Source of the DNA: a virus
Lineage: Duplodnaviria > Caudoviricetes
Virus record (IMG/VR): IMGVR_UViG_3300010163_000003
Coordinates: 1 to 64,000 of that record
Direction: 5' to 3' (one strand)
DNA: 64,000 nucleotides
A program made the translations under genes and the position numbers. The notes below the pieces were generated by a model. It saw only the letters and a list, made by a program, of their open reading frames with translations. It was not told where the DNA came from and did not search any database. Shown here in pieces: positions 1 through 64,000 of the stretch. Each line of letters begins with the position of its first letter. Positions within the stretch are counted from its first letter, which is position 1.

Positions 1-2
1 AT

Positions 3-446
3 ATGCATGGCTATACAACGTTCATCAGTGGAGGAGCACAAGGCGTAGATCAACTTGCGTTCTGGGCTGTAAACCGTCTAAAAACAAAGGGATATCCCGT
101 AACCAACATTGTTTACATTCCCTTTAAAGGACAAAACAGTCGTTGGAGCGAAAAAGGAACATTCTCTAAACATGAATATGGCCTTATGGTGTGCAAGTAC
201 GCTGATAGGGTAAGAATCATTACCAATAGCGTAAACGACGCACATTTCAATGAGGTTAAAGAGGCTATGCTGAAACGCAATCGCGCCATGGTGGACGATA
301 GCGATGCAGTGTTTGGAGTATATTGGGATAACACATGGCAAACTAGCAACGCTAAAGACCCTATGACAGCCTATACTCTGCGCTATGGGAAAAACAAAAA
401 TAAACCCTACTACGTATTTCATCCAACAGAACTTAGATTCGTATAA
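3..446 (+). CDS. SLOG/YspA-like (DUF1273-type) protein, probably 5'-truncated by the window edge
   Basis: ISGGAQGVDQ and KRNRAMVDDSD motifs typical of YspA/SLOG proteins. Confidence 0.7.
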   Translation: MHGYTTFISGGAQGVDQLAFWAVNRLKTKGYPVTNIVYIPFKGQNSRWSEKGTFSKHEYGLMVCKYADRVRIITNSVNDAHFNEVKEAMLKRNRAMVDDSDAVFGVYWDNTWQTSNAKDPMTAYTLRYGKNKNKPYYVFHPTELRFV

Positions 447-450
447 CACA

Positions 451-480
451 AAAGCAGCATCTTTAATAAGATGCTGCTTT
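451..480 (+). terminator. Hairpin after SLOG gene
   Basis: aaagcagcatct..agatgctgcttt inverted repeat directly after the stop codon. Confidence 0.5.
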
Positions 481-501
481 CATTTAGAAAGGTATGATAA
501 T

Positions 502-708
502 ATGAATAGCATAATAGGTAGCGTAATAGCTTTGGTACAAGATGCTCTTGAGATACAATCGGATACAATTTATCCTTCAGCAATTGTGATGCTCAAGAAG
601 AACCACAAACTGTACAAAGTAACAGAAACATACGCGCACGGAGAAAAACTTGTTCTTGACGATTACGATTATATCGTTACGCCCAGCGAAGTTTTGCTTG
701 TTGGTTAA
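502..708 (+). CDS. Hypothetical protein
   Basis: RBS gaaagg upstream of ATG 502 (in frame with ORF-track 385..708). Confidence 0.55.
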   Translation: MNSIIGSVIALVQDALEIQSDTIYPSAIVMLKKNHKLYKVTETYAHGEKLVLDDYDYIVTPSEVLLVG

Positions 709-720
709 GGAGGAATAACC

Positions 721-876
721 ATGAAATTCAAACCATATATGAACATAGTATTCTGTTATAAATGCAAATGCCCCATACCGCGCGTGGGCATAGCTTGCAG
801 AACACAGGCGGGGACAGTTTCTCTTTCATCACCTATAATATGCCCTAAGTGCAAGCTTCTTGGAAAACGTCGGTAG
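721..876 (+). CDS. Small Cys-rich (two CxxC) Zn-ribbon-like protein, 51 aa
   Basis: aaggagg RBS; MKFKPYMNIVFCYKCKC...CPKCKLLGKRR; below the ORF-track size cut-off. Confidence 0.55.
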   Translation: MKFKPYMNIVFCYKCKCPIPRVGIACRTQAGTVSLSSPIICPKCKLLGKRR

Positions 877-924
877 CTGCTACATTAAGTTAAAAACTAT
901 ATGCCATAAAGGAGAAACGTTCAA

Positions 925-1380
925 ATGACTATTCAAGAAATTCTCAGCAAGTTATCAGACTGTGTTGACTTTAACGATTCCAATTATATATGTTCTTCCG
1001 TCGCTCTTTCGTTTGCTGATGGCAAGGAGAGAAATTTTTCAGTCTTCAACGATAACGATAAGCGTAATGAAATGTACATTGCTCTTGGAAAGGGCTATTC
1101 TACGTTCAAGCATGGGCACATCAAAACCGTTTACTGCATACTTCCAAGAGAGGCAGCAATATCTGAAATTGAACAGTATCGTGATCCGCAAGATCCTATT
1201 ATGTACAAGTACCGTCTGCCAGAAGGAATATTTAATTCCATTCTTAATCAATTTCCAATTGATATTGACAGCACTGTTGAGAAATGCAGGTATCATTATG
1301 CTCAATATGGGTACAAATGGGACGACGATATTAATTGGAAAAGAAAGATGCAAAAATGGTTCGGATGGGAATATAAATAA
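925..1380 (+). CDS. Hypothetical protein
   Basis: aaggag RBS, 151 aa ORF. Confidence 0.6.
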   Translation: MTIQEILSKLSDCVDFNDSNYICSSVALSFADGKERNFSVFNDNDKRNEMYIALGKGYSTFKHGHIKTVYCILPREAAISEIEQYRDPQDPIMYKYRLPEGIFNSILNQFPIDIDSTVEKCRYHYAQYGYKWDDDINWKRKMQKWFGWEYK

Positions 1381-1436
1381 TACAACATATTAAAAAGCTG
1401 ACCTATCGGCAATACGGGGAGAAATGGAGATGTATC

Positions 1437-1988
1437 ATGAAATGCATATATATCGCTGGTAGTCTGAAACAGATGAGGAAGCCTATATTCTCAGATATGC
1501 TTACTACTCTGGTAAAAGCACAAGAAGAGCCATTCACTATCATAGCCGTAAACGATAAGAAATGGGTAGGCTGCTGGGCCTGGGAATGGTGCAACAAGTA
1601 TGGTGTAAGAATGGAACTCTATCCTTCGCTGCCTTCTCTTAAAGAGGGCATGAAGAAGTATGATTCCAGGGAAGCCATAATTTTAGTGAACAGCTATAAC
1701 ATCGACCAGCCATGGTTGCTTGACGCTTGGCAATTGGCAAAATCGTACAAGAGCGACATCAAGCTGTATCACACTTACACCAAATGGTTTATGAATGAGC
1801 ATGACTCTAGGCTCACCAATCCGTTGCTTAGGATGATGCCCATGCAGAAATCATATACCGACAGAGTTATGACCATCAAGGAACGCATGGTGGCATACGA
1901 AGAAAGGTATAAAGACGTTATCAAACAGGTAACGAAAGTTACAACGTTACAGATACAGACAAATAGGAGAATTCACACCTATGCATAA
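1437..1988 (+). CDS. Hypothetical protein
   Basis: ggag RBS, 183 aa ORF. Confidence 0.55.
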   Translation: MKCIYIAGSLKQMRKPIFSDMLTTLVKAQEEPFTIIAVNDKKWVGCWAWEWCNKYGVRMELYPSLPSLKEGMKKYDSREAIILVNSYNIDQPWLLDAWQLAKSYKSDIKLYHTYTKWFMNEHDSRLTNPLLRMMPMQKSYTDRVMTIKERMVAYEERYKDVIKQVTKVTTLQIQTNRRIHTYA

Positions 1989-2046
1989 TTATGCATAATT
2001 TTGTGTAATAAATCTAGAATATAAAAATCATAGGGAGGTTCATATC

Positions 2047-4074
2047 ATGAGCATTCAAAGGACTGTAAGTAGGAACCCTGTTAGTGGCATTTCAAAAGCT
2101 ATTGATATGCTTGGCAGTAAAGAAGCCGCAAATCATGCGTGCGCTTATCGTATTCTTAATACAGGCATGATAAAGCTTACTGGCAAAGAAATCGTGCAAG
2201 CGGCAAAGGATTACCAGTTCATGCTGTCTCTCGGTGAAACGACCGAGTACACGATGGAGCAGGCTGTTCGCGTAGCTGAAATCGTAGGAGTTCCACAGAG
2301 CTTTATTGAGCGTGATGGTGGCCCCACTGAATTTGTCAGCAAACGCTATCGTTTCTTTGTTATGTCGGCGATAGCTGGAAGACCACATAAAGAACAGATA
2401 TCTATGGTTAAAAGTACTATGGATGAGCTAGAGTTTAGAGAAAATGGCATTTTCCTTCCGGCTGATAAGATAAGCGATTTCACCAACATCAAGAAAGCTG
2501 CAAATAGTTCTGCTGATGCTACAACCAGAGTGATAGATACTTCAGAGGACGGAATATCCCGAATGCTCATGGAACACGGGATTAACTCTGCAACACTCTT
2601 TGTTGGACAAGTAAGCTTTGATGAAACAGAACAGAATGCAATTGACGAAAAGAAACGTCGTTTGTTTACTGAAGGTTTTATCAATGAAGCTACTGGCAAA
2701 CATTATATGTTCAGTTTTCAATCTCCTTCATCGGTGCGTAAGGGTAATTTCACATTTGTTGAAGCTAATTCTTGGCGCGAAGTCGTATCTCTTTGGATAG
2801 AAATTAGTGGCTTACTCACCAAAGAAGAAATTGAAACCAAGACTCAGGAAGAGCTTCTTGATATCCTGTTGTCTAAGTCTGTTGGTCTTGCTAATGAAGA
2901 GCATGAAGTTGTAATTGCTAAATTGCTTGCAAGGCTTTCTACTCGCGGCTCTAATAGTTTCAGCCTTGACCGTAGGGCTGAAACTAAAGAGCAGAAAGAA
3001 GCTCTGACTTTCGTTAAAGGCATAAATGTATTCTATCCTAAGAAGGATATGAAAGTCAAGATTACTCGCGACTACTACACGTTTGGCGATGAAGATGGCG
3101 TTCTTAAGCTCATCACTGGCAAACAGCGTACAGTAACTCCGGGCGATGGACAGATGCTTGGAAGCTATAGACTCCATGCATATATTGCATTCATTCTCAA
3201 TCTCATTTCCTATACAGACTTCAAGCGCTTCTTGAAACTCTGGGAAGAAGCAAACGAAGATGATAGAAATGTTGAGGAAGGAAGCGAACTTGAGCGCCTT
3301 ATCCTTAAGATACCATGCATATTTCAGATAAGGCATGGTTCTAAGAAGGGCATTTGTGTTAGAACTAACCTCGAAAGAGTATCCAAGTATGACGCAATCG
3401 TTCCGCCTTCTGTTCGTAAGTTTGTAGAAGGTGAGTGGAAGAACTTCCCGCTCGAAATCTGCAACTGGATTAAGAAGACTCCTGCACAGCCCACAGTTAT
3501 GCTGAATAACCAATTTATCAGTGCTCTCGATATAGAGCCTGAGAATCTGCGTAAGGTTGCGGATTACTGGTTTGACATCATGAACAAATCTCTTACGTCA
3601 GAAACCGAAGCTATGAAGTTTCATAAGATGATTCGGGCTACTGATGAAGAGGATGAGCTTGATGAAGACCTCAGCAATAGCATGGTAAGCCATTGTATAT
3701 GGGCAAACTCTAAACTCATGCTTGATCGTCAGGTATGTAACTGGAGAAAAGACCAGTATACCAAAATAATTAACAACATGAGTATCGGACGTATAGGTGT
3801 ACCAGGAATCTATAGCTATATGGTATGTGACCCGCATGCGTTAGTAAACTTCTATCTTGAACTCAAAGACGAAGACAAGATGGAAGAACTTAAAGCTGGC
3901 GAGTACTACTATTGCGGTAAAGATAACTGCACAGCAGCCTTGTTTCGCTCTCCGCTAATTCATCCATTTGAAGTACAAAAAGTAACGTTGAAGTATCTCA
4001 GGGCATTCTTTGGCATTCAAGGCGCTATCATTTTTAACGTACATGATGGCAAGTGGGATGCAATGGGAGGAGCT
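2047..4074 (+). CDS. Single-subunit YonO-like (two-barrel, RdRP-related) DNA-dependent RNA polymerase, exon 1
   Basis: LFRSP motif; ends ...MGGA, and joined to exon 2 gives the catalytic GADFDGD; spliced product about 1252 aa. Confidence 0.8.
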
Positions 4075-4423
4075 AAGTAATATTGGCCCCATCAACAGTA
4101 ATGTTGTCCTGACCCAATAAACAGGAATTACTCCGTGAACCTAGAAATCTAGGGTGTGTAGTGTAAACTATGCTAACAGGGAAAGCTAAAAATGTATAAA
4201 TTCATGCTAACCTCTGTGCCAAGCTCTGTAAAGAGAAGGTGCATCGACTAACTGAAAGTACTTTGTTATTCGAGAAATACGATAGCACAGTCTTTCGAGA
4301 CCTATAAGGTGAAACTCCTTATGGGGTAGCGCGGAGCTTCTGCATATGGTAACAGTATGCAGAATGAAGATATAGTCAGATGAGTGAAGAGAAATCTGCG
4401 TTGCAAAAGCAATACACTCATTG
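4075..4423 (+). ncRNA. Group I intron (349 nt, no ORF) in RNA polymerase gene
   Basis: Exon ends in U (gct), intron ends in G; R element catcgacta 4242-4250; S element aagatatagtc 4367-4377; removal restores the frame. Confidence 0.88.
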
Positions 4424-6154
4424 GATTTTGACGGCGATATTTGTGCGATTGTACCAGAAGATACCGATATTGGTGCATTAATAGTGAATGCCGTTCGTGA
4501 TATTCCTTATGATATCTGGGAAGAAGCTCAAGTTGCTAAGAAAGTTAAATTCACTTATGACATGAAAGCATTGATTGAGCATCTCGTAAAGAACGCTAAA
4601 GTTGACCGTACTGGGCCTATAACTAATCATGCTATGAGGTCTAGCGAGATATCTAATCATTTTACTCAGATAGCTCGTACTTGCAGGAGAAACGGTATTG
4701 ATAATGTGTTCTTTAAAGAGCCTTGGTCATTCCCAGAAGTAGACGAGAAGTATGGCTGGTATGGTGATAAGTATCGCGGTCTTCTTTGGAAAGATAATAC
4801 CGGGAAACAGTTTATGACTGTACGTGGTATTGCAAAATGCAAGAAAGTAGGGGCTTTGTGGGTATGGGATAAAGGACCAGAAGCTTTTGTTGGCTGGAAA
4901 TCTGTCACGGAGATAGAAGAGGAAGCCAAAAAGTATATGGATAAAGTTAAAGTTCTTCGTCTGCTTCAAGGCCGTGAGATTGATGGAGCTAAGACTGGTG
5001 TATATGCCGAAGGGCCAGAAGGTCGGAATGACTTTACTGACGAAGTAAAAGTCATAACAACTCCGCATCAGATGCTTGCTCGTAGAGTAATCCTTAAGAA
5101 GGGCGAGTCTAAATCTGATAATCACAATTCCTTTGTTAGCTTTTCTCCCCTTGGCGACTTGTATGACTATGTACAGAGCCGTCGTCACGAGATAGAAGAT
5201 AAACTGGATAACGGCATAAACATGACACAATATCTCTTCACTTTGCTTACCAAAGATGAACTTCGCTGGTTTTACGCTAGATGGAATGTAACAAATCCTG
5301 AAACCAACGAAGTAAAAGATAAAAGCCTGCTTGAGATTATCGAAGACCACAAGAAAGTATATTCTCAAGCATGGGCTAATGCTCGTGAGCTTCCTGATGA
5401 AGACCGTATGACATTCGGGAAGAAGATTAAGGAAGAAGAGCACGAATGGTTGTTGAGCCTTACAAACTATACGAATACAACCAACAATAATCTTCCTCTT
5501 ACAGTAATTGCTACGGCTGCATATATAGTAGCTTATGACAAGAAGAATAACCAGAACACAGGTTTAGGTTATGGCTGGATTCTCGCCTCCACACTTCTTG
5601 ATGTATTTGCTCGTGGCAATAACAAGCGCCGTCTCGTAAGGCTTCCTCATAAGAACGTAGAATCTGCTGAAATCAAAGATGGCTGGTTGTACGTGAATGA
5701 GATGAAGCACATGAAAGTCAATAGCGTTGAAGGCCCAGTGGATGTAATCAATGTTAGTGGACAGAACTGTGCTATGCTTCAAAAGAAAGTAGATAATGCG
5801 GCTAGCACGGCTCCGTTTGTATTCCCAGGCGCAATAGACGCTAACGTTCTTTACAGTATAACCGCAAGCGGATTGGCTTATACTCAAGCGGAGAATGCGG
5901 TTAACTGGATTGATCTTGTGAGAGCCAATGGGGGTTACTTTGATATCATCATGAATAGCCAAAAACGTGTAGTTATGGTTATCAATGGTGAAGAAATTGG
6001 ATTCCCGATATTCAATTGTTCTCCCCTTCAGTCTCTGCACATGCTCAACAAGCGGGTTAAAGTTATGAATCTTGATAACCCGATTGATGATAAACTTGTT
6101 GCGTCTACCAAGACTGGTAAGAGCGTCAAAGACATCTGGGTTGCAATAGCGTAA
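4424..6154 (+). CDS. YonO-like RNA polymerase, exon 2
   Basis: Begins DFDGDICAIV; later EIDGAKTG motif of the RdRP/YonO family. Confidence 0.8.
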   Translation, partial: DFDGDICAIVPEDTDIGALIVNAVRDIPYDIWEEAQVAKKVKFTYDMKALIEHLVKNAKVDRTGPITNHAMRSSEISNHFTQIARTCRRNGIDNVFFKEPWSFPEVDEKYGWYGDKYRGLLWKDNTGKQFMTVRGIAKCKKVGALWVWDKGPEAFVGWKSVTEIEEEAKKYMDKVKVLRLLQGREIDGAKTGVYAEGPEGRNDFTDEVKVITTPHQMLARRVILKKGESKSDNHNSFVSFSPLGDLYDYVQSRRHEIEDKLDNGINMTQYLFTLLTKDELRWFYARWNVTNPETNEVKDKSLLEIIEDHKKVYSQAWANARELPDEDRMTFGKKIKEEEHEWLLSLTNYTNTTNNNLPLTVIATAAYIVAYDKKNNQNTGLGYGWILASTLLDVFARGNNKRRLVRLPHKNVESAEIKDGWLYVNEMKHMKVNSVEGPVDVINVSGQNCAMLQKKVDNAASTAPFVFPGAIDANVLYSITASGLAYTQAENAVNWIDLVRANGGYFDIIMNSQKRVVMVINGEEIGFPIFNCSPLQSLHMLNKRVKVMNLDNPIDDKLVASTKTGKSVKDIWVAIA

Positions 6155-6165
6155 GAATATACAAA

Positions 6166-6201
6166 GCCCCCACTAACGTGGGGGCAATCTTTTTATTTTT
6201 T
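6166..6201 (+). terminator. Intrinsic terminator with C-TAAC-G loop
   Basis: gcccccac-taac-gtgggggc followed by a T-rich tract. Confidence 0.7.
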
Positions 6202-6215
6202 GGCATATACTACAA

Positions 6216-6244
6216 TTGACTTAACAACTTCCATAGAGTATAAT
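6216..6244 (+). promoter_or_regulatory. SigA-type promoter
   Basis: TTGACT-17bp-TATAAT. Confidence 0.75.
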
Positions 6245-6267
6245 GGGAGTCAGAAAGGAGTGTTAGT

Positions 6268-6444
6268 ATGGCTAAAATGGGACGACCCATAAAAAAGGAT
6301 GCTAAACGAACTAAAGTGACAGTAAGACTTGATGATGAAGGGCTTATGATGCTTAAAACTAATGCAGAGCATTTTGATGACACATTAGCTGATTCGTTAC
6401 GTAGAGCAATATATCTTTTGTACAAAGAAATCAAAAAAGAATAG
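6268..6444 (+). CDS. Small ribbon-helix-helix (Arc/CopG-like) regulator, 58 aa
   Basis: gaaaggag RBS; MAKMGRPIKKDAKRTKVTVRLDDE...LADSLRRAI; not in the ORF track. Confidence 0.7.
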   Translation: MAKMGRPIKKDAKRTKVTVRLDDEGLMMLKTNAEHFDDTLADSLRRAIYLLYKEIKKE

Positions 6445-6513
6445 GGTATCGCCCACATCCTGCGATACCCTATCGTCCCTAGCCAACAACCTTTAGAGAG
6501 CCATTGTAACAAC
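6432..6513 (-). ncRNA. Predicted antisense sRNA between RHH gene and antirepressor
   Basis: Minus-strand consensus promoter at 6548-6520, then hairpin tagggtatcgc/gcgatacccta with minus-strand U-tract. Confidence 0.55.
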
Positions 6514-6519
6514 AACATT

Positions 6520-6548
6520 ATTATAATGGTTTCTCTAAAGGTTGTCAA
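6520..6548 (-). promoter_or_regulatory. Consensus SigA promoter, antisense orientation
   Basis: Minus strand reads TTGACA-17bp-TATAAT. Confidence 0.75.
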
Positions 6549-6579
6549 GTATTTTTTATTTTTATAAGGAGAAACTATT

Positions 6580-7446
6580 ATGAAAGATTTAGTTCCAATT
6601 GAACACGAAGGGCAACGTGTTCTTCTAACGTCTCAACTTGCAGAGGCGTATGAAACAACTGTTCGACGCATATCAGAAAACTTTAACCGTAACAGCGAAC
6701 GTTTTCAAGAAGGCAAACATTTCTTTGTGTTAGAAGGAGAGGTAAAACGAGACTTCCTGAACCATACGCAAATTGCGGACGGTTTAAAAAATGCCCAAAA
6801 AGTTTATCTTTGGACCGAGAAAGGTGCTCTTTTACATGCCAAGTCCTTAAATACGGACAAAGCGTGGGAAGTGTATGACTATCTCGTAGATTTCTATTTT
6901 ACTGTTAAGCAGAAAATTTACGATGATTTGTCTCCTGAACTTCAAGCGGTCAAGCAAATACTCGACGCTATGGCAAAAACTGAACGCGAACAAAAACGTC
7001 AAGCTGAAGAGCAAAAACGTCAAGCAAATGAATTAGTACGGCATGACAAAGAACTTGCTAAGGCTAAGCAAGACATAAGAAATATGCGTGATATCTTTAC
7101 TATCGACAATATATCTTGGCGCAGAGATTGTGGAAAAATCGTTAAGGCGGTGGCGTACAAACTCGGCGGTGGCGATCAGTATAAAGATGTTAACACTGCT
7201 TGTTATCAAGAGCTTGAGCAAACAGCAAAAGTTAATCTCGGAATAAGACTCAATAACCTCAGAAAACGTATGAAAGCGGCAGGCGAAACGTCAAGCGCAT
7301 GCAAGAAGATGACCAATCTCGATATAATTGAAAGAGATCCCAAGCTTAAGGAAATGTACATAACAATAGTCAAAAAAATGGCTATTCGTTATGACATAGA
7401 CCCGAATATAGCAATAAACAGTAATCTCGACCCAATTGAAAATTAA
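6580..7446 (+). CDS. Phage antirepressor-like protein (ORF6N N-terminal domain, coiled coil, ORF6C-like C-terminus)
   Basis: GQRVLLTSQLAEAY...YLWTEKGALLHAKSLNTDKAWEVY ORF6N signature. Confidence 0.85.
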   Translation: MKDLVPIEHEGQRVLLTSQLAEAYETTVRRISENFNRNSERFQEGKHFFVLEGEVKRDFLNHTQIADGLKNAQKVYLWTEKGALLHAKSLNTDKAWEVYDYLVDFYFTVKQKIYDDLSPELQAVKQILDAMAKTEREQKRQAEEQKRQANELVRHDKELAKAKQDIRNMRDIFTIDNISWRRDCGKIVKAVAYKLGGGDQYKDVNTACYQELEQTAKVNLGIRLNNLRKRMKAAGETSSACKKMTNLDIIERDPKLKEMYITIVKKMAIRYDIDPNIAINSNLDPIEN

Positions 7447-7501
7447 AATATACCCCGGCTAACGCCGGGGTATTGATATATAAATACACAGGAGGAATAT
7501 C

Positions 7502-8008
7502 ATGGGAAGCATAAGAATAGCAAATCTGAACGATATGAAGGTTCTGCAACAGTTTGGAATTCATTTGGACGAAATATATTTCATCGTTCGTTCTCTAAAG
7601 AATCCAGATATGCCACTGTACAACGGACAAATGTATATCCACTTACCTGAACTTTCGCCTTCTCGTGATCTATTTTATAGTTATCTAAGATTAAGAAATG
7701 CAGGGCAGTGGAACAAGAACACATTCTTTACGCAGTATGCACCCACATTCCTGAAGCAAATGCATGAGACAGTTCCTCGCGCATGGCTTAACAGGCTCTT
7801 TAAAGATGTTACTAAGCACGGCAAAGATATCGCGCTTGTGTGTTTCTGCAAAGACGAAGAACTATGTCACAGAAGTATTGTAGGCGGTTTATTACAAGGA
7901 GCGTGTTTAGCGAATAGCAAAGATGTTAAGTTAATGAATATGACAGGTAACATTGAACAATACAGTTTCTACTACGACATGTACCGAGGTAAGGAAGTGC
8001 GATTATGA
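7502..8008 (+). CDS. DUF488-family protein
   Basis: LSPSRDLF and IALVCFCKDEELCHRSIV motifs. Confidence 0.65.
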   Translation: MGSIRIANLNDMKVLQQFGIHLDEIYFIVRSLKNPDMPLYNGQMYIHLPELSPSRDLFYSYLRLRNAGQWNKNTFFTQYAPTFLKQMHETVPRAWLNRLFKDVTKHGKDIALVCFCKDEELCHRSIVGGLLQGACLANSKDVKLMNMTGNIEQYSFYYDMYRGKEVRL

Positions 8009-8385
8009 AAAGAAAAAAAAGAAGCAAAGAAGAGGAAGCATCATTCGGATACAATCTTAAAGATCAGTTCTACAGAGGTATCAGATTGAAGCTCATTCCG
8101 TATCATCCAACACACTACGCAAGTAAAAAAGCAAAGCGCTATGAGCTTGGCGAAAGCCAATACGGGCAAAATGTATGGATTCCTAACAAATATCTTAAAG
8201 ATGATGGAACCATACAAGAATGGGCTAATCTTGATTTCGTTATGCGTGAAGCAATTTTACAGAGGAAATTCATGAAAGCCTATCTCGATGCGTCTATATT
8301 TGGATTTGGTCCATATTATGGGCAAACAAGAGAACAAATATATGAAGAGGGCCTTAAACGGCTTGGTATAGATAATCCCGGCTAA
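8005..8385 (+). CDS. Hypothetical protein
   Basis: ORF overlapping the upstream stop; its stop codon lies in a C-TAAC-G hairpin loop. Confidence 0.6.
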   Translation: MKRKKRSKEEEASFGYNLKDQFYRGIRLKLIPYHPTHYASKKAKRYELGESQYGQNVWIPNKYLKDDGTIQEWANLDFVMREAILQRKFMKAYLDASIFGFGPYYGQTREQIYEEGLKRLGIDNPG

Positions 8386-8418
8386 CGCCGGGATTTTGAA
8401 TTATATTGGAGGAATATT

Positions 8419-8709
8419 ATGATAAACGTTGATAAGTTTGATGAGTACCTCAATGAACGCAATGAAACAATAGATAATGCCGCATATAATTTAATATGTG
8501 CGCTTACAGAAATGCCTAATGGAGAAGAAACTCCATGGAGTAAGAAGAAAATCTCTACGGTAACGTTTGCAGTAGAGCAAGCGTTAGAACAAATGGGCAT
8601 GCATATATGTAATCCATTCTATTATTCAGAGGATGGAACAGATGAAAATCCATGCCCTATAGAAGGAGCGTGTAATACGCCTAATTGTCCCTTTAAGGAG
8701 AATAAATAA
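8419..8709 (+). CDS. Hypothetical protein (Cys-rich C-terminus)
   Basis: ggagg RBS. Confidence 0.6.
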   Translation: MINVDKFDEYLNERNETIDNAAYNLICALTEMPNGEETPWSKKKISTVTFAVEQALEQMGMHICNPFYYSEDGTDENPCPIEGACNTPNCPFKENK

Positions 8710-8987
8710 TGAAAAAGTTAACGCCAAAACAGTTAAATGCCGCTATCGAGAAAATCAAGCCATCTATAGAAGAGGATCAAGCAATAGGCACAATTTCACA
8801 TCGTGAAATGATCTGCTTAATGGCTGGTTATATCTGGGCTGAAGCAGATCATTATGTTATGGATGAAGATTCCACCTTCTGGGATAGGTTCAATGGATAT
8901 CTACGAGATAATAAAGAACGCTATCCCGGCCTGATAGATAGCAATGTCCTCACATATGAGGAATGGGCTGACAGACACGAAAGATAA
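8709..8987 (+). CDS. Hypothetical protein
   Basis: aaggag RBS, coupled to the upstream gene. Confidence 0.6.
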   Translation: MKKLTPKQLNAAIEKIKPSIEEDQAIGTISHREMICLMAGYIWAEADHYVMDEDSTFWDRFNGYLRDNKERYPGLIDSNVLTYEEWADRHER

Positions 8988-9031
8988 ATAACGCTTGGCT
9001 AACGCCAAACTATCGGATTGGAGGTAAAATC

Positions 9032-9496
9032 ATGATAGTCGAACACATAGGTGGCAATATGTTTTATCTTCCTGTTAGTTATGATGAAGCTGTTGCTGTT
9101 ACCACAAATGGCGTCGTTAAAGCAAATCATGAAGCGGTCATGGGAGCTGGTTGCGCAAAAGAAGCGAATGAGCTATTCCATGTAAGCAAAAAGCTTGGCA
9201 AGTATCTTCTTGAGTATGGCAATAGACCTTTTAATCTCGGTCTGTACTCAAATGGAGAAACCAGATTAACTCTTCTTACATTCCCTACGAAATGGGATTG
9301 GAAAGACAAATCCGATATGCGTCTTATAAAGAAAAGCGCTACACATCTGATAGAAATGGCAGATAAGTTTCAGTTAAAGAAAATCTACATCCCTCGTGTA
9401 GGTTGTGGATGCGGAGGACTTGATTGGAATAAAGAAGTCTGCCCTTACCTTAAAACTGTCTTTGATGACAGATTCATTGCAGTCACTAGATACTAA
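9032..9496 (+). CDS. Macrodomain (ADP-ribose binding/hydrolase, Poa1p/DarG-like) protein
   Basis: TTNG..VMGAGCA, FPTK.DW, P.VGCG.GGLDW motifs. Confidence 0.8.
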   Translation: MIVEHIGGNMFYLPVSYDEAVAVTTNGVVKANHEAVMGAGCAKEANELFHVSKKLGKYLLEYGNRPFNLGLYSNGETRLTLLTFPTKWDWKDKSDMRLIKKSATHLIEMADKFQLKKIYIPRVGCGCGGLDWNKEVCPYLKTVFDDRFIAVTRY

Positions 9497-9603
9497 GAAC
9501 CGCTCGGCTAACGCCGAGCTTTTGAATTAATCAATAAACGCCTTGCTAACGCAAGGCTATTGAAATATAAAAACATACACACATATTATGGAGGTAATTT
9601 ATC

Positions 9604-10179
9604 ATGAAAATCATTCTCAACAAAAAGGAAAAGACCGCTCTTAAGGATCTCGTCACCGCTACTGACTACGGCACAATGAGTGAATTCCAAAAATCAATTG
9701 ACGGTGTAACCAACAAGTTCAATGTTGTCAGAATAACGTCGGCTGACAACAACGCTTGCATCGACATTGACAGCGACTTCCTCACCGATTTTATCAAAGA
9801 ATCCAGCGTTACTGTGCGCATAATGTGGCCCATGCTTCACGGCTTGTATAACATGGGTCAAAACTTTGGCTTGAGTATCAGCCGCATCCTGGAAAAGTAT
9901 CGCAAACCGGATACGTGTCGTAAATCGGAAGATTCCAAGTTCAAGAAGATATCTGAAAACGATGATTCCAGCAAGACGCTCGACCCTGAGCCTGCGAAAG
10001 AAACGTACCTCGAAATTGAGGCCAATAAAGATGTTGTTAGAACCGTTTATAAAGATATCATCCATACCTACAGCGTTCCAGGAGAAAAAGAAATGACTCC
10101 AAGGCTGTTTAGCGCCATTAAGAAAGTATACGGTGAAGGTATTGCTTTGGCAGTGGAAGCATATATGGATAATAAATAA
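9604..10179 (+). CDS. Hypothetical protein
   Basis: ggaggt RBS. Confidence 0.6.
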   Translation: MKIILNKKEKTALKDLVTATDYGTMSEFQKSIDGVTNKFNVVRITSADNNACIDIDSDFLTDFIKESSVTVRIMWPMLHGLYNMGQNFGLSISRILEKYRKPDTCRKSEDSKFKKISENDDSSKTLDPEPAKETYLEIEANKDVVRTVYKDIIHTYSVPGEKEMTPRLFSAIKKVYGEGIALAVEAYMDNK

Positions 10180-10264
10180 ATGAACTACAAATAGCAAATA
10201 CAAGAAAATATAAATCGACGGGACACTAATTATCCCGTCGATTTATTATCTACGAAATACAACC

Positions 10265-10304
10265 ATGATATAGATATGATATAGATATGATATAGATATG
10301 ATAT
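10265..10304. repeat. Tandem repeat, 11-bp unit ATGATATAGAT x about 3.6
   Basis: Direct reading of sequence. Confidence 0.8.
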
Positions 10305-10328
10305 GGACCAGAAAGGAGAAAATGATAA

Positions 10329-10772
10329 ATGGAGTTTGATAATACACAATGCATGGATGATGAAGAACTGCGCAGAATGTTCGGTGATGCCGCTGAAGCG
10401 GTAAATGACACCATGGATTCTTTCAGTGATGAAATACCTGAAGAGCCAGTAACCGAAGAAGAAGTAAAGAGTGCTAAAAGCTATCTAAAGCAGTTCATGG
10501 ACTATATCAAAAGCGCTGGGTTCAAGAAAGATATAAATAACGCTGCCTATCAGTATCAAGTACCGCCGAAGAAAGTAGCACAAAACTTTTTCGAGGGAAT
10601 ACTCGGTACAATCGGAGATATCCTTGGTGTAGCAATAAGTACTGCGGGAAATGCTGCTCACACTCTTATTGATGTGCTTGCAACAGTAGCCCATGGCGCA
10701 GTGAATATTCTTGTGCATGTAGCACAGGGAATCGCCAGCTTCTTCACTCTCAATAAAACGAAGATAGCATAA
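10329..10772 (+). CDS. Hypothetical protein with amphipathic/hydrophobic C-terminal half
   Basis: gaaaggag RBS. Confidence 0.6.
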   Translation: MEFDNTQCMDDEELRRMFGDAAEAVNDTMDSFSDEIPEEPVTEEEVKSAKSYLKQFMDYIKSAGFKKDINNAAYQYQVPPKKVAQNFFEGILGTIGDILGVAISTAGNAAHTLIDVLATVAHGAVNILVHVAQGIASFFTLNKTKIA

Positions 10773-10815
10773 AAACGCTTGGCTAACGCCAAGCTATTGG
10801 ATTGGAGATGACAAT

Positions 10816-11073
10816 ATCTACAAATTTGCAGTAATAACCACATACTCGTTTGATTCAGAAGCTTCAGTATATTTATTTGAAGATATAACATCAGCAAGAA
10901 AATTCCTTAAAGAAATATACGAAAAAACAAAAGCGCTTGAGGAAGGAGAAGATGAGTATGATACCGAAGGAGAAATCTCTGATGAAGGGTGGTATGCAAG
11001 TGTAACGAATTATTTTCCAGACCGATATGAAACGATTGAATTCCGTATAGGAGAAATCAAAAATAATAAATAA
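10816..11073 (+). CDS. Hypothetical 85-aa protein with non-canonical start (ATC), or start-codon-mutated pseudogene
   Basis: Open frame IYKFAVITTYSFDSE...IGEIKNNK* after ggag RBS; fills an otherwise empty gap. Confidence 0.45.
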   Translation: MYKFAVITTYSFDSEASVYLFEDITSARKFLKEIYEKTKALEEGEDEYDTEGEISDEGWYASVTNYFPDRYETIEFRIGEIKNNK

Positions 11074-11092
11074 TTAAAAGGAGAAAAATAAA

Positions 11093-11869
11093 ATGGAAAG
11101 CTTTATCAATGTAGTAAGAACTGGTTCTCTCATCGCTCCGTATAAGTGCGAAAAGCGTACAGGGGCAAACGGCTCTTTCGAGTCTAAGTCTATCTGCTTT
11201 AATGTGGCGGTGGATCGTGAACAGACTCAGATCGTAAACGAAAACGGACAGAATGTACGCAGGCCCATCACTGACTGGTTCGCAATGCGTGTCGTAGGAA
11301 ACGCGGCAGACATTATGAACACGTATGGCACAGCAACAAATAACGGCAAGCTCATTTCTCGCCGCCTCTTGGTTGGTGGACACATTGAGCGCTATGACAG
11401 GACATGGACGAATCCAAAAGGCAAAATCAAGGCATTTGATGTAACTCTACCTGACGGGAAGATATATACCATTCCTGAACATGAAGGCCCGACCGAGGAA
11501 ACCTACAAGGAAACCATTCTGGTTATAACCAGTGTAAAGTTCCTTGACAGTAATCCTGTTAAAGCAACCGGAACAACTACGATTCCCAGCGGCACGCCTA
11601 TCATGGCACAGCCTGTGGCAACGCCAACAAATGGCATAGCGACAATAGCATCTGCAACGCCAGTAGGCAAGGCAGAAAGCCCTGCTCCAGTACAGAACGC
11701 TCCGATAACGAATTTCGCAGAACAGGTACAGCAAGCGGCGGCAAAAGTTGCTGCGGAACAGAATGCCAAGCCTGAAAACGAACAACCTATCGGAATGCCT
11801 ATGGGCATGGCAACTGCGCCCAGCGTAAGCAATGGCTTTACCGCAACAAGCGATACAGCACCTTTCTAA
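11093..11869 (+). CDS. SSB-like OB-fold protein with long low-complexity linker
   Basis: FNVAVDR...TDWF..RVVG..A..M, LLVGGHI; acidic C-terminal DTAPF tail. Confidence 0.65.
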   Translation: MESFINVVRTGSLIAPYKCEKRTGANGSFESKSICFNVAVDREQTQIVNENGQNVRRPITDWFAMRVVGNAADIMNTYGTATNNGKLISRRLLVGGHIERYDRTWTNPKGKIKAFDVTLPDGKIYTIPEHEGPTEETYKETILVITSVKFLDSNPVKATGTTTIPSGTPIMAQPVATPTNGIATIASATPVGKAESPAPVQNAPITNFAEQVQQAAAKVAAEQNAKPENEQPIGMPMGMATAPSVSNGFTATSDTAPF

Positions 11870-11942
11870 CAGAAATAATCCCCTCTCTAACCAGAATCTA
11901 ACCATTCTAATCAGAGAGGGGAATTATAATTATAACATAGTA

Positions 11943-11971
11943 TTGCATTTTTAGATTTCCCATAGTATAAT
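11943..11971 (+). promoter_or_regulatory. SigA-type promoter
   Basis: TTGCAT-17bp-TATAAT upstream of 11993. Confidence 0.65.
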
Positions 11972-11992
11972 CATCACAAGGAGCGTGATATT

Positions 11993-12556
11993 ATGGCTAC
12001 GGAGCAAGAAATCCAAGACTTCTTAATACAAGAACCTGGATATAAAGAAGGATTGGAAATCTTTAAAAATTTAGACACTAACGCTCATCATGAAGCTGAA
12101 GAATTAGCAAAACTCATGATTGAGAAAATTGTCCGTAAAGAGGATGAATTTAATTTATCTACAGCACTCCTCGCAACGGCAAAAACATTAACGCATCTTA
12201 CCTCTTACCTGTATGATACAGAAGAAGAATTTCTTGCAGATGTCAAGAAAGCTCGTTCTTGTATCGTTACAGACATAGTTCCAGCACTGCTCGACCCACA
12301 GCCTTGTGGCAAATGCGAAAATTGCAAGAATGGCAATCCCGCAGAATGCAAAGACCCACAAGTCAGAGCAGAGTACACAGAAACCCGTTTCTTGCCTTTA
12401 GTGTGTGACATGCTTATCGAATATGATATGTTCAATAAAGTATTGCATATGCACGCATTAAAGGAAAAGAACGCGGCTAACGCCGCGCAACAGGAAGCCA
12501 AAGAACAAGATCCTATGCATACAAAAGATGCAGAAAAGAACAAAGAAACAGAATGA
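11993..12556 (+). CDS. Hypothetical protein (CxxCxxC cluster)
   Basis: aaggag RBS. Confidence 0.6.
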   Translation: MATEQEIQDFLIQEPGYKEGLEIFKNLDTNAHHEAEELAKLMIEKIVRKEDEFNLSTALLATAKTLTHLTSYLYDTEEEFLADVKKARSCIVTDIVPALLDPQPCGKCENCKNGNPAECKDPQVRAEYTETRFLPLVCDMLIEYDMFNKVLHMHALKEKNAANAAQQEAKEQDPMHTKDAEKNKETE

Positions 12557-12641
12557 TATAAATATTTTGCGACGTGGCTTTTCCAATCAAAAATATTTTG
12601 TGGCATGGCTTTTCAATCCGATAAGGAACAGGTGAAGACAA

Positions 12642-13151
12642 ATGGCAATGAGTGAAAAAGACCAGAACTTAAAATCTGGCCCTTTACAAATTACAACCGA
12701 AGACTTTTACTTTAACAATATCAGACCATATGCGCTAGAAGTTATGGTTAAATGTCGAACCGATAAAGAACTTACTCGCACTATTGAAAAAGTACTCAAT
12801 GCAAGTGATTCCTTTTGCCAGTCAGGAGCATATACATTAGTATCCGATTCTTTTGATGTGCTCAATACTGCAATTACAGACCCTAATTATTTCAATGGCG
12901 CAATGAGAACAGCTCCAGAAGAAGAAAAAGAACTTGTTCGAGGTTTAGCTGAAAAAATATCAGACCTCAAAATGATTATTCAATTTGATGGCGAAAAATC
13001 AAAACCCGAACCTAAAATTAAGGATAGGCTTAATTTTGATCCAGACAAAACACCTTGGGGAGAAAACAAGGACTATCCTATGCATAATATGAAAACTCTT
13101 AACGAGCCACACCCTAAACAACGTATCCCTAATAAAACAGCATATTCCTAA
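12642..13151 (+). CDS. Hypothetical protein
   Basis: ORF with RBS. Confidence 0.55.
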   Translation: MAMSEKDQNLKSGPLQITTEDFYFNNIRPYALEVMVKCRTDKELTRTIEKVLNASDSFCQSGAYTLVSDSFDVLNTAITDPNYFNGAMRTAPEEEKELVRGLAEKISDLKMIIQFDGEKSKPEPKIKDRLNFDPDKTPWGENKDYPMHNMKTLNEPHPKQRIPNKTAYS

Positions 13152-13177
13152 TAAATTTAAAAAAGAAAGGAATTCAA

Positions 13178-14032
13178 ATGGATATTGGAATCAATACTGG
13201 ACTTATCTTTTCTGCTCTTCCTCATGATAGACAAAAAGAAATAGTCCATACTCTACTCATCAACCCAGATAAACGTAATAACATAAAAACAATGATTGTT
13301 GCAATTGGGAAAGACGATGAATCTCAGCGTCTTGATATTGATGCGTTAATTGAAAATGAAGGCATCGAAGCCGCAGAAGATCTTCTCATTAACATTATGT
13401 CTAGTTCCGCATGTAGCACTCATATGTTGGACGCAAACGCCATAGATGAACTTATGGAAAAAGTCAGAAATGGCACAGCGACTAAAGAAGAGAAATGCAT
13501 TGCCGAACAAATTATGGGTGAAATGATGACTGCAATGAATGGAACACATGAATTCATCACTATTCTTACCCAAATTATTTTGGATTTAATGCATTATGTT
13601 AATGAAACAGGATTGCATGTCTCTCACATTAATGATATCATTGTGGGCATATATCTGCTTTCAATTGGTATAATGTGCAACAATCCAAAAAGCGTTATGT
13701 ATAAGCACAAGGACAATACTCCTTCGCAAAATCTTGCAATAGGAGAACAAATTGCTCAAGACATTCAGAAATGCCTTGAAGAACACCTCTGGAAAGATAC
13801 TGATGTGCCCGCTGAATATAAAACACTTGGCGCATTAAAATATATAGAAAAGGTTTCAGCAGGCAACCCTGGCATGTTTGGAAATGATGTAAAAGCAATA
13901 GCTAATTTTCTTGGCCTTGAGCATGATTTTATATCAGCAGAAGAAATAAATAGTAAAGCAAAAGAAGCCAGAGAAAAACAAAATAAAAGCTATATTGATG
14001 AAGACCTTCCAAGATTCGATAAGATGTTCTAA
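13178..14032 (+). CDS. Hypothetical protein
   Basis: gaaagg RBS, 284 aa. Confidence 0.6.
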   Translation: MDIGINTGLIFSALPHDRQKEIVHTLLINPDKRNNIKTMIVAIGKDDESQRLDIDALIENEGIEAAEDLLINIMSSSACSTHMLDANAIDELMEKVRNGTATKEEKCIAEQIMGEMMTAMNGTHEFITILTQIILDLMHYVNETGLHVSHINDIIVGIYLLSIGIMCNNPKSVMYKHKDNTPSQNLAIGEQIAQDIQKCLEEHLWKDTDVPAEYKTLGALKYIEKVSAGNPGMFGNDVKAIANFLGLEHDFISAEEINSKAKEAREKQNKSYIDEDLPRFDKMF

Positions 14033-14046
14033 AGAAGGTATCATTA

Positions 14047-14271
14047 ATGCTTGAACCAATTGAATGTCAAATATTCAGTGGGTATCATTATGAACACGTA
14101 ATGCAAGATGTAAATAAACAATTGAAATTACGTGAGGGATGGATGATTCATGGGGAATTGCAAATAACGTCCACGGTAAATGGACCACTTTACTCAATTC
14201 TTCTTGAACGTTTTAATCTTTCTGATGTTAAAAATGAATTTAAAAACCTTCCTGATAAAACTGAAAAATGA
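14047..14271 (+). CDS. Hypothetical protein
   Basis: ORF with RBS. Confidence 0.5.
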   Translation: MLEPIECQIFSGYHYEHVMQDVNKQLKLREGWMIHGELQITSTVNGPLYSILLERFNLSDVKNEFKNLPDKTEK

Positions 14272-14274
14272 ATC

Positions 14275-14303
14275 TTGACTGTACTGTCAAACTATGTTAC
14301 AAT
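14275..14303 (+). promoter_or_regulatory. SigA-type promoter upstream of tRNA-Pro
   Basis: TTGACT-17bp-TACAAT with extended TG. Confidence 0.6.
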
Positions 14304-14378
14304 AATCATGTCCCATTTAAGCGTCTTCTTTTTTACTTTGTATCCTTACCTGCGGCTGGCCCCGCACCAGCCGCACAT

Positions 14379-14456
14379 CCAGGTTTAGCGCAGTTTGGCT
14401 AGCGTACATGCTTTGGGAGCATGGGGTCGTGAGTTCAAATCTCACAACCTGGACCA
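14379..14456 (+). tRNA. tRNA-Pro(UGG)
   Basis: Acceptor ccaggtt/aacctgg, anticodon arm catgc-tttggga-gcatg, T-arm gttcaaatc, CCA. Confidence 0.92.
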
Positions 14457-14583
14457 TTGAAGCTAGTTCCTCTTATATCGCAAAGATGTGTCAAGACAGG
14501 AATGGGCCTAAAAAATCTTCCTGCCCAAATCTAAAACAATATCGCGGCTAACGCCGCGATTATGAAATAAATACAAATCAGAG

Positions 14584-15435
14584 GTGAAATCTGTGGAGTT
14601 ACTAAAGAGTCCCATGAATTATACTGGGAATAAATTTAAGTTACTTCCTCAAATTTTGCCTCTTTTCCCATCTAACATTGATATCTTTGTAGATTTATTC
14701 TGTGGAGGTCTCGACGTAGCTATTAACGTCGATGCTAAACAGAAAATCTGTAATGATATAGAAAGACCCCTCATAGACCTATATAACTATCTTTCATCCG
14801 TTGACGGAAATCATATACATAATCTAATCTTGAGAATTATACATGCTTATCAGTTGAGTAAGACTAACAAAGATGGCTATCTTCAGCTTAGACAAGATTA
14901 TAACAAGACTAAGAATCCTATCTTGCTTTATACTCTTCTTTGTTACAGTTTTAATAACCAATCTCGTTTCAACTCGAAAGGCATGTTTAATATTCCCTTT
15001 GGGAAAAGGGAGTACAACGTGAAATTGCAGAAAAGACTTCCTGCCTTCACGGATAGATTGGATTCTACGTATGCATTTAGCAGCGTAGATTTTAGACAGT
15101 TTTCATTTAGATCTATGGGGTTAACGCAAAACTCATTCGTTTACGTTGACCCCCCTTACTTAATAACCACAGCTACATATACAGAGAATAACCACTGGTC
15201 TTTAAAGGATGAAGAAGATTTACTATCTACCTTAGACCAATTACATAAAGAAGGCATTAAATTTGGTTTATCAAATATAATGCAACGGAACAATAAAACT
15301 AATACATTATTAAAGAACTTTGCTTCTAATTATAATGTACATGAAATAGATAGCGATTATATGCACTGCTCTTATCACAAAAAAGATAGATACTCAGAAT
15401 ACACAAGAGAGGTATACATTTGCAATTATGATTAA
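14584..15435 (+). CDS. dam: Dam-family DNA adenine methyltransferase
   Basis: SPMNYTGNK, FVDLFCGG, YVDPPY motifs. Confidence 0.88.
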   Translation: MKSVELLKSPMNYTGNKFKLLPQILPLFPSNIDIFVDLFCGGLDVAINVDAKQKICNDIERPLIDLYNYLSSVDGNHIHNLILRIIHAYQLSKTNKDGYLQLRQDYNKTKNPILLYTLLCYSFNNQSRFNSKGMFNIPFGKREYNVKLQKRLPAFTDRLDSTYAFSSVDFRQFSFRSMGLTQNSFVYVDPPYLITTATYTENNHWSLKDEEDLLSTLDQLHKEGIKFGLSNIMQRNNKTNTLLKNFASNYNVHEIDSDYMHCSYHKKDRYSEYTREVYICNYD

Positions 15436-15661
15436 TCCAAGAGACATTCAAGATATGCTCGAAATGGGTATGTCATTCAATAACGTAGATTTTACGCCAG
15501 ACTCCAACCGAGAACAACCTAATGCTCGTTATGACAGGTATCAGAGATATATTGACAATATAGAGCCTCTGTTTAGCGAATTCGGAGATGGCTGGGGCGG
15601 CAGTACAGAAGCTAGAGATATGGCAATGAAAGTTTGCCCATATGAAGACTGGATGGAATAA
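15428..15661 (+). CDS. Hypothetical protein
   Basis: gaggt RBS, overlaps the dam stop. Confidence 0.5.
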   Translation: MINPRDIQDMLEMGMSFNNVDFTPDSNREQPNARYDRYQRYIDNIEPLFSEFGDGWGGSTEARDMAMKVCPYEDWME

Positions 15662-15674
15662 GGAGAATAATTAA

Positions 15675-16142
15675 ATGGATAGCTACATTGGAATAGAAAT
15701 GGTACAAGCAAAACCATGTAAAGCGTGGGTTCCTGTTGACGGATACAAACAAGGAGAACCTGGCTATAGCGTTATCTATCCAAATGGGTATAGTAAATGG
15801 AGTCCAAAAGACATTTTTGAGAAAACCTATTTAAAAGTAACTAATAATCCTCATATGAAGACTAGTGCACCTAGTATCAGTCAAGAAATGGTTGATGATT
15901 TCATAGCTCATACGGAAGTCATCACAATGGGCGATAAAAATACAGTTGTGCGTGCTGTTCTTAAAAACGGTTTTGAAATCGTAGAAAGTTCGGCTTGCGT
16001 AAGCGCAGAGAATTACGATGAAGCTTATGGCGCAAAAATCTGCATGGAGAAAATAAAAGATAAAGTGTGGATACTTTTGGGCTTTTTACTTCAAACAGCA
16101 ATACATGGAATAACATACAATGAATCTAATCAAAGAGAGTGA
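15675..16142 (+). CDS. Phage Gp49-like family protein
   Basis: GY.V.YP.GY..WSPK.FE N-terminus plus L.NGFEI..SACVS.ENYD...G..IC C-terminus. Confidence 0.7.
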   Translation: MDSYIGIEMVQAKPCKAWVPVDGYKQGEPGYSVIYPNGYSKWSPKDIFEKTYLKVTNNPHMKTSAPSISQEMVDDFIAHTEVITMGDKNTVVRAVLKNGFEIVESSACVSAENYDEAYGAKICMEKIKDKVWILLGFLLQTAIHGITYNESNQRE

Positions 16143-16748
16143 ATAAAAATGAAAAAATATAATATCATTAAAGCAATGCTTAAAAATGACTATTCTGTAT
16201 GTAGATAAATGACATGGGACGTGGGATACGATAATCGGCCTCTGAAGAAGAGGTAATCAAACAATTATTACGACAAAGAAATCTGCATGAATTTTTACTC
16301 CTATATTTGTTATTTTGCAGCTTCCATGGGTATTTTGTCCTTTCAGGGGATTTACCAAAATCCATTTATTTCACCTTTTCGGAATATAACGGCATCCTTT
16401 ATTTTGGTATATAGTTCGGCATGATGTAACTCATCTCATGCATATATTGTCGATAATGTTGTTAGCGCAGAGAGAAACTGCCCGTAATGAGGTTTGACTC
16501 CTCAACGTCCTACCATAAAAATGGCGGCTAACGCCGCCCATTTGGAATTATATTATTGTTTTAAAAAGACTTATAATGGGGATCTACTATAGGCATACAA
16601 GAAAAAATCTAAAAATAAACAAAGTCGGCCAATACACCGTATGCCTTGTACTTTATAGTAGCTGTAAGAATGGTACTACCCATGTTCCTGCCCAGAATAA
16701 TATATTTTTCATATATATTATTAATTACAGAAAGGAGAGCGTATTTCA

Positions 16749-16961
16749 ATGTTTAACAATATGCGCCGTGTTATTACATCTTTAATGCGCTCACTTTGTG
16801 TAATGGCGCATTATGAGCCGAAGAAATATAGTTTGATCATGGAGTGTTCAGGTACGAAGATTCACAAAGAAACATTAGAGGGTATTCGCCCCCAGGATAC
16901 AGCGCCGCTTGCGCCGTATGGATATGCTTCTTTGTATTATCGTAACCTGGTTCCTACTTAG
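16749..16961 (+). CDS. Small hypothetical protein, possible leader peptide
   Basis: gaaaggag RBS, 70 aa. Confidence 0.5.
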   Translation: MFNNMRRVITSLMRSLCVMAHYEPKKYSLIMECSGTKIHKETLEGIRPQDTAPLAPYGYASLYYRNLVPT

Positions 16962-17045
16962 CGCTTCGGCGCTATAAGGTCTATGTTTATCTATATTTAT
17001 TCTTGTTTATGTTTATTTATTTACACTCCAAAGGAGAATTTTAAT

Positions 17046-17075
17046 ATGAAGTACCGGTTTTCACACCCGCCGTAG
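17046..17075 (+). CDS. 9-codon mini-ORF MKYRFSHPP*
   Basis: Strong aaaggag RBS with normal spacing. Confidence 0.35.
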   Translation: MKYRFSHPP

Positions 17076-17539
17076 CTGCGGACGTGTATATGATTTTTGT
17101 TATTTTATATTGTATATTTATATTTTTAGGGGCTGTAGGAGAAAGACAACTTCTTCAAAAAACTCGTTAAGACATTACATGCTGCAACATGCTGGTTCAC
17201 TTAAAAATGTGAAAAATAAAGAATAATTCGCCCCGCCAATGTTGGCGTATCCATACATCGAAATTGATGGAATGTCCGTAACAATACTAAAAATGTTGCC
17301 ATATTGTTACCGGGTGGACGAGATATGTTCGGCAATGCGCCAACACTTATATTTTTTATTATTATTTATGTTTTCTTTAAAGTGTTAAGAATCCGATAAG
17401 GTTGATGCAGTATTATATTCATGAATACAAAAAATTATCAAGCAATCTATTATAGTATGTCGTAGCGATAAGCCAACTGTACACGCTATTCATAGAATGT
17501 AATGCTGCACAACCTATGGCCATAAAAAGAGGTATTTAC

Positions 17540-17779
17540 ATGAGACTAACATCAAGTTTTGCTAGAAGTTTATACAAGCCAGATACCGCAGAAGAAAATC
17601 TTGGCATCCGTGTAATTCATTATTCCACAGGAAGAGTTCTTTTTGATGGTACTATAACAAAACTTCCAAAATGGGATGATATCGAAAACAAATACAATAT
17701 CGTTGAAATAAAACGTAGTAAAATATTACAACGCGAAAAACCATTATACAATCGTGATATTGTTATTACAGTAATATAA
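17540..17779 (+). CDS. Hypothetical protein
   Basis: gaggt RBS before ATG 17540. Confidence 0.5.
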   Translation: MRLTSSFARSLYKPDTAEENLGIRVIHYSTGRVLFDGTITKLPKWDDIENKYNIVEIKRSKILQREKPLYNRDIVITVI

Positions 17780-17783
17780 AAAC

Positions 17784-17859
17784 GGAGAGGCAGCATGGTT
17801 GAGGTCATGCGCCGGGACTCATACTCCCGGAGACGGGGGTTCGATTCCCCTCCCATCCA
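17784..17859 (+). tRNA. tRNA-Met(CAU), imperfect acceptor stem, no encoded CCA
   Basis: Anticodon arm cggga-ctcatac-tcccg; T-arm ggggg-ttcgatt-cccct; two acceptor mismatches. Confidence 0.65.
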
Positions 17860-17862
17860 TAT

Positions 17863-18000
17863 GTCGGTATAGCTTAAGGTAAAGCAATTGTTTATTTTTA
17901 AACAATATTGAAAGGATAATAATTCCAAAGGGCTTTCATATGTTTAACTTCATTGTATAATAAACAATGTCTAACAGTTCAATTCTGTTTACCGACACCA
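17863..18000 (+). ncRNA. tRNA-like RNA with 62-nt insertion in the anticodon loop
   Basis: Perfect acceptor gtcggta/taccgac+ACCA, D-arm, 10-bp anticodon stem, T-arm aacag-ttcaatt-ctgtt. Confidence 0.65.
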
Positions 18001-18855
18001 TAGCCAGTGTATTAGTAAGATACACTTCCCGCCAGAGTTTTGTGCATGAATATACCTCCTAAAAATATTTTTCACATACTTACTAATACATTGGCTACAT
18101 TGCTTTCCACAATTTTTTCTTCTTTCTGCCACCGCAATCAGCGGTGGTCTATGGTCCCGAATCGTATGGGATGTTTCCCCAGTTCAATTCTGGGCGGGAC
18201 CACAGAACCCCTTGCTTTCTTACAGGTATGTTTGCGTTTGGGTAAAAACGGAGCTGGTAGCGATTTAGTTCCCTAGTGATTCCCTTGGGTAAGGTTCAAA
18301 AAGAAAGCCAGCAAGTAGCTATTCTTACCCGGAATAGTGAAAAAGTCACACTGTATAAACAAGTATTGAACATCATCCGTAAGAGTTAATCGCCTTATGG
18401 GTAATGGACAATACAGAGTGATGTGCGAGGACTGATTATCCTCTCTGGAGAGTCCCCAGAAGTGTGATATTAAAATTATCTATTGGAACGGCGAGTAATG
18501 TGCGTAGTACAAATGTTGGGGGCTTCAATCTCTCTGTTCCAAGTTTTATGCAAACCTTCGATATAAGTATGAATGGTCTTGTGGAGCGTTGATGTATGAG
18601 GAATAAGGTATCTTGAGAAGTAGCATATGGTCAGTGATAGTATGTGAAAATCTGGTGATACAAACTTCAATAACAGCGGAGCTTAGAAGCAAGGTATTGA
18701 ATTACTTATTGGTCAAGACTAAGTTGCTTGATACTGATTCTTGGGTTATATACCCAATCCGATAGGAGCAGTAAAGGAATGTTGTGGGGCATCCTGGTTG
18801 ATTAACAACTGGTGTCAATGGATGCAACATTACGCCGGGGGAAGCGTAATCTTAC

Positions 18856-18947
18856 GCTGTCATAGCTTAACGTAAAGCACCCTATAAAATAGTAATGATA
18901 TCTAAATCTATAATAGGGAGTTTTCAGTACAAATCTGACTGACAGCC
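18856..18947 (+). ncRNA. tRNA-like RNA with 27-nt anticodon loop
   Basis: Acceptor gctgtca/tgacagc, D-arm nearly identical to the 17863 element, stem ccctat/ataggg, degenerate T-arm. Confidence 0.55.
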
Positions 18948-19039
18948 ACTGTGGATAAGTTTTTATTATTATCCATGGGTAGCACCCCTCTATGTAATAT
19001 TGCCCAATGGTTCTTGTGATTTCTCCATTGGGCAAATAC

Positions 19040-19114
19040 AGAGGTATAGCCAAGAGGTAAGGCACTAGACTTTGACTCTATTATACGCAGGTTCGAATCC
19101 TGCTACCTCTGCCA
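19040..19114 (+). tRNA. tRNA-Gln(UUG)
   Basis: Acceptor agaggta/tacctct, anticodon loop ctttgac, ggttcgaatcc, CCA. Confidence 0.9.
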
Positions 19115-19193
19115 TGGACGAAAGTCCAATGAACGGTGAGAATTCGCCCTTCGTATTTTATCTTCTTTTATGGGTGGCTAACGCCACCCGTAT

Positions 19194-19268
19194 GGTCCGT
19201 TAGGCAAGCGGTTAAGCCACAGCCCTTTCAAGGCTGCATCGTGGGTTCAAATCCCGCACGGATCACCA
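19194..19268 (+). tRNA. tRNA-Glu(UUC)
   Basis: Anticodon arm cagcc-ctttcaa-ggctg, ggttcaaatcc, CCA. Confidence 0.92.
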
Positions 19269-19375
19269 CTCATGTCTCATTCCTCCAGTACAAGACATGA
19301 AACTTGCTGAATTGGGCATAATATTTGTTATGCCCAACATGCCGCTGTGGTGGAACAGGTAGACGCAAGGGACTT

Positions 19376-19985
19376 CGACAATTCTAGAAGAGGTGACAAG
19401 ACAATGAAAGTTATTAACATTTATACATGCCCCGATGGAAGAGTTAGGGCATATTGTAGAGATGATAATAATAATGTAAAAATTGTTTCGTACCCTCGAA
19501 TTCTAATGGAAGAGAAATTGGGCAGACCATTAGAGCCATATGAAGATGTTCATCATATCGATGGAAATAAGTTAAATAACTCTATTGATAATCTTGCTTT
19601 AATTAATCATGGGGATCATCAAAAAATGCATATGGAACATGACACAAAATATCATAATAAAGAAATGACTTGTGATGTGTGTGGTAAAACTTTCATATGG
19701 ACTATAAAATCCCAAAGAAATTATTATTGTGATTTGAATAGAGGCAAAAATAGAATTATATCTTGTTCCAGAAAATGTAGCTCTTATTATGGTAGACAGG
19801 AGCAGCTTGGGAGGAATCCCAAGGCTGAATGCGGGCTAAACGGTGAACCCTTTCCCAATGGGAATACCGTGCCAAATAAGTGAAAACTTATGTGTGTAGA
19901 GAATATACACCCGCCATCCAGAACGGATGAAGATTGATTCCAGACCACAAAACTTTAAATAGGTAGCGAAAGCTATAGTGGTACG
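19376..19985 (+). ncRNA. Group I intron in the tRNA-Leu anticodon, HNH-containing
   Basis: U|...G| boundaries inside the anticodon; R-like gtagagaata about 19895-19904 and S-like aagattgattcc about 19930-19941. Confidence 0.8.
19404..19883 (+). CDS. Intron-encoded HNH homing endonuclease
   Basis: R.LMEEKLGRPL...VHHIDGNKLNN..DNL HNH motif plus C-terminal CxxC..CS..C; gaggtg RBS before ATG 19404. Confidence 0.85.
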   Translation: MKVINIYTCPDGRVRAYCRDDNNNVKIVSYPRILMEEKLGRPLEPYEDVHHIDGNKLNNSIDNLALINHGDHQKMHMEHDTKYHNKEMTCDVCGKTFIWTIKSQRNYYCDLNRGKNRIISCSRKCSSYYGRQEQLGRNPKAECGLNGEPFPNGNTVPNK

Positions 19986-20143
19986 AAAATCCCTCGGTAG
20001 AGATACCATACGGGTTCGATTCCCGTCAGCGGCACCATGTGCATCCAGATTATGTGTTCTCAAGTATGGTTATCTGCACAATAATATGGATGCACACCTT
20101 CTTATGTGTGTTTGCCCCCTTATCTGGTTGTAGGGGGCAATAT

Positions 20144-20272
20144 GAAACTATAGTATAATTGTCAATACGTCATAACTAATGGCCTGTCCATATTTTTTGG
20201 TTCCATATCATACCGTCCTTTATTTATTTATCTTTAGTTATGAAGATGAAGGTTAGAATCCTTCTAGTTTCT
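20144..20272 (+). ncRNA. tRNA-like RNA with 54-nt insertion in the anticodon loop
   Basis: Acceptor gaaacta/tagtttc, D-arm, 10-bp stem tcataactaa/ttagttatga, T-arm gaagg-ttagaat-ccttc. Confidence 0.6.
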
Positions 20273-20356
20273 CATTGCATTACATCCTTATTTTTCATTT
20301 TCTGCTATCCCACCGAATAAAACCGCTGTTCGGTGGGATCTTTCTAAGGAGATATT

Positions 20357-20926
20357 ATGCTTAAACATTTTTCTAATATATTGGGCATGGCAAAAGCGTC
20401 TAAAAGGTTTGCTGAAACAGTTGCAGATAGAGAATTTAAATGCCCCATTCTTATGGAATCAGATGCAGATATACAAGCAAGAGAATTTATAGATAATATA
20501 TATTCCACAAATGAACTTGGTAGAAATAATTCAAATGCTATCTTTAAAGTAAAAGAAATGATTGATTCCATTTCTGATACAATACCCAGAGAAGAAAAAG
20601 CAAGAACATTAATTAGAATAGCAAAGATAGCAGATATACATATTTCACCATTTAAAGATGATGGAGAAAAGCGTTTACAAGCAATCTCTTCTGCTTTCTC
20701 TGAATTTGCAGATACATCTAAAAAAGAATTAGATGACCTCGATAACACAATTGATTCTTTGACAAGACAAATTGAAACACTTCGAGAAGAAAGGCAAAAT
20801 AAAGCAGAACTAAGAGAAGCAATCAGCATGGCAATTGAAAAAGAAAGAAGACAAATAAATAGTCTTCTAGAAACTTTGGAAGACGCTTGTCATGACGAAG
20901 GAATTATCATACAAGTTTCTTTATAA
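20357..20926 (+). CDS. Hypothetical coiled-coil protein
   Basis: aaggag RBS. Confidence 0.6.
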   Translation: MLKHFSNILGMAKASKRFAETVADREFKCPILMESDADIQAREFIDNIYSTNELGRNNSNAIFKVKEMIDSISDTIPREEKARTLIRIAKIADIHISPFKDDGEKRLQAISSAFSEFADTSKKELDDLDNTIDSLTRQIETLREERQNKAELREAISMAIEKERRQINSLLETLEDACHDEGIIIQVSL

Positions 20927-20950
20927 ATTACTAACGAGAGGAGAAATCTT

Positions 20951-21490
20951 ATGGCTAGTTATCCAGGCGCACGTAGAATATGGAATAAACATAGCGAATT
21001 CGCTGGCAAAGCTGATGCTGACAAGGTTCAAAAAGAAATTGACCTTATTGCATCTCAAGACCCTAACGGCAAATGTACCGATGAAGGATTGGTAGACTAT
21101 GCAAGAAACAATCCTAACAGCGAATCTCATAACTGCTTCGAGTGGAACGACACAACTGCGGCAGAAAAATACAGATTACATCAAGCTGCTCGTATTAAAG
21201 TTTCCATCATAACTGTATACGACAAAACTGACAAAGATACTGAAAGCAGCGTCAATCAAAATACGAGCGTCCCAATTCAGGTAGTTACTAACCATGCTTT
21301 AAAGACACCAGGAGATGGGCATAAGAATATTGAATTCATTCTTCAGGACAAGAATGATTCAAAAGTTCTTGACGAACAAATGAAGCAAGCATGCATTCAG
21401 TTCATGGATAATTTTGAACGTAGATGGTGTCTTGCCCCATCATTCAATCAAGTATTCCCCAAACTACAAGCATTCGTAAACTCGTTATAA
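20951..21490 (+). CDS. Conserved phage protein (H.CFEW.D..AAEKYRLHQA motif), candidate accessory of the Cas7-like locus
   Basis: gaggag RBS; motif recognised by eye; sits immediately upstream of the pentamer array. Confidence 0.65.
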   Translation: MASYPGARRIWNKHSEFAGKADADKVQKEIDLIASQDPNGKCTDEGLVDYARNNPNSESHNCFEWNDTTAAEKYRLHQAARIKVSIITVYDKTDKDTESSVNQNTSVPIQVVTNHALKTPGDGHKNIEFILQDKNDSKVLDEQMKQACIQFMDNFERRWCLAPSFNQVFPKLQAFVNSL

Positions 21491-21530
21491 AAGTATGGGG
21501 CGCTAACGCGCCCCTACTGAATTATAAATT

Positions 21531-21791
21531 ACATGCCAAAATAGGCAATCTTAAATTATCATAGCACACGCTAACATATTATAATATAATACAAAAAATT
21601 AAATCAATAAGCGAGGTCATGACCTCAATACACCAAATGTTACGATAATAAGATTTCAACATAAACTACTTTATTGTAATTTATAATATTGATGTTCGTG
21701 GCTTCGCTTATTGATTTAATAATCAATAAATTTAGATCAAACTATCCTAAATGAAGCAAAAATATGATATTATATTATACCGTAAAATAGA
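21531..21791 (+). repeat. Pentamer (NYA-NN) array part 1: three modules (21531-21595, 21625-21685, 21732-21791), module 2 enclosed by a long stem
   Basis: A at every 5th base, e.g. tta ga|tca aa|cta tc|cta aa|tga ag|caa aa|ata tg|ata tt|ata tt|ata cc|gta aa|ata ga; stem 21598-21630/21687-21720 with G-U pairs. Confidence 0.85.
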
Positions 21792-21801
21792 GGATTTAAA
21801 T

Positions 21802-22011
21802 ATGGATGAAAACGAAAATGTAACTATTTGTTGTGATTGTCAATATTGTTGCGACAAATATAGTTTCCCATTACCAAATGATATACCCGAATTTAACGGA
21901 AATAATTTTCTTCTTAAAGCATATTGTTGTTGTATGGAAGATTGTGAGCTATACGGCAAACGTATTGATATGCTTGGGATTACTTCCTGTGAATATTTTA
22001 AAGAATTATAG
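21802..22011 (+). CDS. Small Cys-rich hypothetical protein inside the array
   Basis: gagg RBS before ATG 21802; CCDC.YCC, CCC..DC. Confidence 0.55.
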   Translation: MDENENVTICCDCQYCCDKYSFPLPNDIPEFNGNNFLLKAYCCCMEDCELYGKRIDMLGITSCEYFKEL

Positions 22012-22024
22012 GAGAGATAGTTAG

Positions 22025-22561
22025 TTGATATATAAAACAACAGTTTATATTCCAAGTGGAACGATTGAGAGAGTAAACAGTTTACTTTGTGCTCTTTCTT
22101 TTAAAGATCTTTCTGAAAAAGAAATTAGCAAATATAAGTTTAGAACCAACTCATGTGAAACTATTTTTAATGTGAAGTTCGAAGATAATAGCACATTAAC
22201 ATATGAATTATGTTCTGGCGATTCTAATTATTATGACAATGTTGTATGGAGAAGCGCTGATGGGATTGAAGAAACAATAGAATGTTCTTTCAGATTATTC
22301 AATGAGATAGAAATTGAAATCAATTCAAACAAATATATTGTTAATCTCATAGAAAATCCTCCTGAACATGGCAAAAAAAGATTAAACGTTACTGTGAATT
22401 GTTTAGCTACTTATAATAGTAGCATACTCGTTCCATATACTATGAATCTTGAAGAAGCTATACAATATGCTGAAAAACATATTGATGATATACCCCTTGG
22501 TTTATTGGAATATGTGTCAGACAGTGACAGTATCGATGAAGAAAATTGCAGTTTCGATTAA
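22025..22561 (+). CDS. Hypothetical protein inside the array
   Basis: ggag RBS, TTG start, 178 aa. Confidence 0.55.
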   Translation: MIYKTTVYIPSGTIERVNSLLCALSFKDLSEKEISKYKFRTNSCETIFNVKFEDNSTLTYELCSGDSNYYDNVVWRSADGIEETIECSFRLFNEIEIEINSNKYIVNLIENPPEHGKKRLNVTVNCLATYNSSILVPYTMNLEEAIQYAEKHIDDIPLGLLEYVSDSDSIDEENCSFD

Positions 22562-22607
22562 TAAGCTTTAGCTAGCTTTTAGCTAATTTTCTAGCTAAAA
22601 GCTAGCT

Positions 22608-23680
22608 TTATAGCTTCAAATATTGACTTAAGTATTGTAAGTCGATAAACGAGATTTAGTCTCAATACATGCTATACTATCATAATGTATAACACTATAT
22701 CACACGACAATATATAATATCTTAAGTCAATATTTGAAGCTATAAGTTTCAAAACAGGCCAAAATAGTCTAGCTTAGAATACTATCAGCGTACTATAGGA
22801 TATATTAAAACATTTTATGGTCTCAAATATTGACTTTAAGTCAATGACATCCTATTACAACCCATCTCAACTTAGCTTATAATAGCATAAAATAATATAT
22901 AGTAATATTATTACTTAAAGTCAATATTTGAGACCATAAAGGTCAGCAGATTACAAACTAAGCTTAATTTAGGGTAAATTAAAGTAGGACAATTTTAGCA
23001 TATGCTAGGATATTTTACTTTATGGTTTCAAATATTAGCTTTAAGCTAAAATACAAGCTATGCAATCCTAAAATAAATTAGCACAATCTATGCTATTATA
23101 TGACACTATAAAATATTTAGCTTAAGTCAATATTTGAAACCATAAATTTTTATGGTTTAAGACAAAACGCCATAAAATACGATAGCACATGTAATCATAT
23201 GCAACCATAGGACATGCTATCATAAGATATTTTACTTTATGGTTTCAAATATTGACTTAAGTTAATAACAGAAAAGAGATGTATAATAATGACTATATTA
23301 CTGACTTATCTGGTTTTTGTAATAAAAAATTCCCAGTTGAAAAACATTTTTATGTTAAAACTAATATTTAAGGTCATAAACCTTATCAGAATGTAATGTA
23401 ATCTATCGCATCTCATGACAACATATGGCACCTTAACATAATATAAAACAGTTTATGATCTTAAATATTAGTTTTAGCTAATAATAACAAACAAAAATAC
23501 TATATGATAAAACACTTCATTATAATTTAGACCAAAGTAAAAATAATACAAAGTATTTTATATGTAGACACCGCTACTTTTACAAAAGTAGCGGTGTGTG
23601 CTTATAAAAGCAAGCTTAAAGTAGGTCATTTAAAAATAGTTTAGCACATCCCACCTTAAGCTAATATAGCACATAATATC
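22608..23680 (+). repeat. Pentamer (NYA-NN) array part 2: nine modules separated by alternating-orientation ~26-bp repeats
   Basis: Modules 22662-22721, 22749-22814, 22842-22906, 22943-23019, 23053-23117, 23172-23236, 23383-23452, 23487-23562, 23611-23680; repeat consensus tttatggtYtcaaatattgacttaag. Confidence 0.9.
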
Positions 23681-23714
23681 ATGATATTTTAATTATTATT
23701 TGGAGGAATTAAAA

Positions 23715-24446
23715 ATGGCCACAAAAACTAAAGACGAAAACAACACTCCTATTGAAGAAAAGCTTACTCCGGGCACAGTTATCAAAATGAAACCCTTTGT
23801 TAAGGAACGACTTCAGGTAACTATTTGCAGCGATGACCACTGCGATCTTATTTTGAATAAGATGACACAAGAAGCTATTGAAGAAATCAAAAGCACACAA
23901 ACTAAGACGGCTAAGGGCACAAAGAAAGCGGTCAATATGTGGCAAAGGCTTATTGAGGGCCTGCATTGGATGGACAAGTATACTGGCCCGTATGTAGATG
24001 ATAAAGGCAAAATTCTGCATACAGAAGAAGCATACTATGACCTACTTAAAACCAATCGTATCGGTTACGATGCAAGTGGCATCAAGAAGGGTCTCTGCGA
24101 TGCGGCTGTTCGTGTACTTGGCGAATCTAAATCTACCATTATCAATGCCAATCTTCAGGTTATTCCTGAGAAGAGAAATCTCGTTCAGATTGAATTCAAC
24201 GAGAGTGATATTGATGAATCCGTAATCACTAACTGGAAAGGCTCTGCTTTCATTACCTATCGTACTATCCTGCGCGGATGGTCTAGTACATTTGCTGTAG
24301 AATATCTGCCAGATAATTTGTCTCGTGATCAGGTTATCGAGATGTTCCAGGCGATGGGATTTAGCGGCGGTCTTGGCGCACATCGTGTTGGGCTTAAAGG
24401 CGGCACTCATGGTAAATTCCATGTAGATAAGGTAATGCAACTCTAA
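23715..24446 (+). CDS. Stand-alone Cas7/RAMP-like RNA-binding protein (Vipr-like candidate), 243 aa
   Basis: ggagg RBS; internal IGYDASGIKKGLCDAA helix, YR..L.GW...F.VEY strand, C-terminal Gly-rich loop GFSGGLGAHR..LKGGTHGKFHV. Confidence 0.7.
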   Translation: MATKTKDENNTPIEEKLTPGTVIKMKPFVKERLQVTICSDDHCDLILNKMTQEAIEEIKSTQTKTAKGTKKAVNMWQRLIEGLHWMDKYTGPYVDDKGKILHTEEAYYDLLKTNRIGYDASGIKKGLCDAAVRVLGESKSTIINANLQVIPEKRNLVQIEFNESDIDESVITNWKGSAFITYRTILRGWSSTFAVEYLPDNLSRDQVIEMFQAMGFSGGLGAHRVGLKGGTHGKFHVDKVMQL

Positions 24447-24465
24447 AAGTTAATAGGAGATAAAA

Positions 24466-25428
24466 ATGGCTAAGAAGTATATTGATTCTCAAGCCGTTAT
24501 AGACAACCTAGATACTAACGGTGACGAGCTTACAGACAAGAGTAAAAGACTTGAAGTAATAAATAAATGCGGTTTAACCCAAAGACTTCAAGAAGTACTG
24601 ATTACGCCAGCTATGGCAACCGGACTTCTTCGCCTTAATCATGGTACTCGTGTTCGTCATGGCAATAAAGAAAAGATGAAATTTGACATGACTCATGGCC
24701 TTTGGGGAACCTGTGATAGCATGATTATGTTTAGTCCTAATGGTAATCTTGTTAATGGCAAAATGATATTAGAGGCTATACAAGAAAGCGGAATTGCACA
24801 AAGACTTGTGGTTATGACAGGCGTTGTACCGCATGTAGAAATAGATACTGGCGCTAATAGAACTCCGTTTGAAGTCATAACCATGTATAGAATTGGTGGC
24901 AGTAATTATGATGCTATACGTACTCAAAAAGTTATATCCGCTATTGGTAGCATGCTGCGTCGTAAATGTAGGCATGGCATGCGAATAGAAAATAGCGATT
25001 ATTGTCGGCTTTTTGAAACGTATAAAGATACCCTGCTTGAACTCCGTGATGTGTTAAATACATATCAGGGAGATGCTTATATCAATGCAGCTTTGATAGC
25101 AGCAAGATTAGATGGCGTTGATATTGGAGACATTTCTAGTTTTAAAGCTGCTTATTGTAAAATGGGTAGAAGTTTAAACGTGGATGATGCTCCAGTCAAC
25201 GTTTTTTGGGATTATTATCATGAAATACTCAGTGGATGCAGCACGAATCATTTTAAAGATAAGAAATTTGCAGCTACACAAACTGCCTTATATGCTTATC
25301 TGAATCAAACTACAATGACAAAGAAAGATTATATGCACTCCAGCTCTAAAGCGATTCATGATTACGATATTACGTGGCTGAATCAAACTATAAATGGAGG
25401 TTATGATTCTACAAAGTTCCATCTATAA
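24466..25428 (+). CDS. ParB/Srx-like N-terminal domain protein with degenerate active-site motif
   Basis: ITPAMA..LL..N...R, G.W, I.F...G.L.NGKMILEAI..SG, IDTG..R pattern; DGQHR replaced by NGKMI. Confidence 0.55.
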   Translation: MAKKYIDSQAVIDNLDTNGDELTDKSKRLEVINKCGLTQRLQEVLITPAMATGLLRLNHGTRVRHGNKEKMKFDMTHGLWGTCDSMIMFSPNGNLVNGKMILEAIQESGIAQRLVVMTGVVPHVEIDTGANRTPFEVITMYRIGGSNYDAIRTQKVISAIGSMLRRKCRHGMRIENSDYCRLFETYKDTLLELRDVLNTYQGDAYINAALIAARLDGVDIGDISSFKAAYCKMGRSLNVDDAPVNVFWDYYHEILSGCSTNHFKDKKFAATQTALYAYLNQTTMTKKDYMHSSSKAIHDYDITWLNQTINGGYDSTKFHL

Positions 25429-25441
25429 TGAGGACTGAAAT

Positions 25442-25636
25442 ATGATCGATAATGAATGGAAGCTATCCCAAGCATGTGATATATGTATAGCAGATATGGG
25501 GAAAGAAGATGAATTTTTATCACGTAGACTTTATGCATACGTTCGAGACCATTTTGGCATAGTCCCAGGTAGAGACTGGGACTATGACCTTATAGATAAA
25601 ATTCTTCTTGATATGTTAAATAAAACAATAATATGA
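25442..25636 (+). CDS. Hypothetical protein
   Basis: gagg RBS. Confidence 0.5.
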   Translation: MIDNEWKLSQACDICIADMGKEDEFLSRRLYAYVRDHFGIVPGRDWDYDLIDKILLDMLNKTII

Positions 25637-25667
25637 TTCCATAAAATATAGAAAGGAATCATAAGCG

Positions 25668-25988
25668 ATGAATCCAAATGAAATTGATGTAGACAATAGC
25701 ATTGTTGTCCGACAAAATATAACCAAAGTTGACGAAAACACGGTATTTTGTAGTATATGCTACAAAAGAATAGACGAAAAAATGGAAAATCCATATTATT
25801 TCGTATATTTTGTATGCGATGCAGAAACTATGCAATCTATCATTTTAGAGTCTACCTATGTAGAAGGAATTAAACCATCTTTTACTCTTATAGAAAGAGA
25901 TGAATATATAGACTCTATTCATGATGAATATTTAAATGCAAATAGAGAAAAGATTATTTCTGTAAGAAACAATACACAATGGGATTAA
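25668..25988 (+). CDS. Hypothetical protein
   Basis: gaaagg RBS. Confidence 0.5.
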   Translation: MNPNEIDVDNSIVVRQNITKVDENTVFCSICYKRIDEKMENPYYFVYFVCDAETMQSIILESTYVEGIKPSFTLIERDEYIDSIHDEYLNANREKIISVRNNTQWD

Positions 25989-26101
25989 AAGTTACAAAAT
26001 GGTAACAAATAATGAATTTTCATAGTGTATAATATATGTTCATGAGCTGCCTCTAACGAGGCGCTCATGGCATACACTACATTACGAAAGGAATTATTAA
26101 A

Positions 26102-26728
26102 ATGAACACAAAAAGAGTAATGCGAGGAATTTGTACACTGTGTCTCGTAGGAGCAGCATCTATCTTCTCAGCCGGAGCTTCATCTACAGAGACAAAAATC
26201 GTTATGGATCTTAAAGCTAAACAAATATCTGAGCAAGTTAAAATTATGGAGACTGCACACGATATGGCTGAATGTGCTAGAGCATTAGGCGAAAATGAAA
26301 ATAGCGTCGTTATACATACAGCGAAAGATTATTATAATGACGCTATGAACGCCCATAAGACTTTTTCTTCTGAATATGAAACTCTTTCTAACATGTATAA
26401 TGCTGAAGTTAAAGCAGAAGAAGAACAACGTCAAAAAGGTTCTTATATTGGCAAGTTTCTCGTTAGCGCCTATACTCCTTCTCCAAGCGAAAATGGAGGA
26501 TATGCTGTAACATGTACAGGCGTACCGCTTGCAGGGAACGAATGGGCATTATGTGCCGTAGACCCTAATGTTATTCCTCTTGGTTCTACTATTTATATTG
26601 AAGGCGTAGGTAATGTACGATGCCAGGATACAGGCGGGGCCATTAAAGGAAATCGAATTGACCTTCTGGTCGGATATGGAGAAGCAAATCGATGGGGAGT
26701 ACAAACAAGAAACGTATATTTAAGGTAA
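26102..26728 (+). CDS. Secreted 3D-domain (cell-wall lytic transglycosylase-like) protein
   Basis: Signal-peptide-like N-terminus; SAY, AVDPNVIPLGS, DTGGAIKGNRID motifs. Confidence 0.88.
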   Translation: MNTKRVMRGICTLCLVGAASIFSAGASSTETKIVMDLKAKQISEQVKIMETAHDMAECARALGENENSVVIHTAKDYYNDAMNAHKTFSSEYETLSNMYNAEVKAEEEQRQKGSYIGKFLVSAYTPSPSENGGYAVTCTGVPLAGNEWALCAVDPNVIPLGSTIYIEGVGNVRCQDTGGAIKGNRIDLLVGYGEANRWGVQTRNVYLR

Positions 26729-26894
26729 AAGATATGGCAATAAAATATGTTATAGAATATTCTAGCGTAAATGGGACAGTAGAAACATTTTGTGACAATT
26801 ATCATGATTTCGAACAAAACTTATTTGCTGATGTAGAAAGAGAAGTTCGAAGAGGCGCTACTGAAATTAGAGTTACTATTGCTGGCGATAAAAA

Positions 26895-27458
26895 ATGATT
26901 ACAGTTAAACCATTAGAATGGTATCCATGTGGGAATACAGGATGTATTGCATCATCTATGTCTGTTGACGTTGGACTTAAATTAATTATTGATATTCGAT
27001 ATTTTATAGAGCCTACAAAAAATGGATATGATGCAATTTTAATGTTTAAAATAGAAACAAATTATGAACATTTCGATACCATTGAAGAGGCAAAAGCTTA
27101 TTGCGATCAAGAAAATCAAAAATTTTGGCAAGAAGTATATGAGCGAATGCTAAGTAATGTGATAACAATAACTGCTCTGCCAAACATTGAAAAACGCGGT
27201 GAAATTATGAAACTTATTGATGCTAATCATTTAGTGTTTAATGCTGAAAACGAAAGATATGCAACTATGCGTGAAATTGCCAACGAACCTAAAGTAGACC
27301 CAGTTCATGCGGCAGGCGCATGCTATTGCAAAGAATGCAAACATTGCTTCTATGACGAAATTAACAAACATAATTATTGCAACCGCCCTCTTGGTTTAAT
27401 TGGGTATTCAATCGTAAGAGGCGATGATTTTTGTAGTCATGGAGAAAAGAAAAACTAA
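26895..27458 (+). CDS. Hypothetical protein, C-terminal CxxC domain
   Basis: ORF; VDPVHAAGACYCKECKHC..DDFCSHGE type phage domain. Confidence 0.55.
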   Translation: MITVKPLEWYPCGNTGCIASSMSVDVGLKLIIDIRYFIEPTKNGYDAILMFKIETNYEHFDTIEEAKAYCDQENQKFWQEVYERMLSNVITITALPNIEKRGEIMKLIDANHLVFNAENERYATMREIANEPKVDPVHAAGACYCKECKHCFYDEINKHNYCNRPLGLIGYSIVRGDDFCSHGEKKN

Positions 27459-27472
27459 TCTATAAAATAATA

Positions 27473-27538
27473 CATGGTGCGTTCCTCTCTCTTTTATGTT
27501 ATAATATTTATAGCTATTAAGAGGAGGAACGCACCATG
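27473..27538 (+). promoter_or_regulatory. RBS/start-sequestering hairpin with an internal extended -10 promoter
   Basis: catggtgcgttcctc (27473-27487) pairs with gaggaacgcaccatg (27524-27538); TGnTATAAT at 27497-27505 in the loop. Confidence 0.7.
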
Positions 27539-28567
27539 AACGCTTCTGAGAAAAAGGCCATAGTTAAACGTGCATGTGAGATTATTTACTCTAACGAGGG
27601 TGACTATGGCTCTGTAAACAAGAATGACAATGGTGCTTTGTCAATAGGCAAAGTGCAATGGCACGCAGATAGAGCATTATCTCTTTTAAGAGATATCATT
27701 AAAGCTAACGAATCTCAAGCTAAGACAATCTTAGGGGATACTCTTTTTAATGAAATTAAAACTACTACCAGCAATTGGAGTAATCGTATAGTTAATACAA
27801 TCGAAGCAAACTGCATTACTAAATTACTCATAACAAGTGCCGGTAAAAAAGTACAGGATAAGCTTGCTGAGAAAGATGTAGAAAGCTATATTGATATTGG
27901 AATATCTTATGGTATTCAAGATCCCGATTCTCTTATCTACTTTGCTGATGGAATCAATCAATATGGTTCATATTCTAAAGTGTGGAAAAATATCGCTATT
28001 AAATCTGTACATAATGGTGATACGTTAGACTCTATACATGCCGCAGCATCTTCCATGGCAAGTCAGTATATCTCTAGACGTATTAAGACATATAACATCA
28101 TTAAAGGGCATAATACAGTAAGTAAATCTAATACCTACACTAAATATAAAGACTCAAATAAAGTAAAATACATACAAGGTTGGGTAAATACTCAATTATT
28201 AGGTACTAACTTTACAGCTTTAAGTGTAGATGGCGTTATAGGTCTTAAAACTAAAGCCGGGATTGTTAAGTGTTTACAACAGTGTTTAAATCATGAATTT
28301 AATGCCAATCTTGATGTGGATGGAATATTTGGTCGCATGACGCAAATAGCATGCCCTACGGTTACTACATATAAGTGCAATTCTGGAGATATAGTTCACA
28401 TCATACAATTTGCTTTATATTGTAACGATATAGAGATAGATAAGTTTGATTATTATTATGGCTCTAAAACTGCTAATGCTGTAGGGATATTTCAAAGACG
28501 TAACAATTTACCGATTACCGAACGAGTTGATGATACAGTCTTTAAGTCGCTATTCGATGGCTTTTAA
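27536..28567 (+). CDS. Putative endolysin: lysozyme-like N-terminal domain plus peptidoglycan-binding repeats
   Basis: NEGDYGSVN.NDNGALSIGK.QWH; L.VDG.IG..T and L.VDGIFG..T PG-binding motifs. Confidence 0.75.
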   Translation: MNASEKKAIVKRACEIIYSNEGDYGSVNKNDNGALSIGKVQWHADRALSLLRDIIKANESQAKTILGDTLFNEIKTTTSNWSNRIVNTIEANCITKLLITSAGKKVQDKLAEKDVESYIDIGISYGIQDPDSLIYFADGINQYGSYSKVWKNIAIKSVHNGDTLDSIHAAASSMASQYISRRIKTYNIIKGHNTVSKSNTYTKYKDSNKVKYIQGWVNTQLLGTNFTALSVDGVIGLKTKAGIVKCLQQCLNHEFNANLDVDGIFGRMTQIACPTVTTYKCNSGDIVHIIQFALYCNDIEIDKFDYYYGSKTANAVGIFQRRNNLPITERVDDTVFKSLFDGF

Positions 28568-28607
28568 TGACGGCTAACGCCGTCCAACTAGATTTTGAGG
28601 TGATAAT

Positions 28608-29324
28608 ATGAAATTACAAGCGATGAACAAGAAAATTACTGACTATGGCTATGATTATGAAATTGAATATGGCAATCCTGAATTTCATGGTCATGTTAAA
28701 GGCGTTGAGCTTTGTGTAATAGATGCTAGAACTGGATATGTTACAGAAAATCATCTTCCTAATAGCGTTAAGGAAAATAGAGATGAAGTTCTTGACAAAA
28801 TCCTTAATGATGATAGCATTATTAAAGTTGTCAATAATGCTCTTATTGCAACTGAAAGTGGCGGATTAGTCCCAGAAGATATTTATATGCTTCCATATAT
28901 GGTGATAGACCATTCTTGTTTACAGCCTACAGCCAATTTTGTGAGCGTAGTACCAGAAACAATGTTAGATCCATCCGATTTGCAATATTGTATGGATATA
29001 GAAGTACTGTTCTGCTGCAATAATCTTAACAGATATATGACATTGCATCTTCAGTCTCATGCAACTCCTGTTATTGACTTAGTTTTATATGTGTTTAGCA
29101 GCGATAATGACGATCTTGATGAGTTCTTAAAGAACGCTACTGATATCAAACTTACGCCTACTGAAAATCATGAACATGCTGTTACATTAGATATGTACAA
29201 TGAATGCGGAGATAGATTTGATATTAAATTTCCATCTATCGATCATCTTGCAGATCGTATTACGTCAATACGTCTTTTAGACTGCAAACCGCTTACGACT
29301 TCAACTCCAGCTGAGGATGATTAA
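28608..29324 (+). CDS. Hypothetical protein
   Basis: gaggtg RBS. Confidence 0.6.
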   Translation: MKLQAMNKKITDYGYDYEIEYGNPEFHGHVKGVELCVIDARTGYVTENHLPNSVKENRDEVLDKILNDDSIIKVVNNALIATESGGLVPEDIYMLPYMVIDHSCLQPTANFVSVVPETMLDPSDLQYCMDIEVLFCCNNLNRYMTLHLQSHATPVIDLVLYVFSSDNDDLDEFLKNATDIKLTPTENHEHAVTLDMYNECGDRFDIKFPSIDHLADRITSIRLLDCKPLTTSTPAEDD

Positions 29325-29326
29325 TA

Positions 29327-31135
29327 TTGTTAGTAGTTACTCAACTTACTAATGGTAATCTTAGCATAAAATCTGATTACTATTATAAAGATAGAATAAA
29401 ACGAATACCATCGGCACAATTTGATCCTGAACGTAAAGAATGGGTCATATTGAAAGAGTATTTGGCAAATCTGGAACAAGAGTTCGCAGGAGAACTTGTA
29501 TATAAAACACCCAGGTGGATCATTAGAGGCGATCCTATGCCAGATTACTCTGATATGTACAAAATTACAAATAATAATATAACTCTTCCAAATTTAAAGA
29601 TAGAACCATATGATTATCAAAAGTATGGAATTAAGTTTATGATTGATAAAATTCAAAAACATAATTTCGTACTTAATGCAGACGATGTAGGCTTGGGAAA
29701 GACTTTTCAAGCAATTGCAGTTATAAAATGGTTTATGGAGAACTATCTATTTAGGAAAATTCTTATTGTTTGTAAAAAATCTATAAAGAAACAATGGATG
29801 GATGAATTCAGTAAATTTACTGATATTCACGACAATATTCCTATTGTTTATACAAAAACTACCCCTAAAAAGAGAGCAGCAGCATATGCTGTTATCGACA
29901 ATTCTCCACAAGGAATATTGATAACTAATTATCATACATTCCTTAATGATACAGATAAAATTAAAAGTTTAGGCTTTGATATGTGTGTCATTGATGAAGT
30001 TCATTCAGTGAAAGCACGTAATGGTAAGCTTAATAATAATATCTCTCAGGTTGTTCGTGGTAAACCTACTATATTTCTTACTGGCACTCCTATTATGTCT
30101 AGACCAGAAGATATATTTGGCATAGTTCAAATGGTTAATCGCAACTATTTCGGCTCATATTTTGATTTCAGCAGAAGATTTTTAACTACTGACTTATATA
30201 GCAAATTTGGACCAAAAATAGTAGGAGCAAAGAATCTTGATGAGCTTAGAAATAAAGTTCAAGATATTGTTATTAGGCGAACAGAATATGAGGTAGCAGT
30301 ACAATTACCTGAAGTTATTTTGCAACAGAAAGATTGTGAAATGGACCCCACTCAGGTTAAGATTGCTAAAGCTATACATGCCAAAAGCGAATTTATAATG
30401 GATGGAATGGAGTCTTTAATGACAGAAGCTGCTAAGCCTAATGTCGATAAAGATGTTATTGCTAATAAATTAAAAGTACTTGACGCGCAATCTAAAGCAT
30501 TGATTGCTGCTCGTCAAGCTGTAGCAAATGATCCTCGTTTATTCCTATCTAGTAATTCTATAGCGATGAGAAAAGATTATGGGATTTTAATTCCTAAATC
30601 TTATACAATGTCTCCTAAAACAGAATCCATATTAGAAACAGTGGAGGATATCGTTAGTAATGGAGATAAAGTTATCTTGTTTACTAAGTTTAGAACTTGT
30701 GCTAGAATGGTAAAACAAGATATAGAGCAGAATCTTAAAACAAATGCATTGTTATATACTGGTGGCGAAAACGATGATCAGCGCAATGACGCGCTTGATT
30801 TATTCCGTAATACTTCTACTTATAATATATTAATAGGTACAGAAGCATTAGCAGAAGGAGTAAATCTTCAGGTTGCTAAATATGTTATAAATATAGACCA
30901 ACCTGACACATTTGCTATAAAGACGCAACGTATAGGTAGAGCAAGACGTGTAGGATCTCAATTTGATAATGTAATTGTATACGATATGATTACTAAATCA
31001 GAGGGGGGAGTTATTTCTAAAGACGAAGAAAGACTCCGTAATATAACTAACAATGAAGACCTTACAGATGCTCTTGTAACGCTTAATGAAGCTCAGCAAA
31101 AGGCAATTATTGAAGCTATGAAAGAGGAACAATAA
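29327..31135 (+). CDS. SNF2-family (DEAD/H) helicase
   Basis: DDVGLGKT, IDEVH, LTGTP, EGVNLQ, QRIGRARRVG. Confidence 0.9.
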   Translation: MLVVTQLTNGNLSIKSDYYYKDRIKRIPSAQFDPERKEWVILKEYLANLEQEFAGELVYKTPRWIIRGDPMPDYSDMYKITNNNITLPNLKIEPYDYQKYGIKFMIDKIQKHNFVLNADDVGLGKTFQAIAVIKWFMENYLFRKILIVCKKSIKKQWMDEFSKFTDIHDNIPIVYTKTTPKKRAAAYAVIDNSPQGILITNYHTFLNDTDKIKSLGFDMCVIDEVHSVKARNGKLNNNISQVVRGKPTIFLTGTPIMSRPEDIFGIVQMVNRNYFGSYFDFSRRFLTTDLYSKFGPKIVGAKNLDELRNKVQDIVIRRTEYEVAVQLPEVILQQKDCEMDPTQVKIAKAIHAKSEFIMDGMESLMTEAAKPNVDKDVIANKLKVLDAQSKALIAARQAVANDPRLFLSSNSIAMRKDYGILIPKSYTMSPKTESILETVEDIVSNGDKVILFTKFRTCARMVKQDIEQNLKTNALLYTGGENDDQRNDALDLFRNTSTYNILIGTEALAEGVNLQVAKYVINIDQPDTFAIKTQRIGRARRVGSQFDNVIVYDMITKSEGGVISKDEERLRNITNNEDLTDALVTLNEAQQKAIIEAMKEEQ

Positions 31136-31320
31136 TGTATGACCCCAATATGAGTATAGAGGCAATAAAAAGTAATCTCACTACTATTAGAAATAAGTTA
31201 TGGAGAACTTTGATGCCTTATCAAGTTGACGCAATAGATACTGCATTTAACATCATAACGGCTTTCGATAATGAATCGAAAGCCAAAGATGTTCTCGAAA
31301 AGATATATGAATCGAGATGA
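31135..31320 (+). CDS. Hypothetical protein
   Basis: Translationally coupled ORF. Confidence 0.5.
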   Translation: MYDPNMSIEAIKSNLTTIRNKLWRTLMPYQVDAIDTAFNIITAFDNESKAKDVLEKIYESR

Positions 31321-31670
31321 TAAAAATGGATATGAACGCCTTTTATATTCCAGGTATAGAAAGTAAAGTATGCATCGTATGGGATATACCTCATAGCCTT
31401 ATTAACCGATATACAATTTACAGAGATGATGTACCTATCGTTACTGGAAATATAAATGACGAAGATTTTCCATTTGAACATCCTACTCCGTTTGATAGAG
31501 ACCACCATACAAATCTCTTTTTTAAAGATTCCCCTCATCAGTATATGTATATAGATAGAAATATCTATAAGCATCAATATTATAAATATCAAGTTTATGC
31601 CGAAAGAGTAGAAAATGGTGAAGTATTAATGCGCTACAAATCTAAAGCAGATTTCATAGGTGTATTTTAA
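31317..31670 (+). CDS. Hypothetical protein (FnIII-like beta-rich)
   Basis: W..P...Y.IYRD..., Y.D......Y.YQVYA pattern. Confidence 0.45.
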   Translation: MIKMDMNAFYIPGIESKVCIVWDIPHSLINRYTIYRDDVPIVTGNINDEDFPFEHPTPFDRDHHTNLFFKDSPHQYMYIDRNIYKHQYYKYQVYAERVENGEVLMRYKSKADFIGVF

Positions 31671-31672
31671 AA

Positions 31673-31975
31673 ATGAATGAAGAAATCTTAAACTTTATAA
31701 ACACCTTTAAAAACGTGTTCCCGAAAGAAGTTGAGTTTACCTTTTATAGAGGTCAGTGTTATTGGTTTTCTCATATTTTGGCAACACGTTTTAAAGGTGA
31801 TATTTGGTTTAATGCCGAATTAGTCCATTTTGCATGTTTTATCGATAATGCCTTATATGATATATATGGCAAAATCGAAGATATGCGAAATTGGACTAAT
31901 TGGCATGACTTTCAATGTATGTATCCTGATTTAGTCGATGACATTGTTGATTCTTGTATCAAAAAAATAAAATAA
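31673..31975 (+). CDS. Hypothetical protein
   Basis: G.CYWF..IL, HF, YDI.G conserved-looking motifs. Confidence 0.55.
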   Translation: MNEEILNFINTFKNVFPKEVEFTFYRGQCYWFSHILATRFKGDIWFNAELVHFACFIDNALYDIYGKIEDMRNWTNWHDFQCMYPDLVDDIVDSCIKKIK

Positions 31976-32088
31976 TGTATTCGACATGGTATATGCCGCG
32001 CATGAGGAAATTTGGTCATCAGCGGAAATTGAATATATGACCAAATTTCCAAAATTAAAATTTCGCAAAAATATTAGGAATTGGAATT

Positions 32089-33294
32089 ATGGAACTAACC
32101 CATATTTTTTCTGAGATATTGTGGTGGATAATAGTTGCGATATTTATATTATATTATCCAATAAAAATTTTTATTGAGCATAAAGAAGAAAAGAAATTTA
32201 TTGCTCATATGGAAAATTTAAGAGAACAAATTCAAGATCAATATGGTTGGGATATAAGATATTATTCATGTACAAGATTCTCATCAAAGGAAGAATTCAT
32301 TAATAAATACGAAATACAGATAGTCGCATTTCGTGAACCAGTTTTTCCTAAAGGACTCTACTTTAAGAATTTTATATATATGGATAAAAACGTTCTATTG
32401 AAATATCCGAATCAATTACTGTTAGACTTAGGTGATCTTAAATATGAGTTACAAAACAAAAAAAATAAATCGCCCTCTAACGAGGGCGTATCGAGATCTA
32501 AAAATACACAAGAAAGGGGTAAGCATAAGCCTATGGTTGAGATTCCATATATAGATATAAAAGCAACTACTAGTGAAATCAATAGAGTATTAACAGATGT
32601 AGTTGATAGATGGCCTGCCAAGATGGAATATTCTATAGAGCCTGTAACTTTAAGAAAAAATAGAAATTCTGGTAGGCGTATAAAATTTAAAAATGAACAC
32701 GATGACTTAAAATTTGATGTCGTTACAAAATATGATCCCAATACAGATACCATAATTTTTTGTAACTTAAAGATTGCTAGCATGAAAAAGAAGTTCTATC
32801 TTGCAGATATGGGTGTTCAATATCAGCCTGGAGCTTCTGAAGATACTACACTTCTTGCTGTAACTTGTCTGATAAAGCTTGCGGAAGAATTCAATGGTAC
32901 TATTGCATGTCTTGCATCGGATGATGTCATGACTATCATTAAGAACGGTAAAAAAGTTGAAGCAGAAGGCATCGGTTTAATAGATACCAATGGTGAAGTA
33001 TATGTACCATCTAATTTCGATAAGCCTATAAGTGTCAAAGATGAAGATGATGAATCATCTTTCCAAATAAATAAACCTATAAACGTATGGCTTGATGAAA
33101 ATCCAAAAGTAAAAGAAAAAATGATGACATATAATACTATGCCAGAAAGAATGGATTTCGTAGGTAAAGTATTAATTCAATTAAAACTACGAGATACAAT
33201 TGATACAGATGAATTTATGGATATATTCAGACAAGCTGGTGTTATAGGTTTTTCTGATTCGTCTGTATCAAATATATATAAGTTATTAATTTAG
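32089..33294 (+). CDS. Hypothetical protein, probably two genes fused through an A8 tract (second start ATG 32533)
   Basis: N-terminal TM helix; internal hairpin and RBS at 32471-32520. Confidence 0.5.
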   Translation: MELTHIFSEILWWIIVAIFILYYPIKIFIEHKEEKKFIAHMENLREQIQDQYGWDIRYYSCTRFSSKEEFINKYEIQIVAFREPVFPKGLYFKNFIYMDKNVLLKYPNQLLLDLGDLKYELQNKKNKSPSNEGVSRSKNTQERGKHKPMVEIPYIDIKATTSEINRVLTDVVDRWPAKMEYSIEPVTLRKNRNSGRRIKFKNEHDDLKFDVVTKYDPNTDTIIFCNLKIASMKKKFYLADMGVQYQPGASEDTTLLAVTCLIKLAEEFNGTIACLASDDVMTIIKNGKKVEAEGIGLIDTNGEVYVPSNFDKPISVKDEDDESSFQINKPINVWLDENPKVKEKMMTYNTMPERMDFVGKVLIQLKLRDTIDTDEFMDIFRQAGVIGFSDSSVSNIYKLLI

Positions 33295-33313
33295 GAAGGA
33301 GATAAATATAGCA

Positions 33314-34714
33314 ATGAACGACTTCAATTTTGACGAATTATTTAGTGGCCTTAATCTTGATTCGTCTAACACTAACACTACTACCACAACGATAACACAG
33401 ACGCAACCGCAAATCGTTGCAAAGCCTAAAACAGAGGAGGCGAAAATGAATGACACAAATAAATCGTCATTGTTGCAATCTGCACAGGATAAAATGCAGC
33501 GTATTGCGGCGGAGCTTAATGATAGCTATGTAGAACGTGATGTTCTTATTAATCTTATGCAGATAGCTATTGCAACAGGCACTAATTTGCTTATGCTTGG
33601 CCCTCCGGGAACTGCAAAGAGTCAGATTACTCATGACCTGTGCTCTCGTATTGATCAGGCTAATTACTTTCAGTGGATGCTGAATAAGACCACTGACCCG
33701 TCTGAGATTCTCGGATCTTTTTCCGTTAAAGAGCTGGAGAATGATAAGTTTCTTCGTATCACTACAGGTAAGCTTCCTGAAGCACATATTGGATTTCTTG
33801 ATGAAGTATACAAGAGTAACGCTCCTACTTTGAATGCTCTGTTGACTATCATGAATGAACATATCTTCTACAATGATGGCAAAGCTGTTGATATACCTCT
33901 TATCTCTTTAATTGGTGCATCAAATGAACCGCCAGAGGATGAGACTTTGCTTGCTCTGCATGATAGGTTTATCTTCAGAATTAATCTGGAGTATGTTCAT
34001 GACGTAGCAAACAAGAAGCGTATGCATTCTAACTATCTTGACAAGAGGGCTGGTTTGCTTGGACTTGCAGGGCGTAGTTCTATTACTCTTAATGAAATTA
34101 AAGCGTTGCAGGAAGCGACTAATACCGTCAAGGTATCTAAAGATATCATCAACAAATTCATTCGCCTTATCAGTACCCTGGAACGTCAGGCAATTCATGT
34201 ATCTGATAGGCGGCAGAATGAGTGTCTTAAAGTCATGCAGGGTAGCGCCGTTCTTGCGGGACGTAACTCTGTAACGCTTGATGACTTCAAGCCATTGATA
34301 TATGTCTTGTGGGAACAAGAAAGTCACATCCCGATTATCGAAACCGAAATTACAAAGATCATTAATCCGTATGACGACAAGTTCAAAGACATTCGGATAA
34401 ACTTCGAGAGTATTAAGACTAACATTGATACTACTAACGATCCGAATGAAAAGACCAAGAAAGCAATAGAGTCTAAAATGGCGATTGAAAAGCTTGTTTC
34501 TAAAACCAATAAACTTATCAATGATGCCGCTAAGAACAATCGTGACGTAACAGAGTTTACCAACTTCCGTAATAGTATGGTACAATTTATGCAAGAATTG
34601 CTTAACAGTACTCTTGGTACTACTTTTTCTCCATCCAATAAAACTAATGGCACAGTAACCGCTGATAACTCCACTTCTATTATAGGAGAAGATGAAGATA
34701 TCATACCATTCTAA
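33314..34714 (+). CDS. MoxR/RavA-family AAA+ ATPase
   Basis: LLMLGPPGTAKS, FLDEVYK, LNALL..MNE, ASNE.P, AL.DRF. Confidence 0.9.
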   Translation: MNDFNFDELFSGLNLDSSNTNTTTTTITQTQPQIVAKPKTEEAKMNDTNKSSLLQSAQDKMQRIAAELNDSYVERDVLINLMQIAIATGTNLLMLGPPGTAKSQITHDLCSRIDQANYFQWMLNKTTDPSEILGSFSVKELENDKFLRITTGKLPEAHIGFLDEVYKSNAPTLNALLTIMNEHIFYNDGKAVDIPLISLIGASNEPPEDETLLALHDRFIFRINLEYVHDVANKKRMHSNYLDKRAGLLGLAGRSSITLNEIKALQEATNTVKVSKDIINKFIRLISTLERQAIHVSDRRQNECLKVMQGSAVLAGRNSVTLDDFKPLIYVLWEQESHIPIIETEITKIINPYDDKFKDIRINFESIKTNIDTTNDPNEKTKKAIESKMAIEKLVSKTNKLINDAAKNNRDVTEFTNFRNSMVQFMQELLNSTLGTTFSPSNKTNGTVTADNSTSIIGEDEDIIPF

Positions 34715-34729
34715 AAGGGAGGTATACGT

Positions 34730-36466
34730 ATGGCTGTAGATGACTTGTTCGCAAATATAAATTTGTGGGAAGATGTGTCTGAAGAAGAAAAAGCACAAGA
34801 GTTAGAACGACTTCGTGTTCGAGACAGTAATGCAACTATAAAAGAAAACCTTAATGGTAAGTCCACACAAGAAGTGCTTGGGCTTACCAATCTTAAAAAG
34901 GCTATCGTGTATAAATTCAATGCCATTAAGTGTGATATTACTGACGTTGAAGATTATGAAGATATTCTTGCAGAATCTCCAGTAATGCAAAACACCGTAG
35001 CTAGGGGAGAATCATTGCTTCCTACATTTAGGTATCTTCATCAGGATTTCTATCTTAGTCTCGTTAAATACTCGCCAGAGCTAAATCCTGGTGTAGAAAT
35101 GCATGCCTCTACAAGAATGAATCGTGGCATATTCTCTAAGATTATTAATACTCCAGAATTTATTAAACTTAGAAAGATATGCAGGCTTGATAGATTCAGT
35201 GCAGCTTTAGGGGCAGAGATCCTTGGACAAGAAGCTATTGAAATTATAGAAGATTTAATAGCTAAAACTAAAGACGCAGAAGAACAGCGTAAAGCATTGC
35301 AAAAACTTATGGAAAAAGAACAAGAGATTGATGACATTCTTGAAGAACAAGAATCTCTTGACGATATCCTTAAGCAAATGCAACAATCTGGCGGATCACC
35401 TGAAGATCTCCAAGAAGTGTCTGATATGATGAATGAGAATGGACACACGCTTGAAGAAGCTAAAGCTATTGCTAATGCATTGGCTCAACAGTGCGATGAT
35501 CTTATTCAAGAAGATGGCGATGATATAGTTAATGCTGCCAATGCATTAGGCCGAGCAATGACTCAAGCTACCACAGAAATACAAGAAGTGTCTCAATATT
35601 GTGCAACATGGGGACTCGGTGAAGGCGGAGATGGTAAAGTAGCATTCCAAAATAAACGAGAGGCTATCGAAAAGATACGTCGTTCCACTAAACTTAAGAA
35701 AATGACTGATGCTATTGGTCGTTTTAAAGAATCTGCAATCACTGAACAGAAAAAGAAAGCCAAAGATGGAGCTGTTGAAATACACTCCACTGAATTGGGG
35801 GATAAAATACAAGACACTCTCCCATCAGAACGTATGGGGTTGGTACGCCAAGAAACAAAGCTTGACTTCTATCGAAAATTACAAGAGAAACAGCTTCTTG
35901 TGTACAGCAAGAGAGCACACAAGCAAAAGAACAAAGGACCAATCATTGTATGCGTTGATACATCTGGGTCTATGAGTGGTGACTCAGAGATATGGAGTAA
36001 AGCAATGACTATTGGAGTTCTTGAAATTGCTGAAATGCAGAAAAGAGACTTTGCTTGTATAATATATAGCTCTTATGCAGATGAACCTATTATTATACGC
36101 AAAGGAGAAACTGCTCCTGAAAAGATTATTCAGTGCGCAGAAAAGTTTCATAATGGTGGAACAAATTTTCAGGAGCCATTAGAGAAAGCAATAGAATTAA
36201 TTAACACGTCTACCTTTAAAAATGCTGATATATTATTTATATCCGATGGCGACTGTAGTATATCAGATCCTTTCTTGCGTAGATATAAGAAAATTAAGGA
36301 AGAAAAAGAGTTTAATACTCAGGGCGTGCTAATCAATCTTGGGCGAGGTCATTCATACGATGGAACCATGAAAGAGTTCTGTGATAAAATCACTCTTGTT
36401 AGTGATGTAGCAGATTTAAAGGATAGTGACTCTGATATAAACAAATCCATTTTTGGTTCTCTTTAA
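34730..36466 (+). CDS. VWA-domain (ViaA-like) partner protein
   Basis: GPIIVCVDTSGSM MIDAS, GGTNF, ADILFISDG. Confidence 0.88.
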   Translation: MAVDDLFANINLWEDVSEEEKAQELERLRVRDSNATIKENLNGKSTQEVLGLTNLKKAIVYKFNAIKCDITDVEDYEDILAESPVMQNTVARGESLLPTFRYLHQDFYLSLVKYSPELNPGVEMHASTRMNRGIFSKIINTPEFIKLRKICRLDRFSAALGAEILGQEAIEIIEDLIAKTKDAEEQRKALQKLMEKEQEIDDILEEQESLDDILKQMQQSGGSPEDLQEVSDMMNENGHTLEEAKAIANALAQQCDDLIQEDGDDIVNAANALGRAMTQATTEIQEVSQYCATWGLGEGGDGKVAFQNKREAIEKIRRSTKLKKMTDAIGRFKESAITEQKKKAKDGAVEIHSTELGDKIQDTLPSERMGLVRQETKLDFYRKLQEKQLLVYSKRAHKQKNKGPIIVCVDTSGSMSGDSEIWSKAMTIGVLEIAEMQKRDFACIIYSSYADEPIIIRKGETAPEKIIQCAEKFHNGGTNFQEPLEKAIELINTSTFKNADILFISDGDCSISDPFLRRYKKIKEEKEFNTQGVLINLGRGHSYDGTMKEFCDKITLVSDVADLKDSDSDINKSIFGSL

Positions 36467-36475
36467 GGAGGAAAT

Positions 36476-37090
36476 ATGACTAATTCAGAAATGACTACAA
36501 TAGAAGATTCAATGGAAGCTTCTATGACTGTTTGTTTTAAGTTGCAAGAGTGTCTGAACAATCCAGACACTCCTCTGCATGTAAAGCAAGTATACTTCAT
36601 GGATCATGAAGCTGAGATAAGAAAGGCAACTAGTACTATTAGTGATACTATTAATAGGATAGCTCAGTTGCCCGCTGAAGAAAAGATGGATATAACAGTT
36701 GCCTTTTCTGATATGTTAGATGAGGCAAAAGCTATGTTAGAAAATACTAGAATGAGTATCTACGATTTTAAACAGTCATTAACTGTTAACAAAGATGTTT
36801 CAGAAGAAGACTTAAAGGTATCTATTACAAAAGAAACTTTAAAAGATATTAATGAGCTTCAAGAAGTACCTACAGGATTTGCTTCATGTAATTATATACT
36901 TACTTGTGGCAACATAATTAGGGCTTTTTATGCTGATGAAAATAATAAACATGACATTAATGCATGTTTAGCTGAGCATATTGAGGCAATATCACAGAAT
37001 CCAAAGTACGATCCTAAAAGTGAAGTAAGATTGTTTAAGATATCTTCTAAAGAAATTCCTTTAAAGGAACGGATAATATATACTGTGTGA
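36476..37090 (+). CDS. Hypothetical protein
   Basis: aaggagg RBS. Confidence 0.6.
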   Translation: MTNSEMTTIEDSMEASMTVCFKLQECLNNPDTPLHVKQVYFMDHEAEIRKATSTISDTINRIAQLPAEEKMDITVAFSDMLDEAKAMLENTRMSIYDFKQSLTVNKDVSEEDLKVSITKETLKDINELQEVPTGFASCNYILTCGNIIRAFYADENNKHDINACLAEHIEAISQNPKYDPKSEVRLFKISSKEIPLKERIIYTV

Positions 37091-37097
37091 GGTAGTT

Positions 37098-37379
37098 ATG
37101 GAGATACCCAAATTTAAATTTAATCCACACAGTTTATTGGATAAAGAGCACCAAGCCTATGAACATTATAAAATGGTATGGATGCTTAACCATGGATATA
37201 CTTTGCACAATATTCTTCTTGCTCTTGATTATTGTATGAGCGAATACAGCGAAGACTTTGATGAAGCTATAGAAAACTTTGAAAATAATATAGGATTCCA
37301 TGGTGAAATATGGCCTTATTTTTATGAGTTCATGCAATGTGAATATCATGAATGCGGATACGATAAGGAGGAATCATGA
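37098..37379 (+). CDS. Hypothetical protein
   Basis: gaggt RBS. Confidence 0.55.
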   Translation: MEIPKFKFNPHSLLDKEHQAYEHYKMVWMLNHGYTLHNILLALDYCMSEYSEDFDEAIENFENNIGFHGEIWPYFYEFMQCEYHECGYDKEES

Positions 37380-38350
37380 GTAAAGCAATATATAAAACAC
37401 ATAAAGATTTTCCCCAGAACTTGCTTCTGGGGAATCTTATGTTTATGACACTTGGCGATATGAAAATACCTGTATCTGAGCTTAAAGATATATTTAATGT
37501 TAATAACATTCCTGAACATTATGTTAGGGATATATCTGCGGCTGATGCATACCGCCGCGCTTCGTCTGACCTTAAGAATCGCAAGGTGTTTTGGAAAGAC
37601 GACATGGGAAACGCAGAAGTTTGTCGTGTCGAGGTGGACGAGGTACGTAGCGATATAATAGGTATTAAACGCATTGTAGGTATAAAGCAAATAGATGAAG
37701 GAGCTGAGGAAGTCGGCTATCTTCCTATTGCTGAACTTACATTTAATAGGAACGGAAGCAGTATAGGTGCAGTTCCGCTTATAGATTGTAGCGATGCAAA
37801 TTATTCTGAAGTTAATGATCTGTGCAGACTTTTTGAATCCAATTATAATGATTGGTCTGTGTATCATAATAAAGCTACAGTACGAAATATTATTAATCGT
37901 ATAGTAGCTGACACTCACCCTATCAATCTCACATCTACAGGATTATGTAAGTTTACACCTCAGTCTTCTACCAATCTCCTATACAATTTAAAACATGCTC
38001 TTGAAGCTATGAATACTTTTCTTACTCCTGGTCAAAATGGAATAGAGAATGCTATGGAAATTATACCTGTTATTGACACAGATGAACAGAGAGATACCAT
38101 AGAAAAGAGCTTTAGAAATGAATCCCTTAGTGAGATGAACGCTATGGTGATAGAACTTAAACAAGTTCTTCAATCTAAACAGACATTGTCATCTCGTACT
38201 GCCGCTTCTTATGTTGAAAGATTTAAAGATCTTAAGGCAAAAGCTGCGGACTATGAAAATCTTCTCGGAATCTACGTAGATGCATTGCATACTCAACTTG
38301 CTGAAGCAATACAACTCGTTGATGATAACACTACAAAGAAAGGAGCATAA
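37376..38350 (+). CDS. Conserved protein associated with MoxR-VWA loci (DUF6744-like)
   Basis: LLG.LMF, DAYRRA, G...F.P, K...YE.LL pattern; context next to MoxR/VWA. Confidence 0.5.
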   Translation: MSKAIYKTHKDFPQNLLLGNLMFMTLGDMKIPVSELKDIFNVNNIPEHYVRDISAADAYRRASSDLKNRKVFWKDDMGNAEVCRVEVDEVRSDIIGIKRIVGIKQIDEGAEEVGYLPIAELTFNRNGSSIGAVPLIDCSDANYSEVNDLCRLFESNYNDWSVYHNKATVRNIINRIVADTHPINLTSTGLCKFTPQSSTNLLYNLKHALEAMNTFLTPGQNGIENAMEIIPVIDTDEQRDTIEKSFRNESLSEMNAMVIELKQVLQSKQTLSSRTAASYVERFKDLKAKAADYENLLGIYVDALHTQLAEAIQLVDDNTTKKGA

Positions 38351-38352
38351 CT

Positions 38353-39216
38353 ATGGATAATGTATCTAGGTTATGTCCTCATTGTGGCTCTGCTCAATTT
38401 ATGGCATTGAAACAATACGCATGTATTGTACAGGTGGATGGTCTTGGTCTTAACGATGTTCCAATTATAAATATCGTTAAAGAAGGCCCAAAGGGTCAGT
38501 ATGAGGTTAAAATATTTAAATGTCTTAAGTGTAAACATGACATTGATGTCAATGACTTGATTACTGGTGTCAAGTGTAAGCATTGCGGTAAGACTTGTTC
38601 TCCAGATGAAATTGACGAGAATGGCATCTGTGATACATGCAATATGATTATTAACAATCCTGCACTCGCAAATGCTTCTGCTGCGGATCTTCTTAAGCTT
38701 CTTGCGAAAGCATATCGTAAGAATAGTTCTGTGTCACAAAAGATTGAAAAGAAAGTAGAACATGCTACTCAGATAGAACAAAAGCTTAATGAAGAAAACA
38801 CAGCAGCAGACGACATTTTAAATGGAGTGACACCACAAGATGCAATACCACAGAAGAGGACTAGAAAGAAAGCTACGAGGAAAAATCCAGCGCCACAGGA
38901 GAATCAAGAAACAACGCAGGAAAGTAACGAAGCTGATGGGCATGTCGTATATGTACCTGATATACCCGCCGAAAGCGTCGTTCAAGAGAACAATGACAGT
39001 CAAGTACAACCTCCGACGCAGCCTGAGAATATACCAATAAATACTGAAGAAGCTCAAGCTGCTATAGCATCTGAACAAGATGCTCCGTTCCCTGATATTC
39101 CAACTCCGAGTATTCCAGACATGCCAACAGATGCTCAACAGTTTACTAATGCAGAGCCACCAGCACCTAGCGGATTCAATATGTTTGATGCTAGTGACGA
39201 TGATGAACCCTTCTAA
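38353..39216 (+). CDS. Multi-Zn-ribbon protein with acidic Pro-rich tail ending DDDEPF
   Basis: Four CxxC motifs. Confidence 0.6.
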   Translation: MDNVSRLCPHCGSAQFMALKQYACIVQVDGLGLNDVPIINIVKEGPKGQYEVKIFKCLKCKHDIDVNDLITGVKCKHCGKTCSPDEIDENGICDTCNMIINNPALANASAADLLKLLAKAYRKNSSVSQKIEKKVEHATQIEQKLNEENTAADDILNGVTPQDAIPQKRTRKKATRKNPAPQENQETTQESNEADGHVVYVPDIPAESVVQENNDSQVQPPTQPENIPINTEEAQAAIASEQDAPFPDIPTPSIPDMPTDAQQFTNAEPPAPSGFNMFDASDDDEPF

Positions 39217-39259
39217 GACAATATACACCACGGACAAATTGTCCGTGGTGTAATCCTTT

Positions 39260-40006
39260 ATGGAGGAAACAATGGATAATTATTTACCTTTTGAAGTTAC
39301 TCAAACCAGTAATGGTACAGAAATTAAACTTTATCCTGAACGTGTAACTGAAAGTTTATACGATAAACTATCAAAAGAAGATGCAAACTTAGGAGCAGAG
39401 TCAGTAAAGAATAGTATGCAATTCCATACTATTTATACTCATTTGTATAATCAGTGTTGCAACACTAACTGCTCCATTAAAGATGGTGATGAGTTTAGAG
39501 CGGTCCCTAATGGTAATGCACATGCTTCTGTGATGTTCATTAATAAAATGCCTACAACATATGAAACACGAAGCTATTATAGTGGCTGCGATAGAGCGGC
39601 TATATTCTTTTCTTTAATCTTACAAAAGTTAAATGTAAATAGAGATGATGTATACTTTACAGATTTAGTAAAATGTAGTCAGCCATTTCATGATGATTGT
39701 GTTAAGACATGCTTTGATACCTATCTCTCTAAGGAGATATATTATGTACAACCAAAAGTTATTATATTCAATGGCCTGTCCATGTTGAAAAGTTGTGCAG
39801 TATTGGGTATAATCAACGGCTTGCCTGATGACGCTAAGTATGGTATGATATATAATGTTACAATTGGAGCGTATCCAGCCCAAGTTATAGCAATCTATGA
39901 ATTAAATAGAGTCCTCAATAAGACTGGCGAAGATTATGAAAAATGTAAAACACAGTTATGGACTCAGATTTTAACAGCATTTAAAGCAAGTACAGGAGGT
40001 CAGTAA
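39260..40006 (+). CDS. Uracil-DNA glycosylase family-4-like protein (degenerate)
   Basis: VP.GN..A.VMFI, R.DVYFTD.VKC, YL..EI..VQPKVII. Confidence 0.6.
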   Translation: MEETMDNYLPFEVTQTSNGTEIKLYPERVTESLYDKLSKEDANLGAESVKNSMQFHTIYTHLYNQCCNTNCSIKDGDEFRAVPNGNAHASVMFINKMPTTYETRSYYSGCDRAAIFFSLILQKLNVNRDDVYFTDLVKCSQPFHDDCVKTCFDTYLSKEIYYVQPKVIIFNGLSMLKSCAVLGIINGLPDDAKYGMIYNVTIGAYPAQVIAIYELNRVLNKTGEDYEKCKTQLWTQILTAFKASTGGQ

Positions 40007-40007
40007 A

Positions 40008-40316
40008 ATGAATGTATCAAAAATCCGTATCAATGGCGCTCGTGTTCTCGTAAAAGAATTTAAGTATGAAGACAAGATGTCTTCTGGCATCATTGTATCA
40101 GGTCGTAGCAAGCAGCAAACTAATCAGGGTACAGTGGTTGCAGTAGGTGACGGAGCTATCCTTGAGAATGGTACTCGCGTTCCCATGCGCGTTAAAGAAG
40201 GGGATAGGGTAATCTATTCTGCATTCAGTGGTTCTCCCATCAAGGAAAAAGCAGATGACCCGGAAGAGTATCTCATCCTTAATGAGCGTGATATTCTCTG
40301 CATCATAGAGGATTAA
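40008..40316 (+). CDS. groES: Co-chaperonin GroES
   Basis: RVLVK, SGIIV, GTVVAVGDG, VKEGDRVIY, YLILNERDIL. Confidence 0.92.
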   Translation: MNVSKIRINGARVLVKEFKYEDKMSSGIIVSGRSKQQTNQGTVVAVGDGAILENGTRVPMRVKEGDRVIYSAFSGSPIKEKADDPEEYLILNERDILCIIED

Positions 40317-40320
40317 TACT

Positions 40321-40665
40321 ATGGTAGACTTCATTGAAATGTGGAAACCAATTCATATAATAAGGTCCATCCATGATAACAAAACGCATAAGATGTCTCA
40401 AAAAAGATATGAATATCATTCTTTTTGCAAGGTTATAGACGATTATCGTGACATGTATAAAGCTGATAAAGTTCTCTTCGATTTTGCGAAACACGATATA
40501 GCGCTTCATCGTTTATTCTTTGATGAACAGAAGAACACATATGCATATTCATTTACCATTGGCGATGTTCAGTTATGTGTTGAGATAGAAAAAGAAAGCC
40601 TTATGGATATGGTAAGAGAAATATATGGTGGAGTGTTAGACAACGATGATGCTAAAAATAACTAG
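40321..40665 (+). CDS. Hypothetical protein
   Basis: ORF in operon. Confidence 0.5.
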   Translation: MVDFIEMWKPIHIIRSIHDNKTHKMSQKRYEYHSFCKVIDDYRDMYKADKVLFDFAKHDIALHRLFFDEQKNTYAYSFTIGDVQLCVEIEKESLMDMVREIYGGVLDNDDAKNN

Positions 40666-41443
40666 CCGTTGCTCTATGGGATGTACCCATTGTATGAACG
40701 ATGCTCAATGTCCTGGCGAAGATATGGATCTCGAACTTATGGATTATGCTATGGATTTTGTTCAATTATATGGAGGCCCATTTCTTATCGTCAGCGGTGG
40801 AGAACCTACACAGCATAAAGATTTTATGGGTGCAATGAGAGTATTGAAAAACAGATATGCTTCTGCCCCGTCATTCTCTCCTATATATATTACAGTAACT
40901 ACTAATGGTTTGTGGTTACAAGAACATTATGATGAGTTTTTAATTCTTAAAAACGAATTTAAACATGGACCATTGGAAGAACATGAAACATTATTATGGC
41001 AAGTTACAAATGACCCAAGATATTATCCTGTGTCCTTGGATATGACTAATCCTGTTTTTGAAGAAGATTCTGTTATGGTTTTTAATGAAGTTCCTCAGAT
41101 TTATCCTCAAGGCAGAGCTGTTAAAAATAACTTACCATGGAAAGCTAAAGCATCAAAGTGTTTTAACATAAGATCTATTACTCATCAAATGGTAGATCGG
41201 TATAGACGTGCCGACCTTAGAGATATATTATTAACATTGGTATCTCATAATAAATTCTGTACTCCTCATATCGATATTAATGGCAATATTAAGTTAGGAG
41301 AAAGTGATTTGTGTCCAGTGTGTAGTAATATATTCAAAAGCTCAGACAAAATTGTTGATGATATATATTTTTTCCGTTGTAATAAATGCAAACATATTAA
41401 CGACAAATTATCTGACGAATATAAATCTCTTATTGGAGAATAA
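40646..41443 (+). CDS. Radical SAM protein
   Basis: CSMGCTHC (CxxxCxxC), SGGEP, TTNG. Confidence 0.85.
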   Translation: MMLKITSRCSMGCTHCMNDAQCPGEDMDLELMDYAMDFVQLYGGPFLIVSGGEPTQHKDFMGAMRVLKNRYASAPSFSPIYITVTTNGLWLQEHYDEFLILKNEFKHGPLEEHETLLWQVTNDPRYYPVSLDMTNPVFEEDSVMVFNEVPQIYPQGRAVKNNLPWKAKASKCFNIRSITHQMVDRYRRADLRDILLTLVSHNKFCTPHIDINGNIKLGESDLCPVCSNIFKSSDKIVDDIYFFRCNKCKHINDKLSDEYKSLIGE

Positions 41444-41457
41444 AAAGGAGGTTCCGT

Positions 41458-42651
41458 ATGTTTGAAATTTCCATTGAGCAATCAGTGTTGGCTAAAGCTA
41501 TAGAGTATTTAGAACCAACTGTAGGTAAGAATACTAAAGGCTTAGGAGATAATTGTATTAGTATGTGTACTACTAACCACAATACTGTCGAATTGTATAC
41601 ACTTAATACAGTTGAATGCACTGCGCTTGAGGCCATTGTATCGTTTAGTTCTGCTCCTAATGAAGTTGCTCCGTATGTAGACTTCAAACGATTCAAGACA
41701 ATAATCTTATCTATTCCTGCTAATGAAATTATATCTATTAAAGAAGGCATTAATAAGATAGACATTTCATTTGGATTAAATAAACGTCCAGTAAGTTTAG
41801 TTGGATGTAATAATGGTATGATACCAAGACCAATGGCTCAGTCTAGTGCTAACGCTAATTGCATTTCTATACCAAAGAATCTTGTACAGCGTACTTTAAC
41901 AAGAGCATGCGCTATTATAACAGATAGCAATTCTGCTCCAATATATAATTGCATTCGTTTTTCTTCTCATATGAATAATATTGAAGCAACTGCTCTTGAT
42001 ATCTCACGTAAGCGTACCTTCGTAGAACACGGTAAAGCTGTATGCAATAATCCTGATGACGAAGTGCTTGTCGAAGCATCTAAACTTAAGAAATCTATGA
42101 AGTTATTTGAAGACTATAACGAAATAGAATTTACCATGGATTGTTCTGTCATACAGCTTAAAGCGGCAGACCCTGTTGCCCAGAATTCTATGAAGACAAA
42201 GGGCATGATAGATAATATCAGATACTTTTGCCAGCGTATCTCAGGTAACTTTCCAAATAATATTGGAAAAAACTTTTCAACATTACCTAATGAATTCATT
42301 GAGCTTAATGTCGATGATATATATAAATGCTTCACCCGCATTAAAGCTATAGAAGACAAGACTAGCGCTGGTGTCATTAATTTTGACGCTAATAACAATG
42401 GTGTTATCATATCTATGAATACAACATGCGGAAATGTAGAGGAAGAAATATCTTCTGTTCAATATACGAATAGTTTATTCAGTGTAAAGTTTAAGTATCC
42501 AGATATTATGGATATCTTAAAGGTAATTGGGACTGGAACATTTGAAATAGGTGTCCTTCCAAAGTACCCTAATAACTATATCGTAAGAGCAACTGGACAA
42601 ACGGATGTCATGTTTACTGTCCCAATCATGGCTGGAGCTAACGCTCCATAA
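41458..42651 (+). CDS. dnaN: DNA polymerase III beta sliding clamp-like protein
   Basis: About 397 aa three-domain size, ATALD...R, RISGNFPN, C-terminal F.VP; upstream of dnaE. Confidence 0.7.
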   Translation: MFEISIEQSVLAKAIEYLEPTVGKNTKGLGDNCISMCTTNHNTVELYTLNTVECTALEAIVSFSSAPNEVAPYVDFKRFKTIILSIPANEIISIKEGINKIDISFGLNKRPVSLVGCNNGMIPRPMAQSSANANCISIPKNLVQRTLTRACAIITDSNSAPIYNCIRFSSHMNNIEATALDISRKRTFVEHGKAVCNNPDDEVLVEASKLKKSMKLFEDYNEIEFTMDCSVIQLKAADPVAQNSMKTKGMIDNIRYFCQRISGNFPNNIGKNFSTLPNEFIELNVDDIYKCFTRIKAIEDKTSAGVINFDANNNGVIISMNTTCGNVEEEISSVQYTNSLFSVKFKYPDIMDILKVIGTGTFEIGVLPKYPNNYIVRATGQTDVMFTVPIMAGANAP

Positions 42652-42666
42652 CAAATACTATTTACA

Positions 42667-43146
42667 ATGTCAACAAATGCTACGAAAAAGACTATAGTGG
42701 TTTTAGATCCTAGTGGTCTTTTTCTAAGCTTTTGTACTTGGAAGAAAGCATTTAAGTTATTGTGCCGGGGACGGGCCGTTCGCTTGAACGTTAACACCAT
42801 AAAGTTAAACGAAACACCTCAAATGCGGAGACAGCGTAGGCGTAATATCATTCTAAGAGACGGAGACACATGTTACATATGTGGTCAGCGTGTCATTAGA
42901 AAAGGTAATGCAACCATTGACCATGTAGTTCCCAAGTCCAAAAGCAATAAGGCAGACGTATATGGTAATATGAAATGTTGTTGTGATAGATGTAATTCAG
43001 ATAAAGGGAATATGATGCCTTCTGAATACATTAAACATATTCTTGATAATAGAGAACGATATGATTATATATCAGATAAAAGGCTCAAAGATTTATCTCT
43101 GTTGTTTAAAGAATATGAAGAATTATTCACAGAAAAGGAAGAGTAA
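42667..43146 (+). CDS. HNH endonuclease
   Basis: RD..TCYICG, TIDHVVPKS, N..CCC..CN..K. Confidence 0.85.
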   Translation: MSTNATKKTIVVLDPSGLFLSFCTWKKAFKLLCRGRAVRLNVNTIKLNETPQMRRQRRRNIILRDGDTCYICGQRVIRKGNATIDHVVPKSKSNKADVYGNMKCCCDRCNSDKGNMMPSEYIKHILDNRERYDYISDKRLKDLSLLFKEYEELFTEKEE

Positions 43147-43147
43147 T

Positions 43148-44335
43148 ATGATTGAATATGCTCAACTTCATTGTCATACTAAATATTCTATACAAGATGG
43201 AATGCCATCTCATAAAGATTATGTAGATGCCATTTATAATGCTAATGAAAAGAGTGATAAATATAAATGCGTTGGCTTTGCAGCTACGGATCATGGTGTT
43301 ATCTACGGACTAGCTCAGCAGTATAACGCATGTAATAACCCCGATCATAAAGAACGAATAACTAAAGCTATCTATGGATGTGAAGTATATCACTGTATAG
43401 ATATAAATAATAATCCAAATAAAGATAGGTTCCATCTCGTTCTTCTTGCAAAAAATCAAAAAGGATTAACCAATCTATATCAGATAGTTTCTCATGCAGG
43501 TATGCATCCTATACATGGTAGGTCAAAAGATTTTCCAACTACTGACTTAGAATATATGACTATGCATGGTGAAGGAATCATAGCTCTTACTGCCTGCCTA
43601 GGTGGATTGATACCAAAGTTAATTCAAGCAGGAGATATAACAAAAGCAGAAGGATTTCTTCAATGTATGATGCATATATTTGATGAGGTTTGCTTAGAAG
43701 TACAGCCTCATGATATGCCTGAGCAACTTATGGTTAATCAAACTTTGGTACAGCTATCTAAAAAATATAATCTGAAGTTAGTAATGACTTCTGATAGTCA
43801 CTATATACATGCAAGTGACTCACAGTATCATGACATATTAAAGAACATGTGTCATCAAAAGCCATTCAGTACAAGCAATCATATGTTCTTAGCAGAAGAA
43901 ATGGAACAGTACTGTATTAAAAATAATATTCCATTGGAATGTATATCTAATACTGGATTGATTGCTAAGGAATGTAACGTTGACCCTAAACCTAAAGATA
44001 ATAGAGGATTATTACCTGTATATAAATGTCCTCCAGGGTTTACAGAAGAGACTCTTCTTCGTAAAGTAGCATATGAAGGGCTACAAGAAAAAATGATTAA
44101 GAACAACGTGAGCAATCCCGTAAAATATTTTAAGCAAATGAACTATGAACTTGAAGTAATATGTGGACAAGGATTTGCTAGTTATTTCTTAATCTTATGG
44201 GATTGGTTTCAATGGTGTAGGCAACAAGGCATATTATTAGGCCCAGGACGTGGTAGTGCTGCTGGTAGTATAGTGTCTTATGCATTGAATCTTACGAAAG
44301 TAGACCCAATAAAGAATGAGTTTTATTTTGAGCGT
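43148..44335 (+). CDS. dnaE: DNA polymerase III alpha, exon 1 (PHP domain to FER)
   Basis: LHCHTKYS..DG, TDHG, GPGRGSAAGS. Confidence 0.92.
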
Positions 44336-45483
44336 TGAAGAGAGAAGGCGCTCCGAAGCAGGCTATGGCGACCTGTGGACAAAAACTCCGTTAAAAGGGG
44401 AACGAAGCTTTTCAAGCCAATCCCTTACCAAGTCTGTAAAGAAATTTACAGATAGTGTCTAACGACTAGAGTTGAGGCGTTCAGCTAATAATTACTCCAA
44501 GAAAGCGGGGAAACTATAATACTTGACAATATATCTAATAAGTGTTATTATTTTGATAGAAATAAGAGACACGAAAGGATTGAGTCAAATGCCATTAAAA
44601 GAAACTTATATTAAACGTGTAAATGGAAAAGAATATTTATGTCATAGAAAATCTTATGAACATCAATGCAAATATTGCAATAAAACTTTTTACAGTCATA
44701 AGAATGTTCAACATTATTGTAGTCGTTCATGTAAATCAAAAGATTATTCATATAAAACTAGAGATAACTTGAACGGGTTCAGTTATAACGATGAATCTTT
44801 CTTTGAAAATAAAATTGATACAGAAAATAAAGCATATGTTCTAGGATTATTTATGGCGGATGGTAGTATTTCTAACAATCAAATATCGATTAGTTTGAAT
44901 GATTTGGATATCATTGAACAAATAAGAGATATGGTAAATCCAAATCGCAAAGTATATCATAATAAAAATTCGCATACCATAGTATGGAGAAATAAAGAAG
45001 ACTTAGACTTCTTAAAATCCATTGGAGTCACCATTAAAAAATCATACGATGCCAGAATATATTTTGGGATACCAAAAGAATTAATGCATCATTATATTCG
45101 TGGATGGTTTGATGGAGATGGTTGCGTATTTCAGAGTAAGACACATGATAAAAAAACTAATAAAGATTATTATTATAATTATGTGTCTTTCACTACTGGC
45201 AGTGTTGATTTCATAAAAGATTTACAAACAGTATTATCTGAAAATGGAATAAGCACAACATATAATGAAGATTGTAGAAAAGCTACATGGTACGTAACTA
45301 TAAAGAAAAAAGGTATGGTACAAAAATTCTTTCAGTATATTTACAAAGATGCTAATATTAAGTTAAATAGAAAGTATTATAAGTTTATGAGATAGTCTAA
45401 CCTGGATTGGAATTGACCAATCGATGCAAATGAGTGAGAACTCCAGAGTGCAAGATAAAGAGCTTGCAGCTAATAACAAAATG
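44336..45483 (+). ncRNA. Group I intron 1 of dnaE
   Basis: Exon ends gagcgt, IGS ggcgctc; R ctaacgacta 44459-44468; S gagatagtc; ends aaatg before FLSPQR. Confidence 0.88.
44589..45395 (+). CDS. Intron-encoded LAGLIDADG homing endonuclease
   Basis: AYVLGLFMADG and IRGWFDGDG; own promoter TTGACA-17-TATTAT 44523-44551 and RBS before ATG 44589. Confidence 0.88.
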   Translation: MPLKETYIKRVNGKEYLCHRKSYEHQCKYCNKTFYSHKNVQHYCSRSCKSKDYSYKTRDNLNGFSYNDESFFENKIDTENKAYVLGLFMADGSISNNQISISLNDLDIIEQIRDMVNPNRKVYHNKNSHTIVWRNKEDLDFLKSIGVTIKKSYDARIYFGIPKELMHHYIRGWFDGDGCVFQSKTHDKKTNKDYYYNYVSFTTGSVDFIKDLQTVLSENGISTTYNEDCRKATWYVTIKKKGMVQKFFQYIYKDANIKLNRKYYKFMR

Positions 45484-45522
45484 TTTCTTTCTCCTCAACG
45501 AAGAGATTTGCCTGACATTGAT
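45484..45522 (+). CDS. dnaE: DNA polymerase III alpha, 39-nt micro-exon 2 (FLSPQRRDLPDID)
   Basis: Completes FER|FLSPQRRDLPDID|TD conserved palm motif. Confidence 0.9.
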
Positions 45523-46803
45523 AAATTAAGGGTTGCTTAATTTCAAAAGTCATGATATAATTAGCCTATCATTGATACAGATGTCTGTATTATAGAAAGG
45601 TGAATATCATGGCAAAACGTTATGATAAAGAAATTGAAGAAAAAATTGTTGACGCATATAATAGTGGATTGAGTGCATATAAAATTGTAGAAGCAATCCC
45701 TGAATTATATGGCAAGAGACCAAGTGTCATTTACGGTGTGCTTAAAAGATTAGGTATTCAAGTTAGAAGACCTACTATTGTTACTGATGAACAAAAAATT
45801 AAACGTCGTAAGTTTCATGTACAAGATGATTTCTTTTCTGTTATTAATACAGAAGAAAAAGCATATTGGTTAGGATTTATATATGCAGATGGCTATATAA
45901 AAACTAATGCTGATGTTATAGGTATTTCGTTAGCAGAAGCAGACATAAATCATCTTGAAACTTTTAAGCAATCTATAAAGTTTACTGGCAAAGTTAAAAA
46001 ATATGTAGAAACTCAAGGCTATAATGCGGGAGCTACATATGCAAGAATTATAGTAACCAGTAAACAAATGAAAAATGATCTAATAAAACTTGGAGTAAAA
46101 GAAAAGAAAACTAATATATTAACATTTCCTACTGAGGATCAAGTTTCACCTCATCTTTTAAATCATTTCTTAAGAGGATATTTTGATGGTGATGGATGTT
46201 TAACACACCTTAACCAGCGAAAAAGTGGAATATGGGAATGGGCTTTAAAAATAATCGGGACACGCGAAATGTTAGAAGGTTTTCAAAATTTCTTTGGTAA
46301 GCATATAAAATTATATCAACGATTTCCAGAACGCAATGTTAATAACTATAGTTTAGAATACGGTGGAAATCAACAAGTTAAAAAATTCATGGATATGTTA
46401 TATGCTAACGCAACAATTTATCTCAATAGAAAATTCCAAAAATATAAGCAACTTTTGTCGTCCATGGTTGACGCTACAGAAAACCATGGATTATGAATGC
46501 GGAATTAAGCTGGAACCGAGAGGAACCAGAACCGAAGGCGTAGTTTATAAACTACTAAACCATATAAGTTTTAAACGAAATTGGTAATGTCTGTAATATC
46601 AGACAGTCAGGGGCAACGGGTAGAAGATGAAATAATTCTTCCACGAGACCGCATTAACTTTGTAGCTGAAATAATGAGTTAAAAAGTTACCCTAGCCTGG
46701 GCATGAATTAACATGCCGATAACATAGACTACGAGGAATCTATGAAATGAGGTTATCAAGCCTCCAGAGGATAGGATAAAAAGCCTATCGTTAATAACAA
46801 GCG
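45523..46803 (+). ncRNA. Group I intron 2 of dnaE
   Basis: U|...G| boundaries; covariant P7 gcaacgggta / aagttaccc; removal restores PDID|TDVPRDRR. Confidence 0.85.
45609..46496 (+). CDS. Intron-encoded LAGLIDADG homing endonuclease
   Basis: AYWLGFIYADG and LRGYFDGDG; promoter TTGCTT-17-TATAAT 45533-45561. Confidence 0.88.
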   Translation: MAKRYDKEIEEKIVDAYNSGLSAYKIVEAIPELYGKRPSVIYGVLKRLGIQVRRPTIVTDEQKIKRRKFHVQDDFFSVINTEEKAYWLGFIYADGYIKTNADVIGISLAEADINHLETFKQSIKFTGKVKKYVETQGYNAGATYARIIVTSKQMKNDLIKLGVKEKKTNILTFPTEDQVSPHLLNHFLRGYFDGDGCLTHLNQRKSGIWEWALKIIGTREMLEGFQNFFGKHIKLYQRFPERNVNNYSLEYGGNQQVKKFMDMLYANATIYLNRKFQKYKQLLSSMVDATENHGL

Positions 46804-49038
46804 ACAGATGTTCCTCGTGACCGTAGGGCGGAAGCCATTGAATATCTAAAAACTAAGTATGGCGAGGCGAACGTTAGTCAAATAGTAACCTTTGGTGAGT
46901 ATAAAATAAAGAATACTATCAAAGCTATTATGTCTATGCTTGGCTGTAGCTTTCAGGAATCTAATGAAGTTACTAAAAACATACCAGACATTGTAGATGG
47001 CAATGCAGTAACTTATGAACTCATAGAAGATGTAGCATTACATCCTGATAAAGATAAGTATGCTACTATGTCTGAAAGTGATAAAAACAGTCTTGGTAAG
47101 ATATATAATAAACTCAAAGAACTATTTCAAAAGTATCCATTAATATATAGTGGCGTTAAAAATGTTTGTGGATGTCTAGCTAGCACGGGTATTCATGCTG
47201 GTGGTGTAATTATATCCAGCAAACCAATAAATGAAAACGCTGCTATTATTGATGGAGGAGATACAGCGGTACTTCCATTAGTACAGGTAGAGATGACTGA
47301 TTTGGATTTCTTTGGTCTTCTCAAATATGATCTTCTTGGTTTAAAGACTCTTGATGTCATTAAGAAAACCATGGAACTTACTGGTCTTGATTATGACTGG
47401 TATGATTCTGAAGACTTTAGTGATTCTGCTGTATATGATATGTTAAGGAATGGAGAGACTACAGATGTCTTTCAACTCTCTACTTTCACTCCTACCAGTA
47501 TGCTGGTGGATTTTAACGTGCGTGATATTGATGGTATCTGTGCAGTTAATGCCGGAAACAGACCCGGTCCGCTTGAAAAGGATAAGACTAGCGGTAAATC
47601 TATGGTTGACACTCTCGCTGAGCGTACTAGGGTGGGTACTTTTGAAGGATTTCATCCAGATATTGATCCAGTACTTGAGAAGACTATGGGATGTGTCTGG
47701 TATCAAGAACATGTTATTAAGATTGGTCAGATAATGGCTGGATATAATCTCGGTGATGCTGATAGTCGTATTCGTAAAGTATTAGGTAAGAAATTAAAGA
47801 AAAAGATACCTGAAATACGTAATGAATTTATTTATGGTAAAACATCTGTGTATGATGAAGACCATAATGTAATTGGCATTGGTGATTCTCCTTCACCTTA
47901 TTGTGAAGGAAGTCTTGCTAGAGGATATAGCTTAGAACTTTCTGAAAAGATATTTGATATCATGGAAGCCTTCGCTAAGTATTCTTTTAATAGATCCCAT
48001 TCATTTTGTTATGGAGTGTTAGCATATAAGACTGCATGGCTGTCTCTTCATTATCCAGCAGAATTTGCAGTAGCAAACTGTACTATCAATGGAGAAACAG
48101 AAGCTATCACTTCTACTCTTGCTCTTGCAAAACGTCGTAAGATACCTATTCTTCCACCTGATATAAATCATTCACAGATAGGATTCAGCCTTGATAATGG
48201 AGCTATCAGATACGGACTTAAAGCCATTAAAGGTATTGGTAGTTCTGTATTGAACTTCATTGAAAGATATAAAACATTGGACACAGTACCGTTTAAAGAT
48301 TTCGATGATTATTATAATAGGATTCATGACGTAAATAATCCTGTTGTAATACAGTTAATAAATGAAATCAGACAACGTACTGGTAAACAAAGTCCTAATC
48401 CTATGAAGAAGGATGTCGAATTAGCTCTCATATTGTCTGGAGCATTTGATTATTGTGAAAGCAATAGGTACGCTTTGCTTTATCATTATATTGCAGACAT
48501 TCGTAAAGAAAAATCTTGCAAGGTAATGGGCGAAGATATTGATGTTATTGATAAAGATAAATTATCTAAGCAATACAAACGTAAAGTTAAACTTGCTTTA
48601 GAGAAACATTATATGGGTAGTTATATATCTGAACATCCTCTTGACCCATTCCCCTATACTGATTTCGATTCTTGTAAAGAGAATGAGACAATTAAGACTT
48701 CTGGTATTGTTATCAGTGTTTCTTTAAAGCAAACAAAGAAAGGCAGTTCGTTTATATCAATGAGAATTAAGTCTAAAGATGATATAGAAAGAACTGTTAA
48801 TGTGTTTAATGAAAAACAGATTGATTCCATTAAACAAAATGTAAAGAAGAACTCTATTGTGATTGTAACTGGTAAAGTAAGCAAAAAATTTAATAATATT
48901 AATGCTTCTTCTGTGTCGCCTGTCGCATTTAAGAAACAGACTATTGATACAGAACAGCTTGATATCAATGTACAAGATACCAAGCAAGCTCCAGTTATAC
49001 CTCCAGTAGAATCTGTAGGATATGGCAGCATCTTCTGA
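46804..49038 (+). CDS. dnaE: DNA polymerase III alpha, exon 3
   Basis: GIHAGGV, LLKYDLLGL, YQE, YSFNRSH, IRYGL.AIKGIG; spliced DnaE about 1153 aa. Confidence 0.92.
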   Translation, partial: TDVPRDRRAEAIEYLKTKYGEANVSQIVTFGEYKIKNTIKAIMSMLGCSFQESNEVTKNIPDIVDGNAVTYELIEDVALHPDKDKYATMSESDKNSLGKIYNKLKELFQKYPLIYSGVKNVCGCLASTGIHAGGVIISSKPINENAAIIDGGDTAVLPLVQVEMTDLDFFGLLKYDLLGLKTLDVIKKTMELTGLDYDWYDSEDFSDSAVYDMLRNGETTDVFQLSTFTPTSMLVDFNVRDIDGICAVNAGNRPGPLEKDKTSGKSMVDTLAERTRVGTFEGFHPDIDPVLEKTMGCVWYQEHVIKIGQIMAGYNLGDADSRIRKVLGKKLKKKIPEIRNEFIYGKTSVYDEDHNVIGIGDSPSPYCEGSLARGYSLELSEKIFDIMEAFAKYSFNRSHSFCYGVLAYKTAWLSLHYPAEFAVANCTINGETEAITSTLALAKRRKIPILPPDINHSQIGFSLDNGAIRYGLKAIKGIGSSVLNFIERYKTLDTVPFKDFDDYYNRIHDVNNPVVIQLINEIRQRTGKQSPNPMKKDVELALILSGAFDYCESNRYALLYHYIADIRKEKSCKVMGEDIDVIDKDKLSKQYKRKVKLALEKHYMGSYISEHPLDPFPYTDFDSCKENETIKTSGIVISVSLKQTKKGSSFISMRIKSKDDIERTVNVFNEKQIDSIKQNVKKNSIVIVTGKVSKKFNNINASSVSPVAFKKQTIDTEQLDINVQDTKQAPVIPPVESVGYGSIF

Positions 49039-49052
49039 TATGTAACTTAACA

Positions 49053-49081
49053 TTGCACCCTCGCCTAAAATATTGTATAAT
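49053..49081 (+). promoter_or_regulatory. SigA-type promoter
   Basis: TTGCAC-17bp-TATAAT. Confidence 0.6.
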
Positions 49082-49107
49082 ATTAATATAAAGGAGTGGG
49101 TGCAATT

Positions 49108-49353
49108 ATGCTTAGTGATGAAGTAATGAATTATATGTTGGCTAAAGCATATAGAGACTCTATAGCAAAGACTAAGCCACCTGTTGTTAAGCGAGACATA
49201 TCAGAAGAAGAAGCCTTACAGATATTTAATGAAATAGTAGAGTTATACAAATCACATAATGTGTCTTATCAGTGTGCTTGTAGGCTTACTATGGCATTGA
49301 ATCATGCATTTCTAACTGGCGCTGTAGAGTTATACGAACGTGAAATGAACTAG
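49108..49353 (+). CDS. Hypothetical protein
   Basis: aaggag RBS. Confidence 0.55.
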   Translation: MLSDEVMNYMLAKAYRDSIAKTKPPVVKRDISEEEALQIFNEIVELYKSHNVSYQCACRLTMALNHAFLTGAVELYEREMN

Positions 49354-49400
49354 CGCTAACGCGCTTATATCGTAATATTATACAAAGGAGAAATAACATT

Positions 49401-49946
49401 ATGATTGGTACAAATAATGTTTGTATGTTCCAAGGTCGTATCACAAAAGATCCAATATATTCTTCGTATACATGCCAAGGACAGCAAGGTCCATACCAGT
49501 TGGATAAAGCGTTATTTACTATTGCAGTGGACCGTCCGCTATCTTCAGACCAGCGCCAAAAGGCAAGGAATGGAGATAAAAGCATTAAGACCGCAGACTT
49601 TGTTCCTGTTTCATTGACAGGATCGCAAGTAGCTACGTTGAAACAATACTTCTTTAAAGGCAAAGGAATTACTGTCCTTGGGCATTATGAAGAATATGTT
49701 ACAAAAGACCCAAATACTGGTGAAAATAAATACGGACATACAATTGTCGCTGAAAGGATAGGCTTCACTGTGCAAGATCCAAAGAACGCACAACAAGGTC
49801 AGCCTCAGCAACAACAGTATCAGCAACCACAACAGCAATATCAGCAACCGCAGGCACAGTATCAACAGCCACAGCAGCCTCAGTTTGGAACACCGCCTCA
49901 GCAAACAAACTTTAGCATGTTTGATGAATCCAATTCTCCGTTTTAA
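49401..49946 (+). CDS. ssb: Single-stranded DNA-binding protein
   Basis: N.....GRITKDP, FTIAVDR, ADFVPV, KGK.I.V.G; Q-rich linker; SPF tail. Confidence 0.9.
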   Translation: MIGTNNVCMFQGRITKDPIYSSYTCQGQQGPYQLDKALFTIAVDRPLSSDQRQKARNGDKSIKTADFVPVSLTGSQVATLKQYFFKGKGITVLGHYEEYVTKDPNTGENKYGHTIVAERIGFTVQDPKNAQQGQPQQQQYQQPQQQYQQPQAQYQQPQQPQFGTPPQQTNFSMFDESNSPF

Positions 49947-49958
49947 GGAGGTATAACA

Positions 49959-50321
49959 ATGGAAAGTAGTAAGGCCGCTGGAGCTAAGGAAGCAGTAAGT
50001 ACAATGATGTTTTACTATTTGTCATCTCTTATAGGTACACAAGAAGATCCTAAACAATATATAGCTGGCGAACTTGGAAACATGATTGGGCTGACAGAAG
50101 ATCAAATAGCTTATGTACGTTCAACGATCAATACTGACAATAAAATTATCAGCAGTCTTCAGACTTCCATTGATTTATTAAATAACATGTTAGAGTCTAA
50201 AAAAATAGACATAGACTCTATGAATATTGTTATTGAAATCATGAAAACATTAAAGGCAGAGTGTACAAAAGCTATTACTAAATATATAGGTGAAGAGTCT
50301 GATGACATGGAGGAATCATGA
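49959..50321 (+). CDS. Hypothetical protein
   Basis: aaggagg RBS. Confidence 0.6.
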   Translation: MESSKAAGAKEAVSTMMFYYLSSLIGTQEDPKQYIAGELGNMIGLTEDQIAYVRSTINTDNKIISSLQTSIDLLNNMLESKKIDIDSMNIVIEIMKTLKAECTKAITKYIGEESDDMEES

Positions 50322-51487
50322 ATCCAAATAAAAAGAAAAACTTAATGAAAACTATTGAAGGTATCAATAAACAATTTGGAGCTGATACAGTTATGACTGC
50401 TGCTAATGCAATGGCGGCAGGCAAACTTACTAAAAAAAGAATCAAGACTCCATCATTAGAGTTTAATGATATGCTTCATGGAGGTTTCGCAAGTATCGTT
50501 GAATTATTTGGACCTACTGGTTCAGGTAAAACTTCACTTGCTATTGAAACCATTGCCTTAGCACAAAAAGAAGACCCCGATTTTATTGCCGCTTGGTTAG
50601 AAACAGAGGGGTCAGTTACCGCAGAAATTCTTGCCGCTCATGGTATAGATATGGAGCGTTTAGTATTTTGGAGGCAAGAAGATGTGGGCAATGCCGAAAA
50701 CGCTCTCGATATCGCTAGGGGCTTTATTAACGGTGGCGATATTGATCTTATGGTTGTTAACTCTATCGCAGGATTAGCTCCAAAGGTAGAGACGGAAGAT
50801 GACTTAGAGAAACAAAACATAGCTCTTACTGCTCGTTTGTTATCTAAGTTCTTTAGAGTTGCCACAAGTGCAGCATCTAAGAATGATATTGTTCTTCTGT
50901 TTATCAATCAGATACGCGATAATGTTGGCGTTATGTATGGAGACCCTACAACTACTCCTGGAGGTAAAGCTCTTGGATTCTTTGCAAGTCAACGTATCCG
51001 TATGAGTAAAGTTAAGCTCCAAAAGAGCGACCCGATATCCGAACAAGATGGATTAAAGATATCCTGTTCGACGTACAAGAATAGGTTTGCTAACGGAGAG
51101 AATCCTTACACTAAATGTACCTATTATGCAACTTATGCTAATGGTATAGATTCTATTGTAGCTATTCCTCAATTGCTTCTTAACGCAAAGATAGTACGTC
51201 AAGCTGGTGCATGGTGGTATTATGAAAATGAAAACGGTGAACCGATCACCTTCAATGGAGCGGTTTGTAAATGGAGAAGTCATTCTGCTTTTATTGATGC
51301 TCTCAGAAGCGATAAACAGTTGACTCAAATGTTTATCAATAAACTCAATGGTCAATTGGCAGAAGATCAAAGCGCTGAAGAAGAAGCAGAGGCTAAACAA
51401 ATGCAATCAAGAATCAATCAAGAAGGTGATGCTATGGAACGAAGCATCGAAACAGATGAAATAAATACTGTTCTTACAGAAAATTAA
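50318..51487 (+). CDS. recA: RecA/UvsX-like recombinase
   Basis: ELFGPTGSGKT, FINQIRD.VGVMYGDPTTTPGGKALGF, AGAWWYY. Confidence 0.93.
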   Translation: MNPNKKKNLMKTIEGINKQFGADTVMTAANAMAAGKLTKKRIKTPSLEFNDMLHGGFASIVELFGPTGSGKTSLAIETIALAQKEDPDFIAAWLETEGSVTAEILAAHGIDMERLVFWRQEDVGNAENALDIARGFINGGDIDLMVVNSIAGLAPKVETEDDLEKQNIALTARLLSKFFRVATSAASKNDIVLLFINQIRDNVGVMYGDPTTTPGGKALGFFASQRIRMSKVKLQKSDPISEQDGLKISCSTYKNRFANGENPYTKCTYYATYANGIDSIVAIPQLLLNAKIVRQAGAWWYYENENGEPITFNGAVCKWRSHSAFIDALRSDKQLTQMFINKLNGQLAEDQSAEEEAEAKQMQSRINQEGDAMERSIETDEINTVLTEN

Positions 51488-51512
51488 AAAATAAAATAAG
51501 GAGGAAGTTCCC

Positions 51513-52238
51513 GTGCCTACTAATCTTAGTATGCTCAATGAGCAGCAGAGGGCTGCTGTACTGGAAAGTGTTAACCATAATGTAGTTCTCCTAGCTGGAG
51601 CTGGCTCAGGGAAAACTTCTACGCTCATTAAAAGGACTCAGTATCTTATTGATGATCTTGGTGTGAGTCCTGAAAACATTATGATGATTACGTTTACCAA
51701 CAAGGCTGCGAATGAAATTAAAAGCCGTGTTGCAAACGTATCAAAGGACTATTATAAAATGTGGATTGGAACATTCCATCACATTTGTTGCCGTATAATG
51801 CGTATGTTTGGTAGCAAACTTGGTATCGAGAATTTTACTATTCTCGATACCAAAGATGCTAAAAACATTATTAAAGAAATCCTTACTTCTCGTAGTATAG
51901 ACGCTAGCCGTTATGTCATTAATGGTATGGCGGCTAAAATTTCTAAGTTTAAGAATGATTTAGTTAGACCAGCTAAGGTATTATCCGATGGCAAAGAAGA
52001 TAAACTCATAGCAGATGTATATCAAGAATACCAGAATATCTGCTGGAGGAAAAAATGTTTTGATTTCGATGATCTTATTATATATGCCATCCTTCTTCTT
52101 AACTCTTACTCTGATGTTGCTGACTGGATTCATAACACTATTAAGTATCTCATGGTTGATGAGACTCAAGATACAAACAGTGCTCAATTCACCCTCATTA
52201 ACCTTATTAGTGGCAATAACAATGTTATGTGCGTCGGT
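51513..52238 (+). CDS. pcrA: PcrA/UvrD superfamily-1 helicase, exon 1
   Basis: AGAGSGKT, TFTNKAA, TFH, VDETQD, ends VG. Confidence 0.9.
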
Positions 52239-53401
52239 AAATAACATTGCTGACGTTAAACCGTACTAATTGCGGGAAAGTCGTATATTATATAGATACC
52301 GCTTTATGTTGGAAACAACATAAGTAAGCAGATAAGTTAACTCTTATTGGATGGTAATAAGTCTATATAAATGACAATCACATCAAAACGCAGCCAGGTT
52401 CCCTAACGTAAAGGCGAGGGAGCAAGGTTCATCGACTAGGGAAAGCTATAGACGCTGAAATACGCGGTGAAAATAAGGTAGAGTAACATCTACACGAAGC
52501 AAGTAGACGTAGTGCCATTTTTGCATGGTTGGTCTTAAGTAATAACCCATTTAAGGGAAGTAGCTTAATATAAAATCCATTAAAACGAAATGAGCGGCGG
52601 CTAAATAGCCGAAGATATAGTCAGTTTAAACTATTGCAATATCTAAAACTATATGATATAATATTCCTACCAATAAAGAAAGGGGTATTATATATGCAAA
52701 AATATAGTCTCGATGAAAATTATTTTGACGTTATCGATACAGAACATAAAGCATATTGGCTAGGCTTTCTTTATGCTGATGGTTCTCTGTCAAAAACCAC
52801 TTCAAGTAGTAGTGGAAAGAATCGATTGCAACTTACGTTGTCAGTAAATGATATAGAGCAACTTGAAAAATTCAAAAATGATTTAAACTTTACTGGTCCT
52901 ATTCATAAAAGTACTCTTTCTAATGCTTATAAAATGGACACTGAAGTCTGTTATATGCATATCAATTCAAGACCATTATGTATCTCATTAGAGAGACATG
53001 GATTTGAATTAAAAGATAATAGAGTAGCTATTCCTAATATGTCTAAAGATTTAATACCTCATTTTATTCGTGGATATTTTGATGGTGATGGATGTATTAG
53101 TGTATTTGAATATGACGCTAAAAGAAGCAATGGAAAGACTTATCACAGGTATTGTCAAGAATTTTCTATTACTTCTAACGAAGATATATTACAAGAGTTT
53201 AAAAGTATTTTTGAAAAAGAATGTAATGTATCTAAAAGGGTAAAATTCAAAGTTTATAATCGTACATCTAAAGCTGTATCTTTAAGATATGGTGGCAAAC
53301 AAGATGTTATTTCTCTTTATCATTATATGTACGATAATGCTACCATCTATATGGCAAGAAAGTACAATAATTTTCAACAAGTTTTATTGCGATAGCAAAC
53401 G
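52239..53401 (+). ncRNA. Group I intron in pcrA motif III
   Basis: IGS gctgacg pairs with exon cgtcggt; R ttcatcgacta; S aagatatagtc 52612-52622; splice gives VG|DVNQSIYAFR. Confidence 0.9.
52694..53395 (+). CDS. Intron-encoded LAGLIDADG homing endonuclease
   Basis: AYWLGFLYADG and IRGYFDGDG; promoter TTGCAA-17-TATAAT 52634-52662. Confidence 0.88.
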   Translation: MQKYSLDENYFDVIDTEHKAYWLGFLYADGSLSKTTSSSSGKNRLQLTLSVNDIEQLEKFKNDLNFTGPIHKSTLSNAYKMDTEVCYMHINSRPLCISLERHGFELKDNRVAIPNMSKDLIPHFIRGYFDGDGCISVFEYDAKRSNGKTYHRYCQEFSITSNEDILQEFKSIFEKECNVSKRVKFKVYNRTSKAVSLRYGGKQDVISLYHYMYDNATIYMARKYNNFQQVLLR

Positions 53402-54574
53402 GATGTTAATCAAAGTATCTATGCATTTCGTAATGCAAAGCCTCAATACCTTGAGTATTTCGCAGACCACAGAGCAAATACTATAAAGCTAAAACTAGAA
53501 CAAAATTATCGCTCTAGTAAAACTATTATTGATGCTGCAAATCATGTAGTTAATCACAACGTTTTTGGCACCAAGCTTAAAATGTTTTGTACTAACGAAA
53601 CAGGTTCGCCTATCTCATATTATACAGCTCAGAATTCTACTGATGAAGCACGTTGGATAGTTTCAGAAATTAAAGCTAGTGGTAAACCATATTCTGATTT
53701 TGCAGTTATCTATCGCACTAATGTACAATCTCGTCTTATAGAACAAGAACTTACCAAAGCTGGTGTTGGATATACTATCTTTGGCTCTCAATCATTTTAT
53801 ACTCGTAAAGAAGTACGTGACCTAATTGCTTATTGCAAAGCAGTTATTAATCCTAATGACGAGGAGGCGTTTCGTCGTGTTCTCGGAACTCTTAAAGGTG
53901 TTGGCAAAGTTACTATCAATAACATGGTTAACAATGCTAGGGCTAAAGGTCTTAACATGCATTGTGCAATTAAATCTTATGCCAATAGTGCCTCCCTTAG
54001 CTCTAGCGTGCGTGTGCGTTTATCTCGCGTTGATGGAATCCTAAACCATACGTATACTAAATGTTCAGATATCATCAATGATGTCTTGTTTCTTACAGAA
54101 TATCGTACAGAGTTACGCGCAGTACAGACTGAAGAGACTATTGAAAAGCTTGCTATTATAGATGAATTTGAAGAAATGGTTAAAACTATGGAAGCTAATA
54201 ATAAAGATCAGTCTATGGTTGAAACTATTGATCAGATATCTACGCTTTCTGATGCTAAAGGCGCAGAAAAAGAACAGCTTAATGCTGTAAAACTTATGAC
54301 TGCACATGCATCTAAAGGTCTTGAGTTTGAGAATGTGTTTATTATTGGAACAGAAGAGGGTTCTTTCCCTCATGCAAATGCTATCAATACTCATAAGTCT
54401 GAAGCTATTGAAGAAGAACGTCGCTTGTTCTATGTAGCTATGACTCGTGCTAAGAAACATTTGTATATTACCAATGCCAAGCGTATTGGTAATATTTCTG
54501 ACGGATTTACATTCGCAAGACCAAGCAGATTTATTAAAGAAATCCCTTCTAATCTCATAGAAGAAGCATTTTAA
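53402..54574 (+). CDS. pcrA: PcrA/UvrD helicase, exon 2
   Basis: LEQNYRS, LMTAHASKGLEF, EERRLFYVAMTRAK. Confidence 0.9.
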   Translation, partial: DVNQSIYAFRNAKPQYLEYFADHRANTIKLKLEQNYRSSKTIIDAANHVVNHNVFGTKLKMFCTNETGSPISYYTAQNSTDEARWIVSEIKASGKPYSDFAVIYRTNVQSRLIEQELTKAGVGYTIFGSQSFYTRKEVRDLIAYCKAVINPNDEEAFRRVLGTLKGVGKVTINNMVNNARAKGLNMHCAIKSYANSASLSSSVRVRLSRVDGILNHTYTKCSDIINDVLFLTEYRTELRAVQTEETIEKLAIIDEFEEMVKTMEANNKDQSMVETIDQISTLSDAKGAEKEQLNAVKLMTAHASKGLEFENVFIIGTEEGSFPHANAINTHKSEAIEEERRLFYVAMTRAKKHLYITNAKRIGNISDGFTFARPSRFIKEIPSNLIEEAF

Positions 54575-54586
54575 GGGGGAAGAATT

Positions 54587-55234
54587 ATGGCGGATAAAGG
54601 CTATAATTATAAAGATAAAGGCTCAGTAAAATTAAGTGATGAGTTTAGACAAAAATTTATTGTAAACATTAAAGGGAAAGAAGCAGTTAAGTTGGAAGGC
54701 TTAACTGTACTTGCTCATGAGAAAGGACTTTGGAAACTTGAAACAGAGATTATTCAGTTCCCTAGCGACGCTAATCAGTGGACTGCTATATGCCGTACTA
54801 CAGTGGGTGGTTATGACTATGACCCAGTTACTGACAAGATACGTGAAGTCATATACTCAGACATTGGCGATGCAAACCCCAGCAACTGTACTAAGCTGGT
54901 AGCTGCATCTTATATCCGTATGGCTTCTACACGTTCACAAGGACGTGCGTTAAGAAAATATACGGATATAGATATGGTATGTTCGTCTGAACTTGATAAT
55001 GCGACGGAAGAACCACCAGAATCAATTATAACAATTGAACAGCTTACAGAAGTAAAGAAGATGCTAAAAGAGAAAGGATTCAATCAAGAAAAGTTTGGTG
55101 CCTTATTATTTAATCTCTTTAAACACCAGAACTTCGCGCAGTTAACTATGTCTCAGGGTGACATACTAATCAATACATTACATTCCTATCCAGATATACA
55201 AAAACAAAATGAAAATGTCAATGATGCCAGTTAA
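54587..55234 (+). CDS. Hypothetical protein, possibly ssDNA-annealing recombinase-like
   Basis: GDA...N, RMA.TR..GRALR motif; recombination gene context. Confidence 0.4.
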   Translation: MADKGYNYKDKGSVKLSDEFRQKFIVNIKGKEAVKLEGLTVLAHEKGLWKLETEIIQFPSDANQWTAICRTTVGGYDYDPVTDKIREVIYSDIGDANPSNCTKLVAASYIRMASTRSQGRALRKYTDIDMVCSSELDNATEEPPESIITIEQLTEVKKMLKEKGFNQEKFGALLFNLFKHQNFAQLTMSQGDILINTLHSYPDIQKQNENVNDAS

Positions 55235-55268
55235 ACATGGTATATCTTATTAAAAAGGAAGTGATATA

Positions 55269-55781
55269 ATGATTACAGAGTATAACTATGATAATGCAAT
55301 GAAAGTATTAGAACAATTTAAAGATTCTAACATTGCTACATTATACATTAAAAATGAAAATGGTATATGTGTAATGGAATATACTCTAGTGGAAAGTTAT
55401 CATCCCGAATTAAGAGATAAAATTTCTGCTCGACTTAGAACTGTAATGCCTCAACGGTTAGGGTTAATTAAAATCTTGAATGATTTTATCATCACTAGAA
55501 CAGTAGATCCTAGCGTGTCACTTAATCTTGAATTTAATGCTGTAGAATCAGATAAACCAAAAATATTGTACACATTGAATGGCAACATGTTACAAAGTGA
55601 AGATTATGTAGGATTACTCGACAAATGTATGAATAAAATTGATTTTCTTACAGGGAAGCTTGGTATAGGAAACCTTCCTGTTGATGGCCTGTTCCGCAAA
55701 ATAGGTACAGGTAAAGGAAGAAAGCATATACCAGTAACTGTTAAAGACGTAATATGTGCGTTAAACAAAACCGTTCACTAA
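55269..55781 (+). CDS. Hypothetical protein
   Basis: ORF with RBS. Confidence 0.55.
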   Translation: MITEYNYDNAMKVLEQFKDSNIATLYIKNENGICVMEYTLVESYHPELRDKISARLRTVMPQRLGLIKILNDFIITRTVDPSVSLNLEFNAVESDKPKILYTLNGNMLQSEDYVGLLDKCMNKIDFLTGKLGIGNLPVDGLFRKIGTGKGRKHIPVTVKDVICALNKTVH

Positions 55782-55784
55782 TTG

Positions 55785-55820
55785 AACTCCCCCTACCAAA
55801 TTAAAGGTAGGGGGAGTTTT
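55785..55820 (+). terminator. Intrinsic terminator
   Basis: aactccccctacc/ggtagggggagtt followed by T-tract. Confidence 0.7.
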
Positions 55821-55834
55821 CTGTTAAATATATA

Positions 55835-55863
55835 TTGTAAATGCTTTTGAAATGTATTATAAT
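55835..55863 (+). promoter_or_regulatory. SigA-type promoter
   Basis: TTGTAA-17bp-TATAAT. Confidence 0.55.
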
Positions 55864-55898
55864 ATATGTAACTTAATGTTGCAAAACGAGAGGTTAAT

Positions 55899-58298
55899 AT
55901 GAAAATATTACATGTCACAGACTCACATGGTACAATGAAAAGTCCTGAAAGCAGAAAAGATATATACTATATAGCATTTCTGCGTAAGTTATACGAGCTT
56001 GGACTTGTCGTAAAGAAGGAAAATATAAACGTTGTAGTGCACACTGGTGACTTGTTTCATACTCCAAGGGTATCCAATAAATTTGCAGGTCAAGTATCCG
56101 AGATGATTAAAGACATGGGTATTCCATTCTACGTAGTACCAGGTAATCATGATATCGAAGGATACAACATAGATACTATTGACCAAACAATGCTTGGATT
56201 ACTTTCAAAAACTGGTGTAATTACCATACTTGATAGAAGCCACCCAGTTACTCTTGATGTTCATGAAGATGGAGAATCATATACAGTTGCTTTAAGTGGA
56301 CAGGAGTATTATGCAAACATTGACAGGGGGAATCCACAAGATTTTGAAATGCAGCAGTGCGAAGCGGATATTAACATATTGGGCTATCATGGTTATTTAT
56401 CTAATATTGATCAACCTCCTGGGATTATCTATACTCCTACCAATAGTGTTATTACCGACGCTGATATTATCCTTAGTGGACATTATCACAGACAATTTGA
56501 AGCCGTAGTTGGGGATGTAAGTATATATAATCCTGGTTCCATGATGCGTGTAGACCAAACTGATTATAATAGAACACATACTCCACAATATGGTATACTT
56601 CATATATCTGTTGATGATAATATCGGTCTTCAATATGAATACACATTTCATAAATTTAAATGTGCAGTCCCATCAGAAACAGTATTTGACTATAGCGGAA
56701 AGGGTCAAGATAAACAATTTAAGATAAGTTTGGATGGCTTTAAAAATTCTATCATAAATTCAATGAGTTCTATTCAAACTGGAACAGATGTATTAAAAAG
56801 TATACAAGACATTATTAACACATTTGATCCTCAAGATGTTCTTCTACAAGATGTAGGTAAATCTGCTATATCTGCTTATCAATCTGCTTATACTGTTATG
56901 TCTCGTAACGATGTAGTCAGTCAGGGATACGTTCCTGATACAAATTATAAGTCTATAGTTAGAGTTACAATTGATGGCTTTCAATCTCACAAAAATACTG
57001 ATATTGTTTTCAATAATACAAGTGGATTAACTGTTATTTCTGGTGAATCAAACAATGGGAAAACCTCTATTTTTAGGGCCATCATGTGGGCAATTGATAA
57101 CTATCCGTTAGGCAATGCTTTTATTACAGCGGGAGAAAAAGTATGTAACGTTACAATTTACTTCAGCGACGGCTCAAGTATAACTCGTGTAAGAAGTATC
57201 AATGATACTGGTAGTTATATTGTAGATAATCCTGTGAATGGAATGCCTGTTCTTAAAACATATAAAGGTTTCACTAATTGTATTCCTGTTGAAGTTGAGA
57301 ACACACATCAAATGCCTAAAATACCTGTTACAAGAGATATACCTACGCATCTTAATGTTATGTCTCAACTTGACCCCCCTTTCTTAATTTCTGAAAGCCC
57401 ACAGAATAAAGCGGCTGCTATAGGTAATATTACTGGAACAAATATTGCCGATACTGCTATAAGAGCTTTAAAGGCTTCTATTAGGACTGGTAAATTTATA
57501 TGTGATGAGTCTGATAAAAAGATTATTAAGAAGCAATCCGAATTAGATGCATTACCTAGCGTCGAATTATTAGATGAAGCATCTAATGTTAGTTCAAAGA
57601 TAGAAGGTTTCATCAGGTGTTCTGAAAAGTTTATTAACGATGAAACATCTCATTATAATAATCTTCAGTCGCTCGACCAAGAAATACAGAAAGAAGATGC
57701 TAACGCATCTAAATATAAATCCCTTCTTGTGTTAAATCCCATTATTGAATTGGCAGATGAATATCGGATACAAACAGCTACTTGTCTCACGTATATTGAA
57801 CAAAATAATGCATTACTAGAAGAGACTGACAAGTGTAATGCTTTGTTGCGTCAACACCAATTTATGTCCACTGTCAAACAAGCATCTGAATATGCTGCTG
57901 ATCAATTACAATCTTTGCAAAAATTAAGCAATATACTTTCTGCGTATAATATATGTACTCAAAATATTGCAAAGGAAACAGATACTATTCAATTAATCCA
58001 AGGTTATTTAACGTTGTCTAATAGTATCACTAACTATATTTCTACCATTACATCGTTTGTAAAAACATTGATGCATCCTATGTCGCAATTAAATGACGTA
58101 GATAATGAAATAGAAAAGGGAAAGAAATCCCTTAGCTCTATTAAGAAATTATTAAGGAATGCCAATGCTGAACTAGAATGGCAAAGAAATGATAGAATTA
58201 ATTTCATTCTAAAGAATGGAATATGCCCGTGCTGTGGTCAGCCTGTTGAAACTGAAGAACAAGCTGAACATATTGGACATTTTATGGAGGAGACATAA
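55899..58298 (+). CDS. SbcD/Mre11 nuclease fused to the N-terminal half of SbcC/Rad50 (Walker A, coiled coil, Zn hook)
   Basis: DSH, GDLFH, GNHD, GHYH; GESNNGKT; terminal CPCCGQ. Confidence 0.85.
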   Translation: MKILHVTDSHGTMKSPESRKDIYYIAFLRKLYELGLVVKKENINVVVHTGDLFHTPRVSNKFAGQVSEMIKDMGIPFYVVPGNHDIEGYNIDTIDQTMLGLLSKTGVITILDRSHPVTLDVHEDGESYTVALSGQEYYANIDRGNPQDFEMQQCEADINILGYHGYLSNIDQPPGIIYTPTNSVITDADIILSGHYHRQFEAVVGDVSIYNPGSMMRVDQTDYNRTHTPQYGILHISVDDNIGLQYEYTFHKFKCAVPSETVFDYSGKGQDKQFKISLDGFKNSIINSMSSIQTGTDVLKSIQDIINTFDPQDVLLQDVGKSAISAYQSAYTVMSRNDVVSQGYVPDTNYKSIVRVTIDGFQSHKNTDIVFNNTSGLTVISGESNNGKTSIFRAIMWAIDNYPLGNAFITAGEKVCNVTIYFSDGSSITRVRSINDTGSYIVDNPVNGMPVLKTYKGFTNCIPVEVENTHQMPKIPVTRDIPTHLNVMSQLDPPFLISESPQNKAAAIGNITGTNIADTAIRALKASIRTGKFICDESDKKIIKKQSELDALPSVELLDEASNVSSKIEGFIRCSEKFINDETSHYNNLQSLDQEIQKEDANASKYKSLLVLNPIIELADEYRIQTATCLTYIEQNNALLEETDKCNALLRQHQFMSTVKQASEYAADQLQSLQKLSNILSAYNICTQNIAKETDTIQLIQGYLTLSNSITNYISTITSFVKTLMHPMSQLNDVDNEIEKGKKSLSSIKKLLRNANAELEWQRNDRINFILKNGICPCCGQPVETEEQAEHIGHFMEET

Positions 58299-58301
58299 TA
58301 T

Positions 58302-58673
58302 ATGAGTAGAACGAGTCATAAAAAATCTGTAAAAACTCCCCCTGTATTTAGGTGTGGACAAATCATACGACATTTTAAATACTGGCAATGTACTTTGAAA
58401 GACAGAAAAGCGAACAGATATATGTACAAAATTATTGGAATTGGTATGCTTCCTGATAATGATACTCCTATGATGGTATATCAAGCATTATATAAACCTT
58501 ACAATGCATACATCCGTCCACTTTCTATGGCTCGTGATCTTGTTGATAAAACATTATACCCTAAAGCACGACAAACTTATCGCTTTGAAATATGGAGTGA
58601 AGAAAATGAATTATGCAGAAACCCTCAACAGTTACGAACAGACACTAAATACACTCAAAGAGCAATGTGCTAA
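58302..58673 (+). CDS. DUF1653-family protein
   Basis: RHFK, YKIIG, VYQALY, RP..M, VD..YP...Q.YRFE. Confidence 0.75.
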   Translation: MSRTSHKKSVKTPPVFRCGQIIRHFKYWQCTLKDRKANRYMYKIIGIGMLPDNDTPMMVYQALYKPYNAYIRPLSMARDLVDKTLYPKARQTYRFEIWSEENELCRNPQQLRTDTKYTQRAMC

Positions 58674-58923
58674 TGCTGAGAAGAATGCAATCATTGCCGA
58701 GACCAACCTTAAGTCTTTAAAGGATAGGAAGAAACAGCTTGTTGATGAGTGCGTTAAAGCTACAGGTAAATCTATCGAAGAGCTTCCTAGTCTTTTAGAG
58801 GAGCAAAAAAAGAATCTCGATGCTATTATGGAAAGCTTATCTAAGATTCATTTTGGTGGAGAGATCACAGAAGATACTGTTAATGCACTGAAAGAAATAG
58901 CTGAACGTTTTAATATAAAGTGA
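58606..58923 (+). CDS. Coiled-coil protein, likely a middle piece of split SbcC
   Basis: ggagtg RBS before ATG 58606; heptad pattern. Confidence 0.55.
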   Translation: MNYAETLNSYEQTLNTLKEQCANAEKNAIIAETNLKSLKDRKKQLVDECVKATGKSIEELPSLLEEQKKNLDAIMESLSKIHFGGEITEDTVNALKEIAERFNIK

Positions 58924-58930
58924 GGCTATT

Positions 58931-59647
58931 ATGAGGCATAAGACAAGTGATTTCTATATCGCATTAGGTGCTATAAAAGATCAAGCAATGGTTGCAAAAG
59001 CACTTAGGCGTGAGATTGAAAAAGATATAAAAGAAGCTAAGCAATGTAAGAAAAAAGAAAAACATTCTGTAGAAGTAGACACAAAAGCTATAGAGCTTAT
59101 AAAGTCAGCTTCTGATGCTTCTCGTTCAAGTGTTAAAACACATTTTGAAGACATTGTTACTCAAGCTCTTCAGTTTGTTACCCAGAGTTCTGATTATAAA
59201 TTCATTATTGAAGAGAAGAATTCTGGTAACAAACCAGGATATGAATTTTATATTCAATCTTCTGTTAATGGAACAGTAACTAAACAAAAACCAGAGGACG
59301 CTAACGGCGGAGGGTTTGTTGATATCATTTCTGTTTCATTAAAGTTTGCGTACCTTATATTGTTTAGCAATCCTACAATTAAAAATTCAACTATACTTCT
59401 TGATGAACCAGGTAAAATGATATCAAATGCGATGTCGATTAAATTTGCAGAGTATCTTAAATTCCTTGCTCAGCAATATAACAAACAAATTATTATGATT
59501 ACCCATAATGAAAATCTAATCAATCTTGCTAATGAACATTTTACTGTAGTAAAAGACGTTAATGGCATAAGTAATGTCGTTAACGAAAAAGACTTACCAC
59601 TAAACCTTTTAATGGATTTATTTAACGGTACTGAAACGGAGGAATAA
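58931..59647 (+). CDS. C-terminal half of SbcC/Rad50 ABC ATPase
   Basis: GGG signature, ILLDEP Walker B, QIIMITH. Confidence 0.85.
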   Translation: MRHKTSDFYIALGAIKDQAMVAKALRREIEKDIKEAKQCKKKEKHSVEVDTKAIELIKSASDASRSSVKTHFEDIVTQALQFVTQSSDYKFIIEEKNSGNKPGYEFYIQSSVNGTVTKQKPEDANGGGFVDIISVSLKFAYLILFSNPTIKNSTILLDEPGKMISNAMSIKFAEYLKFLAQQYNKQIIMITHNENLINLANEHFTVVKDVNGISNVVNEKDLPLNLLMDLFNGTETEE

Positions 59648-59651
59648 TAAT

Positions 59652-60383
59652 ATGCAATTAGCACTTGTTAATGGAGACAAACAACTCGTTATCAATTTTG
59701 ATGGATTCAGGGTTGATAGTATTGAAGAAATTAGTGCATTGATGACCGAAGCAGGTAAACTTTTCAACACATATGATAACCATGTTTGTCATTGTAAAGA
59801 GAAGTCAAGCTCTAATGCACCTACTCATGTACCTGCTCCTCCACAAGAGCGTGACTTCTCTGTCCGTGAAAGATTGCCAAACAATGTCGTAGATCTTAGC
59901 ACCTTGAATGTTAAACAAGCTAAAGCATCTAATGTTCTTGTTCGTTGTCCTTCATGTGGTCAGAGTCATTGTGTAATGGTTAAGCTTGAAAATGAAAGTT
60001 ATTTCATGCGTAAAGATTATAAATTACAAGAATTTATAATCATTGGTCATTACCCTGTCGAATTTGATTGTATTAAACATGCATATATTCAATATGGCGA
60101 AAAGCCCAATGATTATTTCAAACGGATACAATCAATGGGAGAAATAAATTCTAATGATTTCAATGTGTCGCCTGACACTGAATTATTTTGCCCTATTTGT
60201 GGCAAGGGTGACGAATTCAAGTCATGGAATGACGCATGGGAACATCCAGAAAAATATTTTGAACATGAGCATATATGTGAAGCATGTGGCGGAGAGTGTT
60301 CTCTTATCGTAAGTAAAGATAATACTGATAACCATATGGACAAATATAAGTGTGAAACATGCGGCTCACTGTGGGATGATTAA
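59652..60383 (+). CDS. Multi-Zn-ribbon hypothetical protein
   Basis: Four CxxCG motifs. Confidence 0.6.
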   Translation: MQLALVNGDKQLVINFDGFRVDSIEEISALMTEAGKLFNTYDNHVCHCKEKSSSNAPTHVPAPPQERDFSVRERLPNNVVDLSTLNVKQAKASNVLVRCPSCGQSHCVMVKLENESYFMRKDYKLQEFIIIGHYPVEFDCIKHAYIQYGEKPNDYFKRIQSMGEINSNDFNVSPDTELFCPICGKGDEFKSWNDAWEHPEKYFEHEHICEACGGECSLIVSKDNTDNHMDKYKCETCGSLWDD

Positions 60384-60393
60384 GGAGGATATT

Positions 60394-60696
60394 ATGAAAA
60401 GTAATGAGATCCGTGAAGTTTTAAAGGCTCTTGAAAGCGATTTGTCTCCTGTGGCCGTAGGCGATTATTCTCCCAACAAAATGGCTCGAATGCTCAGGGA
60501 ACGTGGATTAATTAAATGTACAGCTGACATGAATCGTCTTGCTCTTGAGATGATACAGCAGATAATTAGAGATGGCGATGAAATCCCTGTTCATTATTAC
60601 AATAAGAACGAAGATATGCCTGAAGGCAGCAGAGTTATTAACGACGTCCCTTGTCTTACAGATGATTATATCGCTACTTACATGAGTGGAGAATAA
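60394..60696 (+). CDS. Hypothetical protein
   Basis: aaggagg RBS before ATG 60394. Confidence 0.6.
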   Translation: MKSNEIREVLKALESDLSPVAVGDYSPNKMARMLRERGLIKCTADMNRLALEMIQQIIRDGDEIPVHYYNKNEDMPEGSRVINDVPCLTDDYIATYMSGE

Positions 60697-60744
60697 TATT
60701 CGCCCCTAACGGGGCGATAGTGAATATGTTTAAGGAGGTAGCCA

Positions 60745-61953
60745 ATGTACGACATTGATACTGCCGACTTAAAAGCTCATGCACCTCTTATTCCATATAT
60801 ACAGAATCATTATAAAAATAAAATCATTCCCGAAAAAAGAACTAAAGGGACAGTCTTTTGTAAATGCTTATGGCATCAAGAAGATACACCTTCATTAGCT
60901 TTCTTTGAGAATGGAACGTACAAGTGTTTCGGTTGCGGAGCGCACGGAGATGTTATATCTCTCGTGCGCTCCATTGAAGGTGTAGGCTTTGAAGAGGCAT
61001 GTAAAATTATCGCAGATAATGTAAACTATCCACTTATCATGCGTAATATTAATCCTGCTCATGAAATATATAAAGATAAACTCGATGAATTTAACCGTAG
61101 GTATTGGGCGAATCTTCAGAATAATTCTACTGCATTAAATTATGTCATGAACGTTAGAGGTATTAACGCTAACATGATTGACTTATATAGGCTAGGTTTT
61201 ACCGACTCAGAAGAATATAAATATCGAACTGATATTGGAAATATATCTTCTAAGTTAGTATTCCCAATACTTGAACATCGCAGACGAAAAGCAAAATGCG
61301 TAGGTATGGCTTATAGGACACTAGGCAATGACAAACCTAAGTATCTTAATGACCCTAATCAAGAAGGTAAACAAGGGCAAGATAACGCTTTAATAAATGT
61401 ATTTATTAAGGGCAACATGCTTTATGGTTTACCTCAAGCATACGAGGGCATATCTAAATTCAGATATGCTATTATTGTTGAAGGATATTTCGATGTTATC
61501 AGCTTATATCAAAGTGGATTAACAAATGCAGTAAGTACAATGGGAACTAATATAACAATGGCTCAACTTGATGCATTGAAAAAGATAACAGATAATGTTC
61601 TTATATGTTATGACGGAGATAATGCTGGTATAGAAGCCACTTCTAAAAACATTAAAAAGTTATTAGAGTATGGTTTCAATGTTGCTGTATGTTCTTTAAG
61701 TGCAGGGCAAGACCCTGCTGACTTATGCAAGTCATTAGATTTTAATTATTTTAAAGTTAATGATGCTATTAAAGAACACACAACACAAGGAATAGAATTT
61801 ATTGTTAGTCGAATCGTTCAACATTATGAAAGTATAGTTATTAAAGAAAGAATTAAAGCAGTGAAAGAGGGACTATCTTTTATTGAATGCATTAAAGATC
61901 CATCAATGAAAGAAGTGTTTAAAAATTATTTGAATAAGCGATTGGATATATAA
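60745..61953 (+). CDS. dnaG: DNA primase
   Basis: CHC2 finger (C.WH.EDTPS, CFGCG), PKYLN, VEGYFDV, YDGDNAG TOPRIM. Confidence 0.93.
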   Translation: MYDIDTADLKAHAPLIPYIQNHYKNKIIPEKRTKGTVFCKCLWHQEDTPSLAFFENGTYKCFGCGAHGDVISLVRSIEGVGFEEACKIIADNVNYPLIMRNINPAHEIYKDKLDEFNRRYWANLQNNSTALNYVMNVRGINANMIDLYRLGFTDSEEYKYRTDIGNISSKLVFPILEHRRRKAKCVGMAYRTLGNDKPKYLNDPNQEGKQGQDNALINVFIKGNMLYGLPQAYEGISKFRYAIIVEGYFDVISLYQSGLTNAVSTMGTNITMAQLDALKKITDNVLICYDGDNAGIEATSKNIKKLLEYGFNVAVCSLSAGQDPADLCKSLDFNYFKVNDAIKEHTTQGIEFIVSRIVQHYESIVIKERIKAVKEGLSFIECIKDPSMKEVFKNYLNKRLDI

Positions 61954-61961
61954 GTGAGGTT

Positions 61962-63041
61962 ATGGTATTGAGTAATTTTACTAACTTTGGTTCTAACTAT
62001 TCCAAAGACGAACAAGAACAAATGCTGCATGCTGTTGTTAATGCCGATGGAGTAGACGACACTACTACATTTATTGACATCAATGACAAAATTGATTTTA
62101 AATGTCAGAGATGCGGAGCATGTTGTTTAAATAGAGACGATATACTTCTAAATGCATATGATGTTTATAGGATATCTAAACATCTCGGGATGAGTTGTTT
62201 TGACTTTGTCAAGAGCTATACAGAAATTGGCTTAAGCGGAGACAAAAGGCTTCCAACAATAAAACTTAAAACTAATCAATTAACTGGTTATTGTCCCTTC
62301 CTTATGTTCGATTATATGCATGGCGGCGTTTATAAATGCAAAATCAATGATGTTAAACCTGGAGCATGTGCAAGTCATCCTTTAGGAATTTTATCTATGT
62401 GTGATAGAGATGATACAGATCATATAGAAACTACTCTTGTTAAAGTAGAACAGTGTGACAAAAGTAAAGTTGGAAACATGATTAATGTAAGAGATCATAT
62501 GGCTTATTATTTTAATCATGAAAAAGAATATAACTTAGCTCATATACTGTCTATTACTGTAGCCAATAATTTTGATTGGCGGTTGTTATACTTTATATCA
62601 ATGGCTTGTACTGCAAGTCTCATCAAGAAAGGTCTTCCATTAAAAGATGACATCATGGCATCTACAATAAACGTTGTTGCAAGCGTAGCTCTTCACTATA
62701 TATACTTTGAATATGACATCAATGAATACTTCATTCCGCAGGCAGAAGAAAATCTTGCAATAATTAAACATCTATTCGTCGAACCATTTAACGAACATGA
62801 ATTGTTAATGGAAGCTATGTGCGGTATATTTACGAATTGTACTGGAGAAGATCCTAAAGAAGTATTAAAATACGCCGATGAACATGGCATTGACATAGAG
62901 GACATTCTTAAAGAGTATGCCGATGGTAAGCGTAAAATTGATTACGAAGGATTTAAGAAAAAGAAACATCCTGAAGAAGATAGTAATGACTACGAATACA
63001 GTGACAACGAAGAAGAGGAGGCATACGACGATGAATGCTGA
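61962..63041 (+). CDS. YkgJ-like CxxCxxCC Zn/Fe-chelating protein
   Basis: CQRCGACC, CPFL, C.I...KP.AC..HP. Confidence 0.75.
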   Translation: MVLSNFTNFGSNYSKDEQEQMLHAVVNADGVDDTTTFIDINDKIDFKCQRCGACCLNRDDILLNAYDVYRISKHLGMSCFDFVKSYTEIGLSGDKRLPTIKLKTNQLTGYCPFLMFDYMHGGVYKCKINDVKPGACASHPLGILSMCDRDDTDHIETTLVKVEQCDKSKVGNMINVRDHMAYYFNHEKEYNLAHILSITVANNFDWRLLYFISMACTASLIKKGLPLKDDIMASTINVVASVALHYIYFEYDINEYFIPQAEENLAIIKHLFVEPFNEHELLMEAMCGIFTNCTGEDPKEVLKYADEHGIDIEDILKEYADGKRKIDYEGFKKKKHPEEDSNDYEYSDNEEEEAYDDEC

Positions 63042-63414
63042 TGAAGTTTTTAACGCTCAAGAACTTAAAGCTTTTGAAGCCTTAGATGAAATTAATAAAA
63101 AGGTTAAAGCCCTTGAAAAGGAAAAGAAACGATACAGTGATAAAGTTAAAGCTCTAATGCAAGACAAGAAGGTTGATTCCATAGAGCATGATGGGACCAA
63201 GTTTTCTATTACTAAAAGCGAACGTCACGTTGTTAAGTCATCAAACGATTTTGTATCTAAACTTATATCCATGGGCAAGAAAAGCCTTGTGAGATATGAA
63301 ATTGTTCCAGATGTTGAAAGCATTTTAGCAGAAGTAAATGCTGGCGCATTGGATAAAGATTTCGTTGATGATTATATTAAAGTTACTCCTATTACAACTC
63401 TTCGGTGTACCTGA
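63031..63414 (+). CDS. Hypothetical protein
   Basis: gaggagg RBS before ATG 63031. Confidence 0.6.
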   Translation: MNADEVFNAQELKAFEALDEINKKVKALEKEKKRYSDKVKALMQDKKVDSIEHDGTKFSITKSERHVVKSSNDFVSKLISMGKKSLVRYEIVPDVESILAEVNAGALDKDFVDDYIKVTPITTLRCT

Positions 63415-63965
63415 TGTCCGTTGAGGATATGAAAAATTATCTCTTGCCTTTAGATATTCCACCTGAAGGCAAGAGATACGCCTTAAACTTCTGCAAAAAG
63501 ATAAAATATATGGAGGGACTAAGAAGAAAAGCTGCTACCGATACTGGAAGCAATGTCTCTCTTGGGTATGGAGATATAAATTCTAAAATATGTTTTATCT
63601 TTCAATCGCCTAATGAATTAGGCAAGATAAAAAATAGAGTTCAAAGTGAATTGGACAAGTATTCAATAAATTTCTGGCAAGTATGGACCACCTTTATTGA
63701 TAAAACTAACACAGAATATCCAGACAAATTAACACTGTTGGCTTATGAAATAAATGCTGTAAATCCTACAATTATATATTTTTTTGGAGATAATGAAGAT
63801 ATATATAACGATACAATAAATAGTATTTATAACTGTAAGCCTAGTAATTTACAAAAACACTTCTTCATTGACATTAATGATTTAGGTTCTGATAATCCAG
63901 ATATTAAATCTGTACTATGGAAGAAGATGCATTACCTTATAAACTACCAAACAATAGATAAGTAA
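63405..63965 (+). CDS. Hypothetical protein, possibly a second degenerate UDG-fold protein
   Basis: GYGDINSKICFIF, VW.TFIDK, EI..VNP.II..FG resemble the UDG fold. Confidence 0.4.
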   Translation: MYLMSVEDMKNYLLPLDIPPEGKRYALNFCKKIKYMEGLRRKAATDTGSNVSLGYGDINSKICFIFQSPNELGKIKNRVQSELDKYSINFWQVWTTFIDKTNTEYPDKLTLLAYEINAVNPTIIYFFGDNEDIYNDTINSIYNCKPSNLQKHFFIDINDLGSDNPDIKSVLWKKMHYLINYQTIDK

Positions 63966-64000
63966 AGGAGAATTACATTGAGTGATTCTAAAGGATTTAA

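Follow-up and report, generated by a model that had tools for sequence, protein, structure and literature searches.

The locus that we describe, carried by a complete phage genome of 218 kb with terminal repeats and a single RAMP gene, is probably a VIPR-type RNA-guided system of a clade with a G-free constant code. We read it as a system in which guides built of N-Y-A-N-N pentamers are enclosed by stems, and which has an accessory gene without kinship to vap1. VIPR itself is already known: it was described in 2026 with the GGY-NN guides to which the original prediction from the bare sequence likened the locus, and in its mechanism two guanines and a pyrimidine are held fast in pockets of the protein (bioRxiv 10.64898/2026.04.26.720920 and.720927). 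In the characterised VIPR the vrRNAs are expressed and co-purify with Vipr, the NN pairs read double-stranded DNA in a gapped manner with a 1-nt skip, and the targets lie in competing mobile elements. Non-GGY motifs have likewise been reported in general terms, in a preprint of October 2026 on period-5 arrays that lie beside Vipr-like folds and have a fixed trinucleotide other than GGY (21 clusters, 6,318 sequences; COMPASS/Evo-PIN, 10.64898/2026.10.21.760802). The source is a gut-type jumbo phage.

Pentamer tracts upstream of a RAMP gene

Twelve tracts of 6-17 in-register N-Y-A-N-N pentamers, counted with tolerance of isolated non-conforming units, lie on the + strand at 21531-21791 and 22662-23680 (Table 1). 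The original prediction was of 12 modules of 12-15 pentamers; the number stands, and the lengths do not. Its example at 23053 reads as quoted (13 units, 12 conforming), and the 1-nt slips that it saw in a few modules are found in two tracts, split at 22784 and 22994. The modules begin, as it held, after an accessory gene whose homologues are conserved upstream in relatives, and they run up to the ribosome-binding site of the RAMP gene: the last tract ends at 23680, GGAGG follows at 23702-23706, and the gene starts with an ATG at 23715. Within the span that it delimited (20951-25428), 21803-22561 consists of two ORFs rather than modules, 23263-23355 is non-periodic, and the 320-aa gene at the end is not conserved with the system.

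Table 1. Features of the locus (coordinates in the window; tract lengths in pentamers)
Feature	Coordinates	Strand	Remarks
Conserved accessory gene, 179 aa, candidate vap	20951..21490	+	homologues upstream in relatives
GC-rich hairpin after accessory gene	21497..21514	+	sequence
Tract 1, 13 pentamers, 12 conforming	21531..21595	+	outside any stem
Stem, arms 21598-21622 / 21696-21720	21598..21720	+	encloses tract 2 (21656-21690, 7 units); -45.5 kcal/mol, z -9.8
Tract 3, 6 units	21762..21791	+	abuts inserted ORFs
Two inserted ORFs	within 21803-22561
Stem 1, 25/25 bp, arms 22608-22632 / 22721-22745	22608..22745	+	encloses tract 4 (22662-22731, 14 units); z -8.95
Tract 5, 7 + 7 units	22749..22819	+	1-nt slip at 22784; between stems 1 and 2
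Stem 2, 28/28 bp	22814..22940	+	encloses tract 6 (22847-22906, 12 units); z -10.4
Tract 7, 6 + 6 units	22964..23024	+	1-nt slip at 22994; between stems 2 and 3
Stem 3, 21/23 bp	23019..23146	+	encloses tract 8 (23053-23117, 13 units); z -6.7
Tract 9, 17 units, 14 conforming	23157..23241	+	alternative pairing 23118-23147 / 23235-23264 can enclose it
Stem 4, 25/26 bp	23356..23476	+	encloses tract 10 (23383-23457, 15 units, 14 conforming); z -6.9
Tract 11, 11 units, 10 conforming	23487..23541	+
Hairpin, core 23568-23581 / 23584-23597	23556..23609	+	between tracts 11 and 12
Tract 12, 13 units, 12 conforming	23616..23680	+	ends 22 nt before GGAGG of vipr-like gene
vipr-like RAMP protein, 243 aa	23715..24446	+	GGAGG at 23702-23706
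320-aa gene	24466-25428		not conserved with the system

Within the 64-kb window (the whole stretch of 64,000 nucleotides that was analysed), perfect N-[CT]-A-N-N runs of 9-14 units are confined to 21551-23680 on the + strand, and the longest run elsewhere has 6 units; the other 216 kb of the genome hold, outside the array, a single run of at least 7 units (7 units, minus strand, 179541). The non-coding bases of the array, 1465 in all, contain 11 perfect runs of at least 7 units, whereas 2000 dinucleotide-preserving shuffles of these bases had 0.027 on average and never more than 1, which bears out the predicted 5-nt periodicity. Autocorrelation of YA likewise peaks at lags 5, 10, 15, 20 and 25 (0.32, 0.31, 0.25, 0.23 and 0.17). 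Period-5 spectral power over the whole region is weak because the tracts sit in different registers, and the run-length and autocorrelation tests were therefore used instead.

Across 157 units, position 1 is A.49 / T.27 with 9% G, position 2 is T.66 / C.29, position 3 is A.99, with G at most 1% at positions 2-3, position 4 is A.36 / T.37 / G.15 / C.12, and position 5 is near uniform (.28/.23/.21/.28). The values at positions 2-3 are partly circular because these positions were the selection criterion, a circularity from which the tract run lengths are free. Positions 4-5 are near-uniform despite the AT-rich context (72% A+T) and differ from tract to tract, as would be expected if they were selected for the information they carry and did not merely drift. 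With A at only 49%, position 1 is under weak constraint in this array, and the constant part may be of two letters rather than three. VIPR loci are recognised by ~9-16 tandem intergenic pentanucleotide repeats beside vipr, and here 12 tracts of 6-17 units lie directly upstream; the constant part is Y-A, unlike GGY and the kindred consensuses that contain G (NNNGG, YNNNG, NNNNG).

Stems that enclose the tracts

Most tracts are flanked by inverted-repeat arms of 23-28 bp, which are predicted to form very stable stems (25/25, 28/28, 21/23, 25/26 and 22/25 paired positions; RNA-fold z-scores of -6.7 to -10.4 for these, within an overall range of -6.4 to -10.4). The arm sequences are unrelated between loci and complementary within each locus: over 101 tracts the median flank duplex is -34.8 kcal/mol for cognate versus -17.8 kcal/mol for non-cognate arms. 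The stem-punctuated array of the original prediction is a conserved layout, although the arm sequences are not. Tract 3, of 6 units, is possibly a remnant. A search of 21400-23800 against Rfam gave no family at E<=1, hammerhead included. The hairpin that follows the accessory gene scored as terminator-like on the minus strand only, and a short hairpin is present in relatives at the matching position.

The Vipr-like protein and the accessory protein

Profile comparison shows the 243-aa protein to be remotely homologous to Vipr of SUSP1. It has the RAMP/Cas7 fold, as was expected of the gene at 23715-24446. A PDB profile search places 36pp, 'SUSP1 Vipr protein', first (E 0.0024) and as the sole match below E 0.01; the profile of the 243-aa protein scores 91% against SUSP1 Vipr and, by hhalign, 95.9% (E 5.9e-9) against that of type II. 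Homology to the established Vipr proteins at the sequence level extends over the C-terminal 56 columns only, and the N-terminal half aligns to Vipr by fold alone. Of the residues that contact RNA, SUSP1 R138 and R179 are retained as R183 and R224, and the guanine-reading D177/W178 of SUSP1 correspond to A222/H223 here and to S-G in the sister clade, a replacement that fits the loss of GG from the repeat. With the vipr-like protein as tblastn query, GenBank phages yielded no match.

The 179-aa accessory gene has a homologue upstream on the same strand in the relatives L001, L003 and L007, and in the sister clade it is present in 79/80 loci and lies upstream on the same strand in 78/80. The protein is PHROG 15946; it has no Pfam family and no PDB fold match above background, and in the Atlas it matches only viral clusters of hypothetical proteins, among them one labelled DUF4494, besides a weak Rep3_N look-alike (TM 0.4). 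Direct comparison showed it to be unrelated to SUSP1 vap1. It is the candidate vap of this clade.

The array recurs beside homologous genes in other phages with the same N-Y-A-N-N tracts and accessory gene, as the original prediction had to presuppose. Close relatives have strand-specific tracts on the gene strand in 3/3 cases with upstream DNA. In the sister clade, of which IMG/VR holds at least 177 loci besides the window's own family, tracts are found in 75/80 loci, with a logo of A.83 / Y1.0 / A1.0 / N / N and 293 runs on the + strand versus 0 on the - strand. The A-Y-A alphabet is a property of a large clade and not peculiar to the source phage.

Comparison with known systems

The closest counterpart is the type II VIPR of SUSP1 (PDB 36pp), which resembles the present locus in that a phage encodes a single RAMP protein, ~200-240 aa long and equipped with a G-loop, along with more than one guide, each of ~9-16 tandem pentamers with a constant part and variable NN, and a small accessory gene, while cas genes and self-targets are lacking. 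The differences are several: the constant letters lack G, being N-Y-A here and A-Y-A in the sister clade, versus G-G-Y in SUSP1; the protein is 48 aa longer and its G-loop has a 5-residue insert; the array of ~12 guides lies upstream of the gene; the guides are enclosed by 23-28 bp stems, whereas those of SUSP1 end in a 3' pseudoknot tail; and the accessory gene is another one. Assignment to type II proper (the SUSP1 / P. fulva clade: YNNGG, 3' pseudoknot tail, vap1) is rejected on the grounds of the N-Y-A-N-N repeat, the stems and the other accessory. VIPR types I and III-VII, with the vrRNA consensuses NNNGG, YNNNG and NNNNG and with staggered and hammerhead-interspersed arrays, resemble the locus in their relaxed constant part and varied architectures, and 1-nt offsets between neighbouring guides, comparable to the slips seen here, are described for staggered arrays. 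All these named consensuses, however, keep at least one G, and a stem-punctuated array is not described for these types. The text of the COMPASS/Evo-PIN preprint names only GAC, CAC, WGT and TGH, the full motif list being placed in its figure; in that text there is no mention of ATA, AYA or NYA, and the stems and accessory gene of this clade are not described (10.64898/2026.10.21.760802).

Csm3/Cmr4, type VII Cas7 and Cas7-11 have a 6-nt step on a contiguous spacer and multi-subunit complexes, and they occur with CRISPR repeats and cas genes; the present locus shows none of these traits. As was originally noted, Cas1 and Cas2 are absent, which extends to the whole 218-kb genome, and the 64-kb window has no CRISPR-like tandem array. 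With no repeat-spacer array, no Cas1/Cas2 and one RAMP gene in the genome, class 1 CRISPR-Cas is rejected; the minimal locus free of other cas genes and CRISPR arrays, and found mostly in viruses, is that of VIPR.

Search for targets

In the phage genome the best matches to the guides equal those of shuffled-unit controls in the N4N5, N5N1 and trinucleotide registers with skips of 0-3; the published VIPRs, too, are reported to have no self-targets. The same comparison led us to reject the idea that the tracts regulate genes of the phage itself. When 87 guides were searched against 0.76 Mb of relatives for cross-targeting, no skip rule (0-3) stood out and scores equalled shuffled controls. Exact 10-unit seeds of five tracts under the 1-nt-skip rule gave 0 matches in IMG/VR. 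One seed had 16 matches in bacterial genome contigs, all of high-GC soil bacteria, and one 8-unit seed had 95 viral matches; as none exceeds 25 of 34 over the full guide, both sets are attributed to chance and rejected as targets. The N4N5 dinucleotide spectrum shows no clear fit to codon positions 1-2 in either orientation.

Proposed mechanism and alternatives

We propose that the + strand of 21.5-23.7 kb would be transcribed and that each tract of ~12-17 pentamers would serve as one guide, along which the 243-aa Vipr-like protein would polymerise, one protomer per pentamer. Each protomer would grip the constant (N)-Y-A and display N4-N5, so that the filament may read a gapped sequence, under some skip rule, in DNA that belongs to a competitor or to a host element, which it would thereby silence. 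The 23-28 bp stems of alternating arms would mark guide boundaries, most likely as processing sites for an RNase III-type double-strand RNase and/or by capping the ends where SUSP1 guides have their 3' pseudoknot, and the conserved 179-aa upstream gene would supply the accessory factor. RNase III processes long intramolecular or tracrRNA:pre-crRNA duplexes, and its substrates resemble the locus by analogy alone, in the perfect ~25 bp duplexes that flank a functional RNA. We infer transcription, processing and the strand of the tracts from co-orientation with the gene only. One difficulty is that a helical filament could hardly extend along a tract shut in by a 25-bp stem unless that stem were cut or melted.

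That no target was found with any rule tried, and that the last tract ends 22 nt upstream of the gene's ribosome-binding site, might suggest that the protein coats pentamer RNAs which are not guides, the RNP acting by itself as a decoy or sponge for a rival Vipr, an RNA scaffold or a TRAP-like regulator of the downstream gene, with NN being drift. TRAP binds (G/U)AG triplets at ~5-nt spacing, and satellites of SUSP1 are described as carrying solo vrRNAs that act as decoys. We consider this improbable: near-uniform positions 4-5 in 72% A+T speak for information, 12 different tracts per locus and hundreds clade-wide ill suit a one-gene regulator, and the protein is homologous to one shown to be RNA-guided. 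Still less credit is due to the idea that tracts and arms act as DNA (iterons of a replication origin, a packaging or recombination site, arrays of phage promoters) beside an unrelated or DNA-binding RAMP protein. In favour of it, palindromic arms abound in this AT-rich region, a small local palindrome within every arm would be compatible with cruciforms, and fold energies of the array are similar on both strands; yet the motif is strictly strand-specific and co-oriented with the gene (293 runs versus 0), RNA binding is what the RAMP fold and the G-loop stand for, the + strand stems hold 1-4 G-U pairs that would be mismatches in DNA or minus-strand RNA, and promoter-like matches are not enriched (25 versus 20.2 expected).

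It is equally hard to favour a relative of VIPR which, like Csm3/Cmr4, would be directed at RNA or would cut what it binds instead of silencing DNA. The closest solved folds are indeed RNA-targeting type III backbone subunits, and a conserved acidic G-D-x-D stretch after strand 1 may fall roughly in the region of the catalytic Asp of Csm3 and Cmr4; against this, the sole characterised Vipr binds double-stranded DNA without cleavage. Within the preferred reading of the locus as a guided VIPR, we offer only tentatively, and rather doubt, that the N-Y-A/A-Y-A clade is a mechanistically distinct branch, with a rebuilt G-loop pocket that would read a G-free scaffold, guides cut out of panhandle precursors by a double-strand RNase, and possibly a pairing geometry or target type other than that of the 1-nt-skip DNA rule.

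Significance

Since a large natural clade uses N-Y-A, with the guanine-reading residues replaced and the guides stem-enclosed, the constant, scaffold half of the VIPR guide code can evolve. The residues D-W in SUSP1, A-H here and S-G in the sister clade form a natural specificity-swap set for structural biology, and the clade could supply Vipr/guide pairs without cross-talk to those of SUSP1. A family of accessory proteins yet to be characterised and a jumbo phage that has ~12 putative guides come in addition. Were the clade a distinct branch, it would represent an orthogonal programmable system with an accessory protein family of its own.

A Vipr-like RAMP protein downstream of the array

VIPR systems, described in 2026, pair a single RAMP protein, Vipr, with the accessory gene vap and with vrRNAs built from 9-16 GGY-NN pentamers and a 3' tail; one repeat is bound per protomer, and the NN positions pair with double-stranded DNA of rival phages and satellites, skipping every third base (bioRxiv 10.64898/2026.04.26.720920; 10.64898/2026.04.26.720927). 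The original prediction had correctly named such GGY-NN systems for comparison. In the SUSP1 locus (KT454805), GGY-NN runs lie on the flanks of vipr and vap1.

The 243-aa protein of the window matches no Pfam family and has a weak PHROG match and 71 metagenomic homologues. An AlphaFold2 model based on the homologue alignment (pLDDT 84) predicts the RAMP/Cas7 fold originally proposed for it: all 51 PDB matches listed by Foldseek at E<=0.001 are Csm3, Cmr4, type VII Cas7 or Cas7-11. When the family profile was searched against all PDB sequences, the top match was 36pp, 'SUSP1 Vipr protein' (E 0.0024), with no other below 0.01. The same profile matches SUSP1 Vipr with 91% probability and, at 95.9% (E 5.9e-9), a type II profile of 31 sequences, the latter alignment spanning 56 columns that cover the last strand-helix-G-loop-strand. 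Among 1.8 billion cluster representatives it retrieves 2000 or more proteins at E<=0.001; hence, the window protein represents a single branch within a very large family. Strand 1 is followed by a conserved acidic stretch, G-D-x-D (residues 38-45; S-D-D-H-C-D in the window protein), roughly where Csm3 and Cmr4 have their catalytic aspartate.

In the cryo-EM structure of SUSP1 Vipr, D177 hydrogen-bonds to G1, G2 is contacted by W178 and R138, and the pyrimidine by R179 (10.64898/2026.04.26.720920; 10.64898/2026.04.26.720927). The alignment equivalents of R138 and R179, R183 and R224, are invariant in the window family, whose G-loop carries a 5-residue insert relative to SUSP1 Vipr. D177-W178 align with A222-H223 in the window protein and with S-G in a more distant sister clade. 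Judging from these alignments, the apparent loss of both guanine readers would fit the missing GG of the repeat.

An array of N-Y-A-N-N pentamers

Barring two small ORFs, the plus strand is non-coding from the stop of the 179-aa accessory gene to the RBS of the vipr-like gene. Perfect N-[C/T]-A-N-N runs of 9-14 units occur in the 64-kb window only on the plus strand at 21551-23680, with at most 6 units elsewhere; across the full 218,431 bp of the phage genome, the sole run of 7 or more units outside the array is a 7-unit run on the minus strand. The predicted 5-nt periodicity clearly exceeds background: the 1465 non-coding bases of the array hold 11 runs of at least 7 units, 2000 dinucleotide-preserving shuffles averaged 0.027 such runs and never gave more than 1, and Y-A autocorrelation peaks at every multiple of 5. 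A short tandem repeat at 10265-10305 (ATGATATAGAT x 3.6), also readable as period 5, is unrelated to the array.

When isolated non-conforming units are tolerated, the array comprises the 12 tracts anticipated; their lengths, however, range over 6-17 units rather than the 12-15 claimed. The single 1-nt slips also described break two tracts, at 22784 and 22994. Across 157 units, position 3 is A in 99% and position 2 T/C in 95%, both positions having served as the selection criterion; position 1 shows an A bias (49%), while positions 4 and 5 are near-uniform despite the 72% A+T of the region. A non-periodic stretch of ~93 nt (23263-23355), 3' of an arm, where alternation would predict a tract, could represent a decayed guide or else hold a promoter.

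Stems punctuate the array

The tracts are separated by inverted-repeat arms of two alternating, mutually complementary types, one roughly TTTATGGTTTCAAATATTGACTTAAG and the other its complement. A further stem, at 21598-21720, has an unrelated pair of arms. As RNA, the five stems fold at -34 to -48 kcal/mol (z-scores -6.7 to -10.4). Those at 22608-22745 and 22814-22940 show several base differences and a one-base insertion relative to each other; as both are perfectly paired, these differences are compensated. Since the arm types alternate, an arm can pair with its neighbor on either side, and each of tracts 4 to 10 can therefore be either enclosed by a stem or placed between two stems; when the array is folded as a whole to minimum energy, the third stem is formed by 23118-23147 and 23235-23264. 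Tracts 1, 11 and 12 have no enclosing stem. A perfect 16-bp hairpin (AGCTAGCTTTTAGCTA / TAGCTAAAAGCTAGCT; 22570-22607) lies immediately 3' of the 178-aa ORF, ahead of the first arm.

Coordinates of the features of the window and of the SUSP1 VIPR locus
Feature	Position	Strand	Remarks
179-aa accessory gene	20951-21490	+	
Stem	21598-21622 / 21696-21720	+	22/25 paired; arms unrelated to other pairs
69-aa ORF in array	21803-22011	+	Cys-rich
178-aa ORF in array	22025-22561	+	TTG start
Stem	22608-22632 / 22721-22745	+	25/25 paired
Stem	22814-22841 / 22913-22940	+	28/28 paired
Stem	23019-23041 / 23124-23146	+	21/23 paired
Stem	23356-23381 / 23451-23476	+	25/26 paired
RBS (GGAGG) of vipr-like gene	23702-23706	+	ATG at 23715
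vipr-like gene (243 aa)	23715-24446	+	
320-aa gene	24466-25428		start 19 nt 3' of vipr-like gene
SUSP1 vipr (KT454805)	28474-29061	-	
SUSP1 vap1 (KT454805)	28031-28471		

A conserved three-part module

Comparable arrays stand beside homologous genes in other phages, as had been expected. All three close relatives with upstream DNA (L001, L003 and L007; proteins 55-59% identical) carry N-Y-A-N-N tracts of 13-18 units on the gene strand immediately upstream, tract-enclosing stems of 27-40 bp whose arms are unrelated in sequence to the window's, and a homologue of the 179-aa gene 5' of the array. In IMG/VR, 177 loci belong to the sister clade (G-loop GIGSGR, ~30% identical), 80 of which were counted: 75 of these contain one or more runs of at least 7 units; all 293 runs lie on the gene strand, none on the opposite one (logo: A.83, C/T 1.0, A 1.0, N, N), and the tracts are likewise stem-enclosed. 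This survey shows the alphabet to be widespread. Over 101 distinct tracts, the duplex between the cognate flanks has a median energy of -34.8 kcal/mol; for flanks combined from different loci, the median is -17.8. The accessory gene, rightly called conserved at the outset, has a homologue in 79/80 of these loci, in 78 on the same strand and upstream. This shared layout identifies the accessory gene, the stem-punctuated (A/N)-Y-A-N-N array and the vipr-like gene as a conserved unit.

The neighboring ORFs lie outside this unit. The 69-aa and 178-aa ORFs match neither a Pfam nor a PHROG family and lack homologues in all related loci, and hence look like a phage-specific insertion splitting the guide array. 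The 320-aa gene (PHROG 5931, unknown function; a faint ParB_N lead in Atlas) is absent downstream of the vipr-like homologues in loci L002 and L004. Further downstream, the product of 26102-26728 is a 3D-domain protein of 208 aa (PHROG 2307, L-alanyl-D-glutamate peptidase).

Many tracts open with T-C-A-N-N (window 21656, 22662, 22749, 22785; L001 5780; L003 1508, 1834; L007 1284, 1415, 1544), in the relatives directly 3' of the 5' arm. The enclosed tracts of the relatives end in A-T-A-G-A C-C-A-A-T, which continues into the 3' arm; both elements could be conserved start and end signals. In each close relative the first tract is not stem-enclosed, and a conserved GC hairpin with the loop TTGAAATATA comes after it (L001 5570-5600; L003 1455-1478; L007 1364-1387), in L001 with a T-run behind the hairpin. 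This first tract thus resembles an independent guide that has a terminator to itself. The first guides of L001 (5494-5568) and L007 (1284-1358) have near-identical N4-N5 series; thus, some guides are conserved between phages.

Proposed mechanism and relationship to VIPR

The tracts quite probably serve as guide RNAs that the Vipr-like protein coats. Each protomer would bind one pentamer, holding Y-A and, weakly, position 1, and leaving N4-N5 exposed as the reading pair. Reading through N5-N1 is unlikely, given that A makes up 83% of position 1 in the sister clade. A filament of 12-17 units in the published geometry would be an extended helix, the ends of which a closed stem could hardly join; the stems would thus be cut, or opened on loading. 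Given the perfect 25-28 bp duplexes, RNase III is the obvious candidate for the cutter, and cutting in the window array would release both enclosed and inter-stem tracts.

No guide matched better than shuffled-guide controls in the genome of the phage itself or in the relatives' loci, nor did any of 87 guides in 0.76 Mb of DNA (each with 0-3 target bases skipped between read pairs, in two registers), and five 10-unit seeds under the 1-nt-skip rule had no exact match in IMG/VR. Matches of one GC-rich seed in bacterial genomes, and of its 8-unit version in viral contigs, did not extend past chance. The lack of self-targets agrees with published VIPRs.

Published VIPRs comprise seven types, with NNNGG, YNNNG and NNNNG as alternative consensus sequences and array layouts that include staggered and hammerhead-interspersed ones (10.64898/2026.04.26.720920; 10.64898/2026.04.26.720927). 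An October 2026 preprint adds 21 clusters with other fixed trinucleotides, its text naming GAC, CAC, WGT and TGH (10.64898/2026.10.21.760802). The running texts of these papers make no mention of ATA, AYA or NYA repeats, panhandle stems or RNase III. Whereas SUSP1-type VIPRs have GGY-NN repeats with a 3' tail, the window locus has a G-free N-Y-A-N-N scaffold, a stem-punctuated array and an accessory gene of its own. The profile homology to Vipr, the periodic tracts and the stems together support the initial reading of an RNA-guided, stem-punctuated NYA-NN variant of VIPR. The locus does not amount to a novel kind of system: its RAMP protein falls within the Vipr superfamily, and the locus departs from the canonical form in its G-free guide scaffold, the stems that punctuate its array and an accessory gene of its own.

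What the first reader, a model, noticed from the sequence alone, without database searches (positions are those of the whole stretch)
21531..23680. Ten further guide modules with undecoded targets
NN strings read from sequence: M1 tg aa gg tc aa tc gc cg ac tt at at aa; M3 ga aa tc aa ag aa tg tt tt cc aa ga; M4 at tg ta tc at ta ct tc cg at ta tc; M6 tg tc tt ac tc ac gc ta gc aa at ta at; M8 ag tg tc aa aa gc at tg tt tg ct aa tt; M9 aa cg gc tg tc tg cc gg tg tc ag tt ct; M12 gc aa gg tt aa gt gc tc cc ag at gc ta tc. M2, M7 and M11 contain slips. All are different, as expected of a guide repertoire. I could not assign these by eye. They may hit other phage genes, host defence genes or self promoters. 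How new guides are written into such an interleaved code is an open mechanistic question.
Basis: partly seen in the sequence, partly recalled or inferred. Interest (0 to 1): 0.75.

Follow-up and report, generated by a model that had tools for sequence, protein, structure and literature searches.

The report
Phage VIPR guide array, A-anchored units
The five-base-periodic tracts are guide RNAs of a VIPR system (a CRISPR-related phage silencer first described in 2026) carried by a 218-kb phage. Three of the ten "undecoded" guides spell conserved motifs in genes of a rival family of temperate phages, and seven still have no target.

Summary
Window 21531-23680 holds 12 tracts of 9-17 phased pentamers, (A/N)-Y-A-N-N, on the + strand only. 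Nothing like them occurs elsewhere in the 218-kb genome or in shuffles.

The gene just downstream (23715-24446) folds as a lone Cas7/RAMP protein, and its best sequence match in the PDB is the SUSP1 Vipr protein. So this is a VIPR system (bioRxiv 10.64898/2026.04.26.720920), a known kind. It is a variant: the fixed trimer is WYA instead of GGY, and the units are separated by alternately oriented 25-28-nt arms that fold into long hairpins. This scan noted the same A-anchored variant earlier on other DNA.

Three of the ten modules now decode, all in frame:
- M7 matches an Enc34-type ssDNA-binding protein gene (25/26).
- M9 matches the N-terminus of an HNH endonuclease gene (24/28).
- M11 matches the N-terminus of a Cro/C1-type HTH_26 regulator gene (22/22, with 42 exact hits in IMG/VR).

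Together with M5 and M10 (DNA polymerase A motifs B and C), five guides converge on one family of temperate Firmicutes phages. The jumbo phage has no PolA gene and no self-targets.

M1, M2, M3, M4, M6, M8 and M12 stay at chance everywhere I searched.

The parts
20951..21490 (+). Gene for a conserved ~180-aa protein just upstream of the array. It is a candidate accessory (vap-like) gene of unknown fold.
   Evidence: Homologues (37-55% identity) sit upstream of the array in six relatives (alignment A2). It matches phrog_15946 only and has no Pfam or NCBIfam hit.
21531..21595 (+). M1: 13 pentamers, NN = TG AA GG TC AA TC GC CG AC TT AT AT AA. Undecoded.
   Evidence: Register. Best match in 45 target genomes is 19/26, at null. 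A 10-NN seed has 0 exact hits in IMG/VR. No homologue in 11 relatives.
21625..21690 (+). M2: 13 pentamers with one 1-nt slip (t at 21655). It lies between arms 21598-21622 and 21696-21720. Undecoded.
   Evidence: (inverted repeat I13). Best match 19/26, at null.
21732..21791 (+). M3: 12 pentamers ending at the ribosome-binding site of the 69-aa Cys-rich ORF (21802-22011). Undecoded; it may be a leader or promoter as well as, or instead of, a guide.
   Evidence: Best match 19/24; 50 of 400 null strings do as well.
22608..23476 (+). Punctuation arms of ~25-28 nt in alternating orientation (consensus TTTATGGTTTCAAATATTGACTTAAG): 22608/22721, 22814/22913, 23019/23124, 23236, 23356/23451. They are the handles flanking each guide and pair into long stems in a precursor RNA.
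   Evidence: Arm pairs are 91-100% complementary, with changes that differ from pair to pair. RNA 22600-22950 folds into two long hairpins at -103 kcal/mol, z = -10.3. The arms are the only part of the array conserved in relatives, at 85-95%.
22662..22721 (+). M4: 12 NN (AT TG TA TC AT TA CT TC CG AT TA TC), in the loop of hairpin 1. Undecoded.
   Evidence: Best match 17-18/24, at null. A 10-NN seed in metagenome contigs gave 2 hits, neither in a credible coding frame, so chance.
22749..22804 (+). M5 (context only, not one of the ten): 11 NN read through a 1-nt slip. It spells PolA motif B, KGK(V/I)AELALGY.
   Evidence: 21/22 in several target genomes; null maximum 19. A homologous guide in relative L003 shares 21 of 22 NN letters.
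22842..22906 (+). M6: 13 NN, in the loop of hairpin 2. Undecoded.
   Evidence: Best match 18/26, at null. A 9-NN seed gave 1 hit in IMG/VR with no extension, 18/26.
22943..23009 (+). M7: 13 NN (GC TT AA AG | AT GG AA AA GG AT | GC TG GG) read through two 6-nt units. DECODED: it spells AFNSNGNKGIACG of an Enc34-type ssDNA-binding protein gene next to PolA in rival temperate phages.
   Evidence: 25/26 in G026 and 24/26 in G013. It reaches at least 80% in 12 of the 15 added genomes and at 25 sites in the first 30 genomes; null maximum 21. The target ORF L133:16516-17064 matches PF10991 at 4.7e-77.
23053..23117 (+). M8: 13 NN, in the loop of hairpin 3. Undecoded.
   Evidence: Best match 19/26, at null. 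A 9-NN seed gave 6 hits in IMG/VR with chance-level extension (20-21/26), most with stops in the reading frames.
23157..23226 (+). M9: 14 NN (AG AA CC AA CG GC TG TC TG CC GG TG TC AG). DECODED: it matches the N-terminus (R/K)KPKRPCSYPGCP of an HNH endonuclease gene of the same rival phages.
   Evidence: 24/28 (86%) in G023 and G026, and 22-24/28 in all five genomes G021-G025; null maximum 23, and 0 of 400 nulls reach 24. The target ORF L133:5425-5805 matches PF01844 at 2.7e-15.
23388..23447 (+). M10 (context only, not one of the ten): 12 NN. Its reverse complement spells PolA motif C, FIVGHVHDEIII.
   Evidence: An 11-NN seed has 25 exact hits in IMG/VR. 24/24 in target genomes. The target ORF matches PF00476.
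23487..23541 (+). M11: 11 NN (AA AA CT TG AA CT TT AT GA AA AA). DECODED: it spells the N-terminal (N)KLWKLLIDK(K/N) of Cro/C1-type HTH_26 regulators of temperate phages.
   Evidence: A 10-NN seed has 42 exact hits in IMG/VR, 40 of them in frame in this one protein family. 22/22 in many genomes. The target matches PF13443 at 3.7e-18. Orthologous guides occur in relatives L003, L005, L151 and L152.
23611..23680 (+). M12: 14 NN, lying between a hairpin (23556-23609) and the ribosome-binding site of the Vipr-like gene. Undecoded.
   Evidence: (I12). Best match 19-20/28, at null. A 10-NN seed has 0 exact hits in IMG/VR.
23715..24446 (+). Vipr-like gene: a lone Cas7/RAMP-fold protein of 243 aa.
   Evidence: AF2 model with pLDDT 84.8. 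All of the top ~30 Foldseek hits are Csm3, Cmr4 or type VII Cas7, best E = 1e-6. VIA-align gives Z 10.9, and its top 19 hits are all Cas7-family RAMPs. The family profile's best PDB sequence hit is SUSP1 Vipr 36pp_D, E = 0.0033.

Best explanation
The region is the guide-RNA (vrRNA) array of a VIPR system carried by a complete 218-kb phage.

Proposed mechanism. Each tract is transcribed from the + strand. One Vipr protomer (the product of 23715-24446) binds each pentamer, sequesters the fixed W-Y-A trimer and presents the two variable bases. The presented NN pairs read double-stranded DNA by the 1-nt-skip rule (NNxNNx), where the skipped base falls on the codon wobble position. A guide therefore recognises a conserved protein motif whatever the synonymous variation, and binding silences the target gene.

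What the guides aim at. Three of the ten modules (M7, M9, M11), together with M5 and M10, aim at one family of temperate Firmicutes phages. Their targets are the ssDNA-binding protein, DNA polymerase A (twice), an HNH endonuclease and a Cro-like regulator. The array is therefore a weapon against competing (pro)phages.

The other seven modules have the same anatomy. Most likely they are guides whose targets are not in the sequence I could search with mismatches allowed.

Shown here: the periodicity, the protein fold, the target matches and their reading frame, the absence of self-targets, and conservation of NN between relatives.

Inferred from the VIPR papers: transcription, RNP formation, silencing, and processing at the long stems.
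For: - Periodicity is unique to this region and absent from shuffles.
- The protein has a Cas7/RAMP fold, and its best PDB sequence hit is SUSP1 Vipr.
- Only the 1-nt-skip, forward reading gives signal for M7 and M10. Skips of 0, 2 or 3 nt and reversed readings do not.
- On 30 target genomes, M5 scores 21/22, M7 24/26, M9 24/28, M10 24/24 and M11 22/22. None of 400 null strings per guide reaches these.
- The result is replicated on 15 further whole genomes, and all five guides hit each of G021-G025.
- All matches are in frame with the skip base at wobble.
- Target genes are named by Pfam.
- Exact seeds in IMG/VR: 25 hits for M10 and 42 for M11, against well under one expected by my own rough estimate from the pattern's information content and an assumed collection size.
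- The phage has no PF00476 PolA gene and no self-match above null.
- Relatives' guides hit the same target phages: 28 windows at 18/20 or better, against 0 in shuffles.
- In orthologous guides NN is conserved while trimer positions 1-2 have drifted.
Against: - Seven of the ten modules have no match above chance. I searched the phage's own genome, 45 target genomes (about 1.85 Mb), 9 relatives' loci, and exact seeds in IMG/VR or metagenomes.
- M3 and M12 abut ribosome-binding sites, and M1 contains a sigma-70-like promoter match. Some tracts may therefore have another role, or a second one.
- No expression, processing or binding data exist for this phage, and its host is unknown.
- The fixed trimer differs from the published GGY, so the binding mode is inferred by analogy.
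- M9's best match (86%) is only just above the published 80% threshold.
Confidence: 0.88

Rival explanations
1. Some of the seven undecoded tracts are not targeting guides. M3 and M12, which end at ribosome-binding sites, and M1, just after a terminator, could be promoter or leader regions, or Vipr-binding operators that regulate the downstream genes. Others could be decayed or decoy vrRNAs that titrate Vipr.
For: M3 ends 10 nt before ATG 21802 and M12 ends 34 nt before ATG 23715. Sigma-70-like promoter matches lie inside M1, M4, M6 and M10, although their number is no higher than in shuffles. None of these tracts has a target or a homologue in relatives. Decoy and solo vrRNAs are described for VIPR (abstract of bioRxiv 10.64898/2026.10.15.759431).
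Against: Their pentamer phasing is as strict as in the decoded guides. M10 also contains a promoter-like match and yet decodes perfectly. In relatives, too, only a minority of guides hit the small target set, about 6 of 33. Missing targets are therefore expected from database limits alone.
Confidence: 0.2
2. The tracts act at the DNA level. They would be iterons, bendable DNA or binding sites for a DNA-binding protein (origin, partition or packaging site), and the target matches would be coincidental.
For: The region is AT-rich and non-coding, with flexible YR steps every half helical turn. HU-like genes lie near the arrays in some relatives.
Against: The variable letters of five tracts spell conserved protein motifs of one phage family in frame, with 25 and 42 exact database hits for two of them and nulls never reaching the observed scores. 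Between relatives the NN letters are conserved and not the trimers. The motif is strand-specific and co-oriented with a RAMP gene.
Confidence: 0.02
3. The protein and array work as an anti-CRISPR or decoy. On this reading a Cas7 mimic and repeat-like RNAs poison a host type I or type III complex and do not guide anything themselves.
For: Phages are known to carry cas-gene homologues and repeat-like RNAs that act as anti-CRISPRs (title and abstract of bioRxiv 10.1101/2023.06.24.545427; the rest is my own knowledge). The fold matches Csm3 and Cmr4.
Against: The arms are inverted, not direct CRISPR-like repeats. The 5-nt unit does not fit the 6-nt Cas7 register. The NN letters carry specific information against rival phage genes. 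The closest sequence relative in the PDB is Vipr, not a Cas7.
Confidence: 0.03

Closest known systems
Type II VIPR systems of Escherichia phage SUSP1 and the Pseudomonas fulva prophage (bioRxiv 10.64898/2026.04.26.720920; structures in 10.64898/2026.04.26.720927)
   Same: - A lone small RAMP protein sits next to long non-coding DNA.
- vrRNAs consist of 9-16 pentamers, each with a fixed trimer and a variable NN.
- Targets are read by the 1-nt-skip rule, on either strand, with the skip base at codon wobble.
- Targets lie in competing phages, including a lysis-lysogeny-type regulator.
- There is no self-targeting.
- A conserved handle follows each guide.
   Different: - The fixed trimer is W-Y-A (position 3 is A in ~98% of units, position 2 is T or C) and not G-G-Y.
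- The two SUSP1 residues that read the guanines are replaced: D177 by Ala222 and W178 by His223. R138 and R179 are kept.
- Guides are separated by alternately oriented arms that form 25-28-bp stems, where the published systems have a hairpin or pseudoknot tail.
- Occasional 6-nt units are read through.
- The carrier is a 218-kb phage that itself lacks the targeted polymerase.
- The protein shares only about 20 bits of sequence similarity with SUSP1 Vipr.
Non-canonical VIPR arrays found by entropy periodicity (bioRxiv 10.64898/2026.10.21.760802: GAC/NN, CAC/NN, WGT/NN, TGH/NN)
   Same: A five-base period, a fixed trimer other than GGY, and a Vipr-like fold encoded nearby.
   Different: The passages I read do not name an A-Y-A trimer. 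Those clusters are reported with ~10 repeats and no targets, whereas this array has 9-17 repeats and five decoded guides.
Class 1 CRISPR crRNA-Cas7 filaments (type III Csm3/Cmr4)
   Same: The protein has the RRM core with a glycine-rich loop, and its structural neighbours are Csm3 and Cmr4. By analogy with published VIPR it would make one protomer per short RNA register; this was not shown here.
   Different: The register is 5 nt with only 2 pairing bases, against 6 nt with 5 pairing bases. There are no direct repeats and spacers, and none of the five genes scanned around the array matches a cas family (no NCBIfam hit); adaptation genes were not specifically sought. Guides recognise protein motifs through a gapped code.

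Membership tests
VIPR system | A lone Vipr protein: a small RAMP with an RRM core, G-loop and thumb | tested here: met
   AF2 model with pLDDT 84.8. Foldseek and VIA-align top hits are all Cas7-family RAMPs, Z up to 10.9. The family profile's best PDB sequence hit is SUSP1 Vipr, E = 0.0033, over the G-loop. The C-terminal GGxGAHRxGxKGGTNG motif is invariant in 34 homologues.
VIPR system | Adjacent non-coding tracts of about 9-16 tandem pentamers, each with a fixed trinucleotide and a hypervariable NN | tested here: met
   Twelve tracts of 9-17 units, with the same design in 11 relatives. The fixed trimer is WYA, not GGY.
VIPR system | The canonical GGY fixed motif | tested here: not met
   Position 3 is A in 99% of units, position 2 is T 63% / C 32%, and position 1 is A 53%. 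Non-GGY variants are accepted as VIPR in bioRxiv 10.64898/2026.10.21.760802, so this makes it a variant and does not exclude it.
VIPR system | NN pairs specify targets by the 1-nt-skip rule, with at least 80% NN match in other mobile elements and the skip base at wobble | tested here: met
   Met for M5, M7, M9, M10 and M11 at 86-100%, all in frame. Other skip lengths fail. Not shown for M1, M2, M3, M4, M6, M8 and M12.
VIPR system | No self-targeting at 80% NN or better | tested here: met
   Best self matches are within shuffled-order nulls for every module; the longer modules (12 or more NN) score 62-75%, while short half-pieces reach 79-93% with nulls equally high. The phage has no PolA gene.
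VIPR system | A conserved structured 3' tail or handle after each guide | tested here: inconclusive
   Conserved ~26-nt arms follow each guide, some with small local hairpins. They alternate in orientation, however, and the ends of the mature RNAs are unknown.
VIPR system | An accessory vap gene | tested here: inconclusive
   A ~180-aa protein is conserved upstream of the array in all six relatives compared. It has no family hit and was not compared with vap1-6.
VIPR system | vrRNAs are expressed and co-purify with Vipr, and targets are silenced | not testable with these tools
   This needs sRNA-seq, pull-down and reporter assays.
CRISPR-Cas (class 1) | An array of direct repeats and spacers, together with other cas genes | tested here: not met
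   No direct-repeat/spacer array is present; the repeats are inverted arms. Rfam gives no crRNA or ribozyme hit. The neighbouring genes have no cas family hit.

The most novel reading that the evidence does not exclude
The W-Y-A handle, together with the D177-to-Ala and W178-to-His changes in the G-loop, would define a re-specified Vipr that is orthogonal to GGY systems. Its guides would be released from a hairpin-punctuated precursor by a double-strand-specific RNase, a processing route not described for VIPR. Some or all of the seven undecoded guides, notably the three inside hairpin loops (M4, M6, M8), would address non-phage targets such as host defence or host regulatory genes.
Probability: 0.2. 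Interest if true: 0.6.

Novelty: new variant of a known kind. Interest (0 to 1): 0.45.

Why it matters
- It extends the newly described VIPR systems to a clade of ~200-kb gut and environmental phages that use a different fixed trimer and a different array punctuation.
- It shows a natural guide set concentrated on the replication module and switch regulator of a very widespread family of temperate Firmicutes phages. This is concrete evidence of phage-against-phage RNA-guided silencing outside the Enterobacteria and Pseudomonas examples.
- The altered base-reading residues suggest how the handle specificity of Vipr can be changed.
- The seven guides without targets are a defined list for wider searches.

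Tried and rejected
**Searches on the region itself**
- blastn of the region against GenBank phages gave no match.
- Rfam gave nothing relevant, and no hammerhead ribozymes between guides.
- My first ideas were a promoter/terminator array, iterons, or a TRAP-like RNA operator. I dropped them once the protein fold and the target matches were in hand.

**Tests of the guide strings**
- Self-genome search under NN. and contiguous readings gave nothing.
- Skip lengths of 0, 2 and 3 nt and reversed (parallel) readings gave nothing for any guide, including the positive controls.
- Local partial-match scoring found no partial hits for the undecoded guides.
- Relatives' loci tested as targets gave nothing.

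**Exact seeds in the large collections**
- M1 and M12, 10 NN in IMG/VR: 0 hits each.
- M9, 10 NN in 185,579 species genomes: 3 hits in unrelated MAGs (Chloroflexota, Terriglobales, Deltaproteobacteria), consistent with chance.
- M8, 9 NN in IMG/VR: 6 chance-level hits.
- M6, 9 NN in IMG/VR: 1 chance hit.
- M4, 10 NN in metagenome contigs: 2 hits, neither in a credible coding frame.

**Other attempts**
- Motifs that other scan notes reported for similar arrays (HsdM AFGDAYEYLM and KKGGEFYTP) do not fit any undecoded guide, checked by hand.
- tblastn of the Vipr-like protein against GenBank phages gave no match.
- Drawing prokaryote relatives for a mismatch-tolerant genome search is not possible for a virus record.
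Full report
**Observation**

The window is the first 64 kb of a complete 218,431-bp phage genome with direct terminal repeats. Between 21531 and 23680 the + strand carries 12 tracts in which a pyrimidine followed by A recurs every five bases for 9-17 units.

- Windows with at least 10 of 12 phased YA occur nowhere else in the genome, on either strand.
- The region has 40 such windows. There were none in 300 dinucleotide-preserving shuffles, whose best score was 9. YA autocorrelation peaks at lags 5 and 10.
The last two or three units of M5, M7, M9 and M10 belong to a conserved handle.
- M7 has two one-base insertions and M2 has one. M11 needs none.

The tracts are separated by ~26-nt arms in alternating orientation. 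The arm pairs are 91-100% complementary, with changes that differ from pair to pair. RNA 22600-22950 folds into two long hairpins (z = -10.3).

**What it is**

The gene immediately downstream (23715-24446, 243 aa) has no Pfam, PHROG-named or NCBIfam family. It has 70 homologues on metagenomic contigs, several of them ~200 kb long.

- An AlphaFold model built on 34 of these homologues has pLDDT 84.8.
- All of the top ~30 Foldseek PDB hits are Csm3, Cmr4 or type VII Cas7, with a best E of 1e-6.
- An independent all-against-all structural search gives Z 10.9, and its top 19 hits are all Cas7-family RAMPs.
- A profile of the family has the SUSP1 Vipr protein (36pp_D) as its best sequence match in the whole PDB, E = 0.0033, across the glycine-rich loop.

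Every relative whose upstream DNA I could fetch carries the same kind of phased array in front of the gene: 11 loci at 54-77% protein identity. One distant 310-aa homologue (L004) does not.

**The published system**

Two notes from this scan, and a literature search made in the same turn, led to the 2026 preprints on VIPR systems. I then read them.

- A VIPR system is a lone ancestral RAMP (Vipr) plus vrRNAs made of 9-16 pentamers, each with a fixed GGY and a variable NN.
- One protomer binds per pentamer.
- The NN pairs read double-stranded DNA while skipping every third base, which usually falls on the codon wobble position.
- Natural targets are competing phages, satellites and prophages. 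There are no self-targets.

The array here is therefore a member of a known kind with a different fixed trimer. Position 3 is A in ~98% of units, position 2 is T or C, and position 1 is weakly A.

In the HMMER alignment to SUSP1 Vipr, the arginines R138 and R179 are kept (Arg183, Arg224). The two residues the structure paper assigns to reading the guanines, D177 and W178, are replaced by Ala222 and His223, which are nearly invariant in this clade. That the replacement explains the changed trimer is my inference.

**Testing the guides**

I used M10, not one of the ten, as a positive control. An 11-NN core written with N at each skip has 25 exact matches in IMG/VR. All are motif C (FIVGHVHDEIII) of family-A DNA polymerase genes on 12-55-kb viral and proviral contigs.

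I fetched whole contigs of these elements, and later of elements found through M11. This gave a local set of 45 genomes, about 1.85 Mb. I scored every guide against it, with shuffled-order and random-composition nulls.

| Guide | Best match | Target |
|---|---|---|
| M7 (read through its two 6-nt units) | 25/26; at least 80% in 12 of the 15 added genomes | AFNSNGNKGIACG of an Enc34-type ssDNA-binding protein gene (PF10991) beside PolA |
| M9 | 24/28 | N-terminus (R/K)KPKRPCSYPGCP of an HNH endonuclease gene (PF01844) |
| M11 | 22/22 | N-terminal KLWKLLIDK(K/N) of Cro/C1-type HTH_26 regulators (PF13443) |
| M5 (context) | 21/22 | PolA motif B |
| M10 (context) | 24/24 | PolA motif C |

- M11's 10-NN seed has 42 exact IMG/VR hits, 40 of them in frame in that one protein family.
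- None of 400 null strings per guide reached the observed score on the first 30 genomes, and none of 200 did on the 15 added genomes.
- All matches are in frame with the skip base at wobble.
- Only the 1-nt skip in the forward sense works.
- All five guides hit each of the five genomes G021-G025.

The targeted DUF2800-SSB-PolA module is common in temperate phages of Streptococcus, Staphylococcus, Ruminococcus, Erysipelothrix and other Firmicutes. The jumbo phage has no PolA gene of its own and no self-match above chance. Guides of relatives hit the same target genomes: 28 ten-NN windows at 18/20 or better, against none for shuffled windows.

**The seven that remain**

M1, M2, M3, M4, M6, M8 and M12 score at the null level in every search:
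- the phage's own genome;
- the 45 target genomes;
- relatives' loci;
- other skip rules.

Exact seeds for M1, M12, M8, M6 and M4 in IMG/VR or metagenome contigs gave either nothing or hits that behave as chance. Those hits had no extension, stops in frame, or lay outside a credible coding frame. None of the seven has a homologue in 11 relatives.

Their phasing is as strict as that of the decoded guides. In relatives, too, only a minority of guides match my small target set. The simplest reading is that the targets lie outside the sequence I could search with mismatches allowed. M3 and M12 end at ribosome-binding sites and may have a regulatory role, either as well or instead.

**Relatives and substitutions**

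- At the level of whole arrays this holds. The arms are 85-95% conserved while the guide strings are unrelated.
- For the few orthologous guides the pattern is the reverse: M5 in L003, and M11 in L003, L005, L151 and L152. There, NN differs at 1-4 of 22 letters, trimer positions 1-2 differ at 12-14 of 22, and the A at position 3 is kept (Fisher p 4e-4 to 5e-3).
- So the information lies in the NN letters and the anchoring A, and selection holds a guide on its target.
- The one NN change in the M5 pair (GT to AT, Val to Ile) matches the KGKIAEL variant seen in target polymerases.

**Verdict**

What is particular here:
- the W-Y-A handle with matching changes in the protein's G-loop;
- the hairpin-forming, alternately oriented punctuation;
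- the tolerance of 6-nt units;
- a five-guide attack on one temperate-phage family.

This scan had already noted A-anchored VIPR arrays on other DNA (e1-5664253, e1-5708434). How new guides arise remains open. The saturated trimers of orthologous guides are compatible with ordinary descent under selection on NN, and they do not require a special writing mechanism.

Noticed in passing
L004:1-4300: The most distant homologue of the Vipr-like protein (310 aa, 44% identity) keeps the ~180-aa partner gene upstream. It has no N-Y-A-N-N tracts in the 9.5 kb I fetched. It may use another fixed trimer, or keep its array elsewhere.
   Followed up: no
L002:4369-4473, L007:6952-7021, L007:7572-7646, L007:7785-7869: Guides of related jumbo phages match the same PolA-bearing temperate phages at 18-20 of 20 NN letters, at sites other than those hit by this window's guides. 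The L002 guide runs for 17 or more NN on G001.
   Followed up: partly
window 21802-22011 and 22025-22561: Two small ORFs sit inside the array: a 69-aa Cys-rich one and a 178-aa one. Neither has any family hit. The Cys-rich ORF is 77% identical at the DNA level to a gene in relative L005, where it lies in a different position relative to the array.
   Followed up: partly
L003:1491-1775, L007:4567-4839, L148:209-487, L149:1110-1385: HU-type (Bac_DNA_binding) genes lie a few kb upstream of the arrays in four relatives.
   Followed up: no
window 14379-14456, 19040-19268, 19347-19883: tRNA-Pro, tRNA-Gln and tRNA-Glu genes, with an HNH endonuclease ORF (PHROG HNH families, E = 7e-19) directly after the tRNA pair.
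   Followed up: no
window 26102-28567: Cell-wall-related genes lie downstream of the cassette: a 3D domain protein (26102-26728) and a protein with peptidoglycan-binding domains (27536-28567).
   Followed up: no
window 23263-23355: The stretch between the arm at 23236-23262 and the arm at 23356-23381 has no phased tract, although a module would be expected there. It may be a decayed unit.
   Followed up: no

What the first reader, a model, noticed from the sequence alone, without database searches (positions are those of the whole stretch)
22749..22814. Module 5 decodes to DNA polymerase A motif B (KGKVAELALGY) when NN pairs are read as codon positions 1-2
Seen: tca AA|aca GG|cca AA|ata GT|cta GC|tta GA|ata CT|(a)|tca GC|gta CT|ata GG|ata TA. 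The variable pairs AA GG AA GT GC GA CT GC CT GG TA, each followed by a skipped base, are compatible with K-G-K-V-A-E-L-A-L-G-Y. Established (recalled family motif): QKGK(I/V)AELALGY is motif B of family-A DNA polymerases of Firmicutes temperate phages. The polymerase in this window is family C (DnaE), so the match is not to its own replicase here. Inference: the guide targets a competitor phage's or prophage's essential gene while ignoring the wobble position, making it immune to synonymous escape. The match is in sense orientation, so pairing would be with the template DNA strand. One 1-nt slip had to be allowed.
Basis: partly seen in the sequence, partly recalled or inferred. Interest (0 to 1): 0.95.

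Follow-up and report, generated by a model that had tools for sequence, protein, structure and literature searches.

The report
VIPR guide RNA against rival polymerases
This stretch is one guide RNA in the array of a phage-borne VIPR system (a CRISPR-like DNA silencer first described in 2026 preprints), and its two-letters-in-five code spells the catalytic motif B of the DNA polymerase of rival temperate phages while skipping every wobble base: real and striking, but a new variant of a published kind.

Summary
At 22749-22804 eleven nYA-NN pentamers (one 4-base linker) carry NN = AA GG AA GT GC GA CT GC CT GG TA. Every hit lies in frame as KGKVAELALGY in ~665-aa family-A polymerases, mostly of Bacillota prophages. 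Two shuffled strings hit nothing.

Three more modules match the same phages:
- M10: polymerase motif C, antisense, 26/26 bases.
- M7: the Enc34-type ssDNA-binding protein.
- M11: a Cro/C1-type HTH regulator.
- M9: an HNH endonuclease, tentatively.

The gene downstream (23715-24446) folds as a Cas7-type RAMP, and its family profile hits the solved SUSP1 Vipr protein (E 2e-8).

This is therefore a VIPR system (bioRxiv 10.64898/2026.04.26.720920): gapped guides, one skipped target base, wobble-aligned, aimed at competing phages.

New here:
- a constant NYA unit instead of GGY;
- an array punctuated by long hairpins;
- the target set;
- the first linker base tracks the purine/pyrimidine class of the skipped wobble base (33 of 39 units, P about 1e-5).

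The parts
22749..22804 (+). vrRNA module 5 repeat tract: 11 units nYA-NN (one 4-base linker, extra base at 22784). NN = codon positions 1-2 of KGKVAELALGY (family-A polymerase motif B), sense orientation.
22805..22841 (+). Conserved 3' flank of module 5 (candidate tail/handle), running into forward arm F2.
   Evidence: Direct-repeat family D1, four copies at 22796, 23001, 23218 and 23434.
21526..23690 (+). The whole vrRNA array: about 11 period-5 tracts. It is interrupted by two small ORFs (21751-22011, 22025-22561) that have no homologues in related loci.
22608..22745 (+). Hairpin 1: arms 22608-22632 / 22721-22745, 100% complementary, enclosing tract M4 (22662-22720; no target found).
22814..22940 (+). 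Hairpin 2: arms 22814-22841 / 22913-22940, 100% complementary. Three substitutions and one indel relative to hairpin 1 are all compensated. Encloses tract M6 (22847-22906; no target found).
22943..23014 (+). vrRNA module 7: NN match AFNS(N)GNKGIACGL of the Enc34-type ssDNA-binding protein (PF10991) encoded just upstream of the target polymerase; sense orientation.
   Evidence: 25/28 bases; 10 hits at 80% or more against 0 in shuffles
23019..23146 (+). Hairpin 3 arms (23019-23041 / 23124-23146) enclosing tract M8 (23053-23117; no target found).
23157..23226 (+). vrRNA module 9: tentative match (22-23 of 28 bases) to the N-terminal (R/K)KP(K/N)RPCSxPGCP of a ~125-aa HNH endonuclease in four target proviruses.
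   Evidence: The score alone is within the range of shuffles.
23356..23476 (+). Hairpin with arms 23356-23381 / 23451-23476 (one G.U pair on the + strand, an A.C mismatch on the - strand), enclosing module 10.
23383..23447 (+). vrRNA module 10: NN are the reverse complement of codon positions 1-2 of FIVGHVHDEIIIE (polymerase motif C); antisense orientation.
   Evidence: 26/26 bases in four proviruses; 25 viral contigs for the 11-codon core
23483..23552 (+). vrRNA module 11: NN match YKKLWKLLIDKxMK at the N-terminus of ~75-aa Cro/C1-type HTH regulators (PF13443) of the same proviruses; sense orientation.
   Evidence: 25/28 against a shuffle maximum of 21
23616..23680 (+). vrRNA module 12, directly upstream of the vipr ribosome-binding site; no target found.
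21531..21595 (+). vrRNA module 1, after the terminator-like hairpin of the upstream gene; no target found.
23715..24446 (+). vipr gene: 243-aa Cas7-type RAMP with a C-terminal glycine-rich loop (phrog_4652).
20951..21490 (+). Candidate vap (accessory) gene: 179 aa, phrog_15946. Homologues sit beside vipr homologues in six other loci.
   Evidence: fold not identified

Best explanation
The stretch is the variable tract of one guide RNA (vrRNA) in a VIPR system of a 218-kb phage.

Mechanism, by analogy with the published system (inferred for this locus): the array is transcribed on the + strand with the flanking genes. Copies of the Vipr RAMP protein (23715-24446) coat each tract and hold the constant part of each pentamer (here n-Y-A, in place of the published G-G-Y). 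This presents the two variable bases. The 11 NN pairs then base-pair with double-stranded DNA, skipping every third target base.

In module 5 the NN string equals codon positions 1-2 of KGKVAELALGY, the motif-B core of the family-A DNA polymerase of temperate phages of Bacillota. The guide would therefore bind the template strand of that gene whatever the synonymous codon choice, and would block its expression. Modules 10, 7 and 11 (and probably 9) aim at the same kind of phage: polymerase motif C, the ssDNA-binding protein, a Cro/C1-type regulator and an HNH endonuclease. The array thus looks like a panel against resident or co-infecting rival phages.

Shown here: the repeat architecture, the target matches, the protein's fold and its homology to Vipr.
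Inferred from the preprints: RNP formation, DNA binding and silencing.
For: Architecture
- The nYA-NN period-5 tracts are unique to 21527-23691, on the + strand only.

Module 5 target
- The NN string has at least 51 exact hits among viral contigs and at least 120 species among bacterial genomes. All are in frame in PolA-length ORFs, and two shuffled strings gave 0 hits.
- The target ORF is PF00476. Its nearest named phages infect Ruminococcus, Lachnospiraceae, C. innocuum, Oscillospiraceae, Streptococcus and Erysipelothrix.

Other modules
- M10 matches 26/26, M7 25/28 and M11 25/28, at homologous conserved peptides of the same proviruses and far above shuffles.

Comparative evidence
- In a relative (L265, Vipr 64% identical) the orthologous module at 5172-5231 keeps 10 of 11 NN. 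Its one change (GT to AT) gives KGKIAELALGY, the other natural variant of the motif, while the linkers differ freely.

Protein
- The AF2 model has pLDDT 88.8. The top Foldseek hits are all Csm3/Cmr4/type VII Cas7 (E 5.5e-7, probability 1.0).
- The family profile hits PDB 36pp 'SUSP1 Vipr protein' at E 2.2e-8, aligning the G-rich loop.
- A scan for period-5 tracts alone recovered homologues of this protein next to such tracts in L049, L055, L103, L105, L092 and L088.

Other checks
- No module matches the phage's own genome at 80% or above, or better than shuffles.
- The published rule and biology are described in 10.64898/2026.04.26.720920 and 10.64898/2026.04.26.720927.
Against: - No expression, processing or binding data exist for this locus.
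- The constant trinucleotide is NYA, not GGY or any variant named in the text of the preprints. How this Vipr holds it is unknown.
- Six tracts (M1, M2, M4, M6, M8, M12) have no target in the five proviruses. Exact scans of the cores of M1, M6, M8 and M12 found nothing.
- The polymerase subfamilies that match M5 exactly and those that match M10 exactly differ: the M10-exact genes carry KGKIAELA(L/C)GY, 1-3 bases off M5. No single known phage is hit perfectly by all guides.
- The host of this phage and its resident prophages are unknown.
- M9 is no better than shuffles by score alone.
Confidence: 0.86

Rival explanations
1. The decoding is a coincidence produced by a free choice of frame, strand, slip and remembered motif.
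For: One slip had to be allowed. There are about 11 modules and two orientations to choose from. Six tracts decode to nothing recognisable.
Against: About 0.01-0.1 chance hits are expected for a pattern of 22 fixed bases. Observed were at least 51 and at least 120, all in frame in one protein family, and shuffles gave 0. Three further modules hit the same phages. An orthologous module conserves the NN positions but not the linkers.
Confidence: 0.01
2. The tracts are binding sites for a ring or filament RNA-binding protein (TRAP-like sponge, or an autoregulatory leader of the downstream gene). Only the nYA triplets matter and the NN are meaningless spacers.
For: The 3+2 architecture with about 11 repeats resembles TRAP sites. 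Tracts lie directly 5' of genes here (M12) and in L088.
Against: The NN are conserved between orthologous modules while the linkers drift. The NN spell conserved motifs of foreign genes. The genome has no TRAP family protein. The partner protein is a Vipr homologue.
Confidence: 0.03
3. The guides act on RNA (antisense control of rival mRNAs), not on DNA.
For: M10 is antisense to the polymerase mRNA. The closest solved folds are RNA-targeting type III Cas7 proteins.
Against: M5, M7 and M11 are in the sense orientation on the same transcribed strand and cannot pair with the mRNA. The characterised Vipr RNP binds dsDNA on either strand.
Confidence: 0.05
4. The guides are not a weapon. They are a means to control or exploit a resident prophage or helper: for example by holding its replication module off or tuning its lysis-lysogeny switch, or by acting as decoys that redirect another element's Vipr.
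For: VIPR guides can induce a prophage when aimed at cI, and satellites carry decoy vrRNAs. M11 aims at a Cro/C1-type regulator.
Against: The locus carries its own vipr and a conserved partner gene. Most assigned targets are replication and packaging genes rather than switches.
Confidence: 0.05

Closest known systems
VIPR systems, type II exemplar Escherichia phage SUSP1 / Pseudomonas fulva prophage (bioRxiv 10.64898/2026.04.26.720920; structures 10.64898/2026.04.26.720927; competition 10.64898/2026.10.15.759431)
   Same: - A lone small RAMP protein next to long intergenic arrays.
- Guides made of pentamers: three constant plus two variable bases, 9-16 units.
- NN pair with the target, skipping one base that falls on the codon wobble position.
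- Targets lie on either strand.
- No self-targets.
- Targets are competing phages, including sequences that code for active-site residues.
- Profile-level sequence homology to SUSP1 Vipr (E 2.2e-8).
   Different: - The constant unit is N-Y-A (mostly ATA, TTA, ACA), not G-G-Y.
- The tracts are separated by, and partly enclosed in, 25-28-bp perfect hairpins of alternating arm orientation, rather than followed by a pseudoknotted tail.
- There are about 11 tracts in one 2.2-kb array of a 218-kb, 34% GC phage.
- The targets are the PolA / ssDNA-binding protein / HTH (and perhaps HNH) genes of Bacillota temperate phages.
- The neighbouring conserved gene (phrog_15946) has no identified fold.
Non-canonical VIPR arrays found by entropy periodicity (bioRxiv 10.64898/2026.10.21.760802): GAC/NN, CAC/NN, WGT/NN, TGH/NN
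   Same: Period-5 arrays with an altered constant trinucleotide next to a Vipr-like fold. L088, found in my own scan, is a CAC/NN case with a phrog_4652 protein.
   Different: NYA/NN is not among the motifs named in that text (the supplementary figure could not be read). No targets are given there for such arrays.
Class 1 CRISPR-Cas backbone (Cas7/Csm3/Cmr4 on crRNA)
   Same: The protein has the RAMP fold. A protein filament on the guide interrupts base pairing periodically.
   Different: - The period is 5 with 2 paired bases, not 6 with 5 paired bases.
- The region holds no repeat-spacer array.
- No other cas gene was recognised among the ten flanking ORFs searched.
- Specificity is encoded inside the repeats themselves.
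TRAP (trp RNA-binding attenuation protein) sites
   Same: About 11 triplets separated by 2-base spacers on one RNA strand.
   Different: Here the spacers carry the information and the triplets are the constant part. The genome has no TrpBP family protein.

Membership tests
VIPR system | Vipr protein: small RAMP (RRM core, glycine-rich loop) homologous to characterised Vipr | tested here: met
   AF2 model pLDDT 88.8, pTM 0.82. Foldseek top 50 are nearly all Cas7-type RAMPs, E down to 5.5e-7. The family profile hits PDB 36pp 'SUSP1 Vipr protein' at E 2.2e-8 with the G-loop aligned.
VIPR system | vrRNA tract of about 9-16 tandem pentamers with a constant trinucleotide and hypervariable NN | tested here: met
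   Tracts of 7-15 units. The third linker base is A almost always, the second is C/T, and the NN differ between tracts. The tracts are unique in the genome and strand-specific.
VIPR system | Canonical constant motif GGY (or the published variants NNNGG, YNNNG, NNNNG) | tested here: not met
   The constant part is N-Y-A with no G. This speaks against the canonical type only. Altered trinucleotides are reported for divergent VIPRs.
VIPR system | 1-nt skip rule: NN match the target with one skipped base, and the skipped base falls on the codon wobble position | tested here: met
   M5: 91/91 and 120/120 hits in frame. M10: 25/25 in frame. M7 and M11 are in frame at conserved peptides. Other skip lengths were not tested.
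VIPR system | Targets on either DNA strand | tested here: met
   M5, M7 and M11 are sense and M10 is antisense, all with nYA on the + strand.
VIPR system | No self-targeting at 80% NN match or above | tested here: met
   The best self matches are 64-77% and no better than shuffles.
VIPR system | Accessory vap gene next to vipr | tested here: inconclusive
   Homologues of P0004 (20951-21490) accompany vipr homologues in six loci. The fold has no clear match: Foldseek gave none, and VIA gave only weak winged-helix-like rows at Z 5.1-5.6. It could not be compared with vap1-6.
VIPR system | Conserved structured 3' tail after the tract | tested here: inconclusive
   A conserved 41-nt 3' flank occurs in four copies. 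It merges into long hairpin arms that are predicted to pair. No processing data exist.
VIPR system | vrRNA expressed and bound by Vipr; RNP binds dsDNA and represses transcription | not testable with these tools
   No sequencing run could be listed. This needs sRNA-seq, pull-down, EMSA and a reporter assay.
CRISPR-Cas | Repeat-spacer array with contiguous spacers, plus further cas genes | tested here: not met
   The only repeats are the inverted arms and the pentamers. Pfam and PHROGs searches of the ten flanking ORFs gave no cas-named family.
TRAP-type attenuation | TrpBP protein and (G/U)AG triplets | tested here: not met
   PF02081 best E 0.137, inside a 2073-aa frame. The triplets are NYA.

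The most novel reading that the evidence does not exclude
This is a distinct VIPR type whose code is 3+2 rather than 2+3. The protein would sequester only Y-A, and the base after each NN would face the 'skipped' target base and be read at purine/pyrimidine level, so each unit mirrors a whole codon.

Evidence: in 39 units whose target skip base is class-constrained, the first linker base is of the matching class in 33 (expected 20.9, P about 1e-5; 28/34 without the homologous module). At four-fold sites it matches no better than chance.

Together with the hairpin-punctuated array (possibly cut by RNase III), the panel would be a broad-spectrum weapon against the PolA-type replication module shared by temperate phages across Bacillota.
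Probability: 0.25. Interest if true: 0.6.

Novelty: new variant of a known kind. Interest (0 to 1): 0.45.

Why it matters
- It extends VIPR to an AT-rich jumbo phage that probably infects gut Bacillota, with a constant unit that contains no G. This shows the gapped code does not depend on the GGY motif.
- It gives a concrete, testable natural target set: both catalytic motifs of a polymerase, its ssDNA-binding protein and a Cro/C1-type regulator. These illustrate why skipping the wobble base pays: one guide matches prophages in over a hundred bacterial species.
- The class-tracking first linker base, if real, would refine the published recognition rule and matter for reprogramming such systems.
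- It does not change the field's picture, because the mechanism and its anti-phage role are already in print.

Tried and rejected
- blastn of the array and of vipr plus its neighbour against the phage collection: no match.
- The search for related loci with Vipr in viral contigs: none.
- Rfam: nothing in the array.
- Sigma-70 promoter and terminator scan: no excess over shuffles.
- TRAP-like reading: dropped (and the target matches).
- Most hits of the period-5 scan were simple tandem repeats and were set aside.
- M10 against the loci chosen for exact M5 matches: 23/30, no better than shuffles. The two guides fit different polymerase subfamilies.
- Exact scans for the cores of M6 and M8 (viral contigs) and of M12 and M1 (metagenome contigs): 0 hits each. 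M1, M2, M4, M6, M8 and M12 also have no target in five whole proviruses.
- Reading all modules as codon+YA peptides: M4 contains stops, so the tracts are not a hidden coding sequence (my reading).
- Idea that the first linker base equals the actual wobble base of some particular target lineage: the maximum was 7/11, and the mean of 3.6 compares with 2.76 +/- 0.55 on permutation, so no such lineage was found.
- Fold of the candidate vap: no Foldseek match. VIA rows are dominated by a generic helical hairpin.
- Sequencing runs: none was listed, and no RNA holder was listed.
- One metagenome scan failed on the machine and was repeated.

Full report
**The observation**

The window is the first 64 kb of a 218,431-bp IMG/VR phage record with terminal repeats and 34% GC. 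Runs of period-5 'YA' at 9 of 10 or better occur only between 21527 and 23691, and only on the + strand, in the whole genome. The periodicity is therefore real, local and strand-specific.

The region holds about eleven such tracts. They are separated by 25-28-nt arms of alternating orientation. Arms F1/R1 and F2/R2 are each 100% complementary, and they differ from each other by three substitutions and one indel that are all compensated. RNA folding places module 5 as a single strand between two long hairpins (z = -10.3). The 23356/23451 stem has a G.U pair on the + strand that would be an A.C mismatch on the - strand. In a related locus (L105) all four departures from perfect arm complementarity are G.U on the gene strand.

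**The decoding claim for module 5**

All 91 are in frame as KGKVAELALGY within '..LRQKGKVAELALGYQGG..' in ORFs of 600-700 aa where complete. Of these, 51 have CTN at both leucines and so match all 22 bases.
All encode KGKVAELALGY, with a median ORF of 665 aa. Nearly all are Bacillota: Ruminococcus, Oscillospiraceae, Lachnospiraceae, Acetatifactor, Clostridium, Erysipelotrichales, Paenibacillus, Lysinibacillus and others.
- Two random reorderings of the same eleven dinucleotides hit nothing.
- A representative target ORF is Pfam DNA_pol_A. Its nearest named phages infect Ruminococcus, Lachnospiraceae, Clostridium innocuum, Oscillospiraceae, Terrisporobacter, Streptococcus and Erysipelothrix.
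- The phage's own genome has no family-A polymerase but does have a DnaE-type one.

**Other modules**
- M10 (23383-23447), read in reverse complement, gives FIVGHVHDEIIIE. Its 11-codon core hit 25 viral contigs, all at motif C of the same polymerase family. All 26 bases match in four whole proviruses that I fetched.
- M7 (22943-23014) matches AFNS(N)GNKGIACGL in the Enc34-type ssDNA-binding protein encoded just upstream of the polymerase. The best match is 25/28 bases, with ten hits at 80% or more against none in shuffles.
- M11 (23483-23552) matches the N-terminus YKKLWKLLIDKxMK of small Cro/C1-type HTH regulators, 25/28 against a shuffle maximum of 21.
- M9 (23157-23226) matches, at 22-23 of 28 bases, the N-terminal zinc motif of an HNH endonuclease in four proviruses. 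By score alone this is within the range of shuffles, so I call it tentative.
- The 4-base linkers in M5 and M7 do not shift the target register.
- M5, M7 and M11 are sense and M10 is antisense, although all carry nYA on the + strand. The target must therefore be DNA.
- No module matches the phage's own genome better than shuffles.
- M1, M2, M4, M6, M8 and M12 have no target so far.

**Comparative evidence**

A relative on a 209,690-bp contig (L265, downstream protein 64% identical) has an orthologous module at 5172-5231. Its NN read AA GG AA AT GC GA CT GC CT GG TA GG, which is KGKIAELALGYG. The single NN change produces the other natural variant of the motif, the one found in the proviruses that M10 matches. 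The linker bases differ at many positions and there is no slip. The NN are thus under constraint and the linkers keep only Y-A.

**The protein partner**
- The gene at 23715-24446 (243 aa, phrog_4652, no Pfam) has 71 unnamed homologues.
- Its AlphaFold model (pLDDT 88.8, pTM 0.82) matches Cas7-type RAMPs: Csm3, Cmr4 and type VII Cas7 (Foldseek E down to 5.5e-7, probability 1.0).
- A profile of the family hits the PDB chain named 'SUSP1 Vipr protein' (36pp) at E 2.2e-8, with the glycine-rich loop aligned.
- Independently, a scan of viral contigs for fourteen period-5 'YA' units, with no protein information, recovered non-repetitive arrays next to homologues of this protein. These were L049, L055, L103 and L105 (aCA-NN units) and L088 (CAC-NN units, phrog_4652 at E 8e-16), with weaker matches in L092 and L017.
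- The upstream gene (20951-21490, phrog_15946) has homologues beside vipr homologues in six loci. It is the candidate accessory gene. Its fold found no clear relative.

**What it is**

A full-text search found that this is a published kind: VIPR, Viral Interference Programmable Repeat (bioRxiv 10.64898/2026.04.26.720920). As described there:
- Vipr is a small ancestral RAMP.
- vrRNAs are 9-16 YNNGG pentamers followed by a tail.
- The NN pair with dsDNA under a '1-nt skip rule', and the skipped base falls on the wobble position.
- Either strand can be targeted, and there is no PAM.
- Natural targets are competing phages and satellites, and the effect is transcriptional repression.

The companion structure paper shows a helical Vipr filament that sequesters GGY and forms an R-loop triplex. 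A later preprint shows a guide on active-site-coding sequence working in vivo. Another reports divergent arrays with GAC, CAC, WGT or TGH in place of GGY.

Earlier notes of this scan record VIPR systems on other genomes too. I reached the literature before reading those notes.

**What is particular here**
- The constant unit N-Y-A contains no G and is not named in the texts I could read.
- The array is punctuated by long perfect hairpins. Some of them enclose further tracts in their loops. The published architectures are tails, staggered arrays or hammerhead-interspersed arrays.
- 'Polymerase' does not occur in the main text of two of the VIPR preprints searched for the word.
- The first linker base is not free. 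In 39 units whose target skip base is at least 90% purine or at least 90% pyrimidine among my local hits, the linker base is of the matching class in 33. The expectation is 20.9 (simulation P about 1e-5; 28/34, P about 1.5e-4 without the module homologous to M5). At four-fold sites it matches the real base no better than chance. Each unit thus reads like a whole codon at class level (AAa, GAa, TAt). Either the third base is weakly or sterically read, or it is a trace of how guides arise. This test was post hoc and rests on few independent guides.

**Limits**
- Nothing here shows expression, processing, RNP formation or silencing for this locus, and no sequencing run could be listed.
- The phage's host is unknown. 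The targets suggest a gut member of Bacillota.
- No single known phage is matched perfectly by all assigned guides.

**Verdict**

This is a new variant of a known kind, of moderate interest.

Noticed in passing
window 21526-23690; L265:4989-5927: The first linker base after each NN follows the purine/pyrimidine class of the target's skipped (wobble) base in 33 of 39 class-constrained units (expected 20.9). At four-fold sites there is no excess identity.
   Followed up: partly
window 44054-44335 and 46807-47340: The DnaE-type polymerase (PF07733) is split between two open frames (440 and 746 aa) about 2.4 kb apart. This suggests an intervening intron, intein or homing-endonuclease insertion.
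   Followed up: no
window 4065-4401; 17863-17997: Rfam finds a group I intron at 4065-4401. It also finds a tRNA match spanning 135 nt at 17863-17997, too long for a plain tRNA and so probably intron-containing. ARAGORN did not call the latter.
   Followed up: no
L088:11456-12990: In a GC-rich phage, CAC-NN period-5 tracts of about 20-25 units lie directly 5' of the start codons of three successive genes. One of these genes is a phrog_4652 (Vipr-family) protein, and helicase and methyltransferase genes lie upstream.
   Followed up: partly
L105:1080-1230; L049:3030-3800; L103:8990-9522: Vipr homologues at 20-30% identity sit beside arrays with aCA-NN units. The hairpin arms there depart from perfect complementarity only by G.U pairs on the gene strand. 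The sub-string 'cataacacgac' recurs in several tracts.
   Followed up: partly
L265:5440-5500: A module of the relative's array matches, in antisense, the peptide NNT(I/V)IHECVHW in three of the target proviruses at 19-20 of 22 bases. The gene was not identified.
   Followed up: partly
window 21751-22011 and 22025-22561: Two small ORFs sit inside the array: an 86-aa protein rich in Cys clusters and a 178-aa acidic protein. Neither has a Pfam or PHROG family, and neither has a homologue in the related VIPR loci examined.
   Followed up: partly
window 23556-23609: A GC-rich 26-nt inverted repeat with a 2-nt loop lies between module 11 and module 12 and looks like a terminator on either strand. 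It may separate the main array from the vrRNA just upstream of vipr.
   Followed up: no

What the first reader, a model, noticed from the sequence alone, without database searches (positions are those of the whole stretch)
23383..23452. Module 10 decodes (reverse complement) to DNA polymerase A motif C (FIVGHVHDEIIIE)
Seen: 14 perfectly phased pentamers with NN = tc at at at tc tc tg ac tg cc ac at aa gt. Their reverse complement is AC.TT.AT.GT.GG.CA.GT.CA.GA.GA.AT.AT.AT.GA., compatible with T-F-I-V-G-H-V-H-D-E-I-I-I-E. Established: hVHDEhhhE is catalytic motif C of family-A polymerases, and IVGHVHDE is the form I recall from Clostridia prophage polymerases. Two independent modules hitting the two most conserved motifs of one gene family, in opposite orientations, support the 2-of-3 gapped code. 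The opposite orientations also favour dsDNA rather than mRNA as the target (inference).
Basis: partly seen in the sequence, partly recalled or inferred. Interest (0 to 1): 0.95.

Follow-up and report, generated by a model that had tools for sequence, protein, structure and literature searches.

The report
VIPR guide RNA against rival-phage polymerase
This 70-base stretch of a 218-kb jumbo phage is one guide of a VIPR system (a CRISPR-related, RNA-guided DNA silencer first described in 2026). Its two-of-five-letter code spells the catalytic motif C of the DNA polymerase of rival gut prophages, but its constant letters are a-Y-A, not the published GGY.

Summary
The observation and the decoding are both confirmed. 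Positions 23383-23452 hold 14 phased pentamers with an invariant A at position 3. Read as reverse complement with one base skipped, 13 of the 14 variable dinucleotides match natural family-A polymerase genes encoding C-FIVGHVHDE(I/M)IIE-C. There are 8 exact IMG/VR hits, 0 for a reversed-order control, and 200 local shuffles reach at most 9/14.

Module 5 matches motif B (RQKGKVAELALGYQGG) of the same polymerase subfamily in more than 95 contigs.

The adjacent 243-aa gene folds as a Csm3/Cas7-like RAMP (Z about 10). Its G-loop region aligns to the Vipr protein of Escherichia phage SUSP1.

This is therefore a VIPR system (bioRxiv 10.64898/2026.04.26.720920 and .720927), which the scan has already found on other DNA. 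It is not a new kind.

Three things are new here. The constant triplet is a-Y-A instead of GGY, and the G-loop has GAHR where SUSP1 has GDWR. Inverted repeats bracket the guides. The carrier is a family of roughly 200-kb phages whose guides also match the SSB, prohead protease, capsid and Cro-like genes of Clostridia-type prophages.

Expression and silencing were not tested.

The parts
23383..23452 (+). Module 10 (my module J): a vrRNA-like guide tract of 14 pentamers (16 if 23380-23455 is counted). Positions 4-5 of 13 units are complementary to codon positions 2-1 of polA motif C (FIVGHVHDEIIIE).
23356..23381 (+). Left arm of the stem that encloses module 10.
   Evidence: arms 26 nt, 96% complementary; 28-bp stem, MFE -37.1 kcal/mol, z = -7.7
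23451..23476 (+). Right arm of that stem. It is also a copy of the conserved 3' flank (TTTATGrTyTyAAATATTrr) that follows modules E, G, I and J, making it a candidate vrRNA tail.
22751..22810 (+). Module 5 (E): sense-strand guide whose NN pairs spell KGKVAELALGY, polA motif B. There is a 1-nt phase slip after unit 7.
   Evidence: homologous module in a related phage (L110:5174-5239 = KGKIAELALGYG)
22956..23037 (+). Module G: NN pairs match GNKGIACG of an Enc34/gp2.5-type ssDNA-binding protein gene that lies next to polA in the target phages.
   Evidence: 19/20 over 10 units; homologous modules in L116 and L117 score 43.8 and 39.7 bits
23484..23539 (+). Module K: probable guide to a Cro/C1-type HTH regulator gene (NKLWKLLIDK).
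   Evidence: 33.3 bits, borderline; homologous module L110_3355 scores 35.5 bits
21528..21799 (+). Modules A, B and C (21528-21603, 21622-88, 21729-99): the same pentamer format, targets not found.
22634..22729 (+). Module D: pentamer tract between arms 22608-32 and 22721-45, target not found.
22839..22904 (+). Module F: pentamer tract between arms 22814-41 and 22913-40, target not found.
23050..23115 (+). Module H: pentamer tract, target not found (0 exact IMG/VR hits).
23174..23239 (+). Module I: pentamer tract, target not found (0 exact IMG/VR hits).
23608..23678 (+). Module L: pentamer tract just upstream of the vipr-like gene, target not found.
23715..24446 (+). vipr-like gene: a 243-aa stand-alone RAMP (Csm3/Cas7 fold) whose G-loop reads GAHR where SUSP1 Vipr reads GDWR.
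20951..21490 (+). 179-aa gene (phrog_15946) found upstream of the array and vipr in all 9 related loci examined. Candidate accessory (vap-like) gene of unknown fold.

Best explanation
Module 10 is one guide (vrRNA) of a VIPR system carried by a 218-kb jumbo phage.

Shown here: the adjacent 243-aa protein has a Cas7/Csm3-like RAMP fold and aligns to SUSP1 Vipr. The array consists of about 12 tracts of 12-16 pentamers. Positions 4-5 of each pentamer, read with one target base skipped, match conserved coding sequence of rival temperate phages. The skipped base always falls on the codon wobble position, and matches occur on both strands.

Inferred from the published SUSP1 and P. fulva work: one Vipr protomer binds each pentamer and sequesters the constant triplet. 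It presents the NN pair, so the filament forms a gapped R-loop on double-stranded DNA and blocks transcription. Here that would act at the catalytic core of the rival's polA gene.

The local peculiarity is the constant triplet. It is a-Y-A (position 1 A53%/T23%, position 2 Y87%, position 3 A) instead of G-G-Y. In the G-loop, SUSP1's D177 and W178 (which read G1 and G2) are replaced by Ala and His, while R179 is kept.
For: Format: (988 pentamers in 10 phages give the a-Y-A logo).

Decoding:
- 8 exact IMG/VR hits for module 10 and more than 95 for module 5, all in polA ORFs.
- The same polA proteins carry both motifs.
- Controls: 0 hits for the reversed order; shuffles reach at most 9/14 against 13/14 for the real string.

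Generality:
- Related roughly 200-kb phages carry the same arrays next to the homologous gene.
- Their guides hit polA, an Enc34-type SSB, a ClpP prohead protease, the major capsid protein, a Cro/C1 HTH gene and an HExxH-HTH gene of five polA phages.
- At 34 bits or more, hits fall only in the two frames where the skipped base is the wobble base (7+7, against 0 in the other four frames; controls 0.0-0.3 per frame).

Protein:
- AF2 pLDDT 83.8.
- Foldseek E 3.7e-7, top 50 hits all Csm3/Cmr4/Cas7.
- VIA Z 10.4 over about 150-160 residues.
- hhalign to SUSP1 Vipr gives probability 91.9%, E 7e-7.
- SUSP1 residue numbering checked.

Published mechanism.
Against: - The transcribed strand, the RNA ends and RNP formation are therefore inferred.
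- The constant motif is not GGY or any published variant (YNNGG, NNNGG, YNNNG, NNNNG). Position 3 is a purine, whereas the published Y3 pocket excludes purines.
- Only 3-4 of the 12 window modules have an identified target.
- Similarity to SUSP1 Vipr covers only 55 C-terminal columns.
- No published vap family was recognised.
Confidence: 0.85

Rival explanations
1. Contiguous 3-of-5 code. In this clade pentamer position 1 is no longer held by the protein and instead pairs with the target's 'skipped' base. Each unit would then read three contiguous target bases, with only Y-A as the linker.
For: Removing Y-A gives real codons. Module 5 becomes AAA GGC AAA GTC GCT GAA CTA GCG CTA GGA TAT (KGKVAELALGY). 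Module 10 (reverse complement) becomes TTT ATT GTA GGC CAT GTT CAA GAC GAG ATC ATC ATT GAA. Position 1 agrees in purine/pyrimidine class with the targets' wobble base at 74 of 114 sites, against 60 expected (P = 0.005). The residue that reads G1 in SUSP1 (D177) is Ala here.
Against: Position 1 often gives a wrong or stop codon (TAA, TAG or TGA for Tyr/Cys; CAA for His). Exact matches of position 1 to the wobble base of known targets are at chance or below (0/17, 1/14, 2/14). The sites counted are not independent, and position 1 is A-rich. The published structure displaces all three constant bases.
Confidence: 0.1
2. The match to polA is chance or over-reading of AT-rich periodic DNA. On this view the tract is a promoter/operator or structural DNA element.
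For: The variable dinucleotides have a biased vocabulary. The inter-module DNA holds promoter-like motifs and palindromes.
Against: 26 fixed bases are found 8 times, always in polA and in frame. The reversed control gives 0 hits and shuffles reach at most 9/14. A second module hits motif B of the same proteins, and a related phage carries the motif B module with synonymous changes. Sigma-70-like sites are not enriched (22 against 18 +/- 4.5).
Confidence: 0.01
3. The guides act on RNA (rival mRNA), as in type III CRISPR, and not on dsDNA.
For: The protein's nearest solved folds are the RNA-targeting Csm3/Cmr4/Cas7-11. Published Vipr can pair with ssRNA.
Against: Sense-orientation guides cannot pair with mRNA, and 6 of the first 9 decoded module families are sense. 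Published ssRNA complexes are mostly incomplete, and silencing works on either DNA strand.
Confidence: 0.04

Closest known systems
Type II VIPR of Escherichia phage SUSP1 (Vipr + vap1 + vrRNAs; bioRxiv 10.64898/2026.04.26.720920 and .720927)
   Same: - A stand-alone RAMP gene flanked by non-coding arrays on its own strand.
- Guides of 9-16 pentamers, each a constant triplet plus a variable NN.
- A 1-nt skip in the target that falls on the codon wobble position, with targets on both strands.
- Targets are rival phages/prophages.
- The G-loop region is homologous (hhalign probability 92%).

I re-found the SUSP1 GGT-NN arrays at 27887-27966 and 29162-29231 of KT454805.2.
   Different: - Constant triplet a-Y-A, not GGY.
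- G-loop GAHR instead of GDWR.
- The protein is 243 aa against 195 aa, and there is no tblastn-level similarity.
- Guides are bracketed by alternating inverted repeats of 25-28 bp instead of a pseudoknotted tail.
- The conserved neighbour is a 179-aa protein of unknown fold, upstream of the array.
- The carrier is a 218-kb jumbo phage with its own multisubunit RNA polymerase.
Type III CRISPR-Cas backbone subunit Csm3/Cmr4 (Cas7)
   Same: RRM/RAMP fold, glycine-rich loop and an ASGIKKG motif at the place of GSSIKG. The protein is expected to bind one protomer per repeat unit of guide.
   Different: There is no CRISPR repeat-spacer array, and no cas genes were recognised beside it. The guide period is 5 nt, not 6. 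The guide:target register is 5:3, not 1:1.
CRISPR arrays of huge phages that target competing phages
   Same: A large phage carries RNA guides aimed at essential genes of rival phages.
   Different: The guides are hard-wired and codon-phased to conserved protein motifs, so synonymous variation in the target is tolerated. No adaptation genes were seen.

Membership tests
VIPR | Stand-alone RAMP (Vipr) protein with RRM core, G-loop and thumb, without other cas genes | tested here: met
   AF2 model pLDDT 83.8. Foldseek top 50 hits are all Csm3/Cmr4/Cas7, best E 3.7e-7. VIA Z 10.4, rmsd 3.5 A, 151 residues aligned. Neighbouring genes have no cas-type Pfam hits.
VIPR | Sequence homology to an experimentally studied Vipr (SUSP1) | tested here: met
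   hhalign of the 33-sequence family profile against SUSP1 Vipr gives probability 91.9%, E 7.2e-7, over 55 columns covering the last strands, a helix and the G-loop. The N-terminal two thirds are not aligned.
VIPR | vrRNA tracts of about 9-16 pentamers made of a constant triplet and a hypervariable NN | tested here: met
   12 tracts of 12-16 units. Position 3 is invariant, position 2 is 83-87% Y, positions 4-5 are variable.
VIPR | Constant motif GGY (or the published variants YNNGG, NNNGG, YNNNG, NNNNG) | tested here: not met
   The logo over 988 pentamers in 10 phages is a-Y-A. G is 14%, 4% and 0% at the three constant positions. Published variants are listed.
VIPR | 1-nt-skip rule: NN pairs match the target with every third base skipped | tested here: met
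VIPR | Skipped base falls on the codon wobble position; targets lie on both strands | tested here: met
   All significant hits are in frames p0/m1 (7+7 against 0 in the other four frames). Both sense and antisense modules occur. Caveat: protein-level detection favours this register. The register-blind nucleotide search found the same register for the three additional hits.
VIPR | Natural targets are rival mobile elements | tested here: met
   Targets are polA, SSB, ClpP protease, major capsid protein, Cro/C1 HTH and an HExxH-HTH gene in IMG/VR proviruses G001-G005. The polA relatives are Clostridia and Streptococcus (pro)phages. The jumbo phage itself has no PolA.
VIPR | Conserved structured 3' tail capping the repeat tract | tested here: inconclusive
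   A conserved 3' flank follows modules E, G, I and J (77% column identity), and a 28-bp stem encloses module 10. No pseudoknot was sought and the RNA ends are unknown.
VIPR | Accessory vap gene | tested here: inconclusive
   The 179-aa upstream gene is conserved in all 9 related loci, but it has no Pfam hit and no fold match. It was not compared with the published vap1-6.
VIPR | vrRNAs are expressed, co-purify with Vipr and silence dsDNA targets | not testable with these tools
This needs bench work.
CRISPR-Cas type III | CRISPR array of direct repeats with unique spacers, and 6-nt guide periodicity | tested here: not met
   No direct-repeat array was found. The period is 5, and period-6 A runs are absent from the region.

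The most novel reading that the evidence does not exclude
This jumbo-phage clade uses a re-wired VIPR code. The protein reads only Y-A, through a G-loop changed from GDWR to GAHR. The freed first base of each pentamer would then pair with the target's wobble base, giving a contiguous 3-of-5 code with no skipped target base.
Probability: 0.1. Interest if true: 0.75.

Novelty: new variant of a known kind. Interest (0 to 1): 0.6.

Why it matters
VIPR was described only in 2026, and its published rule rests on GGY-type repeats. This clade shows that the constant 'handle' can be replaced completely (a-Y-A, with no G) while the 1-nt-skip, wobble-phased reading of DNA is kept. It also points to the G-loop residues (D177A, W178H in SUSP1 numbering) as the likely switch, which is useful for engineering orthogonal VIPR tools.

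The clade also shows what such guides are aimed at in nature. The targets include the catalytic motifs B and C of the rival's DNA polymerase, where two of three bases per codon cannot drift, so one hard-wired guide covers a broad range of Clostridia-type prophages.

Tried and rejected
1. My first idea, a contiguous target after deleting Y-A. Nucleotide searches of the de-spaced modules showed only E and J above controls, and wobble-base matches to known targets are at or below chance. I demoted it to a rival.
2. The same spaced modules in other IMG/VR contigs: 0 hits.
3. Skip-rule patterns for modules I and H in IMG/VR: 0 exact hits each. Modules A-D, F and L gave no signal above shuffles in 1.15 Mb of target DNA.
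4. Relatives of the 243-aa protein by back-translated patterns in IMG/VR and by tblastn against cultured phages: none. They were found only by the large protein search.
5. Rfam: no family in the array.
6. Tandem Repeats Finder does not report the array.
7. Own genome: no PolA or PolB Pfam match and no VHDE motif, so the guides are not self-directed.
8. The downstream 320-aa gene as a partner: not conserved.
9. Fold of the 179-aa partner: no PDB match at E <= 0.001.
10. Sigma-70 promoter scan: not above shuffles.
12. A more distant relative (L113, 44% identity) has the two genes adjacent, with no a-Y-A array in the 9.5 kb held.

Full report
**The observation.** The window is the first 64 kb of a 218,431-bp IMG/VR phage genome with direct terminal repeats. 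At 23383-23452 the + strand reads as 14 pentamers, each with A at position 3, and the run extends to 16 units (23380-23455). A genome-wide scan finds period-5 runs only for A and only on the + strand. Nine or more runs of 12-16 units are packed into 21528-23678. Elsewhere there are only 7 runs of exactly 10 units, about the chance number. Within the window's tracts position 1 is A-biased (51%), position 2 is 83% pyrimidine, position 3 is always A, and positions 4-5 vary. The tracts are separated by copies of a 25-28 bp element in alternating orientation, so each tract can sit in the loop of a long stem. For module 10 the stem is 28 bp, MFE -37.1 kcal/mol, z = -7.7.

**The decoding.** It matches 8 IMG/VR contigs, where about 3e-5 would be expected by chance. 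Every match lies in frame in an ORF of about 660-680 aa that reads C-FIVGHVHDE(I/M)IIE-C. That ORF is a family-A DNA polymerase (PF00476, phrog_17).
- The same dinucleotides in reversed order give 0 hits.
- In 1.15 Mb of target DNA the real string reaches 13/14, while 200 order-shuffles never exceed 9/14.
- The first dinucleotide (AC) does not fit; natural genes have Cys there.

Module 5 (22751-22810), read on the sense strand, gives more than 95 hits, all RQKGKVAELALGYQGG. The polymerases hit by module 10 carry RQKGKIAELA(L/C)GYGG at motif B. Both modules therefore address one polymerase subfamily, in opposite orientations. Its nearest named relatives are phages and prophages of gut Clostridia (Ruminococcus, Lachnospiraceae, Oscillospiraceae, [Clostridium] innocuum) and Streptococcus prophages. 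Three of five target records examined are classed as proviruses. The jumbo phage itself has no PolA or PolB match.

**The protein.** The gene directly downstream (23715-24446, 243 aa) has no Pfam hit. It has 70 homologues in metagenomes, several on contigs of about 200 kb. An AlphaFold model built on 33 of them (pLDDT 83.8, pTM 0.78) matches only Csm3/Cmr4/Cas7-type RAMPs:
- Foldseek best E 3.7e-7, with all of the top 50 hits of this kind.
- VIA Z 10.4-9, with 150-160 residues aligned over nearly the whole chain.
- The invariant ASGIKKG motif and the glycine-rich C-terminal loop are the RAMP hallmarks.

**Relatives.** Loci around nine homologues, drawn from ENA, Logan and JGI assemblies, carry the same Y-A-phased tracts next to the gene. 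Only the most distant locus examined (L113, 44% identity) has none in the DNA held. The feature is therefore natural and conserved. Pooled over 988 pentamers the logo is a-Y-A-N-N (position 1 A53/T23/G14/C10; position 2 T67/C20).

One relative has the motif B guide with synonymous and conservative changes (KGKIAELALGYG). Another guide in a relative reads GPKFVENVVQAV (natural GPKFVENIVQAI) just upstream of motif C. Against five complete or partial polA phages, guides from the clade also hit:
- an Enc34/gp2.5-type SSB gene (this includes window module G);
- a ClpP-type prohead protease (53.5 bits over 17 codons);
- the major capsid protein;
- a Cro/C1 HTH gene (this includes window module K, which is borderline);
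- an HExxH-HTH protein.

Triplet-shuffled controls reached at most 32.8 bits in this search. At 34 bits or more, hits occur only in the two reading registers where the base between NN pairs is the codon wobble base: 7+7, against 0 in the other four registers, with controls 0.0-0.3 per register. A register-blind nucleotide search found the same register for the three additional hits.

**What it is.** They describe VIPR systems: a stand-alone RAMP (Vipr) and vrRNAs of 9-16 GGY/NN pentamers. One protomer binds each repeat and hides GGY. The NN pairs bind double-stranded DNA with every third target base skipped, and the skipped base falls on the wobble position. Targets lie on both strands and belong to rival phages, and the outcome is transcriptional silencing. 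Everything I derived independently fits this rule.

As a direct test I located the SUSP1 locus in KT454805.2, with GGT-NN arrays at 27887-27966 and 29162-29231 flanking a 195-aa gene. I then aligned my family profile to that protein: probability 91.9%, E 7e-7, over the C-terminal strands and G-loop.

**What differs.** The constant triplet is a-Y-A, with essentially no G. The published variants all keep G, and the published Y3 pocket excludes purines, whereas position 3 here is always A. In the alignment, SUSP1 G176-D177-W178-R179 lies opposite G221-A222-H223-R224. G221 and R224 are invariant in this clade, and A222 and H223 are at least 90% conserved. D177 reads G1, W178 stacks on G2 and R179 holds Y3. 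Loss of the Asp fits the degenerate position 1. This residue-to-base link is inference.

Other differences:
- The guides are bracketed by alternating inverted repeats. A conserved 3' flank follows modules E, G, I and J.
- The conserved neighbour is an upstream 179-aa protein (20951-21490), present in all nine relatives and without a recognisable fold.
- The carrier is a jumbo phage.

**An open point.** Deleting Y-A leaves real codons. Position 1 agrees in purine/pyrimidine class with the targets' wobble base more often than permutation predicts (74/114 against 60; P = 0.005, sites not independent). However, position 1 often yields stop or wrong codons, and it does not match the wobble bases of known targets. 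I therefore keep the published 2-of-5 reading as the main model and the 3-of-5 reading as a 10% rival.

**Limits.** No expression data could be obtained. The strand (assigned by analogy with SUSP1, where arrays and vipr share a strand), the RNA ends, RNP formation and silencing are all inferred. Eight of the twelve window modules remain without a target.

Noticed in passing
window 2047-6154: A large gene is split by a group I intron (Rfam RF00028, 52.3 bits, 4065-4401). The second exon ORF begins with LDFDGD, the catalytic motif of multisubunit RNA polymerase beta-prime, so the phage encodes its own RNAP, as phiKZ- and AR9-like jumbo phages do.
   Followed up: partly
window 17863-17997: Rfam calls a tRNA (45.3 bits) spanning 135 nt that ARAGORN does not report. 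It may be an intron-containing tRNA. Three ordinary tRNAs lie at 14379, 19040 and 19194.
   Followed up: no
whole genome G000: No Pfam DNA_pol_A or DNA_pol_B match in six frames of the complete 218-kb genome. The replicative polymerase is either very divergent or absent.
   Followed up: partly
window 21802-22011: A 69-aa cysteine-rich ORF (CCDCQYCC...CCCMEDC) sits inside the guide array between modules C and D and is conserved (66% identity) in the closest relative, L114:4710-4910. The 178-aa ORF that follows (22025-22561) has no relatives in the loci held.
   Followed up: partly
window 22806-22850, 23011-23055, 23228-23272, 23443-23487: All three firmly decoded window modules (E, G, J), and also undecoded module I, are followed by the same arm orientation (TTTATGGTyTCAAATATTGrCTTTAAG). 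Tracts D, F and H are followed by the opposite orientation and are all undecoded. Possibly only one class is a functional guide, or the two classes have different targets.
   Followed up: partly
window 23556-23609: A strong hairpin (ACACCGCTACTTTT / AAAAGTAGCGGTGT) lies between module K and module L, without a T-run. It may mark the end of a transcription unit for a phage RNAP.
   Followed up: no
L113:1-1932: In a more distant relative (Vipr homologue 44% identical, 310 aa), the partner gene and vipr are directly adjacent behind a tRNA cluster. No a-Y-A tract occurs in the 9.5 kb held, so its guides may lie elsewhere or use another handle.
   Followed up: partly
L134:12875-14758 (target phage G005): The 628-aa protein (phrog_4031; HExxH motif NNTIIHECVH plus a C-terminal Cro/C1 HTH) is targeted by guides of two related jumbo phages. 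It looks like an ImmA/IrrE-type protease-regulator of the lysis-lysogeny switch.
   Followed up: partly
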